NCBI GenBank assembly: GCA_027036135.1
Contig: JALVSY010000007.1
Location: 548,880 to 612,879, forward strand
Source of the DNA: Pyrodictiaceae archaeon
GTDB lineage: Archaea > Thermoproteota > Thermoprotei_A > Sulfolobales > Pyrodictiaceae
Reading direction: 5' to 3'
Length of the DNA: 64,000 bases
Position 1 is the first letter of the stretch. Each line of letters opens with the position of its first letter. Positions 1 through 64,000 of this stretch are shown here, piece after piece. The notes under the pieces were generated by a model that made no database searches, was not told where the DNA came from, and saw nothing but the letters and a program-made list of their open reading frames with translations. The position numbers and the translations under genes were made by a program.

Positions 1-977
1 ATAGCCTCGCCGACCTCTCTCGTTGAGTGGTTCCCGCCTAGGTCGGGTGTCGTCATCCTCTTCCCCCATATCACCTTTTCTATTGACTCGCTGAGCGCCT
101 CAGCAATGACCAGTAGTTCTTGGTCGCCATGCTCTTGGCCGAGGTATTCTAGGAGGTACTGTGTAGCTCTTAGAGCCGATACGGGGTTAGCTATCCCCTT
201 ACCAGCTATATCCATGCCTGTTCCATGGATGGGCTCGAATAGTGCTCCTCTCTCCCCGAGCTGTGCGGAGGCGAACAAGCCTATGCTGCCAGCAATGGCT
301 GCTGCTATATCGCTCAGTATGTCTCCGTACTGGTTGAGCGCGACAAGCACGCCGAGCCCACTAGGGTTCTTGACAATATGGTAGGCAGCGCTATCGACCA
401 GCAAGTCCGTGGCCTCTACGCCGGGGTAGTTTCTCGCAGTGTTGTAGAACTCTTCGAGGAATAATCCATCAGTTGCACGGAGAACAGTAGCCTTATGTAC
501 AGCTATTACCCTTTTATACCCTAGTCTCTTTGCCTGCTCGAACCCGGTCCTAGCTATTCTCCGTGCAGCTCTCCGCGTAACAATCTTCAGCGCTACAGCA
601 ACGTCGCCGAACACGCCCTCGACTCCAGAGTATATTCCTTCGGAGCTCTCACGCACAATTACTAGGTGTGTGTTCTCTGTCTCGAATCTCCGGATATCAG
701 CGTAGATTCCTAGCAGTCTCCTTAGCTGGAGAGTTATGCTCCTATACCCGCCCCGGCTAGGGGTAGCCAATGGCCCCTTAATGACGGCGTCGGCGCTTAG
801 CACTAGTTCCTCGAACTCACTTGGATAGGGCTGCCCCGTCTCCTTATAGTAGGCTAGCCCCGCCTCTACGCGGACAAGCTCTATGCTATCTATACCCGAG
901 AGCAACTTCTCAGCGAAAACCATTATCTCGGGGCCGACACCGTCGCCGGGGATCAGTACTACACGGTACCGGGGCAT
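1..977 (-). CDS. Isocitrate/homoisocitrate/isopropylmalate dehydrogenase family protein (3' end runs off window)
   Basis: Not in the ORF track. Manual translation from ATG at 977 gives MPRYRVVLIPGDGVGPEI; later FEPIHGTGMDIAGKGIANP and TPDLGG motifs. Confidence 0.9.
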   Translation of the reverse strand, partial: MPRYRVVLIPGDGVGPEIMVFAEKLLSGIDSIELVRVEAGLAYYKETGQPYPSEFEELVLSADAVIKGPLATPSRGGYRSITLQLRRLLGIYADIRRFETENTHLVIVRESSEGIYSGVEGVFGDVAVALKIVTRRAARRIARTGFEQAKRLGYKRVIAVHKATVLRATDGLFLEEFYNTARNYPGVEATDLLVDSAAYHIVKNPSGLGVLVALNQYGDILSDIAAAIAGSIGLFASAQLGERGALFEPIHGTGMDIAGKGIANPVSALRATQYLLEYLGQEHGDQELLVIAEALSESIEKVIWGKRMTTPDLGGNHSTREVGEA

Positions 978-983
978 CGCTTC

Positions 984-1496
984 TCACCATGGTAGCCTCC
1001 CATGCCTCTTAACGTACTCAACGAGTCCGCCTGCCCTAAGTATGCTGAGCAACGGCTCCTCTAGCCCAGCGACTCGCTCCACGACGCCCCGTGTAACATT
1101 AGTCACTATGCCCTCCTCAATCCTGACCTCAACGATGTCTCCCTGCTCCGTGACATCGGGGACCCTCTTAGCAACTATGACGGGCAGCCCAGAGTTAATA
1201 GCATTCCTATAGAATATCCTGTGAAAGCTCTTAGCCATGACCGCCCCGATGTCAATCATTTTTAGTAGCCTAGCGGCGTGCTCCCTGCTACTTCCATAGC
1301 CAAAGCCCTCGCCAGCAACAATCACGTCACCGGGGCGCACCTTCTCGTAGAACCCGGGAATGACGTCAGCAAACACGTAGGGGAGCATGTCTTCTAAGCG
1401 CCCCATCTTACTATACTTGTACTTCCCGCTAATGATGTGATCCGTGGTAATGTTGTCTCCCAGGACCCATGCCCTGCCACGAACAACAAGGCTCAT
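984..1496 (-). CDS. leuD: LeuD/HacB-family dehydratase (aconitase-like) small subunit
   Basis: DNITTDHII, FGYGSSREHA and RIFYRNAINSGL motifs. Confidence 0.9.
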   Translation of the reverse strand: MSLVVRGRAWVLGDNITTDHIISGKYKYSKMGRLEDMLPYVFADVIPGFYEKVRPGDVIVAGEGFGYGSSREHAARLLKMIDIGAVMAKSFHRIFYRNAINSGLPVIVAKRVPDVTEQGDIVEVRIEEGIVTNVTRGVVERVAGLEEPLLSILRAGGLVEYVKRHGRLPW

Positions 1497-1527
1497 AGCC
1501 TGCTCATCCCTAGGGCAATGATTGGTC

Positions 1528-2796
1528 TTAGATGAGGCTTCTTGGGTCAGTTATTCTACCCGTTACCGCCGCCGCGGCAGCAGTTAACGGGCTAGCCAGG
1601 TAGACCTTGGAGTCGCGGTGCCCCATTCTCCCAACAAAGTTCCGGTTACTAGTACTGATAGCAGTCTCGCCCTCGCCTAGTAGGCCGAAGTGGGCACCGA
1701 GGCACGGGCCACATGTACCATATGTTACTACACACCCAGCTTCCGCGAGAACATCTATTATCCCATCCCTAGATAGTTCTTGGAAGACGCGCCTAGATGC
1801 TGGCACAGCTATGCATCTCACACTCTCCCGTACATGGTGCCTCCTAAGTATGCGCGCAGCGGCCACGAAGTCCTCGTAGCGCCCATTAGTACAGCTCCCA
1901 ATGAACACCTGGTCCACCTCTATCCCCTCTACCTCGGCTACTGCTTTGACATTGTCTACCCTTGGCGGCGCAGCGACGAGGGGCTCTAGGCTACCCAGCT
2001 CCAGTTCTAGCTCATCACTGTACTCCGCGCTGGCATCAGGGTAGAGCCTTGGAGCCTCAACATCATATTTCTCTAGGAGTGTCTTGGCGGTGAGCTCGTC
2101 TACTGGGAAGAGGCCGAGCTTAGCCCCGGCCTCAACAACCATGTTGCTAACTGTGAGCCTTGCCGCGAGGCTGAGTGCCTCCAAGTCGCCCTGAAACTCG
2201 AGAGCCTTATAGATGGCACCGTTAGCGCCCAGCACGGATACGAGTTTCAGGGCGACATCCTTTCCCATAACGCCTCGCGGTAGCTCAGCACCGCTAAGCC
2301 TTACACGCACCTGCTCGGGTACACGTATCCAAGCCTTACCGGAGACAGCTGCTACAGCAGCATCAGTGCTACCGACACCGGTAGCAAAGGAGCCAACTGC
2401 GCCAAGGGTAACTGTGTGGCTATCAGCGCCAAGGATTATTCTCCAAGGCCGTGCATAGCCCTCCTCAACCATCACCTGGTGACTAATACCCCGGCCAACA
2501 TCGTGTAGCCTAACTCCATGCTTCTTGGCGAATCTTCTCATCTCTTGGTGGACCAGGGCAGCAGCCACACTAGGAGCAGGCGCTGCATGGTCTATGAATA
2601 GTATAAGCCTTCCCGGATCGACCTGGTCCTCCATGCCCATTTCCCGGAGAACACGTAGCGCCAAAGGAAAGGTACCATCATGCATATAGACGTAGTCGAT
2701 AGGAACCACTACATGTTCCCCGGGTGACGGCGCCTTACCCAGCCTCTTAGCCAGAATCTTCTCAGTCATAGTAAGGGCTGGCAACGCAGTGCTCAC
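1528..2796 (-). CDS. leuC: LeuC/HacA-family dehydratase (aconitase-like) large subunit
   Basis: GADSHT, IGSCTNGR, CGPCLG and STSNRNF motifs. Confidence 0.92.
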   Translation of the reverse strand: MSTALPALTMTEKILAKRLGKAPSPGEHVVVPIDYVYMHDGTFPLALRVLREMGMEDQVDPGRLILFIDHAAPAPSVAAALVHQEMRRFAKKHGVRLHDVGRGISHQVMVEEGYARPWRIILGADSHTVTLGAVGSFATGVGSTDAAVAAVSGKAWIRVPEQVRVRLSGAELPRGVMGKDVALKLVSVLGANGAIYKALEFQGDLEALSLAARLTVSNMVVEAGAKLGLFPVDELTAKTLLEKYDVEAPRLYPDASAEYSDELELELGSLEPLVAAPPRVDNVKAVAEVEGIEVDQVFIGSCTNGRYEDFVAAARILRRHHVRESVRCIAVPASRRVFQELSRDGIIDVLAEAGCVVTYGTCGPCLGAHFGLLGEGETAISTSNRNFVGRMGHRDSKVYLASPLTAAAAAVTGRITDPRSLI

Positions 2797-4064
2797 TCCC
2801 CCATCGTTATCTCGGGGAAGTACCTGGTAGCTATCTCGTAGAGCTCCTCGTCGCTAAGCGAGCCCTGCTTCTCCCCCCTCTCATAGAGCCCAACAATCTC
2901 CTCGTGCATAGCTGCTACACGTGGATCATTCTTGTCAACTCTCTTCCCCACCTCAGGGAACCTGAGGCGGAGCCAGGCAACAATCGCTGCACGGCCACCA
3001 TACGCGTTAACCTCTATGCCGGGACGGCGCCCGACAAGACTAGGGTTGAAAGGCAAGTATATCTCCGGGTTCTTGAGCAAACCATCAATATGTATACCGG
3101 CCTTGGTGTTGAACACGTTACGGCCAACAATCGGCTGAAACTCTGGGACACGGTACCCGATCTCCTCAAAGAACCTAGCTACCCGGGGCAACACGGAGAG
3201 ATCTACATCGCCGCTACGCCCGGTCAAGCCAACGTAGTGAACAAGCATTACCTCTAATGGGCAGTTCCCAGCCCTCTCGCCTATACCGAAGAGCGTGCAG
3301 TTACTGTAATCGGCGCCGTAAATCCACGCAGCAAGGTGATTGGCCACGACGAGGCCGAAATCGTTATGCCCATGAAACTCTAGCTGGTGCGAGCCAAGCC
3401 CCAGCTCCCTGAGCCTCCTTATGAGCGCTGGTATTCCCCGTGGGAGGGGAACATCCGGGTACGGGAGGCCAAGCCCAAGGGTATCGGAGAGTCTGAACCG
3501 GATAGGTGTCCCGTACTCCTCGCTAAGCCTCAGAAGCCTCTCCACAAGAGGCCTAATGTTTGTCTCGAAGCTGGCCCGCGTCACGTCCTCGAGGGCGCAG
3601 CGAACAGTTATTCCCCTGCGAAGGGCCTCACCAATAACACTAACATACTTCTCCAACGCCCGCTGTCGATCAACGCCGAGCTTGTAGTAGATATGGTAAT
3701 CACTTATACTAGCAAGGATAATTGTCTCGTCAAACCCTGCCTCAAGCACGAGCCTCAAGTCATTAAAACTAGACCTTATCCACGCCACCGGCCTAGGCCT
3801 CTCAGCGCCATACTCTTGTATACGCCTAGCTAGCTCCCTGTCACGACTAGTATAGAGAAACAACTCCGTAGACTCTATAGCGCCCCTGCCGCCGAGCTCT
3901 ACGAGGAACTCGTATATCCTCAACCCCTCCTCGACACGCAGCGGCCTCCAACCCTGTTGCCCATCCCTAAGCGTGGTATCGGTAACAGCGAGCCTACGCC
4001 CAGCAAGTAACCCGTCAACGGGTATACGGGGGAAATCACTGTACGGAAAAACATCGTGGAACAA
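2793..4064 (-). CDS. DRE-TIM acyltransferase (homocitrate/isopropylmalate synthase superfamily), Re-citrate-synthase-like
   Basis: DTTLRDGQQ, SDYHI, EDVTRA, HGHNDFG and GERAGN motifs; no regulatory domain. Confidence 0.8.
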   Translation of the reverse strand: MFHDVFPYSDFPRIPVDGLLAGRRLAVTDTTLRDGQQGWRPLRVEEGLRIYEFLVELGGRGAIESTELFLYTSRDRELARRIQEYGAERPRPVAWIRSSFNDLRLVLEAGFDETIILASISDYHIYYKLGVDRQRALEKYVSVIGEALRRGITVRCALEDVTRASFETNIRPLVERLLRLSEEYGTPIRFRLSDTLGLGLPYPDVPLPRGIPALIRRLRELGLGSHQLEFHGHNDFGLVVANHLAAWIYGADYSNCTLFGIGERAGNCPLEVMLVHYVGLTGRSGDVDLSVLPRVARFFEEIGYRVPEFQPIVGRNVFNTKAGIHIDGLLKNPEIYLPFNPSLVGRRPGIEVNAYGGRAAIVAWLRLRFPEVGKRVDKNDPRVAAMHEEIVGLYERGEKQGSLSDEELYEIATRYFPEITMGE

Positions 4065-4434
4065 CCTAGCTTCTCCAAGCCTATCCCTATGCCGACTTAA
4101 TGCAGAGCCACCCCGCTCACATCTAATCCGATGCGAACTCTATGCGGCAAGAAGCGCCCAGTGCAGGGAATAAAGACACAAACCGTGATAGAGGGTACGA
4201 ATCCAAGTAAAATCTCTAAGAAAAACCGTACCAGAAACGTACACCGAGCATGAAACGCAGAGGAAGAAATTCACCCGGATTAATGAAACAATACGAAGTA
4301 GATCCGCACCACTCCACAAGCACGCAGCATATAGGATGAATTAATAACGTATTAGCATCGGCTAGAGGAAAGAGAACTAGAGAACAAGAAAGAAGATACA
4401 AAAGATCCCGGAAACCTTACTAGCTCTACTAGTT

Positions 4435-4518
4435 AAAGGGATGAAGAACTTTCGGTCGCCCCGAGGCAGTGCCACGGGGCGTATATGTGGTGAGGAATTT
4501 TCCTCCCCCTGACCCTTT
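4435..4518 (+). ncRNA. Candidate C/D-box guide sRNA
   Basis: Terminal stem AAAGGG/CCCTTT, C box ATGAAGA (4441), D' CCGA (4461), C' GTGAGGA (4490), D CTGA (4509); guides of about 12-13 nt. Confidence 0.6.
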
Positions 4519-4661
4519 GTTTCCAATTCACTATACTTCATAACTGTTGATATTATGGTGCGGCAGTAAACTAGAATGAGTGATGTGTTTCTTGATCAGC
4601 GTTATTATTGTCCTATTATATTAATTAGTGTGGGTCCCTCTCCGACTAAAATGGTGGGGCT

Positions 4662-4934
4662 ATGGCTCTTCGTGTTAAGGTCGATGAGAAGGGTAGGATA
4701 ACGTTACCTAAGGAAGTGCGTGTGGCACTTGGTATAAGACCGGGGGATGAATTGTCAATAGATATTGTTGGAGAGAAAATAGTTATTGAGAAGAGTACTA
4801 ACCCCTTTGAGAAGCTAGGCAAGCTCCTCGGCGATATATCGTTTAGTAGGAAATTACGTCTCGTGGCTGAGCAAGAGGCTCTGAAGAGCATTAGGGAGAG
4901 GCTGAGTAAAAATGCCGAGGAAGTATCTGCTTGA
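4662..4934 (+). CDS. AbrB/MazE/SpoVT-family antitoxin
   Basis: VKVDEKGRITLPKEVRVALGIRPGD; overlaps the PIN gene. Confidence 0.9.
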   Translation: MALRVKVDEKGRITLPKEVRVALGIRPGDELSIDIVGEKIVIEKSTNPFEKLGKLLGDISFSRKLRLVAEQEALKSIRERLSKNAEEVSA

Positions 4935-5328
4935 GACGGGCTTCCTATTAGCTCTTAACCCCAATGATAGGAATCATGATTGGGCTATGGAAGTCCTTAA
5001 CAAAGCCAGGGAAGGAGGATTCAAAATCTGTATATCGCCAGCTGCACCGATAGAGATTTCGCTGATGTTAAGAAGCAGAGGAGTGAGTGATGACATTATA
5101 GCAGAGGTGTTCAAGGCAATGGATGACGCAATAAGTCTTTATACAGAACCAGAGTATTGTAGCCTAACGCTAAGACACCTTGCTTATGCCGCGGAGCTAC
5201 GATCGAAGTACCGAGGCTTGACCTTCTTTGATTCAGTGCATGCTGCGATAGCCATTACTAATAGGCTAATATATCTTGATCTAGACACTGTCGTACGAAA
5301 AGTAGTTGAGTCTGAAATGGGGCACTAA
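4912..5328 (+). CDS. PIN-domain (VapC) toxin
   Basis: LLETGFL and LTFFDSVHAAIA PIN motifs. Confidence 0.85.
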   Translation: MPRKYLLETGFLLALNPNDRNHDWAMEVLNKAREGGFKICISPAAPIEISLMLRSRGVSDDIIAEVFKAMDDAISLYTEPEYCSLTLRHLAYAAELRSKYRGLTFFDSVHAAIAITNRLIYLDLDTVVRKVVESEMGH

Positions 5329-5392
5329 TGTAGAGCTTGTATAGCCTCCTATATGTTGGGAGCGCAAAAGTAAGCAATTGTGGCACAAGATC

Positions 5393-6187
5393 TTAGCTTC
5401 CAATTATTAGTGGGTCTGTACTCGTTATCCTCCTTAGGAGCTCTATTACTGAGAGTGCTGCTAGCCAGCTCGTCCTCGGATTAGTCTTGCTGGGCACATT
5501 CTCTACCCTTATCTCTATCCGTGAAGCCTTTGACTCGACTAGTATTATGTGAGTGTTCCTCTCGACACTGGGGTCAACTATTACTTCTACTTCGGCTTCT
5601 TTGCCCGCTGCTAGGCTTAGGGCTGCAGCGACGTTGACGTTGAAGGGGAATCGCTTCACGGCCTCCCTCGCGGGGCCGTGGTAGAGTACTTTTCTCTCCT
5701 TGGCCTCGATGCCTAAGCTTCTCGGCGGCTTAATAGTCCTCAGCACTACCCTGTCTATGCCTACTGTTCTTAGTGCCCTCACAGCGTCTAGCCCAGCTAT
5801 TGCCCCCGTGGGCGCGTATATCTTGGCCCCGGTCTTCTTAGCGGTGGCTACGAGTTTTTCTCTTAGCTCGTCGTCGAGTAGTGCTCCAACGCTTAGGATC
5901 ACGAGGTTTATCCCGTGGGAGAGTATCTCTTCGCCGTACTGTCTTACTGCTTCCTGGCTAGCAGCCTCTATTACATAGTCCATGCTGTGTTCTAGGAACT
6001 CTTTGAGCGAGGTAGTGATCGGTACTTCTTTCCCTAGCCTCTCTTTTAGCTTCTCGCACTTCTCGGGATAAATATCCATCATTACTACTAGGTCTGCGTC
6101 CACAATGCCGCTGCCGAGGGCCCCGACGATCTCTGAGGCTATTGCGCCGCACCCTATGAGGCCTATGCAGGGCCTAGCATTGTTCAA
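5393..6187 (-). CDS. nadX: L-aspartate dehydrogenase
   Basis: IGCGAI, EAASQ, GAIAGLD, FPFNVNVAA and NPRTS motifs; in the nad operon. Confidence 0.93.
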   Translation of the reverse strand: MNNARPCIGLIGCGAIASEIVGALGSGIVDADLVVMMDIYPEKCEKLKERLGKEVPITTSLKEFLEHSMDYVIEAASQEAVRQYGEEILSHGINLVILSVGALLDDELREKLVATAKKTGAKIYAPTGAIAGLDAVRALRTVGIDRVVLRTIKPPRSLGIEAKERKVLYHGPAREAVKRFPFNVNVAAALSLAAGKEAEVEVIVDPSVERNTHIILVESKASRIEIRVENVPSKTNPRTSWLAALSVIELLRRITSTDPLIIGS

Positions 6188-7055
6188 CTCTCTTCATCTC
6201 CGCGGAGAGATCGATTCTCTCCGGGTGGTAGAAGGGATAACTGGTACTAATCACGTCTACCCCGCTCGCGGCGTACACGGCTATGTTCCAGGGCCCTATA
6301 CCGCCACTAGCCTCCACCAATACCTTGTCGCGTAGCCCGCTCTCCTCGAGCAAGCGGAGAGCCTGCCTAACCTCGTCCGGGGACATGTTGTCCAGCATGA
6401 CTATGTCTGCTCCGAGCCTCGCAGCAAGCACGGCATCCTCGGGCCTAGACACCTCAACCTCTAGTTTGTGTGCAAAGCTCTTCCTCTCAACAGCTCTCCT
6501 CAGGGCTTCCTCGAGGCTACCTATTATCTCCACGTGGCTATCCTTGACTATGAGTGCATCGCTTAGTCCCCAGCGGTGGGTGTCGCCTCCACCGTGGCGG
6601 AAGGCTAGCTTGGCGCAGAGCCGGAACCCTGGGGGAGTCTTGCGAGTAGCGGCTACTCTTACCCTACTGTTAAGCCTTCTAGCCATTAGTACGAGGCGCT
6701 GCGTAGCAGTAGCAATACCCGAGGCATACATGAGTAAGTCGAGCAGAGTTCTCTCAAGCAACAAGAGGTCGCGCGCACTCCCGCGTATGCGCATAACTAC
6801 GTTTCCTTCGTGGAACCATTGCCCGCTCTCAACGTGCTCGAGTACCCGTAGGCCGAGAAGCTCCAGGGCCTCAGCGGCCTCGGAAGTACAGGAGGCGACA
6901 CCACTGCTCTTAGCCCTTATAATCATCTCTGCACAGTCATCGCGTATGCCGAGAGCCTCGGTGGTAGCATCAATGTAGGGCGCGTCCTCCTTTATCCAGT
7001 GAAGCAGCTCCTCCGCTATCCTCCGGGACCAGAGCCCCGGGGACAGCCTCGTCAA
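6174..7055 (-). CDS. nadC: Quinolinate phosphoribosyltransferase
   Basis: TRKTPPG, HRWGLSD, EVEV, MLDNM and EASGGI motifs. Confidence 0.93.
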   Translation of the reverse strand: MTRLSPGLWSRRIAEELLHWIKEDAPYIDATTEALGIRDDCAEMIIRAKSSGVASCTSEAAEALELLGLRVLEHVESGQWFHEGNVVMRIRGSARDLLLLERTLLDLLMYASGIATATQRLVLMARRLNSRVRVAATRKTPPGFRLCAKLAFRHGGGDTHRWGLSDALIVKDSHVEIIGSLEEALRRAVERKSFAHKLEVEVSRPEDAVLAARLGADIVMLDNMSPDEVRQALRLLEESGLRDKVLVEASGGIGPWNIAVYAASGVDVISTSYPFYHPERIDLSAEMKRVEQC

Positions 7056-7124
7056 GGCTGCGGCACCACCTAGCGGGCAAGGAGACCTTCAGTGGAGAGA
7101 CGCGCATGTGTGGAATCCACCGTG

Positions 7125-8072
7125 TTATTTCCTCGGCTTCTTGCCTACTAGCTCTAGTCCCCTCTCAACAGCTTCCCGTGCCCTCTTCGCTATATTGCTT
7201 GGTATCTCTACTTGGGGCTTCAGTGTCTCTAAGCTGTGGACTATCTTCTCTAGAGTGATCTTCTTCATGTCTATGCAGACTGTCCGTACTGATACAGGAT
7301 AGATAGTAGCCTCTGGGTAGAGACGCTTAGCCCGGTAGGCGAGGCCCTCCTCGGTCCCAATTATGTAGGAGCCCTTGGGGTCTGTGCGGCCTATGTAGCG
7401 GAGCATCTGGCTAGTACTACCAATATACTCTGCGAGCCTGCGAGCTTCGCGAGGCGCCTCGGGGTGTACTAGTACTCGTGCCTCGGGGTGCTGCTCCTTC
7501 GCGAGTCTAACGTAGTACCCGCTCACAAGGTACTCGTGAACCGGGCAACGACCATGCCTCGGTACCGGGATTACTTGTTTCTCGGGCACGTTTTCCTGGA
7601 CCCATTCGGCGAGGTTCTTATCGGGCGCGAAGAGTACCTTCTCAGCCTCGAGCCTCTTCACGGCATCTATGGCCGAGGCACTGGTGACCACGTAGTCTGC
7701 CTCCGCCTTGGCCTCCACATAAGAGTTCACATAGATAACGAGGGGCGCACCGGGATGCTCCTGCTTAGCCTCGCGGAGCAGCCTAGGAGTCGCGAAGCTG
7801 GCTAGTGGGCACCCAGCAGCGGGCTCGGGGTGAAGAACTATGCGGTCAGGGTTAAGGAGCTTAGCAACCTCTGCCATGAAGCGTACCCCGGCCAAGACTA
7901 TTACGTCTGCCTCGGTCTCCATAGCCTTTATCGCTAGCTCGAGGCTATCCCCAACATAATCAGCGGCATCCTGTATCTCCGGGAGCATATAGTTATGTGC
8001 AAGGATTACTGCTCGTCGCTCACGCTTAAGCTTCTCAAGCCTGTCAAGGAGCATTTTAACATAAGTACTCAC
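7125..8072 (-). CDS. nadA: Quinolinate synthase
   Basis: LAHNY, GDSLEL, AGCPLA, YVNS, HPE and CIDMK motifs. Confidence 0.95.
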   Translation of the reverse strand: MSTYVKMLLDRLEKLKRERRAVILAHNYMLPEIQDAADYVGDSLELAIKAMETEADVIVLAGVRFMAEVAKLLNPDRIVLHPEPAAGCPLASFATPRLLREAKQEHPGAPLVIYVNSYVEAKAEADYVVTSASAIDAVKRLEAEKVLFAPDKNLAEWVQENVPEKQVIPVPRHGRCPVHEYLVSGYYVRLAKEQHPEARVLVHPEAPREARRLAEYIGSTSQMLRYIGRTDPKGSYIIGTEEGLAYRAKRLYPEATIYPVSVRTVCIDMKKITLEKIVHSLETLKPQVEIPSNIAKRAREAVERGLELVGKKPRK

Positions 8073-8176
8073 TATTTACACCCAAGTTAAACACGCAGCC
8101 CAGGCCCAATAATAAGAACGGCGGTATCTAAGCCTGCCAACTAGATGAGGACCATTCACGGAGGAGGCGATTAGCC

Positions 8177-8479
8177 ATGGATGCGATAAGCCGCCTAGTA
8201 GACACCGTGTATACTGCCCTCAGCGTGGTGAGGAATGCCTGCAGAGACCCATGTACTAGGACTATTTGCGAAGAACTAGAGGATGCACTAATGCTCCTCC
8301 TAGACGAGGCTGGCGACACGGAGCAAGTAGCACCAATGGCTCTCCGCGCCGTGGAGCAAGCGGCAACGGCTCTTACAGAGGCAGCAGAGAAGGCTAGGAG
8401 GAATGGCTGTAGCCGCGCAGCAGTATTGTTCGAGCAGGCCGCGGAGCTTCTACGCAGCATAATACATAGTACCGTATAA
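8177..8479 (+). CDS. Hypothetical helical protein
   Basis: ATG with GGAGG upstream; Ala/Glu-rich with 4 Cys; host-like codon usage. Confidence 0.6.
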   Translation: MDAISRLVDTVYTALSVVRNACRDPCTRTICEELEDALMLLLDEAGDTEQVAPMALRAVEQAATALTEAAEKARRNGCSRAAVLFEQAAELLRSIIHSTV

Positions 8480-8574
8480 TTGAATACTATGGGGATAGGC
8501 TTATATAGAAGACTATAACCTATACTAGCCAGGAATACAGAGTAGCAATACTCCGCATATAATGGTGATATAAA

Positions 8575-9107
8575 ATGGTAGATGATATATATATATATCT
8601 AGGAGAAAATTTCTAAGCGGCCTCATTGCCTCATCAGCTTTAGTATTTCTATCCCCTATAGTTTCAACCGCTAGAAGTCTTAAGCCGCAAGAAAACGCTG
8701 GCCTAAAGATTGAAACCTCTATCGAGGGTGTGAAGGAATTTAACTTTGACCTCTATAAGCTACTCTACATAAAAAGCCATACCATAGTATCCCTTAAGGG
8801 ATTAAAGAAATATGATGCCAAGGTATCAGCTTTTACTCTAAGAGGCATTGTAAATGGTATGATGGAGCCTTCTATATTGTTTATAGATGAGAGCACTAGT
8901 GGTAAAACAACTATAATAGCCTATGCTGATGATGAGGAATACATGATAAAAAGCATTAATAAATCACAGCCTACCACTAAGAAAGTAATACTATCATTAC
9001 TAAACTCTATAGAAAGTGAAGCATCAAATAAAGGATTTAAAAAGCTAGTTAGATACATTGATATAATAAAGAAAAGTATAGAAGTAATTAAAGGTGATAC
9101 CCTATGA
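8575..9107 (+). CDS. Putative Tat-exported protein; N-terminus disconnected from its ATG by an (AT)7 tract (ORF track starts at 8730)
   Basis: The frame of 8730 extends upstream to 8598 as SRRKFLSGLIASSALVFLSPIVSTA. ATG 8575 (GGTGA upstream) comes into frame if one AT unit is removed. Confidence 0.65.
8585..8598. repeat. (AT)7 microsatellite
   Basis: ATATATATATATAT between ATG 8575 and the twin-arginine codons. Confidence 0.85.
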
Positions 9108-9364
9108 CAAGCAAGGACGAGTTAAAAGCATTTTATATCGAAGAAAAAGATGTAGATGCCTATAATACACTATTTAGTAGAATTAGTGATATTGATGATC
9201 TTGATAAGAGTCCTAATATAGAGCCGGAGACATTTGTTGCACCAGTTACGGCAATTGTCTATGTAATAGGTCTTCATGATGTGATTATTGCTTTGAACTA
9301 CGGATTTTATGTTAACGCAGCCGTATATGAAAACTTATATAAATGGGTTCATGTATGGGGATAA
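9104..9364 (+). CDS. Putative RiPP precursor peptide (acidic leader plus hydrophobic NX5N core)
   Basis: 86 aa; leader rich in D/E; core FVAPVTAIVYVIGLHDVIIALNYGFYVNAAVYENLYKWVHVWG; GGTGA SD; ends 3 nt before the radical SAM gene. Confidence 0.8.
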   Translation: MTSKDELKAFYIEEKDVDAYNTLFSRISDIDDLDKSPNIEPETFVAPVTAIVYVIGLHDVIIALNYGFYVNAAVYENLYKWVHVWG

Positions 9365-9367
9365 GCT

Positions 9368-10387
9368 ATGATCCCTCGGCAAATTTCAATTATTTTCACG
9401 TATAAATGTAATTTCTTTTGCGATCATTGTTCCATGATGGCGTCTCCTAGCGAAAACATGGTTTTTGATTTTAGTCTATTTAAGAAAATTATTGATGAAG
9501 CGCGTGAAATCCCCTCAATATATACTATAGTGTTTACTGGTGGAGAACCAACACTTTATTTCAAGAAACTTTTACGATTTATAAACTATTCTTATGAGAA
9601 CGGTTTCAATACCCGCTTAATCACAAATGCTTGGTGGGCGTATTCGTACTCTTCTGCACTATCTATGGTACGTGAGCTAAGAAAGTCTGGCTTAAGAGAA
9701 ATTAACATAAGTTTTGATGATTTCCATTATTATTGGCTTAAGAAATATTATAAAGGCGAAGAAAATCTAGTAAATGCCGTCAAAGCCTCTCTTGAAGAGG
9801 GGCTTCGTACACTAATTGCTATAGCACGCTATAGTAGTGGTCAGAAAATAACAAAAAGTTATGTAGTAAATCTATTAAAGAAAGAAGGAGTGGATTTCAA
9901 AAGGATAATAATTTCTGAGGGGTATATATCGAAAATAGGACGAGCACTAAATGTACATACGACGTTCAATAGAGATGACTTAAATATTTTAAGAAACGAG
10001 GTTAGGAAACCATGTACCGAAATAGGTACTACAATAACGATTAAGCCGGATGGTAAAATACTTGCGTGTTGTGGGCATATAATTAGAACCAAAGCAGCTG
10101 ATCTATTTGAGGTTGGTAACGCGTATAACGATAGTCTTCGTGAAATCATTAAACGTCTATGGAGAAATATTCTCTTTTGGACAATTTATCTTAAGGGACC
10201 ATATTATGTACTAAAGAATATACTAGAGACAAATGATAATATAGAGGATAATTTTATCAGTAAATGCGAGATATGCTATCTTCTAGGAACAAAATTTAAA
10301 TCTAAACTTATTAATTATTTCTATAAGAATAAATATAATATAATTAATAGTCTAAGGATATATTATAAGGGATATAAAGATGAATAA
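9368..10387 (+). CDS. Radical SAM protein, YydG/EpeE peptide epimerase-like
   Basis: C14-x3-C18-x2-C21, FTGGE, TNAWW, ISFDDFH, C216, C234-C235 and C300-x2-C303. Confidence 0.85.
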   Translation: MIPRQISIIFTYKCNFFCDHCSMMASPSENMVFDFSLFKKIIDEAREIPSIYTIVFTGGEPTLYFKKLLRFINYSYENGFNTRLITNAWWAYSYSSALSMVRELRKSGLREINISFDDFHYYWLKKYYKGEENLVNAVKASLEEGLRTLIAIARYSSGQKITKSYVVNLLKKEGVDFKRIIISEGYISKIGRALNVHTTFNRDDLNILRNEVRKPCTEIGTTITIKPDGKILACCGHIIRTKAADLFEVGNAYNDSLREIIKRLWRNILFWTIYLKGPYYVLKNILETNDNIEDNFISKCEICYLLGTKFKSKLINYFYKNKYNIINSLRIYYKGYKDE

Positions 10388-10961
10388 GAAAGAAATATTC
10401 TTTATTTTAAGTTCTCTGGATGTTGGTAAGTATATGTATACAAATGCTAAGGTTTTATTATTTGCTATTATACCGATGATTGTAATAGCGGTAATAGTTT
10501 TTGTTACGGGCTTGCTTCAGTCTCCCGCGCTTCTGCATAACTTGGAAGCTGTTGTAACCTTTTTTGCTATTTTTGCTTTTATTGTTATTTTCCCTTTTAT
10601 TACCGTCTATATTAGTAGTGGGCATCGGTATATAGGTTACTGGGCCGAAGATTGTACTCTTTACGTAAGAACCATGGGTACTCTGAAGATTCCGCTTGAT
10701 AAGGCAGAGGTTCGTCTTGTGCCTTATGAGGAGTATAAGCCGGTGCTTCGTACGTGGGGTGTTGGTGTTCCTGGTATGGTGTATGGAAAGGTTATTCTAC
10801 GTGGTGGGAGAAAAGGGATAGCTCTTGTGTTTCGGCCGCAAAAGGACGCGATACTAATAACGTATCAGAACATGACTATTGTTATATCGCATCCAGGTAT
10901 TAGGGAGAGCTATGAGAAGTTGTTGAGATACCAGGAGGCGTGTATTAGGCGTGGTGGTTAG
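10380..10961 (+). CDS. Membrane protein with bacterial PH-like domain (candidate immunity protein)
   Basis: Two TM helices followed by LRTWGVGVPGMVYGKVIL, a bPH_5-like motif; overlaps the rSAM stop. Confidence 0.7.
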   Translation: MNKKEIFFILSSLDVGKYMYTNAKVLLFAIIPMIVIAVIVFVTGLLQSPALLHNLEAVVTFFAIFAFIVIFPFITVYISSGHRYIGYWAEDCTLYVRTMGTLKIPLDKAEVRLVPYEEYKPVLRTWGVGVPGMVYGKVILRGGRKGIALVFRPQKDAILITYQNMTIVISHPGIRESYEKLLRYQEACIRRGG

Positions 10962-12303
10962 TTTTTCTCCAGGCTCCTTTCAGTATGTAGGCTAGGGCCT
11001 CCTCCCGGCTAACTCCCTGCTCCTGTGCTATCCGCTCGGCTAGTCTATGGAACCAGTCCCGGTGGAGCTTGTAGGATATGTGGAGCTCGTAGAGATGCAT
11101 AGCTGGGCAAGCCATACAGCCTATGCGGACAAGGCCCTCGTGGTACAATTGGTTTACCGGGAGGTTGCGCTCAAGCAAGAATAATTGGACGACGAGGCGC
11201 GGCCAGTGATAAATCGGCAACGCCCGGATAACGCCGGGTATCAAGGGGTTCTCGCCCAGCCTCGGGGTCTTTGCCCTGGTGGTGCTCTCCCATTTACGCG
11301 CACCATCGAGTACCAGCTTGACTCTCCTCTTCTCGTAGAATTCTCTCAGCGGGTTGAGCTTTAGGAGCCTCGTGCACCACCGGTTATCACGAGTCATGAA
11401 CCCTTTCTCGGCTATGAGCTCTACCGGGTCTAGCCCCGAGCCGATAATCTCCAGGTCAACGCCTATTATCGAGGCTATCTTCTCCACATAGGCCCTTGTC
11501 TCTGGATGCTCCATCCCAGTGTCGACGTAGACTGCGACAACGTTTTCCTGGCCAACAGCCTCGCGGGCAAGCTCCAGTAATGCCGTGGAGTCGGCGCCAC
11601 CGCTGAAAGCCACGTATAGCTTGCCCCTACTGGCTTGGTAGCGGGCATAGACTCTCCGGATGAACTCCCGGGCCTCGGAGGCGAGGGCCCCTGTTACCTC
11701 CTCGTTAGCCCTAACAAGGTCCTCAATGCTAGCCGGGCTTAGTGGTCTGAATCCCCGGGGCGCCATGTCCCGGACACGGGCGATGCACAGCTCTTGGCTC
11801 CTCTCCACTATGCTCGCGGGCCCGACCCAGCCTCTGCTTGCTACCAGTGCGCAGCCGTGCCGGGGGCAGTGCCTTAGTCTGAGCTTCTTCCCCTTGAGCC
11901 TGCCACGTACATTGACCTCCTCCACCACTGCTCCCAGGGACTCGGCGAGGCTAGCAGCAGCACCGCTAGGGTATAGGAGCCAGCCACTAGTCTCGCTGTA
12001 CTCTACTACGCCGAGCCTAGCGGCGTGTGCGAAGACTTCTGCCGCGTACTCGCCCCGGGGCGCGGGGATGCGGTGAAAGACTACGAGGTGGTCGCGGAGA
12101 CCGGGGCCCACGCCGAAGCAGCGCCTCGCGAGGCAATCAGTGATGTGTTTCTCGAAGCGCCCAGCTAGCCAGTAATCACCTCTCATTCTCCAACAAGTAC
12201 TCGTCCTCCTGCAACCAATCACTGGTACTGCTGGCTCCCTCCAGAACCCTAGCTGCTCCAGCACCCTCACTACCGCGTCGAACCCAGCCACAGCACCTAG
12301 CAC
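10945..12303 (-). CDS. PAPS reductase family (PP-loop) protein
   Basis: FSGGADS, DTGMEHPET, RWCTRLLK and RIGCMACP motifs. Confidence 0.85.
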   Translation of the reverse strand: MLGAVAGFDAVVRVLEQLGFWREPAVPVIGCRRTSTCWRMRGDYWLAGRFEKHITDCLARRCFGVGPGLRDHLVVFHRIPAPRGEYAAEVFAHAARLGVVEYSETSGWLLYPSGAAASLAESLGAVVEEVNVRGRLKGKKLRLRHCPRHGCALVASRGWVGPASIVERSQELCIARVRDMAPRGFRPLSPASIEDLVRANEEVTGALASEAREFIRRVYARYQASRGKLYVAFSGGADSTALLELAREAVGQENVVAVYVDTGMEHPETRAYVEKIASIIGVDLEIIGSGLDPVELIAEKGFMTRDNRWCTRLLKLNPLREFYEKRRVKLVLDGARKWESTTRAKTPRLGENPLIPGVIRALPIYHWPRLVVQLFLLERNLPVNQLYHEGLVRIGCMACPAMHLYELHISYKLHRDWFHRLAERIAQEQGVSREEALAYILKGAWRKTNHHA

Positions 12304-12398
12304 CCAGCGCCCCGGCTAGGCCCCTTTCTCATGTGTCCTAGTACTCTTACACCGCTCCCCTTATCCACCAATATACCTAGCCTGGAGGCCCTGGAGCA

Positions 12399-13817
12399 AT
12401 GATTGATCCGGTGAAGCACTATCTGCGCGGAGAAGTGGTCGCCGAGATGGCTGAGTGGCTGCGTGGCAGATGGGTGGCTATCGCTGGTAAGAAGGCCGGG
12501 GAGCAAGTATTCATAAGGCATAGTGGCCCGGGTAGGCCTCTACGCGTCCGTGGCCCAGATGAGCTCCGCAGAATAGTCCTCCGGTACAAGGGCTCTCTGC
12601 GCACCATCTATGGCTCAGTAAACATCTATGCCAGGCTGGAGACTGATAGGGACCTAGAGGATCCAGGAAACATAGTTGCTACGACGCCGTCATGGGACAT
12701 AGACACGGTTCTCGAGAAATGGAGCTACGCCCTGGAGGCGGCGAGAGTAATTATTGAGGCCCTCGAGGCCCACGGTGTTAGGCGCTCAGTCTACCTCCTG
12801 TGGAGCGGCGAGGGAGTCCACATACATATCAACGAGAATGCTTTCTCCGAGGATCTCCGTCGCCGCATACACCCCTTCAACGCCGCCTACGCGGTGGTTG
12901 AGTACATCTTGCTCGAGACCAGGCACCGGATAATAGAGTTGTCCAAGAAGAGCGGTGGCGTGCTGAAAGCGGAGAACATAATGGATGTGAAAAGAGTATT
13001 CACAGCCCCACTCTCGCTTCACCGCGAACACGACCTAGTAGCAGTGGTCTTCCCGCCAGAGAAGCTCGACGAATTCACACTGGACTGGGCCCGGCCCGAG
13101 ACAATGAAGCACTACCCCTATGCTTGGAGACGCTACGAGACGGGCGAGGCCGACGCGCTCGCAGAGGAGGCTGTCCGGAAGCTAGGACTACGCTACCAGC
13201 TATGGCGCGGCATACACGTGAAGAAAAGCGTCGTGACGGCACAGCCAGCGAGCACAACAAGCGCAGCGACTAGCACTAGTGGCGAGGAGAAGCCGAGGAT
13301 AGGGCGCTTCGAGACAATGGCCCTACTCCAGGCAGCAAGGTACTACGTGCTAACCGGTGACCTTGACAAGGCCAAGAGCTTTGGGCTCAACCGCGCAATT
13401 TTCTACGCCTGGGCAAAGTACTATGGCCCAAGCGGGCGCTACGCCAGGGTAGCAGCGACGAGGCAGAGCAACAGCGAGAAGAGATTCGTCAAGGTATTCG
13501 AGGAAGAGGTGCCGGTAGGCCCTAGCGGCTACTTCGAGATGGGAGGCAAGGAGCAGAGACCCGAGGACTTTGACCGGCAGATACGCTCTCGCTTCGAGCA
13601 GCTCATGTCATGGGAACAGGTCTGGAAGAAGACCATAGAGTATGTCTCCAAGTTCCCTAGGAGCGTCCTACGCGACCCACAGAAGTTCTACGAGGAAGTC
13701 TACCTCCCAGTAAGGGACAACTTCGTTGAGAAAGTATTGCTCGGGAAGGGAGAGGCACGGGGCCCGACACTACTAGACTTCCTAGGAAAAGAAAGGAAGG
13801 AGAAGAAGACCAAGTAA
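12399..13817 (+). CDS. Archaeo-eukaryotic primase superfamily protein fused to an uncharacterised C-terminal domain
   Basis: WDID motif I, WSGEGVHIH motif II, FTAPLSLH; S/T linker; AKSFGLNRAIFYAWAK domain. Confidence 0.65.
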   Translation: MIDPVKHYLRGEVVAEMAEWLRGRWVAIAGKKAGEQVFIRHSGPGRPLRVRGPDELRRIVLRYKGSLRTIYGSVNIYARLETDRDLEDPGNIVATTPSWDIDTVLEKWSYALEAARVIIEALEAHGVRRSVYLLWSGEGVHIHINENAFSEDLRRRIHPFNAAYAVVEYILLETRHRIIELSKKSGGVLKAENIMDVKRVFTAPLSLHREHDLVAVVFPPEKLDEFTLDWARPETMKHYPYAWRRYETGEADALAEEAVRKLGLRYQLWRGIHVKKSVVTAQPASTTSAATSTSGEEKPRIGRFETMALLQAARYYVLTGDLDKAKSFGLNRAIFYAWAKYYGPSGRYARVAATRQSNSEKRFVKVFEEEVPVGPSGYFEMGGKEQRPEDFDRQIRSRFEQLMSWEQVWKKTIEYVSKFPRSVLRDPQKFYEEVYLPVRDNFVEKVLLGKGEARGPTLLDFLGKERKEKKTK

Positions 13818-13857
13818 CGCCTACTAATACCCTAGTCCTTGTTTCCCTCCTTCCCCG

Positions 13858-15099
13858 CTACTCTATGGTCAGCGCCTCTACGGCGTCAACAAGCTCATCC
13901 TCATCAATGGAGCCGTGCTTCTCAACGATATAGCGGACACTCATGCCGCAGGACTTCAGTATGTTTTCGAGCCTCTTACCAGCAGCTCCTCCCCAGCCAT
14001 AACTAGTGAGTATAACAACCCTCTGCCCGGCGCCAGTCTTGTCGCATAGGAGTTCGGCGATGTATTTCATCAGGGGGACTACGGAGGCCTCGTAAGTAGG
14101 TGCACCCACTACTAATAAGCTGGAGTCAATAGCGTCGCCGAGGACATCTGATACAAGGGCTCGCTCAGAGTCATTAAAGCCATAGACGCTTACCCGGTAG
14201 CCCTTCGAGGCAAGTAGCTCAGCAGCCCTCCTAGCAGCCTTCTCAACGCCGCCATACATGCTGACATATACCACAGTGGCCTTCGTAGCTATTGTGTGCT
14301 TCTCTCCCCAGAACCGATAAAGCTCAATAGCCCGGTCAACGTTCTCCTCCAGGACTAGGCCGTGTAGAGGCGCTACCGTGTTGAACAGGTTTCTATAGTC
14401 CTCTAGCTTATCCGTGCCCTTGACTACCCAGTCACGATAAGAACCTATAACGGTGGCGAAGTACTTCTTCATAAACCACGCATACTTCTCGAAATCAACG
14501 CCCCTATCACTTAGCTGGCTTGGCACCGAGTAGGCTCCGAAGACGTCACCGCTAAAGAGGACACCAAGTGGCTCAAGGATACTCATATATGTATCGGGCC
14601 AATGGAGCCAAGGAGTAGCAATGAACTCCAGTACATAGTCTCCTCCAAGCTCTAGCCGGAGCCCATTCCGCAGAGGACGATAATTATTGAGCTTCACGCC
14701 ATAAGTCTTCTCAATAATATTCCTAGCAACCGGGTGCGAATGAACAGCTATCTTCTCGTTCCTCTCTAGCAGCCGAGGTATAGCCCCGCTATGGTCAGGC
14801 TCGCTATGATGAACAACAAGGTCACTAATAGACCCAATATCAGTAATAGATTCAAGAGCCTCTAGAAAACAGTCAGCAAACCCAGCCTTAACAGTGTCCA
14901 GGAGCATAGTCTTCTCGGGCCCAGTAACTAGGTAGGAGTTATACGTTATGCCCTCCGGTATCTCCCACAAAGCCTCAAAGAACCTTATCCCCTTATCATT
15001 GACGCGGAGAACATAGAGATTGTCACGAAGCTTATCAACCAGTACCTCGCCATCATGGCCACAGGGATAGGTCTTCAGCACGGAGCACTCAACCCTCAA
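13858..15099 (-). CDS. fprA: Flavodiiron protein (A-type flavoprotein)
   Basis: GITYNSY, HSEPDHSG, PWLHWPD, SGDVFG motifs; flavodoxin motifs SMYG and SYGWGG. Confidence 0.93.
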   Translation of the reverse strand: MRVECSVLKTYPCGHDGEVLVDKLRDNLYVLRVNDKGIRFFEALWEIPEGITYNSYLVTGPEKTMLLDTVKAGFADCFLEALESITDIGSISDLVVHHSEPDHSGAIPRLLERNEKIAVHSHPVARNIIEKTYGVKLNNYRPLRNGLRLELGGDYVLEFIATPWLHWPDTYMSILEPLGVLFSGDVFGAYSVPSQLSDRGVDFEKYAWFMKKYFATVIGSYRDWVVKGTDKLEDYRNLFNTVAPLHGLVLEENVDRAIELYRFWGEKHTIATKATVVYVSMYGGVEKAARRAAELLASKGYRVSVYGFNDSERALVSDVLGDAIDSSLLVVGAPTYEASVVPLMKYIAELLCDKTGAGQRVVILTSYGWGGAAGKRLENILKSCGMSVRYIVEKHGSIDEDELVDAVEALTIE

Positions 15100-15160
15100 T
15101 TAACAAGAAGGAAGCCCCTGGAAAATTAATACAATACTCCTAGAAACACGCACGAAACCC

Positions 15161-15490
15161 CTAGCCCCCATCATCGCGGCCCTCTGGGTAGAGCCTTACG
15201 CGGTAAACACCATCAGTGACCGTGACATGTCTCTTGCCGCGATAAACCCTTAATCCCTTCTCACGAGCAATCCTAGCAACAACTTCAATATTGCTGCACT
15301 CAAGCTCAACATAATCTGGGTGATAATCTATGAGCAGCAAATGCCCCTTCTCAACAGCCCTACGCGTATAGCCCGTAGGGCGGCAATAATCGAGGAGAAA
15401 TCCCATATACTCGGGAACCGCGATCCCAGGAACAATCACTATCATCCTAGCGCCTAGCGGGCTTGGCTTCCTCTGCTTCTTAGGCGCCAA
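15161..15490 (-). CDS. Hypothetical protein
   Basis: 109-aa ORF overlapping the stop of the upstream gene; host codon usage. Confidence 0.6.
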   Translation of the reverse strand: MAPKKQRKPSPLGARMIVIVPGIAVPEYMGFLLDYCRPTGYTRRAVEKGHLLLIDYHPDYVELECSNIEVVARIAREKGLRVYRGKRHVTVTDGVYRVRLYPEGRDDGG

Positions 15491-16031
15491 TCCTGACCCC
15501 CATTCTTCTAAGTATCTTTGTTAATTCCTTTTCTAGTCCTGCTTCGCTGGCCCGCTTGAGCAGGTAGTTTAGATCTATGTTTTTCACCTGGGCTATTACT
15601 CTCTTGACATCGCTTATATCCTTCTTTTCGCCTGACATTAGCTTAAGAATTACTAGGTCCTCTAGGCTGGGTAAGTACACGTTATCACATATGTCCTTGG
15701 AGCGCTTAATCCATTCTTCATCGAGAATTAGTGGAGCATAGTTTATGTCAACGTGTATGTCGTCCTCTACTAGTAGTCCCCATTTCCTCCATTGTACTTT
15801 GAACCCCTTACTCCGAAGCACATTAGTGATAGTGTCTCTAACATCCTTTGTGAAGGGCGAAGTTATGGTTAGATTCCAGTCTCGGGTCTCTCTCCCTATA
15901 TTTATGCCGTGTAGAAGTAATGCTCTTGCGCCTATTAGGAAAACTTTCATTCCAATACTTTCAAGTAAGTTTGCTATCTTAATTAGCGTAGATGGTAGGA
16001 TATTACATGATTCATTATGGCTCAAAAGCAT
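15480..16031 (-). CDS. Nucleotidyltransferase-fold protein (AbiEii/DUF6036-like)
   Basis: LIGARALLLHG..RETRDWNL, EDLVILKL and KDISD motifs. Confidence 0.7.
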   Translation of the reverse strand: MLLSHNESCNILPSTLIKIANLLESIGMKVFLIGARALLLHGINIGRETRDWNLTITSPFTKDVRDTITNVLRSKGFKVQWRKWGLLVEDDIHVDINYAPLILDEEWIKRSKDICDNVYLPSLEDLVILKLMSGEKKDISDVKRVIAQVKNIDLNYLLKRASEAGLEKELTKILRRMGVRIGA

Positions 16032-16141
16032 ATTTCACCCAGATCGTACAAAGCTTCAATTACCAATAACCTCGCTCCTTTGAAGCCACGGGCCCTATGT
16101 CATAATATAGTAACCAGGGGACGTTATAGTATAAGTCCGTT

Positions 16142-17830
16142 GTGGGTGCTTTCTGGGGACTGGTTTTGCCGGGTAGTAATGTTGTTGGTGTTGTGCTTAG
16201 TGGTGCTACGAGTAGTGAGGCTCGGGCCCAGCTTACGGAGCTTGGTGAGAGGGTTCTCCGTGAAGGTATGCTCGTAGTTGTTGAGGCCAGGCGTGGCGAG
16301 GAGAGCTTGTTGGCCCGTGTTGATGAGTTGAGGCCTGTTCACGAGTTCTATTCTGAGGGTGATGTTTGGACTGAGGCTCGTAGGCGTGGGCTTCGGCCCG
16401 AGGTTCTTGACTCCCTGGCTCGTCGCTATACCGTGGCTTCCTTGACTATTCTTGGCAAGGCTTCGGGGCGTGGCTTGGAGGAGCCTTCTAGGCCTCCGGT
16501 TCCCGGGGATTTTGTCCGGCTCCTCGGCCCCCGGGAGCTTGGCTCGATGCTCGGCCTCAGCCCCGGTGAGCCCGGGATTGTCTACTTCGGGGAGCTTGTC
16601 GGGTATAGTGGTGTCGGTGTACCCCTTGATGTGGAGAATATTACTATGCATGTCGGGGTTTTCGGGGAGACTGGTAGCGGTAAGAGCTACGGTGTCGGCT
16701 ACCTCTTGGAGCTATTGTCCCGTATCCCGGTAGGAGATGGCTACGCAGCACTACCAGCCCTCGTTGTCGACGCTAATGGCGATTATCTTGACTATTACCG
16801 CGCATACGCAGCTGGGGAGCGTGTCGGCGGGTACGGGTTTGTTAAGCGCCTCGTTTTCCCCCGTAGCTCTGCAAGGTACTCTCCGTACACGGTGCCAGTG
16901 AGTATTGCTCTTGACGTGTTCTCTGCCAGGGAGATAGCGGAGTTCATCATAGCCTATAAGTCGGGTGGCGTGGAGCTCAACGAGCTGCAGGTCGCTGGGC
17001 TCGAGAGGGTTCTCAAGGAGTTCGAGGGGGTCTATGGCTTCACTGAGCTGCTTGTGAGCCACTTGGACGAGGTAGTGGAGGAGCTAGGCGAGCTTAGCCG
17101 TGGACGGGAGGCTTTTATTCATGCGCAGACTGCGAGGGCTATTAGGTCGGCTCTCGAGAAGTTCCGCCAAGACCTCGTGGAGAGATACGCTATTGTCTCG
17201 GAGAAACCTGTCCTCGGCCCAGGCTTCGTCGAGGAACTGGTCAACGCGCCGGGGCTGGCGATCCTCGACTTCTCCGCTGAGGGTGCCCCAGGTGTACCTC
17301 TCCCGGTCAAGCAGCTAGTCGTCGCGTATCTCCTTAGGCTCCTCTACAAGGTCTTCACAGAGTACAAGGTCTCTGGCAAGGAGCGCTACATGCTCCTGGT
17401 ACTGGAGGAGGCTCAGAACTATGCCCCGAATCCCCGCACCTACCCGGTCTCGTGGAGCCTTGCACGCGACTACCTCGCATTGATAGCTACCCAGGGGAGG
17501 AAGTTCGGCATAAGCCTCCTCCTTGTCAGCCAGCGCCCAGTGTTCGTTGACCCGGTTGTGGTATCGATGCTCAATACGTGGATAATCTATCGCCTCCCCG
17601 TGGACGATGTCTCCGTTGTCTCGAGGGCTGCCGGGGGGCTACCAAGGAGCATCGAGAAGCGGCTCCCAAGGCTACCAAGGGGAGTAGCGCTGGTTCATGG
17701 ACAGATGAACGTGCTCGGGTTCCCCGTGCTAGTGAGGACTGGGAGGAGGAGAGTAGGCCACGTAATGGGGCGCACAAGGGTCGTTGAGACGCTGCGGAGG
17801 CTATACCACGGGAGGGGAGAGCAGCAATGA
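16142..17830 (+). CDS. herA: HerA-family ATPase/helicase
   Basis: HAS barrel, GETGSGKS, LEEAQNY, GRKFG and SQRP motifs. Confidence 0.88.
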   Translation: MGAFWGLVLPGSNVVGVVLSGATSSEARAQLTELGERVLREGMLVVVEARRGEESLLARVDELRPVHEFYSEGDVWTEARRRGLRPEVLDSLARRYTVASLTILGKASGRGLEEPSRPPVPGDFVRLLGPRELGSMLGLSPGEPGIVYFGELVGYSGVGVPLDVENITMHVGVFGETGSGKSYGVGYLLELLSRIPVGDGYAALPALVVDANGDYLDYYRAYAAGERVGGYGFVKRLVFPRSSARYSPYTVPVSIALDVFSAREIAEFIIAYKSGGVELNELQVAGLERVLKEFEGVYGFTELLVSHLDEVVEELGELSRGREAFIHAQTARAIRSALEKFRQDLVERYAIVSEKPVLGPGFVEELVNAPGLAILDFSAEGAPGVPLPVKQLVVAYLLRLLYKVFTEYKVSGKERYMLLVLEEAQNYAPNPRTYPVSWSLARDYLALIATQGRKFGISLLLVSQRPVFVDPVVVSMLNTWIIYRLPVDDVSVVSRAAGGLPRSIEKRLPRLPRGVALVHGQMNVLGFPVLVRTGRRRVGHVMGRTRVVETLRRLYHGRGEQQ

Positions 17831-18909
17831 GCCTCATGAGCGGCGAGGACGAGGTAGTGAGGAGGCTCGTGGAGAAGACGAGGCAGCACCTAGAGCGCCG
17901 CCTAGGCAGGCTACGGGAGGCCCTCCGGGAAGCCCCCAGGGCTCTTGAGGCCCTGGAGCAGAGCGGCCTCATACACTACGCCAGGGACATGGACAGTGTT
18001 GCTAGTGTTGCTGGGCTTGATGGCTCTAGGCAGGTCATCAGGATGGGTCTTGGACGCTACCTAGTGATAGCCGTGACCGCGCTAGTCCATTTACCCGGGG
18101 GCATGGAGGCACGGGCTGCGAGGCTCTATTACCCCGAGGCAGAGGTCTACGAAGCCTACGACCCCTCCGGAGCAGGGATAGACGCGGCAGCGGAGGCGGG
18201 CATGCTCCTCCTAGAGACAATCTCGCTGGACAAGGTAGCCGAGACCGGGGCAAAGGTGCTCATGCTCGACGGGCCTCTCATTGATCCACCGGGCAGCGTT
18301 GATCCTGGTGTGTGGCGCCTATTATCGGGGGAGATCTTGGACAGGCTGGGCCGCGGCCTAGACTACCACGCGCTGCGAGCCGAGAAGCTGGCCAGGCTGG
18401 CGGAGAGCGGTGTTGAGGCCATAGGGGTCGTTAAGCGGGTATCAGGGTTCATGCTGATAACGAGGAGCGCAGAGGAGCTACCGCCGGGACTCCGAGGGCT
18501 AAGCGACGAAGACCTACTAGTAGTGCTTAGCAGCATTATCCGCGGCAAAGGCGTCGTCATAGGGCCCTTTACACCCCGGCTACCCGGCGGCATAGCCTCG
18601 AGGTACGAGGAGCGAGGAGCACGAATAGTTACCTACTACACCTACTCGCCCTGGACGATGAAGCCCCTCCGAGTAGAGATAATGAGCAAGCCCGGCCAAG
18701 ACTATGTGGAGAAAGCAGTGGAGACGGCTGGCCTCATAGCAGCGCTCACACCGCCCGGGCATAGCTACCCCTTACCAGTGCAGCTAGCCCACGAGAAGTC
18801 CCATTTATCGAGGCAGTTAGCGGGCCTCATATACCGCGAAGCATTGACGAGCCTGCTAAGCAGCGAGGACACAGTACTAATAGCTCCACGGCTCATAGAG
18901 GAAGCCTAG
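17827..18909 (+). CDS. nurA: NurA-family nuclease
   Basis: GLDGS, LDGPL, GVVKR and YPLPVQLAH motifs; coupled to herA. Confidence 0.82.
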   Translation: MSLMSGEDEVVRRLVEKTRQHLERRLGRLREALREAPRALEALEQSGLIHYARDMDSVASVAGLDGSRQVIRMGLGRYLVIAVTALVHLPGGMEARAARLYYPEAEVYEAYDPSGAGIDAAAEAGMLLLETISLDKVAETGAKVLMLDGPLIDPPGSVDPGVWRLLSGEILDRLGRGLDYHALRAEKLARLAESGVEAIGVVKRVSGFMLITRSAEELPPGLRGLSDEDLLVVLSSIIRGKGVVIGPFTPRLPGGIASRYEERGARIVTYYTYSPWTMKPLRVEIMSKPGQDYVEKAVETAGLIAALTPPGHSYPLPVQLAHEKSHLSRQLAGLIYREALTSLLSSEDTVLIAPRLIEEA

Positions 18910-18942
18910 GCCGCTCCTCTGCGCCCCTGGGTGTAGCTTGTC

Positions 18943-19530
18943 GTGGCCCTCACGCGTCTAAGGAGGCAGGCATCCCGGGTATTCAACGCAATCGCTGAGC
19001 CGCTGGCGGTGCTTCCAGCTGATTTCTACACAGTACTCGGCTTAGTAGGCGCACTCCTGTTCCTCTACAGTGTGCGCTACGGCGCCCTTGTGGCCTCCTT
19101 CTTCCTAGCGCTCAGTGGGCTACTAGACGCGCTTGATGGAGCGGTTGCTAGGAAGAGGGGCGAGGCAGGGCCCCGTGGAGCCTTTCTAGACAGTATGCTT
19201 GACCGGGTAGCCGATACAGTTTATGCTCTTGGGTTTTACTGGCTAGGCTACCCGGGCGAGGCAGTGATACTCTTCCTCGGCGCGGCGCTGATAACAAGCT
19301 ATGCCCGGGCCCGGTACGAGGCAGCGATAGGAAAGAGCATGGAGGGGATAGGGCTCCTAGAGAGAGCCGATAGGCTAGTAGCTCAGATAATAGTGCTCCT
19401 TGTACAAGCAAGCCTGGGCATGTGGATAGCGAAGGCGCTCTACTGGTTGCTTGTCGTTCTCGCCTGGGCCACGGTGGCGCAGCGCCTAGCCAGGGGCTAT
19501 CGAGCACTGCCAAGAACAATAGGGAACTAG
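18943..19530 (+). CDS. CDP-alcohol phosphatidyltransferase (archaetidylinositol phosphate synthase-like)
   Basis: DALDGAVAR-x-GAFLDSMLDR signature. Confidence 0.9.
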   Translation: MALTRLRRQASRVFNAIAEPLAVLPADFYTVLGLVGALLFLYSVRYGALVASFFLALSGLLDALDGAVARKRGEAGPRGAFLDSMLDRVADTVYALGFYWLGYPGEAVILFLGAALITSYARARYEAAIGKSMEGIGLLERADRLVAQIIVLLVQASLGMWIAKALYWLLVVLAWATVAQRLARGYRALPRTIGN

Positions 19531-19581
19531 TTGCTCCAAGAACGCTAGAAATATCACGGACTAGCCAGTAAGTAGAGTAGT

Positions 19582-19660
19582 GGCCGACGCCCAGGGAGAG
19601 ACCGCCGATGCGGCGCGGCGGGCTGTGACCCTGGGACCGGCTGGAGGCCGCCAGTCCCCA
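19582..19660. other. GC-rich intergenic nested hairpin (possible structured RNA)
   Basis: Nested inverted repeats GCCG/CGGC, CCCAGGG/CCCTGGG and CCGCC/GGCGG. Confidence 0.35.
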
Positions 19661-19825
19661 TTTTCCTAATCTGGCGTTTATGGCATCTTTCTAGCCACAC
19701 TTTACCTTCTAACTGTTTCCTTGTCTGAACTAATCAGATACATGTAGAAACCGTAACAATTTTATTCTTCCCCGCTGGATTACCCATCCCACGACAGTAA
19801 CCCAGGTAAATAAGGGGAGTATAGC

Positions 19826-21682
19826 ATGGATCCACATATTACGGGAAAGATCCCGGGTCTTCTAGCAGCAGCCTTATTGATAGCAGTATTTGCGATGCAT
19901 GTAGCAGCACTTGGTCTAAGTATTCAACCGGTACCAGTGAAGGAGGTACGAGTACTCATAACGATCGACCCCAAGGTATTCAATATCGCTAACATTAACA
20001 GCCTTGGAGGCCAAGTACTATATAGGGCATCAATAGCGCCAGTAATAGTGCTAGAAGTACCAAGCACGATTACGCCTTATCTCGAAAGGATTCCAGGCGT
20101 GCTTCATGTATCCCTTGACGAGCCTGTCCATGTTTATAGTGATACTGTACCCTGGGGAGTCCAGTACATAGGTGCCCCCAATGCCTGGAACATTACTAAG
20201 GGCCAGGCCGATGTCAATGGAGACGGTATAGGCGATGTACAAGTAGCAGTTATAGATACAGGTGTTGACTACAACCACCCCGACCTAGCTAAGAATATTG
20301 CATGGTGTATCTCGACCCTTAACGGTCAAGTGAGCAATGACTGCTACGACGGCAACGGGCACGGAACCCATGTCATAGGGACAATTGCAGCACTCCTTGA
20401 CGGCTCGGGAGTAGTAGGTGTAGCGCCTGAGGTGAAGATATACGCTATTAAGGCATTAGATGATAACGGTCAGGGCTATATAAGCGACATAATAATGGCT
20501 ATAGACCAGGCGATCAAGGGCCCTGACGGAGTCATAGACAAGGATGGTGACGGCAAGGTCGCGGGAGACCCGGATGACGACGCACCAGAGGTTATTAGCA
20601 TGAGTCTTGGGGGGCCAAGCGATGTGCCAGAGCTACACGAGGTCATACAGAAAGCTTACCAGTATGGAATAGTCGTGGTAGCAGCAGCCGGGAACGAGGG
20701 CTCCAGTAGCCCTGACTACCCAGCAGCTTACCCAGAGGTAATAGCAGTAGGAGCAATAGATAGTAACGAGCAAGTACCTGACTGGAGTAACAGGAATCCG
20801 GAGGTAGCTGCTCCAGGCGTAGATGTTCTAAGCACATGGCCCGGCGGAGGCTACAAGACACTCAGCGGCACAAGCATGGCGACACCTCATGTATCGGCGA
20901 CGGTTGCGCTGATACAGGCAGCGAGGCTATCCCACGGGCTCCCAATACTACCGCCCGGCACAGAGGATGATATGACGAACACAACGGTAAGGGGAATACT
21001 CCATCTTACAGCGAAGAACCTGGGAGCAGCTGGTTACGATAGCCTCTATGGCTACGGAGCAGTACAGGCAGATAAGGCTGTCGAGATGGCGATAGGGGCT
21101 AGCAGCGGCGGCAACGAGGGAGGAGGCAGTGGTGGCGAGACCCCGCAGCCACCCTCGCAGCCAAGCCAGCCCTCACAAGCACAGCTACTAAGCAATCCAG
21201 GCTTTGACACTAGTGCCGATAACTGGAGCTTCTATCCAGGAGACTACATAGACAAGGCCACGTGGCTAGAGAGCTTCAATGGCGCAAACGGTGTCGTAGA
21301 GATATATGGCACGCTGCCAGAATGGGCCTTCAGTGTCTCCGACTACGCGTTCCTGGGACAGACAGTGACGTTCCCGAGTAGCCTATCCAGCGGCGAGATA
21401 GAGATAAAGTACTACGCCGAGTCAAACAGTGCCTCGATGACCGTGGTCGCTGGCATATATGATACGAGTAGCAATAGCTGGGTATGGTACGATACAGTTG
21501 ACGCTACCCAGGGCTCATGGCAGACAATAACAATCAATATACCGAGCGATGTACTATCAAGCATCGGTGGCAAGACATACCTCTTCGTAGTCGGTGTTGG
21601 GGCTAGCGACTATACGCTGTGGTGGAGCAGTAGCGTGTACTTCTACCTAGACCATGTATACCTAACAGTATCAAGCAGCTAG
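19826..21682 (+). CDS. Secreted S8 subtilisin-like protease with a C-terminal beta-sandwich domain
   Basis: Signal peptide, propeptide, DTG/HGTHV/GTSMATP triad, Tk-subtilisin-like Ca loop DKDGDG, G/P/S/Q linker. Confidence 0.93.
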   Translation: MDPHITGKIPGLLAAALLIAVFAMHVAALGLSIQPVPVKEVRVLITIDPKVFNIANINSLGGQVLYRASIAPVIVLEVPSTITPYLERIPGVLHVSLDEPVHVYSDTVPWGVQYIGAPNAWNITKGQADVNGDGIGDVQVAVIDTGVDYNHPDLAKNIAWCISTLNGQVSNDCYDGNGHGTHVIGTIAALLDGSGVVGVAPEVKIYAIKALDDNGQGYISDIIMAIDQAIKGPDGVIDKDGDGKVAGDPDDDAPEVISMSLGGPSDVPELHEVIQKAYQYGIVVVAAAGNEGSSSPDYPAAYPEVIAVGAIDSNEQVPDWSNRNPEVAAPGVDVLSTWPGGGYKTLSGTSMATPHVSATVALIQAARLSHGLPILPPGTEDDMTNTTVRGILHLTAKNLGAAGYDSLYGYGAVQADKAVEMAIGASSGGNEGGGSGGETPQPPSQPSQPSQAQLLSNPGFDTSADNWSFYPGDYIDKATWLESFNGANGVVEIYGTLPEWAFSVSDYAFLGQTVTFPSSLSSGEIEIKYYAESNSASMTVVAGIYDTSSNSWVWYDTVDATQGSWQTITINIPSDVLSSIGGKTYLFVVGVGASDYTLWWSSSVYFYLDHVYLTVSSS

Positions 21683-21865
21683 CAGTAATCCAGTCCACCA
21701 TCCCTAGGTCAAATATTTTTACCAGAAACATGTCGATGACTCGATACTCTTTTTATCGCTAGTCCTCATCTAGTTCCTTCTCAAAGTGCAAGGAAACAAG
21801 GTAGAACAAATATGTATCGAGGTCCACTAGGTATCCTTATTTCGGGAAAATAGGGGTAGAGTGAA

Positions 21866-22867
21866 TCATGCGCTTGACTCCTTTATTGGCTTCTCTGTCG
21901 CGGGTTTGCCCTCGTGTAACCAGCACGCAGCGTAGTGGCCGGGGCCTACCTCGAAATATGGTGGCTGCTCCTTGCGGCACTTGTCCATGACGTGTGGGCA
22001 CCTTGGGTGGAATCTGCACCCTGGTGGCGGGGCTCTTAGGTCTGGCGGCTGCCCAGGTATATAGTTGAGCTTCATTCTTGGGGCTCTTAGCCTCGGTATT
22101 GCCTTGAGTAGCTCCTGTGTGTACGGGTGCTGTGGGTGGTTGTATACTTCCTCGCTTGGGCCGTACTCTACTATTTTCCCCGCATACATTATTGCTACCT
22201 TGTCTGCTAGCTCTGCTATAACGCTTAGGTCGTGGCTTATAAGTATGATGCTCATGTTTAGCTTGTTCTTCAGCTCCTTGAGCAGGTTTAGTATCTGTGC
22301 CTGTATAATCGTGTCGAGCGCAGTGGTCGGCTCATCGGCTATCACTATCGGGGGCTCGAGTATAAGCGCCATCGCTATTACTACGCGCTGCTTCTGGCCA
22401 CCACTCAGCTCGTGGGGATACCTATTAGCTATGTCCTCGCTCAGCCCTACCATGTTGAGGGCCTCTACTACACGCTTGTAGGCCTCTTGCCTACTGTAGC
22501 CCTTGTGTATTATTAGTGGCTCTGCTATCTGCTCCCAGACCTTGTAGACAGGATTAAGCGCGTTCATGGCGCCCTGGAAAACCATGCTTATCTTTTGCCA
22601 GCGTACCCTTCTCCTAACCTCTGCCTCGCTCATACTTGTTATGTCCTCGCCATCGATTATTATCCTTCCCTTAGTTATCCTGCCTGGTGGTGGAACAAGC
22701 TTCAAGAGGGACCAAGCGAGCGTTGATTTGCCGCAGCCGCTCTCGCCTGCTATGCCTAGTACCTCGCCGCGCTCCAGGCTGAAGCTCACGTCCTCAACAG
22801 CTCTCACTATGCCTCGTAGAGTATAGTAGTAGACGTGGAGATTGTGAACCTCGAGTACAGGTGGCAA
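21866..22867 (-). CDS. Oligopeptide/dipeptide ABC transporter ATP-binding subunit (OppD/DppD-like)
   Basis: GESGCGKST, LSGGQKQR, DEPTTALD and GCRFHPRC motifs. Confidence 0.93.
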   Translation of the reverse strand: MPPVLEVHNLHVYYYTLRGIVRAVEDVSFSLERGEVLGIAGESGCGKSTLAWSLLKLVPPPGRITKGRIIIDGEDITSMSEAEVRRRVRWQKISMVFQGAMNALNPVYKVWEQIAEPLIIHKGYSRQEAYKRVVEALNMVGLSEDIANRYPHELSGGQKQRVVIAMALILEPPIVIADEPTTALDTIIQAQILNLLKELKNKLNMSIILISHDLSVIAELADKVAIMYAGKIVEYGPSEEVYNHPQHPYTQELLKAIPRLRAPRMKLNYIPGQPPDLRAPPPGCRFHPRCPHVMDKCRKEQPPYFEVGPGHYAACWLHEGKPATEKPIKESSA

Positions 22868-22981
22868 GGCCCGGTTGCACCACCATTGCGGCTAGAAGGC
22901 TTCTCCAGCTACTGCTTCACGCGCAGAGGAAGCTTTAAGGTTCCCTCCGGCTTGGCCGAGACCTAGTACTGGGCCAATAAG

Positions 22982-24019
22982 GTGTTGAACAAGGCTCTGA
23001 GCAAGCAAGCGCTGAAGATAATATTGTTGTTCGGAGTGGTTAGCCTCCTAGCTGATGCCAGTTATGAGGGATTCCGCAGCATACTGGCGCCCCTCATAAA
23101 GACTAGCTATGAGCTGGGAGCAGTCGTTGGGATAGGGGAGTTCATTGCATGGGGTCTCCGCCCACTGACTGGGATATTGGCGGATGTAACTGCTAGCTAC
23201 TGGGCCCTGACAATAACCGGGTACAGTCTAGTCCCCGTAGGCATCCTTGTAGCTGTCCAGGGCTGGCCATGGCTAGCAATAGGCTATAGCATTGAGAGAT
23301 TCGGTAAGGCTCTCCGAACACCTGCACGAGACACCCTCATATCAAGCATAGCTGGTAAGAGGAGAGGCCTCGCCTTCGGGCTACACGAGCTACTAGACCA
23401 GGCGGGAGCAGTTCTCGGCCCAGTGATAGCAGCCCTTGGGCTAGCGGGGCTCTACGGCTTATGGGTGCTAGCGGTCCCCGGGGCCCTAGCAGTCCTCGTC
23501 CTAATATACCTCGCAGGGGTTTACCCTGGCTCGGAAGTGCCGCGCCGCTATCACTGGTCACTGAGAGAATCTTTCCGAGGAGGCCTTGGCGCAGCCTTCT
23601 ACGTGCTCGTAGCTGGGACGATAACGGCTAACCCAATAGCAGTGCAGGCTGTGGTTAAGACTCTCTCCCACCTAGGCGAGGAGCAACTAGTCCTCCTCTA
23701 CTCTGTCGCGATGCTGAGCGACGCAGTAGCAGCCCTACCCCTAGGAGCGCTATATGACCGGGACCCACGCTTAGCACAGGTAGTTCCCCCGGTGTTCGGG
23801 GCCCTAGCCGGTGCTGCAGCTCTAGCCCTTGGCCACAGCCTCGTCGGCGCCGTGCTTGCTTCCCTGCTGAGTGGCGTGGCTATAGCGGGCTACGAGACCG
23901 TAGCACGGGCAATGGTCAAGGGCGGTGCCACGGGCTACGGTGTCTTCGGGGTCTCGTATGGCGCGGCCTCAGCTGCATCTATAATCCTTTACGGGTTCCT
24001 GGCCCGCTTAGCCGCCTAG
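22982..24019 (+). CDS. MFS transporter
   Basis: Multiple TM helices; ERFGKALRTPARD and GLAFGLHELLDQAGAVLGP motifs. Confidence 0.85.
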   Translation: MLNKALSKQALKIILLFGVVSLLADASYEGFRSILAPLIKTSYELGAVVGIGEFIAWGLRPLTGILADVTASYWALTITGYSLVPVGILVAVQGWPWLAIGYSIERFGKALRTPARDTLISSIAGKRRGLAFGLHELLDQAGAVLGPVIAALGLAGLYGLWVLAVPGALAVLVLIYLAGVYPGSEVPRRYHWSLRESFRGGLGAAFYVLVAGTITANPIAVQAVVKTLSHLGEEQLVLLYSVAMLSDAVAALPLGALYDRDPRLAQVVPPVFGALAGAAALALGHSLVGAVLASLLSGVAIAGYETVARAMVKGGATGYGVFGVSYGAASAASIILYGFLARLAA

Positions 24020-24101
24020 CTATATACGTGTTTCATTGCTCCCTCCCAGGGCTCTCCCCATAAGGTAATACCGTGGAGGTATTCTTTGTTGGGAGCTTCT
24101 T

Positions 24102-25454
24102 GTGCCACGACTAGCCGGTGACTGGTTCATAGACATGTTTACGAGCGAGGCCGAGAAACTCATCGACCTGATCCGTGAGAGAAAGGAGCCCAGGATACAG
24201 GTAAGCATCCCTACTCATTGGTGGATAAGTGGGCTATCGAGCAGCTCCTATGATAGAACAGTGGCGGCTGTGGATGGCGGTGGTGGGGTACAGCCCCTGG
24301 CCTTTGGCTGGAGTATATACGTCGCGAGAGCCTATGGGTACGTGGAGGGAGCGGAGCCCGAGAGGGGGCTTGAGCTACGCCTCTTCCCGGTAAGGGATAC
24401 CCGTGTCCTAGACGCGCTACGGACGTGGCTAGAGTACCGCGTCGCGACCTCTCTTGCCTCGAGGCTCAGCAACGCAGTAGTACTCATGGATGGGAGCCTC
24501 TGGGTCGGGATAAGCCTCGCCCTAGGCTCGCTAGCAAAGCTAGCCTCGGGCAACGTTGACAGCGTCGCCGCCGTCTATACTGCTCTTTTCAGCGCCTACA
24601 GCTTATCAGAGCTAGTAAGACTCGTAGAAACTGCCCATAGCCGGGGAGTACTAGTAGCGTTCGTATCCAAGGACCATGGGTTCAGAGCATACAAGGAGAA
24701 GGTCCTACTGGGCCTAGTGGCTGAGAAAACACCCGCGCTACGCGACCTCATAGACCGGGCGCTTGAGTGGTACCCGCTGGCTCTCCGAGACCAGCTAATA
24801 ACAGCCCGTAGACTAGTACCCCCCGAGCTAAGACCACTCTACGACGCTGCTCTAGACCCTAGTTACCGGGATCCCCTCTTCCTAGCAGATAGCATTGGTA
24901 CGGCGAGCCAGGGATACACATGGGTACTCAATATGCCCCCGAGTAGGCGCATGGGCCGCATACTCTCGCGTGGTGTCTCGCTGAGAACCCTCGTGGAGAA
25001 AGCAGTGGCCAAGGCAGAGACGCTGCTAGGGGAGGAGCCCGAGGTCGAGGAGCTAAGAGCCCTCGGGGCTAGGCTCCCCGCGGAGCTTGACCGCTTGCCA
25101 CGCGTCCGCCTCTTCTACACCAGGCTCGGGTCAGGGGACTACCCCCTACTAGTGGAGGTGCCGGGGAGCCTCGGCGATTATTACTCGCGTGGAAGACTCC
25201 TAGAGGAGCCGAGCACTGAGACAGAGCAACTAGTAGCGATACTAGCAAGGCACTACGCTGGCCCAGAGTACTACAACATCCCACTAGTAGCGGCCCACAT
25301 TAACGCAACGTTTACCGGGATGCAGCTAGACCAGTACATGGCCCTACTAGAGCAACTAGCCAATGCCCGGGGAGTCCCGCTGCGATTCGCGCGGAGGAGG
25401 GCGATGTGGGGGGCTTTGCGCAGGAAGAAGAGGAGAAGAACCGTGGGCTGGTAA
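24102..25454 (+). CDS. NurA-family nuclease (second paralog)
   Basis: AAVDGG, LMDGSL, VSKD and YNIPLVAAH motifs. Confidence 0.75.
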   Translation: MPRLAGDWFIDMFTSEAEKLIDLIRERKEPRIQVSIPTHWWISGLSSSSYDRTVAAVDGGGGVQPLAFGWSIYVARAYGYVEGAEPERGLELRLFPVRDTRVLDALRTWLEYRVATSLASRLSNAVVLMDGSLWVGISLALGSLAKLASGNVDSVAAVYTALFSAYSLSELVRLVETAHSRGVLVAFVSKDHGFRAYKEKVLLGLVAEKTPALRDLIDRALEWYPLALRDQLITARRLVPPELRPLYDAALDPSYRDPLFLADSIGTASQGYTWVLNMPPSRRMGRILSRGVSLRTLVEKAVAKAETLLGEEPEVEELRALGARLPAELDRLPRVRLFYTRLGSGDYPLLVEVPGSLGDYYSRGRLLEEPSTETEQLVAILARHYAGPEYYNIPLVAAHINATFTGMQLDQYMALLEQLANARGVPLRFARRRAMWGALRRKKRRRTVGW

Positions 25455-25512
25455 GGGAGAGACGAGCTTAAAGTCTTGTAACACTGTATCTTTGTAACTG
25501 GGTTACAAGGGG

Positions 25513-25803
25513 ATGTACTCGGAAGTTGTACGGGTGAGCCGCGAGGCCAAGAGGGAGCTGGAGAGGCTACAGGCCCGCCTAGTCATAGAGGCGGGTCGCA
25601 AGTACTCCCTACAAGAATTAGTTGATGCTGCTATACGTGTAGCGCTGCGTAGACAGGAGGAGCTTCTCGAAGAGCTCGGTGAGTGGCGCCCCCTCAGCAG
25701 AGAGGAGGCCGAGAAGCTACTAGACATGTATAGTATTGATGTGGATGTAGAGGACGTCGAGAAGGATATGAAAGAGGTGCTATACCCTGAGCATACTGGT
25801 TGA
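25513..25803 (+). CDS. VapB-type antitoxin
   Basis: RHH-like N-terminus; overlaps the PIN gene. Confidence 0.7.
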   Translation: MYSEVVRVSREAKRELERLQARLVIEAGRKYSLQELVDAAIRVALRRQEELLEELGEWRPLSREEAEKLLDMYSIDVDVEDVEKDMKEVLYPEHTG

Positions 25804-26197
25804 CAGCGGAGTCATCCTCGCAGCCTTTATCCGTAAGGAGAAGAGGCATCACTGGGCCCGTCGCCTCCTAGTCTCTGTCCTCGAAGGCGTGTACGGCTCT
25901 CCCTTCGTCACGGACTATATCGTGGACGAGGTTCTCAGCTATGCGAGTGCCAGGCTCGGGAGAGAGCCCTCCATAAAGCTACTAGACTTCTTGGTCAAGA
26001 AGGGCTTGTTCAGAATAATCCCAATAACCCTTGACCTATTTACCCGCGCGGTAAGGGTCTTCGAGGAGAATGCCCCCGTGCTCAGCTTCACTGATGCAGC
26101 CTCGCTCGTAGCGGCGAGGACCTACGGCATAGACTATATAGCTACGCTTGACGAGGCACTGGCCCGGCACTACCCGAGCATATCCCCTAATGAATAG
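25787..26197 (+). CDS. PIN-domain (VapC) toxin, probable CTG start
   Basis: Frame extends upstream of 25889 to ILVDSGV; LSFTDAAS and ATLD motifs; GAGGTG 7 nt before CTG 25787. Confidence 0.78.
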   Translation: MSILVDSGVILAAFIRKEKRHHWARRLLVSVLEGVYGSPFVTDYIVDEVLSYASARLGREPSIKLLDFLVKKGLFRIIPITLDLFTRAVRVFEENAPVLSFTDAASLVAARTYGIDYIATLDEALARHYPSISPNE

Positions 26198-26253
26198 ACG
26201 GTGCTAGACTTAGACCCCTCTCCTTCCCCTTCCTAGCTACTGGGTTAGGCGGG

Positions 26254-28242
26254 TTGGCTGAGTCCGCGAGACCTATACCCCTCCTTATACCCCTAGAGGC
26301 CCGTGCGATCGGGGCCCGTGTACCCCGTACAGGGGCTAGGTGGCAGGGAGGGCTCCTAGTAGAGGTTGAGAAGCGCCGAGTACTCCTACTCATGCCCGGT
26401 AGTATTGCTAGGTGGATTCAGCGAGGCGAGCGCCTCAAGCTAGTCTTCCGGGAGGAGCCGGAGCGGGTCGATGGAGGAGTCTATGTTGCTCCAAGGGATA
26501 CCTATGAGCTGTGGCGTTTCTGGCCCGGGGAGAACGGTGTAGAGGAGGTAAAGGTCTGGCCCCCGTGGAGAAGGGAGGCTAGGCTTAGCAGGGAGAGCAT
26601 TGTCGGCGAGAAGGTGTACGAGTACCACGTCGTGGCGCGGGAGGCGGTGACCGAGGACGATTACAAGGAGATCGTGGGCCTAGAGCAATATCACTATGCC
26701 AGCAAGGAGGAGATAGTAGCTATTTGGCGATGCCCTGTCTGCGGCGCCTACGCGGAGTCCAATATACAGCCCATCTGCCCCAGGGACAAGGTGCCGATGA
26801 AGCTCCAGGAGATACGCGGGAGCCTCCCCTCGAGCAGGTTCCTCGTACTAGAGCTAGTCACTAGGGAGCCCTATGAGCCGAGAATAGTGGCCTACGTTAG
26901 GGTCGATACACCGATACCATTGATGCATCGCAGGATAAGGCTCCCGAGCGGCGAGGAACGAGTCGAGAGAATGATAAGGGAGAAGGTGTTCCCCCGGGAC
27001 TGGTTCCACCCAACCTTCTGGCCACTAGCCTTCTCGAGGAGAGCGGAGATCCGTAAAAGGTTCCGCGAGCTAGCAGACCTTTACGGCTCCAAGAGAATAG
27101 CTAGGGCAGCGGTGGGCGAGGAGATAGCTGACGAGGCCCTCCGCTACGCCAACACAGCGGCGGCACGCATAGCAAGGGTCGTGGTGCACCCCGACTACCG
27201 GGGCGACGGCCTGGGAGTCCTCGCCGTAAAGATGGCTGTTGAGTGGATAGCCGAGCGCAGAATACCCGAGATGAAGAAGAGGAAACACGTTGTCGAGACT
27301 ATTGCCCAGATGGCTCGCTATAACCCGTTCTTCGAGAAAGCAGGCTTCTACTACATGTGGGACACTGCTAGTGGTAGACCCGTCCTCATGTACTCCTTGA
27401 CCCAGGAGGCCCGGGAGAGAATCGAGAAGTTCCTACGCGAAGACCCCTACGCGAGGCTCCACGGAGGCCGCTTGTTTAGGCCGAGGTACCGTGTAGAAGA
27501 GAAGCTGAACGGCTCCATAGAGCTGGTAAAGGTTACTAAGATCTATAGGAGCGAGCTAGACGTCTCTAGGCTCCCACCAGAGCTACAGGACGTGCTGAGA
27601 GCCTTTGGCGCAGAGAGGAGGCTTGTTGAGAGATACGTGCTACGAGACGTCTCGCTCAGCATAGAGCCAGGCGAGGTAGTAGCCGTGGTCGGTGCGAGCG
27701 GGGCTGGGAAGACAACCTTCCTCAGAATGATAATAGGCGCAGCCCTAGGCCTAGGCGACGAGAAGTATAAGCCGAGTAGCGGAGAGGTAAGGGTACCAAG
27801 CAACGCGAGGCTAGCCGCTCTCCTACCCGGCGAGATGGAGCCAGTGTTCCGGGACGAGACCCTCCTAGAACACGTAGCCAAGAAGCTGGGAGACGCCGCG
27901 GCGGCAGTAGAGGTGTTGTCAGCAGTGGGGCTGAGCGATGCGATATTCTATCGCGCTAGGTTCGATGAGTTATCCACGGGGCAGAAGGAGAGAGCAAAGC
28001 TAGCAAGCCTCCTAGCCGAGAAGCCAAACCTGCTAGTAATCGATGAGTTCACCGCCCACCTGGACAGGCTAACTGCTCAGCGGGTGGCGAGGAAGCTCGG
28101 GACGCTCGCCCGGAGAAACGGTATAACACTGATAGTCTCGACGAATAGGCCGGAGATACTGAGGGCATTAGCACCTGACAAGACTGTATTAGTGGGCTAT
28201 GGCACAGCCACGGTGATAGAGACCCGGGAGAAGAACAAGTAA
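26254..28242 (+). CDS. GNAT acetyltransferase fused to an ABC-type ATPase (COG2401-like)
   Basis: CPVC Zn ribbon, VHPDYRGDGLG acetyl-CoA motif, GASGAGKT, LSTGQKER and IDEF motifs. Confidence 0.85.
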   Translation: MAESARPIPLLIPLEARAIGARVPRTGARWQGGLLVEVEKRRVLLLMPGSIARWIQRGERLKLVFREEPERVDGGVYVAPRDTYELWRFWPGENGVEEVKVWPPWRREARLSRESIVGEKVYEYHVVAREAVTEDDYKEIVGLEQYHYASKEEIVAIWRCPVCGAYAESNIQPICPRDKVPMKLQEIRGSLPSSRFLVLELVTREPYEPRIVAYVRVDTPIPLMHRRIRLPSGEERVERMIREKVFPRDWFHPTFWPLAFSRRAEIRKRFRELADLYGSKRIARAAVGEEIADEALRYANTAAARIARVVVHPDYRGDGLGVLAVKMAVEWIAERRIPEMKKRKHVVETIAQMARYNPFFEKAGFYYMWDTASGRPVLMYSLTQEARERIEKFLREDPYARLHGGRLFRPRYRVEEKLNGSIELVKVTKIYRSELDVSRLPPELQDVLRAFGAERRLVERYVLRDVSLSIEPGEVVAVVGASGAGKTTFLRMIIGAALGLGDEKYKPSSGEVRVPSNARLAALLPGEMEPVFRDETLLEHVAKKLGDAAAAVEVLSAVGLSDAIFYRARFDELSTGQKERAKLASLLAEKPNLLVIDEFTAHLDRLTAQRVARKLGTLARRNGITLIVSTNRPEILRALAPDKTVLVGYGTATVIETREKNK

Positions 28243-28262
28243 CGGGGAGGGAGCAAAGGAGG

Positions 28263-29489
28263 ATGCCTCTCAAACGAGTAGTGTTCCTAATGGGTATCTC
28301 GGGGCTCGACCTAGGCAAGGTACTTGAGCTAGCCCAGGGCCTCGGGGCAGCGACTGCGAAGTACGAGGACTTTGTAGAGGAGGAGTTCAAGGCCCCGATA
28401 TATCATGTCTCGGAGCTACTTCTGGTAAGGTATAGTGGTGTGAGGGATCGGTTCGACAAGGCCTTCGACAAGATGATGGAGTACCTGGAGGCAAGCGGCA
28501 AAGAGGCGGCTGTGGTCGCGGCGCATGCAGCCTATTATCGTAGGAACAACGTTGTCGCGAGCCCGGTCGTGGCAAGGATAGCTATGCTAGCGAGCAGGGG
28601 CCTAGAGGTCTCAGTAATAGACTACGTAGACGACTACTACCACGTATTGTACCGTGTCGCGAAGAGAATAGAGCGCGGCGAGACCCCGGGCGTGGCAGGC
28701 TTCCAGGTCCTGGACCCACTAGGCCTACTCTACTGGAGAAGCACCCATCACAGCATAGCACAGGTACTAACCCTCTTCGGGGCACGCCTCTACCTATACG
28801 CCTCCAAGCACAGCCAGGAGAGCCACCGCCGCCTCCTAGCAATGCTAATAGGCCAGGAATCAGAGACAGGGCCGTACCGCACCGCCTACATATCCCACCC
28901 AATAACCCTTGTGCGCAAGAAGGCGGAGGAGCAGGGAGAGCCACTAGACCGGTTTCCCGACGCGCTCGAGATAGAGGAGTTCAAGAAGAGCCTCGAGAAA
29001 GAGTGCCCAAGCCTAGTACTCTTCTCCCCCACGACCATAGACGAGCTAATAACGAGACCAGGCACAGAGGAGCTAGAAACCAGGATAACCAGGGAGAACC
29101 GCTGGCCCCACGAAGAAAACGGGCTACACGACTACCCCTACCCCGTGGACCTAGGCAGCGAGTTCTTCGACAAATACCTCTACCCGGTGAAGCAGACAAC
29201 GAAGAACCCAGGCTACCTAGCCCAGCTAAGAAGCAGCATAGAAGCAAGCATAGAGAGAAGAGACCTCGGATACGTATCCCAAGCAGACATGATAATAGCC
29301 TACCGCCCAACAATGTACCTAGCAACACACATGGGAGTAGAAACAGAGATCAAAACAGCAATAGCAATGGGCAAACCCGTCTACAGCGTCATGCCACCAG
29401 AGGAGAGAAGCACAGCCTACAAGCTCTTCCGCTTCGAATACCCACTCTACAGCACACAAGAGCTACTAAACATACTAAAATGCAAATAA
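28263..29489 (+). CDS. Nucleotide-kinase-like N-domain fused to a nucleoside 2-deoxyribosyltransferase-like domain
   Basis: LMGISGLDLGK; YISHPIT, RDLGYVSQAD and GVETEIKTAIAMGKPVY motifs. Confidence 0.55.
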   Translation: MPLKRVVFLMGISGLDLGKVLELAQGLGAATAKYEDFVEEEFKAPIYHVSELLLVRYSGVRDRFDKAFDKMMEYLEASGKEAAVVAAHAAYYRRNNVVASPVVARIAMLASRGLEVSVIDYVDDYYHVLYRVAKRIERGETPGVAGFQVLDPLGLLYWRSTHHSIAQVLTLFGARLYLYASKHSQESHRRLLAMLIGQESETGPYRTAYISHPITLVRKKAEEQGEPLDRFPDALEIEEFKKSLEKECPSLVLFSPTTIDELITRPGTEELETRITRENRWPHEENGLHDYPYPVDLGSEFFDKYLYPVKQTTKNPGYLAQLRSSIEASIERRDLGYVSQADMIIAYRPTMYLATHMGVETEIKTAIAMGKPVYSVMPPEERSTAYKLFRFEYPLYSTQELLNILKCK

Positions 29490-29563
29490 ACCCGCATCAA
29501 CACCGCCGAGAAACTAATCACTCACACCCTCTGCCCAGAGAACCCTTTTCCCGGATCCAACGC

Positions 29564-30175
29564 CTAACCAATACTTTCTAAAACCTGCCCCACCCTAACT
29601 ATATTGTCCACGAGCTCGTCACTGAGACCCCTAAACTTCTCCTTACCCTGTATAACCGCCTGTATCTCCTCATGCATCTTGGTAAATACCTCCCCAAGAC
29701 CCTGGAGCACCTCGCCGCTCGGCAGATCCTTGCAACTAAAATTCCCATAACCAATCATGCTGAAATAATACCTCTGGGAAACACGCATAAGATAATCACT
29801 TATCTCGTCGAGAGCAAGTAGTAGGCTCGTTGGCATCTGGTGCCCAGAAGCCTCATAGGCAATGACAAGGCTATCCTCCAAGTGCCTTACATGAATAGAA
29901 TAGATGTAGGGAACATAGTAGCTAAACATAGCCTTACCAGGCTCGGTACGCCTAAGAAGCATGGGACTACAATGATACTGCTCCAGATCAGCCCTAATCA
30001 AGCGAAGAGTATCAGGAAGGTCCCGTAGATATACAAGCTCCCCATCAGCGCTCAGAAGAGCTAAGCGAGATACCCTACCCGAGCGCTCATTACACTTATA
30101 ATAAACAACACCAAGCCCTATAGACAGGGCAACAATAACCAATAAGAACACAAGCACTAAGCGCCTAGAAGTCAA
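29564..30175 (-). CDS. Membrane-anchored hypothetical protein
   Basis: N-terminal TM helix; 203 aa. Confidence 0.65.
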   Translation of the reverse strand: MTSRRLVLVFLLVIVALSIGLGVVYYKCNERSGRVSRLALLSADGELVYLRDLPDTLRLIRADLEQYHCSPMLLRRTEPGKAMFSYYVPYIYSIHVRHLEDSLVIAYEASGHQMPTSLLLALDEISDYLMRVSQRYYFSMIGYGNFSCKDLPSGEVLQGLGEVFTKMHEEIQAVIQGKEKFRGLSDELVDNIVRVGQVLESIG

Positions 30176-30367
30176 GGTGACAAGAACACCCCCTCATTAT
30201 ACAAAGAGCGCAGGGCTCAAATCAAATAGAATACCACGTAGCCCTAAATAGAGTAGAACACCGTTATAACAACTATCCCCGTTACAAGCCCGTACAGCGT
30301 ATCCTCCTTACCCTAGACAAGACCACATAACAAACCTTCACAAAAACACAACACATCACAGAACTGT

Positions 30368-30756
30368 CTAACAATTCTCTATCGAGTTAAGCGACAAGCC
30401 TAGGACACTGCACTTCAGGGTAAGCGGCATCAATGACCTTACAATTCTCTATTGAGTATTTGCGGGAGGAGCGGGGCCCGAGACCCGGCGCCCCGGCCCC
30501 GCCCGACTTTCAGTTCTTACAATTCTCTTTTGAGTTAAGCCAAGTGTTTTTCAAGTTCCTTGTTAATCCGAGGCATGCAGAAAGCGACCTAACTTACAAT
30601 TCTCTTTTGAGTTAAGCTCATCATACCCTACCGCTACGCGACAATATGGGCCAAGGAAGCCACTTACAATTCTCTTTTGAGTATTGCTAGGATTAGCACG
30701 TATACCAAAGAATCTCTCAACTATATTAGCTCTTACAATTCTCTTTTGAGTATTGC
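30368..30756 (-). CRISPR. CRISPR array: 6 repeats of 25 bp, 5 spacers of 44-53 bp
   Basis: Repeats at 30368, 30438, 30516, 30593, 30663 and 30732; + strand CTTACAATTCTCTTTTGAGT(TAAGC/ATTGC); most degenerate copy at the left (trailer) end. Confidence 0.93.
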
Positions 30757-31018
30757 TGGTATGGTTTCCTTTTGGATCCGAATAGTAACTGGTTTGAGGC
30801 AATTATTTATGCTTGCCGGAACAACTCTAATTCCTATACAATAAGTGCTCCGAGGCCCTGGGGGCTGTTCCCATGGATTCGCATGGATTCGAATCGTTGT
30901 TCCCAAGAACAAATTCAACTCCACCCACGATGTGTTCCCAAGGGAACCGAAAGAGGAGTTTAAAGAGCAAGAGGATTAGGGCAAACAAGTAATCGGAGAG
31001 AAAGGCGAAGGTTTTTTG
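30757..31018 (-). promoter_or_regulatory. Probable CRISPR leader
   Basis: AT-richer non-coding stretch next to the best-conserved repeat. Confidence 0.55.
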
Positions 31019-32242
31019 CTATGTTTGTGCTGTTTGTCTCTCTTTGTTTGCTTGTGGCGGGGTTGGTGCAGGGGGTGTTGGTTGTGGTGTGTAGGGCGGG
31101 TATTGTGGGTATGGTGGTGGGTACGAGGGGTATTGTGTCTGTGGTTGTTGTGTTGTTTGTGGATATTGTGGTGGTGCTTGGTGTATTGGCTGGGTGTTTT
31201 GCTGGGGGGTTGGCTGTATTGGTTGCTGTGCTGGGTACGGGTTGTAGGTTGGTGCTGGGTAGGGGTATAGTGGCGGGGTTGGCGCAGGGTACATGGGGTA
31301 CTGTGGCTGCTGCGCGGGGGCTGCGAAGGCTCTCTGGTAGGCGGTTCTTATGTCCTCGTCTAGTAGGTGGAGGTAGATCTGTGTTACTTTGATGTCGTGG
31401 TGGCCTAGTAGGCGCTGGACTGCTGGTAGAGGGATGCCGCGTCTCAATGCCTCGGTTGCGAAGGTGTGTCTTAGTACGTGTGGTCTTACTTTTCGTGGGT
31501 CTATTCCTGCTCTCTTGGCTAGTGTCTTGAGGCGCTTGTAGAGCGCGCTGTAGCTTATCCCAAGCAGGTTGTCGTCTGGGCCTAGGCCGGGGTTCCTTGC
31601 TAGCCATGCCTCGAGGGCTTGCTGGGTAAGTGCTCCGTAGTAAACGGTTCTCTCCTCGCCGTACTTCGCGTTCCTTACCCTTATCTCGCGCCTGGCCGGG
31701 TCTATGTCTCGTAGCCGTAGCGAGACCGCCTCCTGTGCTCGTAGCCCCGTCTCGAACAATAGGGCAACTATTAGGAGGTCTAGGGGGTCCCTTGCAGCTG
31801 CTACTAGGCGCTCTACCTCCTCTGGGCGAAGAGCCTCCACTCTCGTGTTTCTGGGCTTCTTTACAACGGGTACCCGGACTCCTAGGCCTAGCCACTCGAA
31901 GAACCCGCGGAGGAATAGTGTGTAGTAGTGCATTGTTACTTGTCGCTCCCTCCTCTCCTCGAAGAAGTCCCTCTTCTTCGTCCTCGGTCTCTTTACCCCG
32001 TTGCTCAGCCTGTCATATATCCACGCGGCGACGTCGCTGTCGCTAACCTCTCTCAGAGGCTTACCGCCTATATAGGAGAGGAAATCAGTTATGGCTGCAC
32101 GGTAAGCCTTAATCGTCTTAGGGCTAGCGCCCCCAGCTGCTAGCGCGGCTAGGAATGCCTCAAGGATCTCACTGTTGCTCCTCTTCAGGATATCCCGTGG
32201 AGGCGGTGGTAGCTCGAAGCGAACCAATGCACCTACTCCCAA
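31019..32242 (-). CDS. xerA: XerA-like tyrosine recombinase with a P/Q/Y-rich C-terminal tail
   Basis: SAM-like N-domain, TGLRAQE, AKYG, HVLRHTFAT and LLGH..VTQIY motifs. Confidence 0.88.
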   Translation of the reverse strand: MGVGALVRFELPPPPRDILKRSNSEILEAFLAALAAGGASPKTIKAYRAAITDFLSYIGGKPLREVSDSDVAAWIYDRLSNGVKRPRTKKRDFFEERRERQVTMHYYTLFLRGFFEWLGLGVRVPVVKKPRNTRVEALRPEEVERLVAAARDPLDLLIVALLFETGLRAQEAVSLRLRDIDPARREIRVRNAKYGEERTVYYGALTQQALEAWLARNPGLGPDDNLLGISYSALYKRLKTLAKRAGIDPRKVRPHVLRHTFATEALRRGIPLPAVQRLLGHHDIKVTQIYLHLLDEDIRTAYQRAFAAPAQQPQYPMYPAPTPPLYPYPAPTYNPYPAQQPIQPTPQQNTQPIHQAPPQYPQTTQQPQTQYPSYPPPYPQYPPYTPQPTPPAPTPPQANKERQTAQT

Positions 32243-32318
32243 GAATTATAATAAGATAGCGGGGTAGGCAAGAGGCCTGGGACGCCTAATATACCAGGGT
32301 AATACTCTTCCCATAGAC

Positions 32319-32771
32319 CTAGGCTAGACGGATGAGCCTAGATCTTCTCCGGTACCGCTCGAACTCCCCGTAGCCCACCACGTGTATATCGAAGGGGTAG
32401 TGTGCTAGCCCTATCTTCTCAAGCTCCTCCCATACCTTGGCGAGTACCTGGATCCGCTTCTCTGGCGCGATGCTCTCCTCGGGGAACACGACTAGGATGT
32501 CTATGTCGCTTAGCACTGTTAAGCGGTTCTCAGCAGCTCCCCCGAATAGGTAGACCTGGGCACTGGGGTAGAGTCTCCTGAGTATTTCTACGAGCTTGTT
32601 AACGGCTTGTCTCCACTCGCTGAGGAGCTGGAGCCTTGTCCTAGAATTCTCCCCAGTAGTTCCTCTAGGGCTTTGAGAACTCGGTGAGCGGTGTCTAGGA
32701 CTAGGCTTGCCCCCTTCTCGTTGTACTCTATGGACCCGTATGCCGCGCGTATATGTGCTTCGCTCAGCCAT
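32319..32771 (-). CDS. Minimal nucleotidyltransferase (MNT antitoxin); true start probably downstream of 32771
   Basis: VYLFGG..SDIDILVV and FDIHVV motifs. Confidence 0.8.
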   Translation of the reverse strand: MAERSTYTRGIRVHRVQREGGKPSPRHRSPSSQSPRGTTGENSRTRLQLLSEWRQAVNKLVEILRRLYPSAQVYLFGGAAENRLTVLSDIDILVVFPEESIAPEKRIQVLAKVWEELEKIGLAHYPFDIHVVGYGEFERYRRRSRLIRLA

Positions 32772-33056
32772 GTTAATGCTGTCCTGTTGCGCCTAACGAA
32801 CTCTGCTAGCCGCTCAGCCTCCTCGCGGAGGCCTTGCTCGATGAGAGGATACTAGGAGGCCGAGTAATCCGGGTATATCGTGTCCATGTACCTCCTCGCC
32901 AAGGATGCGGTAAAGCACGGAGCTTGTTGCCAGCTGGGCAGCGTACTCGGCCTCGCGTGCACAGGTATCATAGTCTCTCTCGGCGCAGGCCTCCTCGGCC
33001 CAGCGCAGAGCGTTCTGAGCACGTCTCCACAGCAGTGCTGCGTATTCCCCGCTCAT
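32588..33056 (-). pseudogene. HEPN-domain protein, frameshifted
   Basis: AEYAAQLA..HGHDI, then a shift near 32845; the other frame continues LIEQGLREE..LSEAHIRAAYG to stop 32588. Confidence 0.75.
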
Positions 33057-33088
33057 AGCAGAGCACCTCCCCCTAGTAGCAGGGATGA

Positions 33089-33823
33089 CTAGCCCTGAGC
33101 TTGCTCGACGAGTAGCTCCTCTGCCTTCCTCTCTTCTTGCTTCTTCTCCTTCTTGGAGCGCTCCGCTAGCTTCATCACTATTCCTATGAAGCGTAGAGGG
33201 TCTATCGAGACTACGCCGAGTGTCTCCGCGAACCTCCTCGCTCCCTCATCGTTGCTCACGAGTATTGCTTGGAGCTCCACGGCTAGGAGAACAGCGTCCA
33301 AGTCCTCGACGCTATCCAGTACCCCGTGCCTTGTGGCTTGGCGGTAGCGCTCGCGAAGCCCCCTTATCAGAGTGCCTAGCTTCTCGTTCCTCTCCTCCCT
33401 GCTCATAGTCTCCCGGGGATACATGCCCCCCATCTCGAAGGCGCGGCGGACATGCTCCTCCGCCACCCTTAGGCCCTTGGTTAGCCTCGTCCTCATCTCC
33501 TCAACGTAGTCCCTTATCACGCTAGCAGGTATCCTTATCTCGTGCCTCGCAGGCGGCTTAATCGTTATCCACGTAGCTAGCTCCTCGAAGGAGCGGAGAC
33601 TAACACCGTTGGAGAGGAGGAAGCGACGAGCCTCCTCATAGACACTAGGCGGCATATATACCTCGAGGCCGTAGCCGAGACGAGCCTCGGCCACTAGCTC
33701 TGCTAGCCTCCTAATAGCTTCGTCGATGTCACGGGCCCCGAGCACCCCCCTTATACGGGGATCGGTGAGAGCACTAGTATCGAGCACATAGACCCTCAAC
33801 ACTCTCTGTAAGCGCTTCTCCAC
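33089..33823 (-). CDS. HARP RNA-free RNase P (PIN-like, MJ0950/RNA ligase partner family)
   Basis: VLDTSALTDP, GLRVAE, GVLDSVEDLD and SNDEG motifs. Confidence 0.88.
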   Translation of the reverse strand: MEKRLQRVLRVYVLDTSALTDPRIRGVLGARDIDEAIRRLAELVAEARLGYGLEVYMPPSVYEEARRFLLSNGVSLRSFEELATWITIKPPARHEIRIPASVIRDYVEEMRTRLTKGLRVAEEHVRRAFEMGGMYPRETMSREERNEKLGTLIRGLRERYRQATRHGVLDSVEDLDAVLLAVELQAILVSNDEGARRFAETLGVVSIDPLRFIGIVMKLAERSKKEKKQEERKAEELLVEQAQG

Positions 33824-34101
33824 CGTGCATCACCTCCCTCTTAGCAATGCTTCCCCGGGCCCAAGGGGTGCCTCGGGGCCCCCTTGCCCCGCCTCGTGGA
33901 GGGATGCCCTCTCCGTGCACAGAGCCATTTGCGCTGAATAGCTCTACCTAGTTATTTCTCCGAGGATGCGCGGAGAGTCTCCATAGTAATTGTTCTAGCC
34001 TTCTCGCTGAAAATAATATTTTCCTAGACGAGGCGCCACATATACGAGGCACTAGCCAGGCTTTATCGTGAGTGGCTCCTGGTCTCGGCGGGGGGTAGTC
34101 T

Positions 34102-34740
34102 TTGTTGAGTAGCGCTGATGAAGTAAGGGTTCCTGGGCTTGAGCCGGGGCTGGTCTCGGCGGCGGTCACTGTCTGGGGCTTGTTGTTCTTTGTCTCGCTG
34201 TTCAGCCTGGGTCTCTTCCTCAGTGATCCTGGCTCCTGGCTTGGCTTCGCTGCGAGGTATTGGTTTGCTGCGGCTGTGCTTTCAGGGGCTAGCACTTTCG
34301 CCGTGGGGCGCTTGCTCGCCGACTACTACTCCGAGGCCCTGCTAGTAGCGGAGGAGTATGCGCCAGGGCTCCAGCCTAGCTGCAAGGAGCCACGCGTATA
34401 CGACGCGGCCGCTGATGTCGCGCAGGCTGTGGCTGGGCTAGAGCAGCTCTCCTCGCTATGGCCGCTTGCAGCTGCTAGCTTTGGGCTTCTAGGCCTCTAT
34501 AGCGGTGTCCTCCTCTACTACCTTGTGCGCCTAGCTACTAGGGGGCTAAGGGGCCTCGGCTACAGCGTCTCCGACGAGGCCCCGGCCACGAGGAGCATCG
34601 CTGCCCTCGCTGTAGCAACCCTTGGTGTAGGACTATTAGTTGGAGCTTACTACGTCTCACGCATCCTCAGCGACACTGTTACGAGTGTTAGGAGCCTCGT
34701 CGAGGAGGCTGAGACTACTTGGATACCAAGTGTAGATTAG
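34102..34740 (+). CDS. Membrane hypothetical protein
   Basis: About 4 hydrophobic segments. Confidence 0.6.
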   Translation: MLSSADEVRVPGLEPGLVSAAVTVWGLLFFVSLFSLGLFLSDPGSWLGFAARYWFAAAVLSGASTFAVGRLLADYYSEALLVAEEYAPGLQPSCKEPRVYDAAADVAQAVAGLEQLSSLWPLAAASFGLLGLYSGVLLYYLVRLATRGLRGLGYSVSDEAPATRSIAALAVATLGVGLLVGAYYVSRILSDTVTSVRSLVEEAETTWIPSVD

Positions 34741-34937
34741 TCATAGCAATGGTTGTACTCGGCTACATTGCTTACGTTGTTGCGTTGTTCTCTCCAAGGC
34801 TCGGAGACTATGTCGCGAAGGCCTCCTTAGCGGTACTAGTCGGTATCCTAGCCTACCTATACGCAAGGTACAGGGCAGCACAGTGTAGCAGGGTAAGGGG
34901 CGGGGGAGAGGAGATAACGCGTACACCGGTGGGCTAA
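34719..34937 (+). CDS. Small membrane protein
   Basis: 2 TM helices; overlaps the upstream gene; GGAGG upstream. Confidence 0.5.
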   Translation: MDTKCRLVIAMVVLGYIAYVVALFSPRLGDYVAKASLAVLVGILAYLYARYRAAQCSRVRGGGEEITRTPVG

Positions 34938-36106
34938 TCTATCGGGGTCAGTCCCGTCTCTAGTATCTTCCTGACCTCTATCCACGTATCCTTGGGCTTC
35001 TTTATCCTCGCCCTTAGGTAGCCGTTTTCCTCCCAGGTCTTCTCCACTATGAGGTCTATGCCGAGGCTCGCCATGTAGTCCAGGAACTCGTTCAGTTCAT
35101 CAGCGTTGGCGAACTCTAGCTCAAACTCCTCCGCAACCATCTCGCCCCTCGCGATCTGCTTAACGGTCTCTATAGCTGGCCTTAGTATCGCTGAGCCGAG
35201 CTCCAGGGCTAGGCTATCAAGCTTGGGGCCCTCCAAGCCCTCCTCATAGGCCCGGAATATCTCGCGGAGTATCCTTGAGAAGAGGAAGCTCCTCCCCTCC
35301 TCCATGAAGAACCTCATGCCTATCCGCAAATCCCCTATATTGGTGGCAGGCGTCGTGTACTTCAATGGATTCACCCTGTACTCCGGGTCCTTGAGCACCA
35401 CTCCCTCTCTCCCCTCTCGGTGAAGCTTAGCGATGATGCCGCGTATCTCGTCAACATTATCCTTATCCACTATGCCTAGGACGGGTACATGTGGCACACC
35501 GTGCTTCTCCGTAACCTCGTCTCTCCGCCTCGGAGGCAGGGGCTTGCCTTCACGGAACACGTCGAACACGAAGTAACCGAACCTGGGCGCCTCGGGGTAG
35601 AAGTACCTCGTATACGGATTCTCTAGCCCAATAACCTCTCCTGCTAAGTAGTGCTCCTCTGGCCCAAGCTCCCTCAGCGCCTCTCTTAGCTTGGGGCCTA
35701 GGAGCCTATTCAGCCTAGCAGTAGTATAGGGGCATATGAGGCCCCCACGAGTAATAGCCACTACCCGGTCATCTATGAGGGCGACTCTCACGTTGTACCC
35801 ATTAAGCTTCTCCTCAACAACAACCCTGTCTATGAAGTGCCTCGGCACAGCTACGCGGAGCAATACAGCCCTCTGTATAGGCGGGTAGCCATGGATAACC
35901 CTGCTCCAGTCACGCCCAAAGATAACCACGGTTCCCTCAGGGTAGCCAGCAAGCTCTCTACGCAGAGAAGCATAGAGCAAGCCACGGTAGCCCCGGATCC
36001 GGATAACCCTACTCCTAACAAGCCCCTCAACGCGCTCCCGGTCAAGGCCAAGACTATCAGCAATAACATCCAGCATCCAGGGCTCCGGGCCAAACTGCTC
36101 AGCCAA
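34934..36106 (-). CDS. ATP-dependent RNA ligase (Rnl3/Pab1020 family)
   Basis: EEKLNGYNVR, TRGG, GE, EGVVLK and KY motifs. Confidence 0.92.
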   Translation of the reverse strand: MAEQFGPEPWMLDVIADSLGLDRERVEGLVRSRVIRIRGYRGLLYASLRRELAGYPEGTVVIFGRDWSRVIHGYPPIQRAVLLRVAVPRHFIDRVVVEEKLNGYNVRVALIDDRVVAITRGGLICPYTTARLNRLLGPKLREALRELGPEEHYLAGEVIGLENPYTRYFYPEAPRFGYFVFDVFREGKPLPPRRRDEVTEKHGVPHVPVLGIVDKDNVDEIRGIIAKLHREGREGVVLKDPEYRVNPLKYTTPATNIGDLRIGMRFFMEEGRSFLFSRILREIFRAYEEGLEGPKLDSLALELGSAILRPAIETVKQIARGEMVAEEFELEFANADELNEFLDYMASLGIDLIVEKTWEENGYLRARIKKPKDTWIEVRKILETGLTPID

Positions 36107-36257
36107 CCTTCCAGCACCCAGAATAAAGCAATACTATGAAAGCCATTATACAAAGATGACCCCTATTTTTACATTAGCTCTTGTGCATTCCGCTAATGCC
36201 GGTGCCGATGAGAGAACGTGATTTTATACATTCACGTAATACAATGACGTATTCTAG

Positions 36258-36533
36258 GTGCTGGCTAGGATGGCTAGAGTAGTGCCACTACGCCTCAGCA
36301 AGGAAGTCCTTGAAACTATAGATATGTTGATAGAGCTTGGAGTCTTTAGTTCACGAAGCGAGGCACTAAGAGAACTCATTGAGGCAGGACTAGATAGTTA
36401 CAAGAGCATCGCTAGAATAGCTAAAGCAGTAGAAAAGCTATTCGAGCTGGAGAAAGAAAAGGGAGATATCCCCATAAAGCTGAATGGTGCCCTAAAACAA
36501 CTCCTTGAGGGAGGGGAGGCCTATAGGCCTTGA
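36258..36533 (+). CDS. Ribbon-helix-helix antitoxin
   Basis: VPLRL..IDMLIELGVFSSRSEALRELI. Confidence 0.8.
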   Translation: MLARMARVVPLRLSKEVLETIDMLIELGVFSSRSEALRELIEAGLDSYKSIARIAKAVEKLFELEKEKGDIPIKLNGALKQLLEGGEAYRP

Positions 36534-37002
36534 GCTATGTTGATACTAGTGTCATAGTTGCAGCGCTTGACCAGCTAGATTCAAGTCGTCAACAAGCTCG
36601 CGCTCTCCTCGAGAAAGGTGAGTACAAGGTCGTATCGGAACCAGTTATCGCTGAGCTAGCAAGCGTGTTGTCAAGGAGACACGGGATGGTATCGGATATG
36701 GCTAAGGAGCTAGGCTTGTTGCCTGGAGAAGCCGTAATAGCGCTGCTGATTTATGTGCTTAGAAGGTTTAGTTTAAGATACAAAAGTATAGAGGAATATG
36801 CAAGGTTTCCCTCTATAGGTAGAATGCATAGAGCGGTACTAACTGCTGCAACACTAGCGCCAGTCTTGGGCTCAGGACACTAGACATGTTACACGTCGCA
36901 TATACGAAAACCCTAAAGGAGGATGGAGAGCCATTATCAAGGATAATTACTGCTGATAGAGGCTTTGAAAAAGCACGAGATAATCTGCTAAACTTGGCCT
37001 AG
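36530..37002 (+). pseudogene. PIN toxin, frameshifted
   Basis: YVDTSVIV; shift near 36868; the other frame gives LRTLDMLHVAY..ITADRGF. Confidence 0.78.
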
Positions 37003-37015
37003 AACTAGTCGTGAT

Positions 37016-37327
37016 TTAGAGAATTGTCTTGTATCTTTTCCTCCCCAGTCTCCCCACTAATGCTTCGTACTCTTTTCTGCGAAGCACCGTGACTATCTCG
37101 GCGTAGCTTACCCGGTTAGCCACCACTACCGCTACGTCGTTACTTCCTAGGACTAGGTAGACATCGTTGCCCCTATCGTAGAGTATTTGTAGGGGCTCGC
37201 GGAGAGCCTCCTCAACCTCAGCATGGCTTATACCTCTCTCCCTCATCCTCTCCTCGGCGTGCCTTGTATAGACTAGTCTCCGCCACGTATACCCAAGCCA
37301 CCCGGGCTCCAAGGAGAAACCTACCAC
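37016..37327 (-). CDS. DUF4258 (BrnT/RelE-like) protein
   Basis: YTRHAEERMRERGIS..IVTV. Confidence 0.8.
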   Translation of the reverse strand: MVGFSLEPGWLGYTWRRLVYTRHAEERMRERGISHAEVEEALREPLQILYDRGNDVYLVLGSNDVAVVVANRVSYAEIVTVLRRKEYEALVGRLGRKRYKTIL

Positions 37328-37791
37328 CCAAGTGGGGACACGAATATAGCTATGAGGGCGAGGAGGGACAAGACCTCAATAACCATGTTTGCTAACCGGT
37401 TATTGGAGCGTAGCTTCGCCAACCTATAGTACTTTTTGCTAAACGGGTAAAGAAGAGCCACACCCCGCACAGTCAATGCGTCGAGAAACAAGTGGCCGAG
37501 GAAACCAGCAACAAAGCTAGCTCCTACGAGCACTCCGAGGCCCTGAGAGTAAAGGGAAGCAACATAGTAGGCCAAGAGCCCCAGCAATACACAGGCAAAG
37601 AGGTTATGGAGAGCAGCCCTATGCCTATAGCCGAGGTCGAGGTCGGGAAAGACACCCGCAACAATAGCCACTACAAGGCCAACATAGACACTGCTCACAG
37701 TGCCGGCCAAGAGCTTAGCCACTAGCACCCCAAGCATAGCAGAGAAAGCAACATGAGCCCTACGCTGCACGCCCCGGACCCCTGTCTCCAA
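37321..37791 (-). CDS. YdjM-like membrane metal-dependent hydrolase
   Basis: PDLD, HR..LH and GHLFLDALT..GV.LLYP motifs. Confidence 0.85.
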   Translation of the reverse strand: METGVRGVQRRAHVAFSAMLGVLVAKLLAGTVSSVYVGLVVAIVAGVFPDLDLGYRHRAALHNLFACVLLGLLAYYVASLYSQGLGVLVGASFVAGFLGHLFLDALTVRGVALLYPFSKKYYRLAKLRSNNRLANMVIEVLSLLALIAIFVSPLGW

Positions 37792-37842
37792 GAGTATAGT
37801 GCTGGACTAGCCAGGGAGCACTACTAGAGCGGTGCATCAGTC

Positions 37843-38328
37843 CTATCTAGTCCTTGTTATTCTAGCTTTTACCTCTTGGACTAGTTTCTCTATTCTCTTT
37901 AGAGCATCTCTTACATCCTCTTCGCTGCATCAGCCCTCGTAGAAGCATGTATGCATGCCATTAGCGCTCATCCATGCATCATGCACCCATTCTCCTAGCT
38001 CGTGCTTAACCTTGTTCTTGTACATCCATAGCTCGCTATGACTCGTTAGCCTTTTGCCGTCTCTCCAAGAAGCATATGCTTTGACGGCTAGCGCTGCTGT
38101 GCCCCACAGCTTCTCAGCAGCTTGGCGGACATCGCCTTTTTCAAGCTCTTGCTCGGCTTGCGTCAGCAGCTCCTCGGCTGCCTCAATGTATTCCCTTGCT
38201 CTCTCCGGTGGATCCGGGCTGCCAAGAACTGCTTCTATCACTAGCTCTTCTGGTGATGCTCCCTGCTTCTCGGCTTCTTGTCGAAGTCTCTCAGCTATTC
38301 GTCGAGGGGGTACAATAGTCACTGGCAT
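37843..38328 (-). pseudogene. PaREP1-family protein with a premature stop
   Basis: GDVRQAAEKLW and MHTCFYEG, then TGA at 37930; the frame continues CSEEDVRDALKRIEKLV. Confidence 0.75.
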
Positions 38329-38496
38329 GGGCTTGTCCTCCTCGTGGAGAGTCAGGCTCTTATCCTGGGTACTGTGTTCTCCGCGGGGAACCGTATAAGG
38401 TGTGTGAACGCCTATGCAAGGAACCTGGCAGAGATACTTGAGCTTATCTCTATGGAGTCCTCTATACAAGTAATGAGGAAAGGGGTGGCGTCTTGT

Positions 38497-39252
38497 ATGA
38501 GTGTCGCGGGCTACGTCCTTGTCACTGGGTCTAGTAGGGGGATTGGTAGGGCTATTGCTCTACGGTTTGCCTCCGAGGGCTACGCGGTAGCCATTACTTA
38601 TCATGGTAGACGTGACTTGGCGGAGAAGGTGGCTGAGGAGGCTCGTAGGCGTGGAGCGCCCGACGTACTAGTACTGGGTCTCGATGTCGCGAGCCCGGAG
38701 AGCGTTGAGGAGGCTAGGAAGAGGGTCGAGGAGAAGTGGCCCTATCTCAACGTCCTCGTGAACAATGCTGGCATACTTCATGTAGGCTCGACGGAGGAGA
38801 CGAGCCTCGAGCAATGGGAACAAGTAATAAGGGTTAACCTAACCGGTGTATTCCTTGTGACCAAGACCTTTCTACCCCTCTTGAAGAAGGCGCCATGGGC
38901 TAGCATAGTCAACCTCGCCAGCATTGCTGGGCAGACAGGAAACATAGTAGCCTCAACAGCCTACGCCGCCTCAAAGGCTGGTGTAATAGGGTTCACGCGC
39001 CGACTAGCAGTAGAGCTAGCACCCCTAGGCATAAGAGTAAACGCGGTAGCACCGAGCTTCGTTGAGACGGACATGGTGAGAGACTTCATCGATACACCGG
39101 AGAAGAGGAGGAAGATAGAGGAGCTACACCCGCTCCGAATGATAATACAGCCAGAAGACGTAGCAGAGACCGTGTTCTTCCTAGCAACGCCGAGGTCACG
39201 GGCAATAACAGGCCAAGTGATAGGAATCAATGCCGGCAGACTAACCTGCTAA
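38497..39252 (+). CDS. SDR oxidoreductase (FabG-like)
   Basis: TGSSRGIG, NNAG and YAASK motifs; ATG 38497 is more plausible than 38278. Confidence 0.9.
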   Translation: MSVAGYVLVTGSSRGIGRAIALRFASEGYAVAITYHGRRDLAEKVAEEARRRGAPDVLVLGLDVASPESVEEARKRVEEKWPYLNVLVNNAGILHVGSTEETSLEQWEQVIRVNLTGVFLVTKTFLPLLKKAPWASIVNLASIAGQTGNIVASTAYAASKAGVIGFTRRLAVELAPLGIRVNAVAPSFVETDMVRDFIDTPEKRRKIEELHPLRMIIQPEDVAETVFFLATPRSRAITGQVIGINAGRLTC

Positions 39253-39399
39253 GCTGCTAAGGGAACATAAGAGGCTGTATCGGTAAACCCCGCCACACCT
39301 CACAGCCCTAGGGGCTCGGTCCCCGTAGGCCCTGGTGGCTCCTCACCCAGCTACTGTTTTTAGAAAGCATAGAGGGTGGAAGAAGTCTCCCCTCATGGA

Positions 39400-40017
39400 T
39401 TATTTCCTTGCTACTTCGTAGAGGAAGTACTCGTGTATTCTTGTATCGCTTGTTAGCTCTGGGTGAAACGTGGTTGCTAGCATGTTGCCCTGCCTAGCCA
39501 TTATTATTGCCTCGTCTAGCCTGGCCAGGGGCTCTGCTTCTCCCCATGTCTTGGTTATTGCTGGTGCTCGTATGAAGACCGCCCTGAAAGGCCCCTTGCC
39601 CACTGCTGGGATCTCTACGTCTATCTCAAAGCTCTCGCGCTGCCGGCCATAGTAGTTGCGCACAACCTCTATGTTCATTAGGCCTAGGAGTGGCTGCTTA
39701 GTCTCACCGACGCGTCTATCCCTAACACTCTTGGCTAGGAGTATTGCGCCGGCACAGACACCCATTACTGGGAGGCCATCCTCTATAGCTTCTCGTAGCT
39801 CTCCTAGTAGCCCTGTGTGCTCTGCTACAACACCTATCGTTGTACTCTCGCCGCCAGGTATTATGATAGCGTCTAGGCCTCTGAGCTGACTAGGCCTCTT
39901 AACAAACACAACGTCTATACTTGTCTCCCTCTTATCAACTACTTGCTTAAGCATATAGGCGTGTTCGTAGACCCCTCCCTGGAGAGCAAGTATACCGACG
40001 CGCACTGAGTTACTCAC
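39400..40017 (-). CDS. pdxT: PLP synthase glutaminase subunit
   Basis: ALQG, PGGESTT, CAG, FIRAP and FHPE motifs. Confidence 0.96.
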
Positions 40018-41074
40018 CCCGGACTTGTAGTAGTTCCTCGGGCTTGAGCCTCTTGATATCTATCCCCATCATGCTCTTCTGCTCACTAATCATAGCCTGT
40101 GCCTCCGCAACGGTCTCCGGGTCATCCCACATACTGGTAGCGAGCACTATTGCCCTAGCCCTCTCCGCGGGATCCTTGCTCTTGAATATCCCCGACCCGA
40201 CAAAGACACCATCGGCTCCGAGCCACATCATTAGAGCGGCGTCAGCTGGTGTAGCAATACCTCCCGCAGCGAAGTTTACCACGGGGAGCCTACCAAGCCT
40301 TGCTGTTAGCTCTACCAGCTGGTACGGGACACCGTACTCGCGGGCCTTTCTCACCCTCTCCTCTGGGGTCATTGAGCGGAGGCTCCATATCTCCTGCATT
40401 ATTGCCTTCATGTGCCTAACAGCCTCAGCCACATTCCCGGTGCCAGCCTCTCCCTTAGTCCTTATCATTGCAGCGCCTTCGGTTATCCTGCGCAGCGCCT
40501 CTCCGAGGCTACGAGCCCCATTGACGAAGGGGATGCGGAATAGCCACTTATTGATATGGTGCTTCTCGTCGACTGGTGTCAAGACCTCGCTCTCATCAAT
40601 CATATCAACTCCAATAGTTTGGAGGATCAATGCCTCGTAGTAGTGCCCGATCCTCACCTTAGCCATAACAGGTATCGTGACAGTATCCATGACTGCCTGT
40701 ATAACCTTCACGTCAGCCATCCTAGCAACTCCACCCTGGACACGGACATCATAGGGAAGCTTGTCGAGAACCATAACCGAGGCAGCCCCAGCATCCTCGG
40801 CGATACTGGCTTGCTCGGTGTTCGTAACGTCCATGCACACCCCGCCCTTCTGGAACACTGGGAACCCGTATTTTACGCGGAGAGTACCCCTCTCTGGGAT
40901 AGTGATTCTCTCTGGTAGCTTCTCGGGGCCGTAGAGAAACCAGTCACCCTCCTCCCTGAGCCTATCAGCAGCCTCTGCTAAGCGGTAGAAGAAGTCGACA
41001 ATGTTGCTAAACCCGACCTCGTAGAGACGAACACTACTGGACAAATAGCTATAAGAAGGTACACCTCCAGTCAA
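40010..41074 (-). CDS. pdxS: PLP synthase lyase subunit
   Basis: [30 protein letters not shown] and [10 protein letters not shown] motifs. Confidence 0.96.
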
Positions 41075-41186
41075 GTGGCCTCGCCAATAAATTGGTAATC
41101 TAGCAAGTTAGAACCAAATTATAAATTACGCGGCTCTTTACAGAGGAGCTATCTCGATCACGAGATAGCGTTGATAGCAGGCACAG

Positions 41187-42362
41187 CTACTTGCGGAGAC
41201 CAATAGGAGTGGCATAATGTACATGTATATGAAGTTTTATTGGCTTAGCGACGAGTACTGAATGGTGTAAACACCTAAGTGGATCAATGGTGACGCTTAA
41301 CGGATAGTACGTGCATGCCCCTGCTCCGGGCCCGCCATAACATAGTTCGAGCAATAAGTATATAGTGGAGTTAGTGGGGCTTGTTTTTGAAGTCTCGAGC
41401 ATCACGTAACCGCTGGTATATCCCGGCGGAGGCGGGCCAAGGATAACCCAGTTAGTTGACACATTCTGCACTATACCATCGAGCACGACGAGTTTTCCCG
41501 ACGAGGCACCTGTAGCATTAAATAGCTCTAGCGAGGCATTTAGCCCACTCTGACTACTCATCTGAGAGAACACCAAGCGCCCCCAGGCAGTAGCATTGGT
41601 AGTATTTATGCCTATTACCGCGCCAGAGAATGTATAAGTGCTAGTATTTACGTAGAGATAGACACTATCAATACTTAACTGAATATAGGCTGAGAGAGAT
41701 ATTGGAAGCCATGACGAGAGATTATAACTCGTAGCATTGATTCCTACAAGGGCGTAATAGGTTCTACCTGGTACAATAGAGCCTGTCAAGTTCACTGCTA
41801 TATCGGTATAAGTTGGGTTCAAGTTTGTACTATTCACGGCGCCGTAGAAAATACCGGTCTCGGGATCGTAGAGCCCTAGGTACCAAGTATAATTCGCCAC
41901 AAATAAGGAAAAAGCCTTCATCCTAGCCTCAATGATAATGCTCTGTGCGGTTGTTGGTATAGTGACGCTTTGCACTATGAAAGCAGCGTCGCTGGTACCA
42001 TTAAGTGGGATATAGCCCTCGATTTGAACAACTCTTCCACTAGCGTCAATATCGCTGCTAGACCAGTTGCATGAGAGATAATTACCCGGTATACATAGCC
42101 AGTAGTCAGGGCTTGAGTAGAAGTCGGGGTTCTGGAGAAGCTGAAGCCTATTAGATGTAATCACGGTTACATTTGCGCTAGTCTCGTTGGAGCCAAGGAC
42201 AACAGTAACATTAGGTGTAGTGGGTGCTAGTAAGATGTGACTTGGCGCTATCGGTATCAAGTCCAGAGCTATGGGATAATGCAGTATGGTGTGAGCTATC
42301 GCAACAAGCTCGATAACTACAAGCCCTAGCAATACTATCGCTAATTCCCAGCGCTGCATCAA
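41187..42362 (-). CDS. Secreted/surface glycoprotein-like protein with a CBM-like domain
   Basis: N-terminal TM, many N-x-S/T sequons, LLQNPDF..W domain. Confidence 0.65.
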   Translation of the reverse strand: MMQRWELAIVLLGLVVIELVAIAHTILHYPIALDLIPIAPSHILLAPTTPNVTVVLGSNETSANVTVITSNRLQLLQNPDFYSSPDYWLCIPGNYLSCNWSSSDIDASGRVVQIEGYIPLNGTSDAAFIVQSVTIPTTAQSIIIEARMKAFSLFVANYTWYLGLYDPETGIFYGAVNSTNLNPTYTDIAVNLTGSIVPGRTYYALVGINATSYNLSSWLPISLSAYIQLSIDSVYLYVNTSTYTFSGAVIGINTTNATAWGRLVFSQMSSQSGLNASLELFNATGASSGKLVVLDGIVQNVSTNWVILGPPPPGYTSGYVMLETSKTSPTNSTIYLLLELCYGGPGAGACTYYPLSVTIDPLRCLHHSVLVAKPIKLHIHVHYATPIGLRK

Positions 42363-42555
42363 GACAGCCCTCTCTTACCTAAAAACTCACTAAGAGATTT
42401 ACTCTAGGCATCAACGTATATTTCTTTAGGGGAATGAATCTCTTTCAGAGTTCATTATGAGAGAAGACCCTCTCACATTCACCGAAGGCACTAAGGGACA
42501 CATGTGTCTCCATAAAAAGAACAGTATGTTAGAGACAAAACATCCTTGTTCGTAG

Positions 42556-43599
42556 CTATGTCTGTCTCTTTATCATTTCTGGCGTTGCTATTAGTGTTAG
42601 TGTGTCTCTTATCTCTCTCATTGAGCGTATGTGCTCTGTTACTATCCTTGCTAGCTCGTCAACGGTCTCGGCCTCTATCCTTGCTACTAGGTCGTATATT
42701 CCTGGCACTGATAGTATCTCGGTGACGTTCTCCACCTTTATGAGTCTCTCCGCTACTTCTTTCTCCCTTCCCGGCTCAACGTTCATGAGTACTAGTGCTA
42801 CTGCTCGTGGCTCGGTCTTCTCGAGTGCTTCTAGCGCTGTGAAGGCTAGGTCGGTTACCGTTACTACCTTGGCCGCTCTTGTCTCGGGATCCACGGCTAT
42901 TAGTCTCATTACCTCGTTTTCCTCCATTAGCTCCACCGCTGCTCTCGCATCAAAGCTTATGGGTACTCGTAGTGCTGCCTTCCTAGCATAGCTGCCTACC
43001 TTAGCATTGAGCGGGTCTTCTTCCCGTGTTAGGGCTTCTAGGAAGTCCCATTCGCGTAGCACCTTGAGCTCTTCGCCTTCGCGTATGAAGACCTCTGTTA
43101 CGCCGTTAGCCTCCATGGCCTTGGCGGCTGCTAGTAGCGTTGCATCGCTTGGCAGTATCACTGGGTTCCTCGCCCTAGCCTCTATCATTGATACCCCGAA
43201 CGGTATCTGCTTCCATAGCTTGAACGCGATGTGCCTCGGCTCCACTACGCCCTGTATCTTGTTGCGGTAATCAACTACTGGTAGGAAGCGTACGCTCTCC
43301 TTCTTCATTGCACGGAGTGCTTCCTCCACAGTGTCATCGATCCTTATTACTACGGGGTCTGTGACCGCGTACTCTGCCAGCGTTGTCTTATCAAGGTTTA
43401 CTCCCTCGGCTATAGCCTTTACTAGTCTACGGAAGCTTAGTACTAGTGCTGGTCTTCTCTCAGCATCAGTTGTTACTACTCCGAGTAGCTTGTTTGCTAG
43501 CATCACCTCTGCTGCTTTCCGTAGCGTCTGGTCAGCAGCCATGAGTGGGAGGTGCTTAGCCTCCATCACGTCTTTTACGAGGAGCGCCACTGGTCTCAC
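42556..43599 (-). CDS. CBS-domain protein with a C-terminal Lrp/AsnC ligand-binding domain
   Basis: 4 CBS repeats; ALVLMNVEPG..GIYDLVARIE..TLTLI. Confidence 0.8.
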   Translation of the reverse strand: MRPVALLVKDVMEAKHLPLMAADQTLRKAAEVMLANKLLGVVTTDAERRPALVLSFRRLVKAIAEGVNLDKTTLAEYAVTDPVVIRIDDTVEEALRAMKKESVRFLPVVDYRNKIQGVVEPRHIAFKLWKQIPFGVSMIEARARNPVILPSDATLLAAAKAMEANGVTEVFIREGEELKVLREWDFLEALTREEDPLNAKVGSYARKAALRVPISFDARAAVELMEENEVMRLIAVDPETRAAKVVTVTDLAFTALEALEKTEPRAVALVLMNVEPGREKEVAERLIKVENVTEILSVPGIYDLVARIEAETVDELARIVTEHIRSMREIRDTLTLIATPEMIKRQT

Positions 43600-43721
43600 C
43601 CGTGTAGAACTAGTTTAGAGAAACTTAGTATAGGGAGCTGCTTCTACAAAAACCTTGCCCACTTCACTTCCTCGAGGAAAACAATAATGATAAATAAATC
43701 CTTGATTAATATAGTAGCCGC

Positions 43722-44699
43722 TTGGTAGCGATAGAACACCAAACAACCCTTTACCGGGAAAGGCTAAGGCCTCCTGGAGGGAGACGGGGCACGACAGGAA
43801 CAATCCTCCTAAGCGTGTGGGGTAAGGGAGGAGTAGGTAAATCAACAATAGCGGCTGCACTGGCCTCGCTAGTAAGGCAGAGCTATCAAAGAGTAGTATT
43901 AGTCTCAACGGATCCTACTCCCTCAGCTCGGCAACTCCTATGCAAAGACAACGAGTGCGGAGGCATAGAGGTCAGGGAACTATGCGAGAACGAGGTCAAG
44001 CGACTCTGGGTCAAGCGATTCGGGGACGAGGTCTACGAAGTAATATCCTCCTTTCTCCCAGTCGAGCGCTGGATAATAGACTACGTGGCCGGTGCCCCGG
44101 GGATAAGCGACCAATTCATGCTCTACTACATCTACGAGCTAGCCAGGAGCAACAACTACGACGCCATAGTATGGGATACCGTGGCGGCAGGCGCTAGCCT
44201 CCGCCTACTACGCCTAGAGAAAGAGTTCTACACCCACATGGGTGACGCTGCACGCCTCTATCTCCGGGTCCGCTCAGCCCTCGAGAAGCTAAGGAGAGGG
44301 AAGAGAGACCCCCTGGAACTAATAAACTCGTGGAGAGAGCTAGCAGAGAACATACTCTCCATGCTCTCATCGAGTTCTCATAGAGCTGTTATTGTCTCCG
44401 AGCCCTCAAGGCTCTCGCTAGCAGTCACCAAGAGCATCCTGGGAGAGCTGAGACTACACGGCATAGAGCCAAGGTTACTGGTAGCGAACAAGCTTGTTGA
44501 GGAGAACCCTTGCCCAGGCTGCAGCCTCGTAGAAGACGTGGTGCGCGAGACACAAGAGCATCTATTGGGCATCGAGGAGCTAGGTCTGAGCGCTGTACAC
44601 GTCCCCTATGTGCCGGGCGAGCCTAGGGAAAGAGTCGAGAAAGTAGCGAGGATATTAGAGAAAGAAGGCGTTCTCAGGAGGCTTGGGCTACTTCCCTAG
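43722..44699 (+). CDS. ArsA/Get3-family ATPase
   Basis: [16 protein letters not shown] and CPGC motifs. Confidence 0.85.
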
Positions 44700-47075
44700 C
44701 TTCTCTAGTAGCTTCTCGAGCCTCTCTAGCCTCTTAAGCATGACCTTCCTCTCTATGCTTGCTACGAGCCTCCTAGTCGCTATCACGGCGTCCGGGTTCA
44801 CGCTAATGCTATCGATGCCCGCCTCAACGAGGAACTCCACTATCTCCGGGTAGACGCTGGGCGCCTGCCCACATATCGAGACTGTCCTGCCGTGGCGGTG
44901 AGCACCCTCTATTAGCATCTTTATTGCCCGTAGCACTGCTGGGTCGCGTTCATCGAAGTACCCCATCTCCGCTAATAGCTGGGAGTCGCGATCAACTCCT
45001 AGGACTAGCTGGGTTAGGTCATTGCTGCCTATGCTGAAGCCGTCCACTAGCTTTGAGAACTCGTCCACGAGCAATACCACGCTGGGAACCTCGGCCATTA
45101 TCCATACCTTGAAGTCCTTGCCCCTACCTAGATCCTCCTCGTTCATAATGCCTAGGACCTTCTCTACCTCCCAGGTGGTTCTCACGAAGGGCAGCATTAC
45201 CCAGACGTTCTTCAGCCCCATCTCCTCCCTTACTTTCTTGATTGCTCTTACTTCTAGGCGGAAAGCCTTCTCATACATCGGGTGAATGTAGCGCGATACT
45301 CCCCTCCAGCCCAGCATTGGGTTACGCTCTTCTGGCTCATACTTCTCTCCTCCCCTGAGGCCTCGGTACTCGTTTGTCTTGAAGTCGCTGAACCTCACTA
45401 CAACTGGTCTCGGATAGATAGCGCTCGCTACTTTCGCTATGCCCTCTGCTAGCTTGTTTACAAAGAAGTCTGGCTTACCCTCGGCTATGAGGTAGAGTGG
45501 GTGATAGCCTATCCAGTCGCTTAGTATGAACTCTATCCTCATTAAGCCTATGCCGTCGAACGGGAGGTCGACGTACTTGTCTATGGCCTCGGGCTGGCCA
45601 AGGTTCATGTATATCTTGGTAGCTGTTACTGGGTATAGCTCCCTCATAGCCTCTGGCGCTATTGCCCCGGTGGTAGCTTCTTCCTTCTTCTTTACTATCT
45701 CCACTTTGCCTTCGTAGACAACACCCCTACTACCATCAACGGTTACCAGCATGCCGTTCCTTATCGTTGTCGTAGCGTCCCCTGTCCCAACAACAGCTGG
45801 TATCCCTAGCTCGCGTGAGACTATGGCAGCGTGGCTAGTCATACCGCCCTCATCGGTCACTATCGCGGCAGCCTTCTTCATCAATGGCACCCAGTCCGGG
45901 TCAGTCATGCGCGTGACGAGTACGTCTCCTTCGCGGAACTCCTCTGCCTCAGGGCTATGCGGGTCAAGGATTACCCTTGCAACACCGGTCGCTACACCGG
46001 GGCTCGCTGGGAGACCAGTGACGAGTATCTTTAGGCCCTCTGTTGGCTTCTCCTCCTCCTTGACCTTCTCTGGCTTCCTCCTACTCCACACCGTCTCGTA
46101 CCTAGCTTGGACTATGAAGATGTTGTTCGGCGCTGGTATGTCTTTGTCTATCGCCCACTCTATGTCCATTGGGTGGTTGTAGTGGTTCTCTATCATTACC
46201 CCGTACTTTGCCAGCTCCTTTGCCTCCTCATCACTTAAGCTAGGCTCTAGGGCCTTCTCCTTGGGCAACTCGACCACTATGTTCTGGCCGGACTCCGGGT
46301 CATAGGTTATCATTATGTGCTTCGGGTTGATCCTCTTCTCGATAATCTCTAGGGTCTTCTTATCAACTATGAACTCGTCGGGCGTCACCTTGCCCCCTGC
46401 GACGGCCTCGCCTAGGCCCCATGCCGACTCTATGACTACTACGCTCCTATCGCCGGTTGCGGGATGTAGGGTGAACATTACTCCCGCTGAGCGCGCATTA
46501 ACCATTTTCTGGACAACAACGGCCATGTAGGCCCTGAAGTGATCTATGCCCATCTGTGTCCTATAGAATATTGCTCTTGGGGTGAATACGCTAGCCCAGC
46601 AAGCCTTTACACGCTCGACAACGCTATCCTCGCCCCTAACGTTTAGATAAGTGTCTTGTTGCCCAGCGAAGCTTGCCTCTGGGAGATCTTCTGAGACTGC
46701 ACTGCTACGCACAGCCACGAGCGGATCCTTAACACCTATCTTCTTCGATAACTCTCGGTAAGCTCTCCGAATAGCATCCTCTATGTCCACTGGCATCGGC
46801 GTGTCCATTATTAGGCGCCGGATCTCGTTACTAACCCTCTCGAGCTCGGCTGTGTTATTCACGTTGAGGGCTTTGAGGAGCTTTTCTATCTTAGCCCTTA
46901 GCCCGCTACTCTCTATGAACCTCTTATACGCCTCGGAGGTAACGACGAAGCCTGGTGGAACTGGTACACCTGCTGACACTAGCTCGCCTAGGTTTGCTCC
47001 CTTGCCTCCTGCAAGGGCCGTATCCTTGGCTCTTAGCTCTTCTATCCATATAATTAGGGGAGGATTATTCGACAA
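44688..47075 (-). CDS. ppsA: Phosphoenolpyruvate synthase
   Basis: [27 protein letters not shown] and SIGSNDLTQ motifs. Confidence 0.96.
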
Positions 47076-47309
47076 AGATAACCCGCGCTAAGCCACTCTG
47101 CCTTGTCTGGATAAAAGTGTTTATACGGCAATAGTCGATTAGGAGGTTCTACGACTATTCGGCGATAAGCTTCTTGATAGCAACTAGTCAGTGGTAACCA
47201 AAACATTTAGCTAGCAAAACAAGAGGAAAGCGACGACCTTAAAGCAGGAGCTAATCTCTACCTAACAACAGCAGCCCAGCCAGAAACCAATAACTAGCTA
47301 AGAAAAGGG

Positions 47310-48647
47310 TTGATAGTCTTGACCAGTTTTGAGCCTTATCACGCCTTCGTGGACGAGTCCTTTAAACCAAGCCCCGAGGAGCACATCATAGTTACTTATC
47401 GCGCAATCCCTGCTCCCGGCTTCACAGCCAAGGACGTGGCCGGGGCCATAGCTGCTGAGAGCAGTGTCGGTACCTGGACAACACTATATGAGTGGTATTC
47501 GCGGGAGAGAGTTGAGAGGCTCAAGGGCAGGGCTTACGAGATAAGAGATCTCGGCGACGGTAGCTACTTGATAAGGGTAGCCTATCCCGTCGAGTTATTT
47601 GAGGAGGGAAACATACCTGGGTTCATAGCATCGGTGGCGGGCAACGTCTATGGCATGAAGAGGATCAAGAAGCTAAGAGTAGAGGATATCTACCTGCCCA
47701 AGAACTTCCTAGAGCGTTTCAAAGGCCCCTTCCGAGGGCTTCCCGGCGTCCGCGAGATTTTCCGCGTATATGACCGCCCAATAGTCGGTACAGTCCCCAA
47801 GCCCAAGGTGGGGTACTCACCCGAGGAGGCGGAGAAGATAGCATACGAGATACTCGTGGGTGGAATGGATTACATAAAGGACGACGAGAACCTAACAAGC
47901 CCCAGCTATTGCCGCTTCGAGGCCAGGGCAAGGGCCATCATGAGGGCTATAGACCGTGCCGAGAAGGAGACCGGGGAGCGCAAAGCCTGGTTCGCTAACA
48001 TTACTAGCGATGTACGCGAGATGGAGAAGAGGCTCAAACTAGTAGCAGACTACGGCAACCCATACGTAATGGTTGACGTCGTCATAGCTGGGTGGAGTAC
48101 CCTCAGCTACATAAGAGACCTAGCAGAGGAACACGGCCTAGCAATACACGGGCACCGGGCATTCCACGCAGCCTTCACAAGGGACCCGTACCACGGCATG
48201 TCTATGTTCGTACTAGCCAAGTTGATGAGGATAATAGGCATAGACCAGCTCCACATAGGGGTACCAGGCGTGGGCAAAATGGAGGCCAAGACAATAGAGG
48301 TACTAAGCAATGCAGCCGTACTGAGAGAGAAGGAGTTCAAGCCCCTAGAGGGAGACAATATCCGCCTACCACAGAGCTTCCATCACATAAAGCCCGGGGT
48401 CCCCGTCTCCTCTGGAGGCCTCCATCCAGGAAACCTACCCGAGGTAATCAAGGCCCTCGGAGTAGACCTAGTCATACAGGTAGGGGGAGGAGTACTAGGC
48501 CACCCAGACGGGCCACGAGCAGGAGCAGCAGCAGTAAGACAATCAATAGAGGCAACACTCAAGGGAATAAGCCTAGAAGAATACGCAGAAACCCACAAGG
48601 AGCTCAAACGAGCACTAGAGAAATGGGGCAGAGCGAAACCAGCCTAG
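47310..48647 (+). CDS. rbcL: Form III RuBisCO large subunit
   Basis: AAESSVGTW, KPKVG, GGMDYIKDDEN, HRAFH, SGGLHPG and GHPDG motifs. Confidence 0.95.
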   Translation: MIVLTSFEPYHAFVDESFKPSPEEHIIVTYRAIPAPGFTAKDVAGAIAAESSVGTWTTLYEWYSRERVERLKGRAYEIRDLGDGSYLIRVAYPVELFEEGNIPGFIASVAGNVYGMKRIKKLRVEDIYLPKNFLERFKGPFRGLPGVREIFRVYDRPIVGTVPKPKVGYSPEEAEKIAYEILVGGMDYIKDDENLTSPSYCRFEARARAIMRAIDRAEKETGERKAWFANITSDVREMEKRLKLVADYGNPYVMVDVVIAGWSTLSYIRDLAEEHGLAIHGHRAFHAAFTRDPYHGMSMFVLAKLMRIIGIDQLHIGVPGVGKMEAKTIEVLSNAAVLREKEFKPLEGDNIRLPQSFHHIKPGVPVSSGGLHPGNLPEVIKALGVDLVIQVGGGVLGHPDGPRAGAAAVRQSIEATLKGISLEEYAETHKELKRALEKWGRAKPA

Positions 48648-48814
48648 GCCTAGCTTTTTATCTTGGCTTATTCCTATGTAGTTGCCAAGGCCGGTCTCTC
48701 CATCGTGTAGCACTCGTAGTCTAGTTAGTAACAACGCTAATAACTGGATTAGGATAACCGTCATTATTAGGTGAAGCCCGCTAGAATACATGGATATTCA
48801 TGTTTGGTTTTTAG

Positions 48815-49048
48815 GTGATGCGTGTGAGGAGCAAAGTTGCAGCAATTAATGTACCGCTACCTAAAGAAGTCGTAGAACTTGCACGTTCTAGAGGGCTTAG
48901 TCCAGAGGAATTAGCCGAAGCTGCAAGAAGGCTCCTAATCCTCGAAATAGTTGCTATGGAGTCTAAGCTAGCTATGGAGGATGCGCTCGAGATAAGTGAA
49001 AAGGTGACAACAAGAGCTTGGCAAAGGTTACGAAAGGAGAAGAAATAG
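48815..49048 (+). CDS. Putative antitoxin
   Basis: Small RHH-like ORF directly followed by a PIN remnant. Confidence 0.55.
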   Translation: MMRVRSKVAAINVPLPKEVVELARSRGLSPEELAEAARRLLILEIVAMESKLAMEDALEISEKVTTRAWQRLRKEKK

Positions 49049-49083
49049 CAATAGTACTTGACGCAAACGTTGTAATAGCTTGC
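49045..49083 (+). pseudogene. Truncated PIN toxin N-terminus
   Basis: IAIVLDANVVIAC, then similarity is lost. Confidence 0.5.
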
Positions 49084-49221
49084 TCAGTGCTCAGCCCCTC
49101 TTCACACCCCTCCTCTTATCGTTGCTCGGGAGGGGTCCGTGGGGTTCGTCTTCTCAGCACACAGTTATCCCCGAGTCCTTGGAGGCTAGTCTAGGTTTTA
49201 GGGAAGAGCTTTCGCCTAATT

Positions 49222-49503
49222 ATGCTACCGGGTATGGTGTTGCCTAGTTCCCGGCCCAACACTAATATCAGGGAAAGCAGTGCGGAATTAACCGATTTGC
49301 TCGAGGAAATAGTCAGACTCGGTCTTGCTAACAGCCGCGACCAAGCTATTAGTCTTGTACTTGAGGCAGGGCTTGAGAAAGCTAGGGAAATGGTTAGGAG
49401 AAGGAGGAAGGCTAGGAACATCCTTCGCGAGTTCCTAGAGACGGGTCTCCCCTATCGCGTCTTGCCTCGTGCAGCAGATGTTGAGAGAGACCGTGAACGC
49501 TAG
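49222..49503 (+). CDS. Orphan VapB-like antitoxin
   Basis: LVRLGLANSRDQAI-type RHH segment and DVERDRE C-terminus. Confidence 0.5.
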   Translation: MLPGMVLPSSRPNTNIRESSAELTDLLEEIVRLGLANSRDQAISLVLEAGLEKAREMVRRRRKARNILREFLETGLPYRVLPRAADVERDRER

Positions 49504-50579
49504 TACCTAGTAAGTTGCTTAATTGTCTCGGTGTATACCTTTATTGCTAGCTTGATTTCGCTGAGGGATAGTTTCTCGTCTCTTGTGTGGGCTAGCCCGG
49601 GGTCGCCGGGGCCATAGGCTGCTATGCTCTCTGTGAGCCTCACTAGGTAGTTCATGTCGCTTGTACCGGCCTTTATCACTGGTATTGGTTTCTTCCCGGC
49701 TAGGAGTATTGCTCTTATCAGTGCTCTCGGCACTGGCTTGTTCAGAGAGACCTTTACTGGCTCAACGTACTCGCCTACGGGTCTTGCTTCGCAGCTGCTG
49801 GGTAGTAGCTCTTCTAACTCTCTTAGCGCGTCGTCTAGGTTCTTTCCCGGAGGTATCCTCGTGTCTAGTAGCATCTCGGCCCTCATAGGGACGATGTTGG
49901 AGCCGTCGCCCGCCACTAGCTGCACGGGGGTGAACGAGGTCTCGGCCACGCTCCTACCCCTGCTCCCCAGCTCTAGTACCAGCTTAGCTGCCTTCTCTAG
50001 GGCAGAGGAGCCTGGCTCCGGGGAAGCGCTGTGGCCTCCTCGTCCCCTGCATACTACCCTTATCTTAGCTGAGCCCCGGTAGCCTATTGCTACCCTTGTA
50101 CAGCCAGTTGGCTCGCCTATGACTATATGCTTGAGGCTACGCGGAGCCGTTCTTAGGAAGTATTTGGCCCCAGGGCTATCCGCTTCCTCTCCTACGAGGC
50201 CAGCAACCATTACTGGCGCCTCTGGCTCCGTTGCCGCGACTAGGGCGAGGCTTATGAGCATAGAGACCAAGGGGCCCTTGGCGTCAACGGCTCCCCTGCC
50301 ATAGACTGTGTCTCCCTCTAGCCTTGCGGGGTACCAGTCTCTCACCGTGTCGACGTGGCTGACAAGGGCTACTACTGGGCTCTGTGAGCGCGGGGCTGTG
50401 GCGTAGAAGCTCCCAGCCCTATCGACCCATGCTTCTAGTCCCAGCTCGTCAGCGGCTCGGAGCAAGTACTTTACAGCCTTGCCTTCCTTTCCTGAAGGGC
50501 TCGGTATAGAGACTAGCTCGTAGAGTACCCTGAGCCCCCGGTTAGCTAGCTCTGTTAGCGAGGCATTCTCGGAGCGCAT
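49500..50579 (-). CDS. lysK: LysW-lysine/ornithine hydrolase (M20)
   Basis: SHVDTV, GRGAVDAKG, GEE, GTSDMN, YGPGD and AHT motifs. Confidence 0.9.
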   Translation of the reverse strand: MRSENASLTELANRGLRVLYELVSIPSPSGKEGKAVKYLLRAADELGLEAWVDRAGSFYATAPRSQSPVVALVSHVDTVRDWYPARLEGDTVYGRGAVDAKGPLVSMLISLALVAATEPEAPVMVAGLVGEEADSPGAKYFLRTAPRSLKHIVIGEPTGCTRVAIGYRGSAKIRVVCRGRGGHSASPEPGSSALEKAAKLVLELGSRGRSVAETSFTPVQLVAGDGSNIVPMRAEMLLDTRIPPGKNLDDALRELEELLPSSCEARPVGEYVEPVKVSLNKPVPRALIRAILLAGKKPIPVIKAGTSDMNYLVRLTESIAAYGPGDPGLAHTRDEKLSLSEIKLAIKVYTETIKQLTRY

Positions 50580-51699
50580 TACTCGCCTCCTCCATGTCCT
50601 CCTCGGTAACCATGTAGGGTGCTAGGAACCTGACAACAGTAACCCCAGCGCGTAGAGCAAGGACACCACGAGCTTGGAGGCACTTGAGGACAGGTAATGG
50701 GTTGAACCTGGTATCAACGCCTATCATTAATCCCCTGCCCCTTACTTCCCTAACGCTGCGAACACCACTAAGCCTATCAGAGAGAAGCTCCATGAACACA
50801 CTGCCACGCTCCCCGGCTAAGCGAGGAACATCCTCCTCTAGGAGGACAGAGACAGCAGCCGAGACAGCAGCGAGCGCCAACGGGTTAGCAGCATAGGTTG
50901 AGCCATGCCTACCGCCACGGAGCACACTGGCTAGCTCGCGGCGAGTAAACACAGCCGAGACAGGGAACCCGCCACCCAGAGCCTTCCCCGCGACAACAAT
51001 GTCTGGCTTGATACCGTAGTGCTCATAGGCCCATACGCGCCCGGTACGGCCAAACCCGGCCTGCACCTCATCCACTATTAGCAGCGCATTCCTCTCCCTC
51101 GCTATGCTCTCAAGAGCCTTCAAGAAATCCTCTTTGGCGGGGATGACGCCGCCCTCGCCCTGCACGGGCTCAACGATAACAGCTGCAGCGTCCTCCGGGA
51201 ACATCTTCTCGAGCACAGCTGGCTCGGCATTAAACGGGAGAAACACAACATCCTCCAAGACGGGGAACCCGCGGCGATAACTAGGGCCCCAGGTGACGCT
51301 GAGCGCGCCGAGCGTCCGTCCGTGAAAGGAGCCCCGGAAAGTAACAATCCTCCTACGCCCAGTATAAGCCCATGCTATCTTCAGCGCTGCTTCAACGGCC
51401 TCGGCGCCACTATTAGCAAAGAGAACGGTATCAGCGCCACTAGGGGCAATAGCAGATAATTTCTCGAGAGCCTCTTCCTGGACACTGCACCCGAAAGACG
51501 GGTTACAAACTACGAGTTCGTCAAGCTGTGCCTTGAGGCGCTCAACTACGCGTGGATTATTATGGCCTAGGAAGGCGACACCGTGCTCTGTGTGGAGGTC
51601 TATGTAGCGGCGGCCACCAGTGTCCCATATGTACTGCATATGGGCCTTTGCTACCCTAAGGCCCCTAGAGCCATAGTAGCGTAGAAGCTCTAGGACCAA
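50542..51699 (-). CDS. lysJ: LysW-aminoadipate semialdehyde aminotransferase
   Basis: SGAEAVE, FHGRT, EPVQGEGG, DEVQ and GKALGGG motifs. Confidence 0.92.
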   Translation of the reverse strand: MVLELLRYYGSRGLRVAKAHMQYIWDTGGRRYIDLHTEHGVAFLGHNNPRVVERLKAQLDELVVCNPSFGCSVQEEALEKLSAIAPSGADTVLFANSGAEAVEAALKIAWAYTGRRRIVTFRGSFHGRTLGALSVTWGPSYRRGFPVLEDVVFLPFNAEPAVLEKMFPEDAAAVIVEPVQGEGGVIPAKEDFLKALESIARERNALLIVDEVQAGFGRTGRVWAYEHYGIKPDIVVAGKALGGGFPVSAVFTRRELASVLRGGRHGSTYAANPLALAAVSAAVSVLLEEDVPRLAGERGSVFMELLSDRLSGVRSVREVRGRGLMIGVDTRFNPLPVLKCLQARGVLALRAGVTVVRFLAPYMVTEEDMEEASNALRECLANRAS

Positions 51700-51719
51700 G
51701 AGAAAGCCCTCAGCCCTGG

Positions 51720-52568
51720 TTACTTCCTAGCCTGCTCCACGACGTACCTGGCTATGAGCCCGGCCACGTCTACCCCGGTGACCCTGGCTATGTTCTTGTA
51801 CTCCGGTACAGCGTTAACCTCTAGAACAAGGTAGCCTCGCTCCGGGTCCTCGACCACGTCAACACCACCTATCTCCACTCCGAGGGCGTGGCAGGAGCGC
51901 AGCACCAGGTCCTCGAGAATCGGGTCTACCCGTGCTGGTTCTGCTCTCCCGCCCCTCGCGGTATTGGTTATCCAGTGCTCGCTGACCCGGTAAATAGCGG
52001 CTGGGACCTCGTCGCCAATACACATTGCACGGATATCCCTCCCAGGCTTATCAATATACTCTTGCACGTAGTGCACGCGATACATGCTACCAAGCATCTC
52101 GCGGTGCTCCGCAATAGCTCTCGCGGCCTCCTCGTCGCTCGCGAGCGCTGCTAAGCGCCCCCAGCTACCCATAACAGGCTTCATGACGACAGGGTAGCCT
52201 AGTTTACGAGAAGCCTCAACAACACCCTCAATGCTATAGGCTAGGAGCGTACGAGGCACCGGGATCTTGTTACGATAAAGCACAGAGAGGCTCCAAGCCT
52301 TATCCTCGGCCAACGCGAGGGCGAGGCTACTATTGATAACCCTCACGCCCCAGGACTCAACGGCAGCAGTAGAGGACATGGCGCGGTAGAAGCTAATGGA
52401 GCGCTGAAGAGCTATATCCGCCTCCGCGTACCCGCCTATCTCGAGAATACTAGAGGACACATGGATAGGCTCGACCTCTGCTAGGCCGCGGAGGCGCTCG
52501 AGAATCATCTTCTCGTCGAGGCGAAGCACATCATAGAGGAAAAACACGCGCGTCAAGACACCGGGCAC
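51720..52568 (-). CDS. lysX: Alpha-aminoadipate--LysW ligase
   Basis: KPVMGSWGR, QEYIDKPGRDIR, WITNTARGG and EVN motifs. Confidence 0.93.
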   Translation of the reverse strand: MPGVLTRVFFLYDVLRLDEKMILERLRGLAEVEPIHVSSSILEIGGYAEADIALQRSISFYRAMSSTAAVESWGVRVINSSLALALAEDKAWSLSVLYRNKIPVPRTLLAYSIEGVVEASRKLGYPVVMKPVMGSWGRLAALASDEEAARAIAEHREMLGSMYRVHYVQEYIDKPGRDIRAMCIGDEVPAAIYRVSEHWITNTARGGRAEPARVDPILEDLVLRSCHALGVEIGGVDVVEDPERGYLVLEVNAVPEYKNIARVTGVDVAGLIARYVVEQARK

Positions 52569-52582
52569 CTCCTCCAGGGAAT

Positions 52583-52765
52583 TTACTCTCCCCAGTCCTC
52601 CTGGACTCCCTCGAATGGGCGGAGTGCTAGGTTACCATTCGAGTCCCTGTAGACCTCTAGCACTACTCCACAGTCATGCTCGATTAGCTCGCCCGGCATA
52701 GCGTCGTCCGGGACCTCTACCGGGTTACCACAGACCGGGCACTTGAGCACTGGCACCCTCTTCAC
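52583..52765 (-). CDS. lysW: Amino-group carrier protein
   Basis: CPVC..HDC and C-terminal EDWGE. Confidence 0.96.
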   Translation of the reverse strand: MKRVPVLKCPVCGNPVEVPDDAMPGELIEHDCGVVLEVYRDSNGNLALRPFEGVQEDWGE

Positions 52766-52843
52766 ACCCCTCTACGGTACTGATTCATGTACCCAGCGGT
52801 ACTTGGGTACGGTACAGTGTTTAAGCACATTCCCTCAATAAAT

Positions 52844-52860
52844 GGTTCGGTTCCAGTACC
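52844..52860. promoter_or_regulatory. Candidate LysM-type operator
   Basis: GGTTC-N7-GTACC just upstream of a CTTAAA TATA-like box for lysW, in the divergent lysW/lysY spacer. Confidence 0.45.
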
Positions 52861-52998
52861 CTCGTCTACTAGGTGGGCCACCCCCTATTCTCCCCCACTT
52901 TGTTAAATCCGTGCACAGCGAGGGCGAATGGAATCGGAGCACCAAATACATAGTGTTGCTCCAGCTAGTGCAGCTGCCGAAGAGGTGCGCCACAAGCC

Positions 52999-54045
52999 AT
53001 GATACGTGTAGCGATACTAGGGGGCTCAGGCTATACTGGTGGAGAACTCTTACGCATCCTAGCTGCCCACCCCTATGTCGAGGTAGTCTATGTCACAAGC
53101 CGCGAGTACGCGGGAGCCCCCATATACTTCGCTCACCCCAACCTGAGAGGCTATTACCAGGGGCTCCGATTCGAGAAACTAGTTCTCGACAAGGCCCTCG
53201 AGGCAGACACAGTGTTCTCCGCGCTACCCCACGGGGTAGGATTAGAGACGACAGCTAAGCTCCTCGAGAGCGGCGTACAAGTCGTGGACCTGAGTGCTGA
53301 TTATAGGCTCAAGGACCCCGGGGCCTATCGGGAATGGTATGGCTTCGAGCACCCCTACCCCGATCTACTCGAGAAAGCCGTCTATGGTCTCCCCGAGCTA
53401 CACCGAGACGAGCTACCAGGAGCAAGGCTCATAGCGAGCCCTGGCTGCAACGCTACAGCAGCGATACTAGCCTCAGCCCCCCTCGTGAAGCACCGGCTAC
53501 TAGCAACCAATAGGATAATAGTGGACGTGAAGGCGGGGAGCAGTGAACGGGGCTCCAAGCCCAGCCGCTCATCCCATCACCCAGAGCGAGAGGGCGCTAT
53601 GCGCCCCTACTCGCCAAGCGGGCACCGCCACGCAGCCGAGGCCGAGCAAGAGCTGAGCAGGTTAGCTGACGGAGAGGTGAGGGTCTCCCTAATCCCTCAC
53701 GCTGTGTCCTCGATACGAGGCGTACTCGCCTCGGCTCACGGATGGCTAAGAGACGGGGTAACAGGCACCGATGTTGCCAGGGCATATGCGGAGACTTATC
53801 GAGGCCAGCGCTTCATACGGGTAATAGCCCTCGGCAAGCACGGCACCGTTGACCCCAAGTTCGTGCAGGGAAGCAACTACGCCGACATAGGCTACGCTGT
53901 GGAGAAGCGGGTCGCGAGAGTCACGGGATTCGCGGCCATAGATAACCTAGTCAGAGGCGCGGCGGGCCAAGCAGTCCAGGCCTTCAACATATCGAGGGGC
54001 TTGCCCGAGGACGCTGGGCTAGCCTATCCCCCACTCCACCCCTAG
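52999..54045 (+). CDS. lysY: LysW-aminoadipyl-phosphate reductase (ArgC family)
   Basis: GGSGYTGGEL, DLSADYR, PGCNAT, HRH and DNLVRGAAG motifs. Confidence 0.92.
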   Translation: MIRVAILGGSGYTGGELLRILAAHPYVEVVYVTSREYAGAPIYFAHPNLRGYYQGLRFEKLVLDKALEADTVFSALPHGVGLETTAKLLESGVQVVDLSADYRLKDPGAYREWYGFEHPYPDLLEKAVYGLPELHRDELPGARLIASPGCNATAAILASAPLVKHRLLATNRIIVDVKAGSSERGSKPSRSSHHPEREGAMRPYSPSGHRHAAEAEQELSRLADGEVRVSLIPHAVSSIRGVLASAHGWLRDGVTGTDVARAYAETYRGQRFIRVIALGKHGTVDPKFVQGSNYADIGYAVEKRVARVTGFAAIDNLVRGAAGQAVQAFNISRGLPEDAGLAYPPLHP

Positions 54046-54073
54046 GCAGTACGGCGGCGAGGAGACCCGAGCC

Positions 54074-54886
54074 TTGGTCATAGTGGTAAAGGCTGGTGGC
54101 AGGCTCATAGCGAGCCCCGAGACCCGTTCAAGGATACTAAGCGATATAGCGCGGCTAGCGGATAGCGGCGAGAAAATAGTCTTCGTCCACGGAGGAGGCG
54201 ACATAGTAACAGAGTACTCCAGGAAGATGGGTATAGAGCCTAGGTTCGTTGTCTCGCCGAGCGGTATTAGGAGCAGGTACACGGGGCCAGAGGAGCTAGA
54301 AGTCTACGTAATGGTCATGGCTGGTAAGCTGAACAAAGAGATAGTCGCGGGCCTAAACCATGGAGCCAACCGCGCAATAGGCGTAACCGGGGCGGACTGC
54401 TCCATGCTCTTGGCTGAGAGGAAGAAGAGAATAATCATATTGAACGAGAAGGGTAGGAAGCAAGTCATACCCGGGGGCTACACTGGGAAGATAAAAAGCG
54501 TGAACAAAGAGTGCCTCGACAAGCTCCTAGAACAGGTAAACATAGTCGTCGTATCGCCACTAGCACTCGGCACAGAGGGCGAACTACTAAACGTAGACGG
54601 GGATCAAGCAGCAGCAAGCATCGCTACAGCACTCCAAGCAAAGACACTAGTCCTATTAACCGATGTACCCGGGGTAATCCTGGGCGACAAGGTACTAGAG
54701 AAAATACCACTAAGCCAAGCAGAGACAATAGCGAAGAAGACAGGCTACGGAATGAACCGCAAAATACTCATGGCCGCGAAAGCCATCGAGAACGGCGTAG
54801 GAGCAGCAATCATAGCACCCGGGAACACAGAGAACCCAGTAACAAGGGCGCTACGAGGAGAGACCGGGACAAGAATCGAGCCCTAA
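54074..54886 (+). CDS. lysZ: LysW-aminoadipate kinase (ArgB family)
   Basis: VKAGG, VHGGG, SRYT and LNVDGD motifs. Confidence 0.92.
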   Translation: MVIVVKAGGRLIASPETRSRILSDIARLADSGEKIVFVHGGGDIVTEYSRKMGIEPRFVVSPSGIRSRYTGPEELEVYVMVMAGKLNKEIVAGLNHGANRAIGVTGADCSMLLAERKKRIIILNEKGRKQVIPGGYTGKIKSVNKECLDKLLEQVNIVVVSPLALGTEGELLNVDGDQAAASIATALQAKTLVLLTDVPGVILGDKVLEKIPLSQAETIAKKTGYGMNRKILMAAKAIENGVGAAIIAPGNTENPVTRALRGETGTRIEP

Positions 54887-54929
54887 CAACGATGCAGATG
54901 CAACCAGTGCAGCAACATCCTAAGCCCAT

Positions 54930-55064
54930 CTAGCCATTATCCCGATCCTCTCTCACAGAGCGTGCAGCAAATCCCTTCGGCGCCTTTATATCAATGCTCT
55001 TGAGCCTCCTAATAATTGCTTCGAGATTCTCCTCGGCACTAAGCCTGTTAGCCTTTTTCCTCAT
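54930..55064 (-). pseudogene. Antitoxin C-terminal remnant
   Basis: Manual translation ends APKGFAARSVREDRDNG, typical of a VapB C-terminus; no toxin follows. Confidence 0.45.
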
Positions 55065-55260
55065 CTTGTATCCATCTCCAGGGAGCTTGCCTAGCCAAGA
55101 AGATAGTTGTACTGGGTCTCAATAAAGCTGCTGGACTCATTAAGCAAGCTAGCTTTACCATAGGAACTTAGAAACCCTAGCCTAATGAGTAGCGTGGATC
55201 GCTACATTATATGAACCCGGTATACTGGCTACGCGTCTCGGGACTAGAGGGCTGCGCGTC

Positions 55261-55719
55261 ATGGAGCTTGTTCTTATCGCGGGCGAGGGCAGGGATGTCG
55301 GCAAGACTCTTCTCGGCGAGCGCCTAGTCGCTGCGCTGAGGAATAGGGGGCTCCGAGTAGGCGTTGTCAAGCACGTACACCATGGTGTCGACTACCGTGT
55401 CAAGGATACTGGCCGCTACCTCGGCGCGGGAGCCGAGCGCGTAGTAGCAGTCGGGCCAAGCGAGTACATGGTGGTTGAGAAGAAGAGGCTAGGATTCTGG
55501 GAAGCAATACAACTACTAAATGGCCCCGACGCAGTCATAGTAGAAGGATTCAGGGAGCATATAGACAGCGTCATAGAGAAGGGGGGATGTACGGCCTACA
55601 TACACAGAGACGGCACCATAGACATTAACCCGGGGAACAAGGAGGTTCACAATATAGACGAAGTACTACATGTTCTCACAGAACTAGTAGCAGCTAAGAA
55701 ATGTACAATCACGGCCTAA
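55261..55719 (+). CDS. mobB: Molybdopterin-guanine dinucleotide biosynthesis protein B
   Basis: GKT, VGVVKHVHH, KDT.RY..AGA and IVEGF motifs. Confidence 0.85.
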   Translation: MELVLIAGEGRDVGKTLLGERLVAALRNRGLRVGVVKHVHHGVDYRVKDTGRYLGAGAERVVAVGPSEYMVVEKKRLGFWEAIQLLNGPDAVIVEGFREHIDSVIEKGGCTAYIHRDGTIDINPGNKEVHNIDEVLHVLTELVAAKKCTITA

Positions 55720-55812
55720 TTGGAGTTTAACTAGGGTGATTTATGGAGCGTTTCCTTCCACAGACCTAGCTTAGCGTTGTTCCCTTGAAGGCTTCTAGTA
55801 CTCAATTAATAA

Positions 55813-56217
55813 TTATCTAATCCACAGTCTTTTTACTTCTCTTATTTTATCGAATTCTTTATCCTCGGTCGCTATTAGCTCTATATTATTGTTGAGCATT
55901 ACAGCCACGTGGAGAGCATCAGACGGCTTAATACCGTAATCAGATATGAGCTTAGCTGCTTCTCTATATTCTTCTTCGCCAAGGCTAAGAACCAATACAT
56001 AGGGGAGTACATTAGCTTCTATGAATTTTATAGAGACGTTGTATGGTACATGGTATTTTCTTTTAGAGACAAAGATGGTCTCATCAAGCATTAATGCATC
56101 TGTGTAGAGTTCATGATTATCTATTAAGTCAAAATAGAACCTTTCGTATATAGATCTGGTTGAACTAGTTATTGTATTAAGATATATGAAGAGCGTAGCA
56201 TCTATAAATATTTTCAA
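55813..56217 (-). CDS. PIN-domain (VapC) toxin
   Basis: IFIDAT, PSDALHVAVM and TEDKEFD motifs. Confidence 0.9.
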   Translation of the reverse strand: MKIFIDATLFIYLNTITSSTRSIYERFYFDLIDNHELYTDALMLDETIFVSKRKYHVPYNVSIKFIEANVLPYVLVLSLGEEEYREAAKLISDYGIKPSDALHVAVMLNNNIELIATEDKEFDKIREVKRLWIR

Positions 56218-56525
56218 TCCTCGAACTCCTCTTCGAGATAAACCTCTGCAAGCTCACCGGGTTTTGGCTCCCTTCTACCCTGTATCTTCTTAAGTCTTTC
56301 AACATGCTCTCTCATGGACTCCTTATGCCTTTCTATATCGGGTTTAGGTGATTTTCTCACAGGCCTAAGTACTATTTCTCCGTCATTCCTTACCTCAACG
56401 ACGAGTTCGTCTCCTTCATTAAGGCCGAGCTGTTCACGTATCGCTTTTGGCAACGATATGTATCCTTCATTTCTTTCATTCTTAACTCTTAGCCTCGTCT
56501 GTCGTGTCCTCAGTCGAAGAGCCAA
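56214..56525 (-). CDS. AbrB/MazE-family antitoxin
   Basis: GYISLPKAIREQLGLNEGD. Confidence 0.85.
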   Translation of the reverse strand: MALRLRTRQTRLRVKNERNEGYISLPKAIREQLGLNEGDELVVEVRNDGEIVLRPVRKSPKPDIERHKESMREHVERLKKIQGRREPKPGELAEVYLEEEFED

Positions 56526-56807
56526 CCAAGCCCCCTCCTACTACATATAAGAGGGATACGGCAGTGTTAAGCCTAACTAGCTATGCTATATACAGCTACC
56601 TTATACTTATCAATACTTATACCATTCTCAAACACTGGATACGAGGTCAGACGATATTATAGCTTATAAACAATATCTAGGTATCCTCTCATCTTCTTTA
56701 CAAACAATTCTTTATAAAAACCTCACAAAAAGTTACTACAGTCCTAAATAATTGCGAAGGACCAATCACGAAAAGAACCCCTAGGTCTCCGTGGCAGATC
56801 GCTAATG

Positions 56808-56823
56808 AGCGAAATATTTCGCT
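56808..56823. repeat. Perfect 16-bp palindrome
   Basis: AGCGAAATATTTCGCT just past the stop of the 56840 gene. Confidence 0.5.
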
Positions 56824-56839
56824 ACTAGCTAATAGCTCC

Positions 56840-57187
56840 CTATTCATAGCGACGCTTTCTCGCCGCTATTGCTCCTCCTATTGCTCCGCCTAGGGCTGAG
56901 AGGCATAGGCCGCAAGCACTGATTAGGAGCAGTGTCATCCCGAGCCCCCATCCGAGTATAGCACCTGGCCAGCCTAGCAGCGAAGCGCTAACGATTATCG
57001 CTATTATGCTCCACGCGACGACTGCTGCGAGCGAGGCAACGAATCCAGCCAGTGCTCCCTTGGCGGGGCCTTGGCGGGTTAGATAGCCAGCCACAAAGCC
57101 TGCCACCAAGTAACCGAACACTATGCCGAAGGGAAGCGGCGTCGAGAGAAAAGCAATAATTGCCCCAATAATAATGCCCAGCAGCAC
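56840..57187 (-). CDS. Gly-rich membrane protein (DUF5518-like)
   Basis: GFVAGY, GALAG and GGAIGG TM motifs. Confidence 0.7.
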   Translation of the reverse strand: MLLGIIIGAIIAFLSTPLPFGIVFGYLVAGFVAGYLTRQGPAKGALAGFVASLAAVVAWSIIAIIVSASLLGWPGAILGWGLGMTLLLISACGLCLSALGGAIGGAIAARKRRYE

Positions 57188-57325
57188 GGCTTAGCCCCAC
57201 GAGCTATTAGGGGATGCGTCTACGTAATTATTCCTATTGCAGGTACTTCGTCTTTCGAAAGTCTAGGACTTGTACAAACATGGATAATAACCGGAAAAGA
57301 GTTACGAGGTACGGGCCTTGCTTCC

Positions 57326-59035
57326 CTAATCCCATCTCCTTACATAGGCGTAGAGAGCAGCAGCGATAACAGCAGCAACTAATGCGATTAGCGCGAGCCA
57401 TAGGAAGCCATTGCTGTGCTTAGAGACTGTCTTAGCAGTGCCCGTGTATCGTTGATTCTTGTTCTCTGCTTGCGTCTTGGACATTACTGAGGTGCCTAGG
57501 TTCTTGGCCTCTTTATTGCTGGCCTCGTTCTTCTCGGTGAGAGATGTTGTTGTCTTTGTAGCTAGGAGTTCTTTGCTCTTATTGAGCAACGTTGTCTCTA
57601 GGTTCTTGAGCCCGGCTATACTGGTCTCTGAGGACGGGTTCACTACTTTGTTGAATATTTGCTCGGGTAGGCTTGGTTCCTTGCTCCATGCTTGCTGTGC
57701 TCGTAGCAGTATTGGTGCTACTGTTTCCCCGTAGTAGGTGCACATGTAGTCTGTCCCGTTGAGGTCGCGTGGCCATAGATAAATCGTTACTATGGGTGAG
57801 CTGTTAGCTGAGAAGACCCTTAGGACACCTACTGGGATCCCGTTAATCACTCTCTCCTCGTACCTGACAGTCGCGTTGTCGGGTATCTTTGTCGGTGATT
57901 TCCTTACCTGGTCGCTGATCGTCTCTAGGCCGAGGTTGGGGCCCCGCACTACTAGCATGACCGCGTCGAGGCCGTTGACGCGGACTGGTGCATAGAATAC
58001 TGCGAAGTCCCTGGGCTCTCTGGGCACGAGTGCACGGAACTGTAGGGCTACGACGGCGCCGTGTGTTATGTTGGTGAGGCTGAACCTCTTTATGGCTATC
58101 ACCTTGCTCAATAGTTTCTCGAGCCTCTGTGTATCACCGTTCTTTGCCGCAGCGTAGAGGGCCTTGGCGAGGCCTGGTTCCCGTAGCGCTGTATAGTTTA
58201 TCTCAGCAACGTTATAGCTCCTATTGGTTACGAGGCGACAAGTCTCTGATAAGCCTTTCTCAACTGGCTCGAGGCTACACGTGGAGCCCAGATAGGCATA
58301 GGACGGGATAATACTGCCACGGAGTGTTGCCAGCGAGCCGCTTACGCTCTGATTCGCTTGCTTCTGTAGCTCCTCGAGTATCTTGAGAACATTGTGCACT
58401 AGGACGTAGGCGTAGGCATCGGGGCTCAGTGTAAGATTATATGGGAATAACGGGGAAGCGCCAACACGGACAAGCTTCTCACCAATCTTGAGGAATGTCT
58501 CGCCATCCTTAGTGTTTATTAGGAATACCGTTGATATGTTCATCCACGCTGGTACCAGGTTCTCGGCCTTTATCTCGCCGAGGTACTTGAGGAGGTCTAG
58601 GTCATACTCTGCGGCTAGGTTGGTTGGTCTTAGTTCTACGCTGAGCCAGGTCTCGTTAATCCTCCTCACGGAGATGCTTATATTACCATCTACGATATAG
58701 TCTAGCGTCGCAGCGACGTCCCTACCAGATACCTCTACGTAGACGAAGTAGTCATTGCCAATCCTTTCAACCCTCGTCACGTGTATACTTGGCTCCTTTG
58801 ACTCGTTGTGAACGAGGCTCAGCACTGCATAGACGCGGGCAACACTATTATTTGTGTAAACGTGTGTCAACGGCTTGATAACTGAGCCATTGAGCCAGAC
58901 CATCGTTACCAAGTAGTCTCTATGAACTGGTACACAGCTAGCAAAGCCATGGCTAGACGCGGTAGCCGTTGCAACAGATACTAACACTACACCTAGGAAC
59001 AAGGCTACAGGTAACCAGTACGCCTTCATGCCCAT
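57326..59035 (-). CDS. Cell-surface protein with a signal peptide and C-terminal membrane anchor
   Basis: N-terminal signal, many sequons, T/S/K linker, C-terminal TM followed by RR. Confidence 0.75.
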   Translation of the reverse strand: MGMKAYWLPVALFLGVVLVSVATATASSHGFASCVPVHRDYLVTMVWLNGSVIKPLTHVYTNNSVARVYAVLSLVHNESKEPSIHVTRVERIGNDYFVYVEVSGRDVAATLDYIVDGNISISVRRINETWLSVELRPTNLAAEYDLDLLKYLGEIKAENLVPAWMNISTVFLINTKDGETFLKIGEKLVRVGASPLFPYNLTLSPDAYAYVLVHNVLKILEELQKQANQSVSGSLATLRGSIIPSYAYLGSTCSLEPVEKGLSETCRLVTNRSYNVAEINYTALREPGLAKALYAAAKNGDTQRLEKLLSKVIAIKRFSLTNITHGAVVALQFRALVPREPRDFAVFYAPVRVNGLDAVMLVVRGPNLGLETISDQVRKSPTKIPDNATVRYEERVINGIPVGVLRVFSANSSPIVTIYLWPRDLNGTDYMCTYYGETVAPILLRAQQAWSKEPSLPEQIFNKVVNPSSETSIAGLKNLETTLLNKSKELLATKTTTSLTEKNEASNKEAKNLGTSVMSKTQAENKNQRYTGTAKTVSKHSNGFLWLALIALVAAVIAAALYAYVRRWD

Positions 59036-59081
59036 CCCTCCTCCGAGAAAACAATCAAAGGACTTAGAGGCACGGTGTCCA

Positions 59082-59185
59082 GTGAAGAAGGAGACAAGCC
59101 CCTGTTCCTAATATACCAGGGTTTAGATGCGATGTAAAACAAGCCTTATATACCAGGGGAGACGAGGGCCCTGTTCCTTCTTCAC
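59082..59185. repeat. 104-bp segment with 11-bp terminal inverted repeats and internal direct repeats
   Basis: GTGAAGAAGGA/TCCTTCTTCAC; CCTWATATACCAGGG twice; CCCTGTTCCT twice. Confidence 0.45.
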
Positions 59186-59224
59186 GGCTAGTAAGCAGCA
59201 TATTGTCTAGGGAAGAGAAAGGGG

Positions 59225-60145
59225 CTACTGGGGCTTGTCGGGTACTACGGGGTTTATGAGGCAGCCTATGCCCTCGACGCAGACCTCCACTATGTCGCCG
59301 GGGCGTAGAAAGCGTGGCGGGTTACGGGCAAAGCCCACTCCAGGAGGCGTGCCCGTGGAGACTATGTCTCCGGGTTCTAGGAATGTGCCACGACTAGCAT
59401 AGGATACCAGGGCCTTCACGTCATGTATCATGTCGCTGGTGCTCCCCCTTTGCAACTCCTCACCGGAAATCCTCAGCGTCAATGTTAGGCCCTTCCAGGG
59501 GTTAAGCAGGGTCCTAGGAACAATGACGGGGCCTATGGGCGCGTAGGTGTCCCTGCTCTTCCCCCTCCACCACTGAGAAGCACCCGCCATGTGCTGCTCG
59601 TAGCGCGCCGAGACATCGTTGAAGCAAGTATAGCCCCAGATATTCTCCACGGCTTCCTCTAGGCTTAGGCTCCTACCAGGGAGCCCGATAACAGCGGCGA
59701 GCTCGGCCTCAGCGTCAACACGTAGCTCAGGGTCGTGGAGCACGATGGGGTCCCCGGGGCCGACAACAGCGTTAACGGTCTTGACAAAGAGATCCGGCAC
59801 CCGTGGCGGCTCCCTGCCCGTCTCGGCAGCGTGGGCGCGGTAGTTCAGCCCAACAGCAATGACCTTCGAGGGCTTCTCGACCGGTGCCAGGAACCTCACA
59901 CCACCCAATGGGAGCCCCTTGTCACTAGCACTAACCATCCTAGCAAGATGCTCCACATCCTCCGGGGGATACTCGAGCATAACCTCCCTTACATCACTAT
60001 AGCCCCAAGCCCCAAGTGGGTAAACCCTGCCACGATAAACAAGCGCAGGCTCAGCACCACCACCAGGAGCAGCTATACGGGCAAGTCCAACCAAGCCCCA
60101 AACCTCATAACCAAGCAACAACCTAAGATCCCTAAGCGATGCCAC
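59225..60145 (-). CDS. Fumarylacetoacetate hydrolase family protein
   Basis: AVGLNYRAH, EAELA, NDVSAR, GKS.D and TGTPPGVG motifs. Confidence 0.92.
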   Translation of the reverse strand: MASLRDLRLLLGYEVWGLVGLARIAAPGGGAEPALVYRGRVYPLGAWGYSDVREVMLEYPPEDVEHLARMVSASDKGLPLGGVRFLAPVEKPSKVIAVGLNYRAHAAETGREPPRVPDLFVKTVNAVVGPGDPIVLHDPELRVDAEAELAAVIGLPGRSLSLEEAVENIWGYTCFNDVSARYEQHMAGASQWWRGKSRDTYAPIGPVIVPRTLLNPWKGLTLTLRISGEELQRGSTSDMIHDVKALVSYASRGTFLEPGDIVSTGTPPGVGFARNPPRFLRPGDIVEVCVEGIGCLINPVVPDKPQ

Positions 60146-60834
60146 GCCCCATCACAGCCCTCTCACAAGCCCAAGAGCAAGAGGGGGGAATAGTAATACG
60201 TGGAAATAGCATTCGACAAAGACACAGCACCACTACCAGAGCCTTTCCGCACCCCGCCCGCTACAAGGAGAACTATAGAAGATATGTCTGGTCGACCATG
60301 CGCAGACTTTACTACAAGAATCAAGGCCCCATGGCCGGGACAAAAGCGAGACAAAAGAGACGATGACCTAGGGCAGCAAGGTACGCAGTTACTGGCTAGG
60401 CTCTTCTTCAGTGCAAGAGGCTAAAAAGGAAATACACGGTTATAGCGATGTTATATACCAAGAGGAATACGGAGAGATATCTCAGCTGCTGCCCAAGAAG
60501 CTCACGTAACGGCTTATACCTCTTGCCGAGCCTTTGGAGAAGCTGCCTCCTCATATCTAGCACTTTCTCCTTCATATCACCGCCGAGAATGCACTCAATC
60601 AATACGTTATCAATCCTCTCTCGTACTTCCATCCTCCTAACACGGAGATATAGAACTAACCAGTTATGAAATAATATAAACCGCTTACATATATCAATTA
60701 CCATTTATAGCGCCCAAGCACTATAAACTAGCTTTATTACAGAACTTTAGGAAAGCTGATTAATCAAGAGAATAACCCTGTATGCGAAGATTCCAAAAAT
60801 CTCGTTTCGCTTCACGTATCAATGCCCTAGTGTA

Positions 60835-60906
60835 TAGCCTATGTCAGGATAGGGCGCCGGCCTTCGGAGCCGGAGGTCCCGGGTTCAAATCCCGGCGGCT
60901 CCGCCA
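60835..60906 (+). tRNA. tRNA-Arg(TCG) lacking the 5' acceptor strand (pseudo-tRNA/att-like fragment)
   Basis: D arm, anticodon arm CCGGC-CTTCGGA-GCCGG, T arm CCGGGTTCAAATCCCGG and 3' CGGCTCC-G-CCA present; the 5' strand reads TAGTGTA instead of GGAGCCG. Confidence 0.75.
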
Positions 60907-61028
60907 CATATAAACCCCTATATAAGTCTTTCCCTTCTTCCAAGGCAAGGCTGTGGCTTCTAGTTCAGATAAGAACCAGGATGGTTCTAGCTTCATCAAT
61001 GATAATCTCAGCGGATAATCTTGACTGA

Positions 61029-61481
61029 CTAGGGCGCAACTTTTAGCCAGGGAACTCTCTTAAAGTCTTCATCGAAGGTTATGACGGTGTCTATGTTATT
61101 GCGTTTACATGTCAGGGCTATGATTGCATCGCTTGGCAGGAGTTTTATTTGCCTAGCGGTCTCTATCATGTCTTGGTATTCCACGTTTTCTACTAGGACT
61201 TCTACCTCAAGGTCTTCCAGTAACTTCCTTATACCATTGGCTATGAATTTTGGGTATCCCTTGTTCGCTATTAGTTTTCTTAGGCTGTATGGTCCTTTGA
61301 GTTCTTCCGTGGCCTGGTAATATTTCCTTGTGGATATGTAGAGTAGTTCGTTTACCACTGTTAGACTGGTGTAGAACTTGTTTTCCTCGTAATCCTCTAG
61401 CAGCTTCCGGGCTTTGCGTGTGAGGTTTGTCTCGAATAATATATTGTAGAATATATTAGTGTCTATAAAGACTTTGTTCAC
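61029..61481 (-). CDS. PIN-domain (VapC) toxin
   Basis: VFIDTNI, LLPSDAIIALTC and TFDEDF motifs. Confidence 0.92.
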   Translation of the reverse strand: MNKVFIDTNIFYNILFETNLTRKARKLLEDYEENKFYTSLTVVNELLYISTRKYYQATEELKGPYSLRKLIANKGYPKFIANGIRKLLEDLEVEVLVENVEYQDMIETARQIKLLPSDAIIALTCKRNNIDTVITFDEDFKRVPWLKVAP

Positions 61482-61678
61482 TGTGCTTGAGCCTCCTCTT
61501 CATATTCCCTGAGCTCCTCTACAGAGGCCTTACCGAATAATCCAACATATTTGTCGAGCACTTCGCTCACTCTGCGCTTGCGTATGAAGACTACTAGCTC
61601 CTCTCCCTCGTGAAGTTCCACTGGCTCCAAAGGCTTCAGCACGCCTCTTTCATATCTAACCCGTATAACCTTAGACAC
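61478..61678 (-). CDS. AF2212/DUF104-family antitoxin
   Basis: IRVRYERGVLKPLEPVELHEGEE. Confidence 0.88.
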   Translation of the reverse strand: MSKVIRVRYERGVLKPLEPVELHEGEELVVFIRKRRVSEVLDKYVGLFGKASVEELREYEEEAQAQ

Positions 61679-61878
61679 TTCCTAGCCCCAAGCATATGCT
61701 TAGGGCATCGAGGCAATTAGCCTTTCCTGTAAGCTGAGTGCTTCCAGATTATCATCATAGGTATCATGTATGATTATCATTATTGAAACATGTTTTCAGT
61801 TCATGGTTTCTATCGGAAACGTTGTTTTTATATTACTGGCTCCACTAAATACCTCAACAGAACAATGTCATACTAGTG

Positions 61879-62250
61879 TTAAGGATCTTTGACTAATGAT
61901 TTAAGTTCTTCGATAAAGGCGTCTACCGAGGGATCGGGGAGTGGTACTACTTTATCGCGCTCGTGCTTATGATGCGGAAAGGTCTCGATATAAGGGTGAT
62001 GGGGTGCATTGTCGTATCTAAGGACGAGTTTTTCGCCGTGCAGCAGCGTGTATGAGTATTTAGCAATAAAGCCTCTAAGAATGAGCTCAGATATAAATAC
62101 CTTAAAATCGTGTTTTACTGCCCACAACCTATAGTAGCCGTCCATGCTCGTGGAACCAGGCTTATATGCTGCGGGAGTGATACTCTGGAATCCCAGGGCC
62201 CGTAGCTTGCTAGTAACATAAGTCACTCCATCGGCGAGTTTAACTCGCAT
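61879..62250 (-). CDS. DUF6516/TumE-like toxin
   Basis: KYSY..RYDNAPHHP..TFPHHKH. Confidence 0.8.
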   Translation of the reverse strand: MRVKLADGVTYVTSKLRALGFQSITPAAYKPGSTSMDGYYRLWAVKHDFKVFISELILRGFIAKYSYTLLHGEKLVLRYDNAPHHPYIETFPHHKHERDKVVPLPDPSVDAFIEELKSLVKDP

Positions 62251-62262
62251 GTTTGCGCCCTT

Positions 62263-62511
62263 TTAGACGTGTTTAAGCTTCTTCTCGAGCTCCTTCTCAA
62301 CGTTGTTTAACTCCTCTACGAGTCCATACCATATCATAAAATCTCCATGGGTCTCCGGGTCCAGAGGTTCAGGGAGTAGCCCCTTGCTCCACTTTTCATA
62401 GAAGTCTTTACTGTTAATGCCATACTTTCTCTCAAATTTCTTAATCTCCTTTATGAGCCATCTTCTCCTTAAGACAAGCTTCTCAACAGCACTTATTGTA
62501 GTAGATTCCAC
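62263..62511 (-). CDS. TumA-like antitoxin
   Basis: FERKYGINSKDFYEKW..G..DFMIW; upstream of the DUF6516 gene. Confidence 0.7.
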   Translation of the reverse strand: MESTTISAVEKLVLRRRWLIKEIKKFERKYGINSKDFYEKWSKGLLPEPLDPETHGDFMIWYGLVEELNNVEKELEKKLKHV

Positions 62512-63021
62512 TGTTGATCCCCTTGTAGTAGATGTGGCCCGTAGAATCTTAAATACATCAATTTCGTTATATTGTCTAGGACAATCCGTGACAATCTATG
62601 CAAGCCTCTAGAAAATTCACGGCATCCTATCTGAGGTGCGGCTTGTCAGTCACGGCTAGCTCTCGTCTCGGAGTAGGGATGATGTAGGAGACCCAGTTAG
62701 TATGCAGCTATTTATATCATTCTATGAGGGTGGTTCTTAGACCCGGTTCTTGCCGCCATATTTCTTTTGTGAGATTCTTGTTCTTGTGGAGCTGGTAGGT
62801 AGCTCCTCCTTCTCTACTAGGCTCGTGGCTGGCTGTTTCTATGTCCCCAACCAGGCTCTACTATCCCGAGGAACTCATCCAAGCCCAGATAGACCCATAG
62901 CCCTAATCATGCCCAAAGTACCGCAGCCCTAATCCTTGCCGTAAGCCCTTAATGCCTCTTTAGGAGCAAGCCCAGAGGCTTAATAGTTATGTAGATACGT
63001 GTATACGTAGGTAGGTATGCC

Positions 63022-63315
63022 GTGAGGAAAAGGAGGGTGACTCTGAGCATTGAGGAGGTTCTCAGGGAGGCTAAGCTAGTGGCCGGTCTCGAGGGTAGAA
63101 GTCTCAGCAGCCTTGTTGAGGAGTATCTGGAGAGCCTAGTGGCGTCGCGGTGGCTAGAAAGGCTTGCTGCCAGTATAGGTGTAGAGAGGCTAGAGCCAAC
63201 CTCCGAGGATGAAATCCCGAGTCAGCGGCCAGGGGGTTTTGACGCTGCCCAAGCTGTTAGAGAGGTTAGGAGGTCCCGTGAGGAGAGGATAACCCATGGC
63301 CTCGGCGGGCAGTGA
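63022..63315 (+). CDS. RHH/CopG-like antitoxin
   Basis: VTLSIEE..SLSSLVEEYL; AVREVR. Confidence 0.75.
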   Translation: MRKRRVTLSIEEVLREAKLVAGLEGRSLSSLVEEYLESLVASRWLERLAASIGVERLEPTSEDEIPSQRPGGFDAAQAVREVRRSREERITHGLGGQ

Positions 63316-63560
63316 ATGCTACTACCTGGATACCAGCGCCCTTGTGAAACGCTACGTTAAGGAGCCGGGTAGTGAGGTAGTCGACAAGATTTATGCCAAA
63401 GCCTACAGGGGGATAGCAGTTATAGCTATCTCCTACTGGAACATAGCAGAGGCGGCTGTGGTCTTCCGACAAGTATGAGAAAAGGTTGAGACTTAGTGCG
63501 AGGCGCTTGTTGGAAGCCCTCCCACATGAGTCACGCACCCTTGTAGAACTACTGGGCTGA
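63296..63560 (+). pseudogene. PIN toxin, frameshifted and truncated
   Basis: YLDTSALVKRY; shift near 63466; the second frame DKYEKRL stops at 63560. Confidence 0.7.
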
Positions 63561-63693
63561 AGCCATAGTACAGAAGCATTCTTCAGCAGTGATGATCATT
63601 TAGGATGACATCTATGGAGATAATCTAGGGACATGTGTGGAAACGAAGAGCTAATTGCCCCAATGCACCTAATGTATAAAGCGGGAGCTAGGG

Positions 63694-63891
63694 TTGTCTA
63701 AGGTTATACGTGTGAGGTACGGGAAGGGCGTGCTGAAGCCGTTGAGTAGCGTAGACCTTGAGGAGGGCAAGGAGTACAGAGTCATAGTGGGAGAGGATAT
63801 AGATGAGCTAATTAAGAAGTACAGGGGAGTTCTCGGGAAATCCTCTGTCAAGGAGTTCCGGGAGCTTGAGGAGGAGGCCCAGACTCAATGA
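63694..63891 (+). CDS. AF2212/DUF104-family antitoxin
   Basis: IRVRYGKGVLKPL; paralog of 61478..61678. Confidence 0.85.
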   Translation: MSKVIRVRYGKGVLKPLSSVDLEEGKEYRVIVGEDIDELIKKYRGVLGKSSVKEFRELEEEAQTQ

Positions 63892-64000
63892 TATGCCTCG
63901 ACACAAACATAGTCTATCACTTCCTCTCCGAGACAGAGCTAACTAGCGTCTCAGAGAAGGTTATCAGGGAAGCAATCATAGAAGGCCTAGCTATCCCCAT
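63888..64000 (+). CDS. PIN toxin (partial, runs off window)
   Basis: ATG overlaps the antitoxin stop; MICLDTNIVYHFL. Confidence 0.75.
   Translation, partial: MICLDTNIVYHFLSETELTSVSEKVIREAIIEGLAIP

Follow-up and report, generated by a model that had tools for sequence, protein, structure and literature searches.

A variable (AT)n tract at the start of a predicted twin-arginine signal gene in a Pyrodictiaceae archaeon: a probable simple-sequence contingency locus

The window (the whole stretch of 64,000 nucleotides of Pyrodictiaceae DNA that was analyzed) carries a conserved four-gene cassette headed by ORF1, which encodes a predicted exported protein, followed by genes for a small variable protein (ORF2), a YydG-like radical SAM enzyme and a bPH membrane protein. 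The GC content of the cassette is 34.7%, versus 56-58% in its flanks, and it lies on an acquired low-GC island. Neither direct nor inverted repeats in the surroundings of this island gave an att-like boundary. The features of the locus are as follows.

8564..8569, + strand: Shine-Dalgarno-like GGTGAT, with a 5-nt spacer to ATG 8575
8575..8577, + strand: first ATG, probably the ancestral start, joined to the signal peptide at n = 6 or 9
8582..8584, + strand: second ATG, joined to the signal peptide at n = 5 or 8
8585..8598, no strand assigned: (AT)7 dinucleotide tract read from the sequence, the proposed slippage site; its length varies between assemblies
8586..9107, + strand: ORF1, a 173-codon open frame with no in-frame ATG, GTG or TTG before 8730; alpha/beta protein of an unnamed family
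8598..8672, + strand: Tat-type signal codons, SRRKFL and then the h-region GLIASSALVFLSPIV, ending STA
9104..9364, + strand: ORF2, 86 aa, its start overlapping the ORF1 stop (ATGA); conserved N-terminal part and hydrophobic, variable C-terminal part
9368..10387, + strand: radical SAM/SPASM enzyme, a YydG-like relative (Pfam Radical_SAM, Fer4_12 and SPASM)
10380..10961, + strand: bPH_5-domain membrane protein (Pfam), the last gene of the cassette, at the end of the low-GC island

The GGTGAT at 8564-8569 pairs with the 3' end of the genome's own 16S rRNA (...GGATCACCTCC), and GGTGAT with a 5-nt spacer is also found upstream of the ORF2 ATG at 9104. With seven AT units, the frame of ATG 8575-8577 reads MVDDIYIYLGENF and is closed after 13 codons by TAA 8614-8616, and the frame of ATG 8582-8584 reads MIYIYI and is closed after 6 codons by TAG 8600-8602. 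The third frame is closed upstream by TGA 8583-8585, starts with YIYISRRKFLSGLIASSALVFLSPIVSTARS and remains open for 173 codons, from 8586 to the stop at 9105-9107. The first-pass annotation had described this upstream-open frame, with its SRRKFL and its lack of an in-frame ATG, correctly in every detail, and it was also right that ATG 8575, served by a Shine-Dalgarno sequence, now yields a short, stopped peptide. Frame arithmetic places ATG 8575 in frame with ORF1 at n = 3, 6 and 9, ATG 8582 at n = 5, 8 and 11, and neither of them at n = 4, 7 and 10, which agrees with the rule given earlier (n = 6 for ATG 8575, n = 5 or 8 for ATG 8582, n = 7 off for both). By this arithmetic, a change in repeat number moves a start into or out of frame with a 173-codon ORF1 that is otherwise intact.

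We considered the possibility that ORF1 is a decayed gene and rejected it: the 173-codon frame is intact, and it is open in none of 20,000 mononucleotide shuffles, which contain a mean of 13.6 stops. Of the five remaining frames across these positions, four hold 19-25 stops each and one, a reverse frame, holds 3. The AlphaFold2 model of the ORF1 protein has a pLDDT of 90.3. A search for solved relatives of this fold produced none that is convincing, the best Foldseek match having an E value of 0.06 and the best VIA-align match a Z score of 6.4, which falls within that tool's stated background. The ORF1 family comprises 24 relatives among 1.84 billion proteins, and none of 23 family members matches a Pfam or NCBIfam family. 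Scattered single family matches of ORF1 relatives (E 0.0005-0.005) and weak rows for the database protein P0032 were put down to chance. A word-indexed protein search with ORF1 returned its own truncated form alone, and scans of viral, metagenome and genome contigs with ORF1-family alignments or with P0006 gave no match. Alignment A3 left out P0019 (1636 aa, nine short stretches) as well as the truncated versions of the genome's own two copies, P0002 and P0004.

The twin-arginine consensus is S/T-R-R-x-F-L in the n-region, and TATFIND-type rules call for an uncharged, moderately hydrophobic h-region of at least 13 residues after the RR. ORF1 carries the motif as SRRKFL, with 21 uncharged residues after it, and a paralogue in the same genome carries it as SRRKFI. 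The uncharged stretch that follows the RR is 21 residues long in each of P0032, P0030 and P0005, with a mean Kyte-Doolittle value of 1.7-2.0 (6 of the 22 rows of the h-region table were excluded). The genome encodes TatC (113 bits) and two TatA proteins (67.5 and 63.8 bits), and TatC is also encoded in G030, a genome with an orthologue of ORF1. Orthologues with an intact head are represented by P0005, which starts MPIYISRRKFL, and by the G030 protein, which starts MVDNIKDRDINPFIKIARREFL and thus has MVDNI... versus MVDDI... in the window. The RR is found at the aligned place in 9 of the 21 family members that have an N-terminus, the 12 without it being more distant members. A comparison of orthologues, which had been put forward earlier as a check, shows that each of the five further cassette copies in the phylum for which the head was read (G030, G360, G409, G526 and G581) retains the RR, and the same-genome paralogue keeps both the (AT)n tract and the RR. 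The Pfam model TAT_signal (PF10518), a 21-position model whose filters drop weak matches, did not match P0032, P0030 or P0005 at E values up to 10; the score of P0006, 13.8 bits, is below the cut-off of 22.7. The ESM Atlas clusters closest to ORF1 are Tat-signal proteins (score 0.82), which we take as a lead only. A Tat reading of the predicted ORF1 signal, as claimed in the first-pass annotation for its motif and h-region, fits the motif, the uncharged stretch, the Tat genes of the genome and the RR of the other cassette copies.

The (AT)7 tract is beyond chance. Positions 8585-8598 are the sole site in the window with (AT)6 or longer, and no such site occurs in any of 100 shuffles. Across the whole 2.2-Mb genome, AT/TA tracts of 3, 4, 5, 6, 7 and 8 units number 1317, 99, 8, 0, 1 and 3, respectively, and two of the four tracts of at least 7 units lie at the heads of ORF1 and its paralogue. 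The other two, both (AT)8 and located at C7:60372 and C16:479248, are intergenic, so long AT tracts in this genome are not all coding switches. One of these two lies about 57 nt upstream of an ATG, and in the genus g116 a poly-A tract of 7-10 units lies directly before the ATG of the same cassette. Both observations would suit an explanation in which the tract is a promoter element, namely the TATA box or spacer of an internal promoter, with its coding position being incidental. Given that conserved coding features lie on both sides of the tract (the ATG 10 nt before it and SRRKF directly after it), and that no start codon before 8730 would be available to a transcript that begins some 25 nt downstream, we see very little chance that this explanation is correct.

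We then asked what lengths the tract takes in other assemblies, using assembled contigs (Logan) of four runs, three of which have a contig that spans the tract. The runs listed as containing this stretch include no RNA run. The contigs of X2 (depth 74; this run may be the source of the window) and of X3, which belongs to a different study, both contain (AT)7 and do not differ from the window. The contig of X5 lacks 4 bases at 8585 and therefore contains (AT)5, the on phase for ATG 8582. Among database proteins, P0032 starts MIYISRRKFL, which is the (AT)5 on form, although this entry and the X5 contig may go back to one data set. P0032 is the one member out of five in the window gene's 90% cluster that is a full 173-aa on form, and 2 of 169 residues separate it from the ORF1 protein of the window. 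Likewise, one of the five members of the paralogue's cluster, P0030, is in frame; it reads MLTDIYISRRKFI and is identical to the paralogue at 167 of 167 residues from SRRKF on, which indicates that changes in the tract outpace point substitutions. The (AT)6 of P0030 is inferred from the protein. On entries thus number one per gene, and off-looking entries are the majority: P0002 and P0031 start at GTG for the window gene, and P0004, P0027, P0028 and P0029 start at MHLL for the paralogue. No additional alleles came up when metagenome contigs, from which records close to the window's genome may be missing, were searched with a degenerate DNA pattern of the tract-signal junction. The variation in tract length that had been predicted to exist in nature is therefore seen in both genes, with n = 7 versus 5 in the window gene and n = 8 versus 6 in the paralogue, where n = 6 is deduced from the protein.

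The X4 contig stops short of bridging the tract. It starts 2 unaligned letters before 8585, and a break of this kind could be one at a polymorphic site.

Dinucleotide repeats are error-prone in sequencing, and an error of assembly or sequencing that hides a true (AT)6 had been named as a possible cause of the interrupted frame. This would have to have happened identically in two runs of different studies, one of them at depth 74, and the paralogue's shift out of frame is not of the same size. We regard an error as excluded by the identical (AT)7 of the X2 and X3 contigs, its probability being next to nil. The occurrence of n = 7 in two studies also means that the tract is stable enough to give one consensus across samples.

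The paralogue lies on contig C30, with its tract at 287261-287276, and encodes a protein 40% identical to that of ORF1. It contains (AT)8 and is out of frame; it has a single start frame, and n = 8 is off. The two copies share one layout, GG(T/A)GA, 5 nt, ATG, 7 nt, (AT)n, C, SRRKF(L/I)SGL, in which the GGAGA of the paralogue stands at the place aligned with GGTGAT and its ATG likewise lies 10 nt before the tract. The tract and RR region is the best-conserved DNA between the two genes, with 22-23 of 30 positions identical in windows covering 8581-8625, compared with 297 of 586 overall.

This pair of copies bears on the question of whether either gene uses another start, which would make the phase of the tract irrelevant. 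Candidate starts are the in-tract ATA codons at 8589 and 8595, in-frame ATA codons being present in both copies, and GTG 8730, which would leave the protein with no signal peptide. Gene callers choose GTG 8730, and the mechanical list of open reading frames likewise starts ORF1 only there, giving 125 aa. In the X5 strain this codon is GTA (8732 G>A), so the called start cannot be conserved; the codon also lies inside the conserved fold. The paralogue has no GTG at the equivalent place, and its gene callers pick an ATG inside the signal. Furthermore, the position of the ribosome-binding site suits ATG 8575, and the RR and h-region are conserved as protein in homologues. An ATA start, which the first-pass annotation had offered as an option, is not needed because the natural in-frame alleles use ATG. 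We therefore consider use of another start highly improbable. As annotated, ORF1 was called 48 codons short, with its signal peptide left off, and that annotation is corrected here.

A perfect simple repeat at the 5' end of a coding region is one mark of a contingency locus, and the (AT)7 tract is such a repeat, 10 nt after an ATG. A second mark is the existence of near-identical sequences that differ in repeat number and include on and off alleles, as is the case here. We think it probable, judging from sequence comparisons, that the tract is a simple-sequence contingency locus in an archaeon, that is, a site of slipped-strand translational phase variation. The first-pass annotation had suggested as much, and the natural in-frame and out-of-frame tract lengths support it.

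Ordinary strain polymorphism or inactivation could give a similar picture if the tract were a mutable spot, if a frameshift had knocked out the gene in this lineage and, independently, the paralogue, and if the in-frame alleles were functional ancestors, with no adaptive or reversible switching. The out-of-frame majority of database entries is what slow inactivation would also give, and the n = 7 consensus is the same in the contigs of two studies. The island is an accessory one, the cassette slot of the same-genus genome G011 being occupied by a different gene of 581 aa, and a truly decayed cassette is known in G409, where there are several stops and the radical SAM gene is split. In contrast, the two off copies discussed here, ORF1 and its paralogue, contain no other lesion in 173 codons. 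Inactivation also leaves unexplained why both paralogues have kept a perfect long tract, the best-conserved DNA of the gene, when their proteins have diverged by about 60%, in a genome with 0 AT/TA tracts of 6 units and 4 of at least 7, and why the on and off alleles of the paralogue are identical at 167 of 167 residues. On balance, inactivation seems to us an unlikely account of the locus.

A different possibility is recoding, in which the ribosome or RNA polymerase slips by one AU unit, so that a +2 slip rescues n = 7 and a -2 slip rescues n = 8. Each such slip re-pairs perfectly, since a 2-nt shift within the tract keeps codon-anticodon or hybrid pairing (UAU to UAU, AUA to AUA), and both off copies are exactly one AT unit from an on phase. 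Nevertheless, one copy would need a forward slip and the other a backward one, no frameshift-stimulating RNA fold was found at the tract (z-score +0.83), and the available sections of the recoding review PMC5009743 offer no precedent, the word 'dinucleotide' being absent from them. Since natural alleles are directly in frame, recoding is not required, and we judge it improbable.

Under the contingency-locus reading, the number of AT units would set the reading frame of ORF1. With n = 6 or 9, ATG 8575 would be joined to the signal peptide. With n = 5 or 8, it would be ATG 8582, which lies 12 nt from the ribosome-binding site and is thus poorly spaced, probably with weaker expression as the result, and with n = 4, 7 or 10 neither start would be joined. 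At n = 7, we propose, translation would end 13 or 6 codons in, leaving the cell without the exported protein. AT units may be gained or lost through slipped-strand mispairing at replication, perhaps at a raised rate, which would give rise to heritable and reversible on and off lineages. The on form would be expressed and exported by the Tat pathway, and in the off phase translation of ORF2 may be reduced through the ATGA overlap at 9104-9107. The paralogous cassette on C30 would operate as the same switch, set at n = 8 (off). The pay-off could lie in turning on and off a part of a modified-peptide system that is costly or exposed at the surface.

As for the system that would be switched, the radical SAM enzyme matches the YydG model TIGR04078 over its full length with 97.7 bits, which does not reach the cut-off of 300, and its best solved relative is YydG itself (8ai6, E 2.5e-18). 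By sequence, it is a relative of YydG and is not filed as a member of that family. Bacillus subtilis YydG epimerises Ile and Val in a small peptide (PMC5682303). As in the B. subtilis yydFGHIJ operon, the enzyme, a radical SAM/SPASM protein closest to YydG, is preceded by a small gene with a hydrophobic, Val/Ile-rich C-terminal part. Unlike that operon, the window cassette has no YydH protease, no YydIJ transporter and no match to a YydF-like precursor, its enzyme scores 97.7 versus 300, and the ORF1 and bPH proteins have no counterpart in yyd. ORF2 matches no family in Pfam or NCBIfam, the YydF-like precursor family included. It can be aligned with ORF2 of the paralogous cassette and with that of G030, and its core is hypervariable between strains, X5 having 164 other letters in place of 9168-9354. 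ORF2 is a candidate precursor or membrane peptide. The earlier label of 'RiPP operon' is plausible but unproven; the likeness of the radical SAM/SPASM enzyme to YydG speaks for it, and the missed TIGR04078 cut-off speaks against it.

At least three lineages of a single archaeal phylum carry the unnamed four-gene radical SAM cassette. A search of the 29 genomes of the family and the 351 of the class returned only the genome's own two copies, G030 and a weak match in G012. The G012 match, which lies in a 270-aa open reading frame that no cassette surrounds, is spurious. A CPBP protease occurs in the cassettes of G030 and G360 but is absent from the window cassette.

Phase variation by repeat slippage is a textbook bacterial strategy that has been studied almost wholly in pathogens and commensals. 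In Haemophilus influenzae lic1A, a (CAAT)n repeat puts one of two alternative ATGs in frame, which results in strong, weak or no expression. As in lic1A, one repeat would serve two starts here (ATG 8575 and ATG 8582); unlike the locus described here, lic1A is bacterial, has a tetranucleotide repeat and encodes a cytoplasmic surface-modification enzyme. In Helicobacter pylori, the repeat of oipA lies within the part of the gene that encodes the signal sequence, and hopZ and sabA are CT-repeat genes as well. The 5' CT dinucleotide repeats of oipA switch its frame on and off by slipped-strand mispairing (PMC10564699). The window locus resembles oipA in that the number of 5' dinucleotide repeats sets the frame of an exported protein. 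It differs in having AT rather than CT units, a Tat-type signal and a radical SAM cassette, in belonging to an archaeon from hydrothermal-vent metagenomes rather than a host-associated bacterium, and in that its switching is putative.

Surveys of simple repeats that include archaea describe repeats near the 5' ends of genes as indel hotspots in prokaryotes (PMC3315296, PMC2831843). In their available text these surveys pool statistics and work through no archaeal locus. A 2025 review of phase variation, in the part available, names archaeal distribution as future work (PMC11868660). Within the literature text available, we found statistics only and no worked archaeal locus with a slippage switch, although supplementary tables of the surveys could list such loci. 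Slipped-strand contingency is a known bacterial mechanism. We suggest, tentatively and with some doubt, that this may be the first worked archaeal simple-sequence contingency locus, in which (AT)n slippage in two paralogues could set a Tat protein at the head of a YydG-like peptide-modification cassette to strong, weak or off, perhaps as bet-hedging over a peptide system that is antagonistic or exposed at the surface. The locus is concrete and can be checked, with two putative paralogous switches, public on and off alleles and a clear frame rule. The poly-A tract at the head of the g116 cassette hints that variable expression of the cassette has evolved more than once.

We examined ORF1 and its surroundings in a 2.2-Mb genome (40 contigs, 99.6% complete) that is archaeal by Rfam clan competition, which gives archaeal SSU (1463.5 bits) and archaeal LSU models. 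The sequencing runs that hold the stretch carry hydrothermal-vent metagenome labels. ORF1 opens a tight four-gene cassette whose GC content of 34.7%, against 56-58% in the flanks, marks it as a low-GC island. The features are as follows.

5 nt before the ATG at 8575: Shine-Dalgarno-like GGTGAT, complementary to the 16S 3' end of the same genome, ...GGATCACCTCC
8585-8598: (AT)7 tract, read in the window sequence
8586-9107: ORF1, first cassette gene
9104-9364: ORF2, whose start overlaps the ORF1 stop (ATGA), with its own GGTGAT and 5-nt spacer upstream
9368-10387: radical SAM/SPASM enzyme, third cassette gene
10380-10961: bPH_5 membrane protein, fourth cassette gene
Contig C30, 287261-287276 (1983-1998 of extracted locus L002): (AT)8 tract of an ORF1 paralogue

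The frame that begins at ATG 8575 reads MVDDIYIYLGENF and stops at 8614-8616, and that of ATG 8582 reads MIYIYI before a stop at 8600-8602. In the third frame, a TGA at 8583-8585 is followed by 173 open codons to 9107, beginning YIYISRRKFLSGLIASSALVFLSPIVSTARS. The sole start available to a mechanical ORF list in this frame is GTG 8730, where public gene calls also start ORF1 (database protein P0002). The first-pass annotation had proposed that the number of AT units, n, decides which ATG is joined to the signal codons. Frame arithmetic bears this out: ATG 8575 is connected to the open frame at n = 6 or 9 and ATG 8582 at n = 5 or 8, and at n = 4, 7 or 10 neither ATG is in frame.

Neither the tract nor the open frame is a chance feature. 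The window contains no further (AT)6 or longer run and 100 shuffles produced none, while the whole genome holds 1317 AT/TA tracts of 3 units, 99 of 4, 8 of 5, none of 6, one of 7 and three of 8. The 173-codon frame was open in 0 of 20,000 shuffles, which averaged 13.6 stops. Of the five remaining frames across this stretch, four contain 19-25 stops each and one, a reverse frame, contains 3.

A six-frame search of the genome identified the paralogue on C30 (37% identity in the search, 40% in the alignment) within a second low-GC cassette (33.4% GC; order ORF1-ORF2-bPH-rSAM). The heads of the two copies align base for base: GG(T/A)GA, 5 nt, ATG, 7 nt, (AT)n, C and the SRRKF(L/I)SGL codons. The paralogue has a single start frame, so its n = 8 is also off, and its ATG frame reads MLTDIYIYIKTKVYKRP... 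up to a stop. DNA conservation between the paralogues peaks in the tract and twin-arginine (RR) stretch, with 22-23 of 30 positions identical in windows across 8581-8625 compared with 297 of 586 overall. A perfect 14-16-nt repeat at one spot in copies this diverged would imply selection or a repeat that is constantly regenerated.

We then compared natural alleles using Logan contigs of four sequencing runs, X2-X5. Run X2 (the possible source, depth 74) and run X3, from a different study, both have (AT)7 with zero differences. This agreement of two studies speaks against the assembly error that the first-pass annotation had entertained, which we find scarcely credible. No X4 contig spans the tract; one begins just ahead of 8585, with 2 unaligned letters. 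In X5, the contig carries 8 substitutions across 8383-9168 and lacks 4 bases at 8585, giving (AT)5 and bringing ATG 8582 into frame. With GTA at 8730, this contig does not preserve the annotated start. Among the five members of the window gene's 90% cluster, two begin at GTG, two are shorter pieces and one, P0032, is full: its 173 aa begin MIYISRRKFL, and 2 of 169 residues differ from those of the window protein. P0032 and the X5 contig may come from the same data. In the paralogue's cluster, four of five members begin within the signal at MHLL, and the fifth, P0030, reads ...MLTDIYISRRKFISGL, which requires (AT)6, a length inferred from the protein; from SRRKF on it is identical to the paralogue (167 of 167 residues). 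Therefore, both loci occur on and off in nearly identical sequence backgrounds. As the proposal of a variable tract anticipated, length differs among relatives (7 and 5 for the window gene, 8 and 6 for the paralogue), and all four lengths obey the frame rule.

The simplest account of these alleles, and one that we consider reasonably probable, is translational phase variation as in bacterial contingency loci: AT units would be gained or lost by slipped-strand mispairing, moving the ORF1 start in or out of frame. A plain polymorphism or decay, without adaptive or reversible switching, is unlikely in our judgment. Slower on/off polymorphism would predict the same picture; off forms dominate the public entries, and different samples share the consensus n = 7. 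Against decay, both paralogues keep the repeat, neither 173-codon frame has a second lesion, one on/off pair has identical protein, and a truly decayed cassette in genome G409 looks different, with multiple stops and a radical SAM gene broken in two. Off alleles might instead be expressed leakily if the ribosome or the polymerase slipped by 2 nt, since such a slip re-pairs perfectly on the tract. This recoding is improbable given that the two copies need opposite slip directions, that no RNA structure lies downstream of the tract (z = +0.83) and that in-frame alleles exist. It is more improbable still that the tract is an internal promoter element, as coding features abut it on both sides. The genome's two other (AT)8 tracts, outside the window, are intergenic: of C7 60372-60387 and C16 479248-479263, one precedes a 264-aa ORF and an ABC-transporter ATPase, and the other is located about 57 nt upstream of a membrane-protein ORF's ATG. 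These tracts and a T17 run at C7 347214-347230 may be promoter-level repeats.

The pairing of ATG 8575 and 8582 resembles the two-ATG layout of Haemophilus influenzae lic1A, which gives strong, weak and off states. The closest analogue of the phase variation we favor is Helicobacter pylori oipA, described in PMC10564699 as having a CT dinucleotide repeat in its 5' region. Our literature search on archaeal repeat switching returned surveys and a review but no described archaeal locus of this kind, although supplementary tables might list candidates: PMC3315296 covers 42 species, Sulfolobus islandicus among them, PMC2831843 treats homopolymer tracts across 18 archaeal genomes, and a 2025 review (PMC11868660) leaves the distribution in archaea to future work. 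The locus offers a concrete, checkable archaeal candidate for a known mechanism type.

The first-pass annotation had also read a twin-arginine (Tat) signal at the ORF1 N-terminus. RR is present in 9 of the 21 family members possessing an N-terminus and is kept in all five other cassette copies read in the phylum (G030, G360, G409, G526 and G581). Downstream of RR-K, the close group has a run of 21 uncharged, moderately hydrophobic residues; the 12 more distant members are without RR, yet keep the uncharged stretch and the (A/S)PxLSxAR motif. Genes for TatC and two TatA proteins are present in the genome. Support for reading the N-terminus as a Tat-type signal or signal anchor is good but not conclusive, because ORF1-family N-termini stay below threshold in curated Tat models and the Tat-signal neighbours in the ESM Atlas (score 0.82) are at lead level only. 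In the family alignment, many distant RR-less members share KD(N/I/V)(R/K)E(L/I) some 10 residues N-terminal to the hydrophobic stretch, and (A/S)PxLSxAR after that stretch is common to all members. Export targeting may therefore not be the only role of the N-terminus.

Among 1.84 billion proteins, a profile search detected 24 ORF1 relatives (E up to 0.001, about 150-210 aa), which match no family in Pfam and NCBIfam scans. The AlphaFold2 model of ORF1 (pLDDT 90.3) combines a six-stranded antiparallel sheet with one N-terminal and two C-terminal helices, and no convincing relative was found among solved structures. P0005 (44% identical) has an intact head, beginning MPIYISRRKFL. Genome G030, of the same class and another family, has the whole cassette (ORF1, ORF2, radical SAM, bPH protein and CPBP protease), and its ORF1 starts TTG-MVDNIKDRDINPFIKIARREFLKGL, preceded by GAGGT. 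Since its MVDNI matches MVDDI of the ATG-8575 frame, ATG 8575 is probably the ancestral start. Within one family of the same phylum, 5 of 23 genomes carry the cassette as well, and these five belong to a single genus (e.g. G360). In the second, decayed cassette of G409 (L022, C1 1264848-1268117), stops interrupt ORF1, which survives as two pieces, and the radical SAM gene is divided into parts of 240 and 66 aa. A second, different repeat type heads the same cassette in another genus of the phylum: in four genomes a poly-A tract, of 10, 8, 8 and 7 nt (L017 2021-2030, L018 2027-2034, L019 2035-2042 and L016; alignment A7), lies 2-4 nt before the conserved ORF1 ATG and about 18-20 nt downstream of a TTAAAAA box.

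The best family for the cassette's radical SAM enzyme is YydG (TIGR04078, 97.7 bits full length, far under the 300-bit cut-off), and its best solved relative is YydG 8ai6 (E 2.5e-18). YydG is described in PMC5682303 as epimerising Ile and Val of a small peptide. In the complete genome G011, of the same genus, an unrelated 581-aa gene of normal GC replaces the cassette (L028, C1 832700-835600), bordered by a homologue of the 100-aa ORF at 8177-8479 on one side and the PAPS-reductase gene on the other; relative to window 8177-10961, NadA, the small ORF and the PAPS-reductase gene are all kept. One X5 contig, at 89% identity, diverges past 8461. As judged from these comparisons, the cassette slot is variable. 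In the X5 strain, 185 bases of ORF2 at 9168-9354 are swapped for 164 other letters, a difference of 21 that keeps the frame, while the ORF2 start and the whole of ORF1 are near-identical to the window despite the replaced core. A precursor of a modified peptide, or a membrane peptide that is polymorphic, would be expected to show such a conserved head and hypervariable core. A 14-nt direct repeat, TATGGGGATA(G/A)GCT, occurs at 8488-8501, upstream of ORF1, and at 9354-9367, directly before the radical SAM ATG; 13 of 14 positions are equal, and the match may be due to chance.
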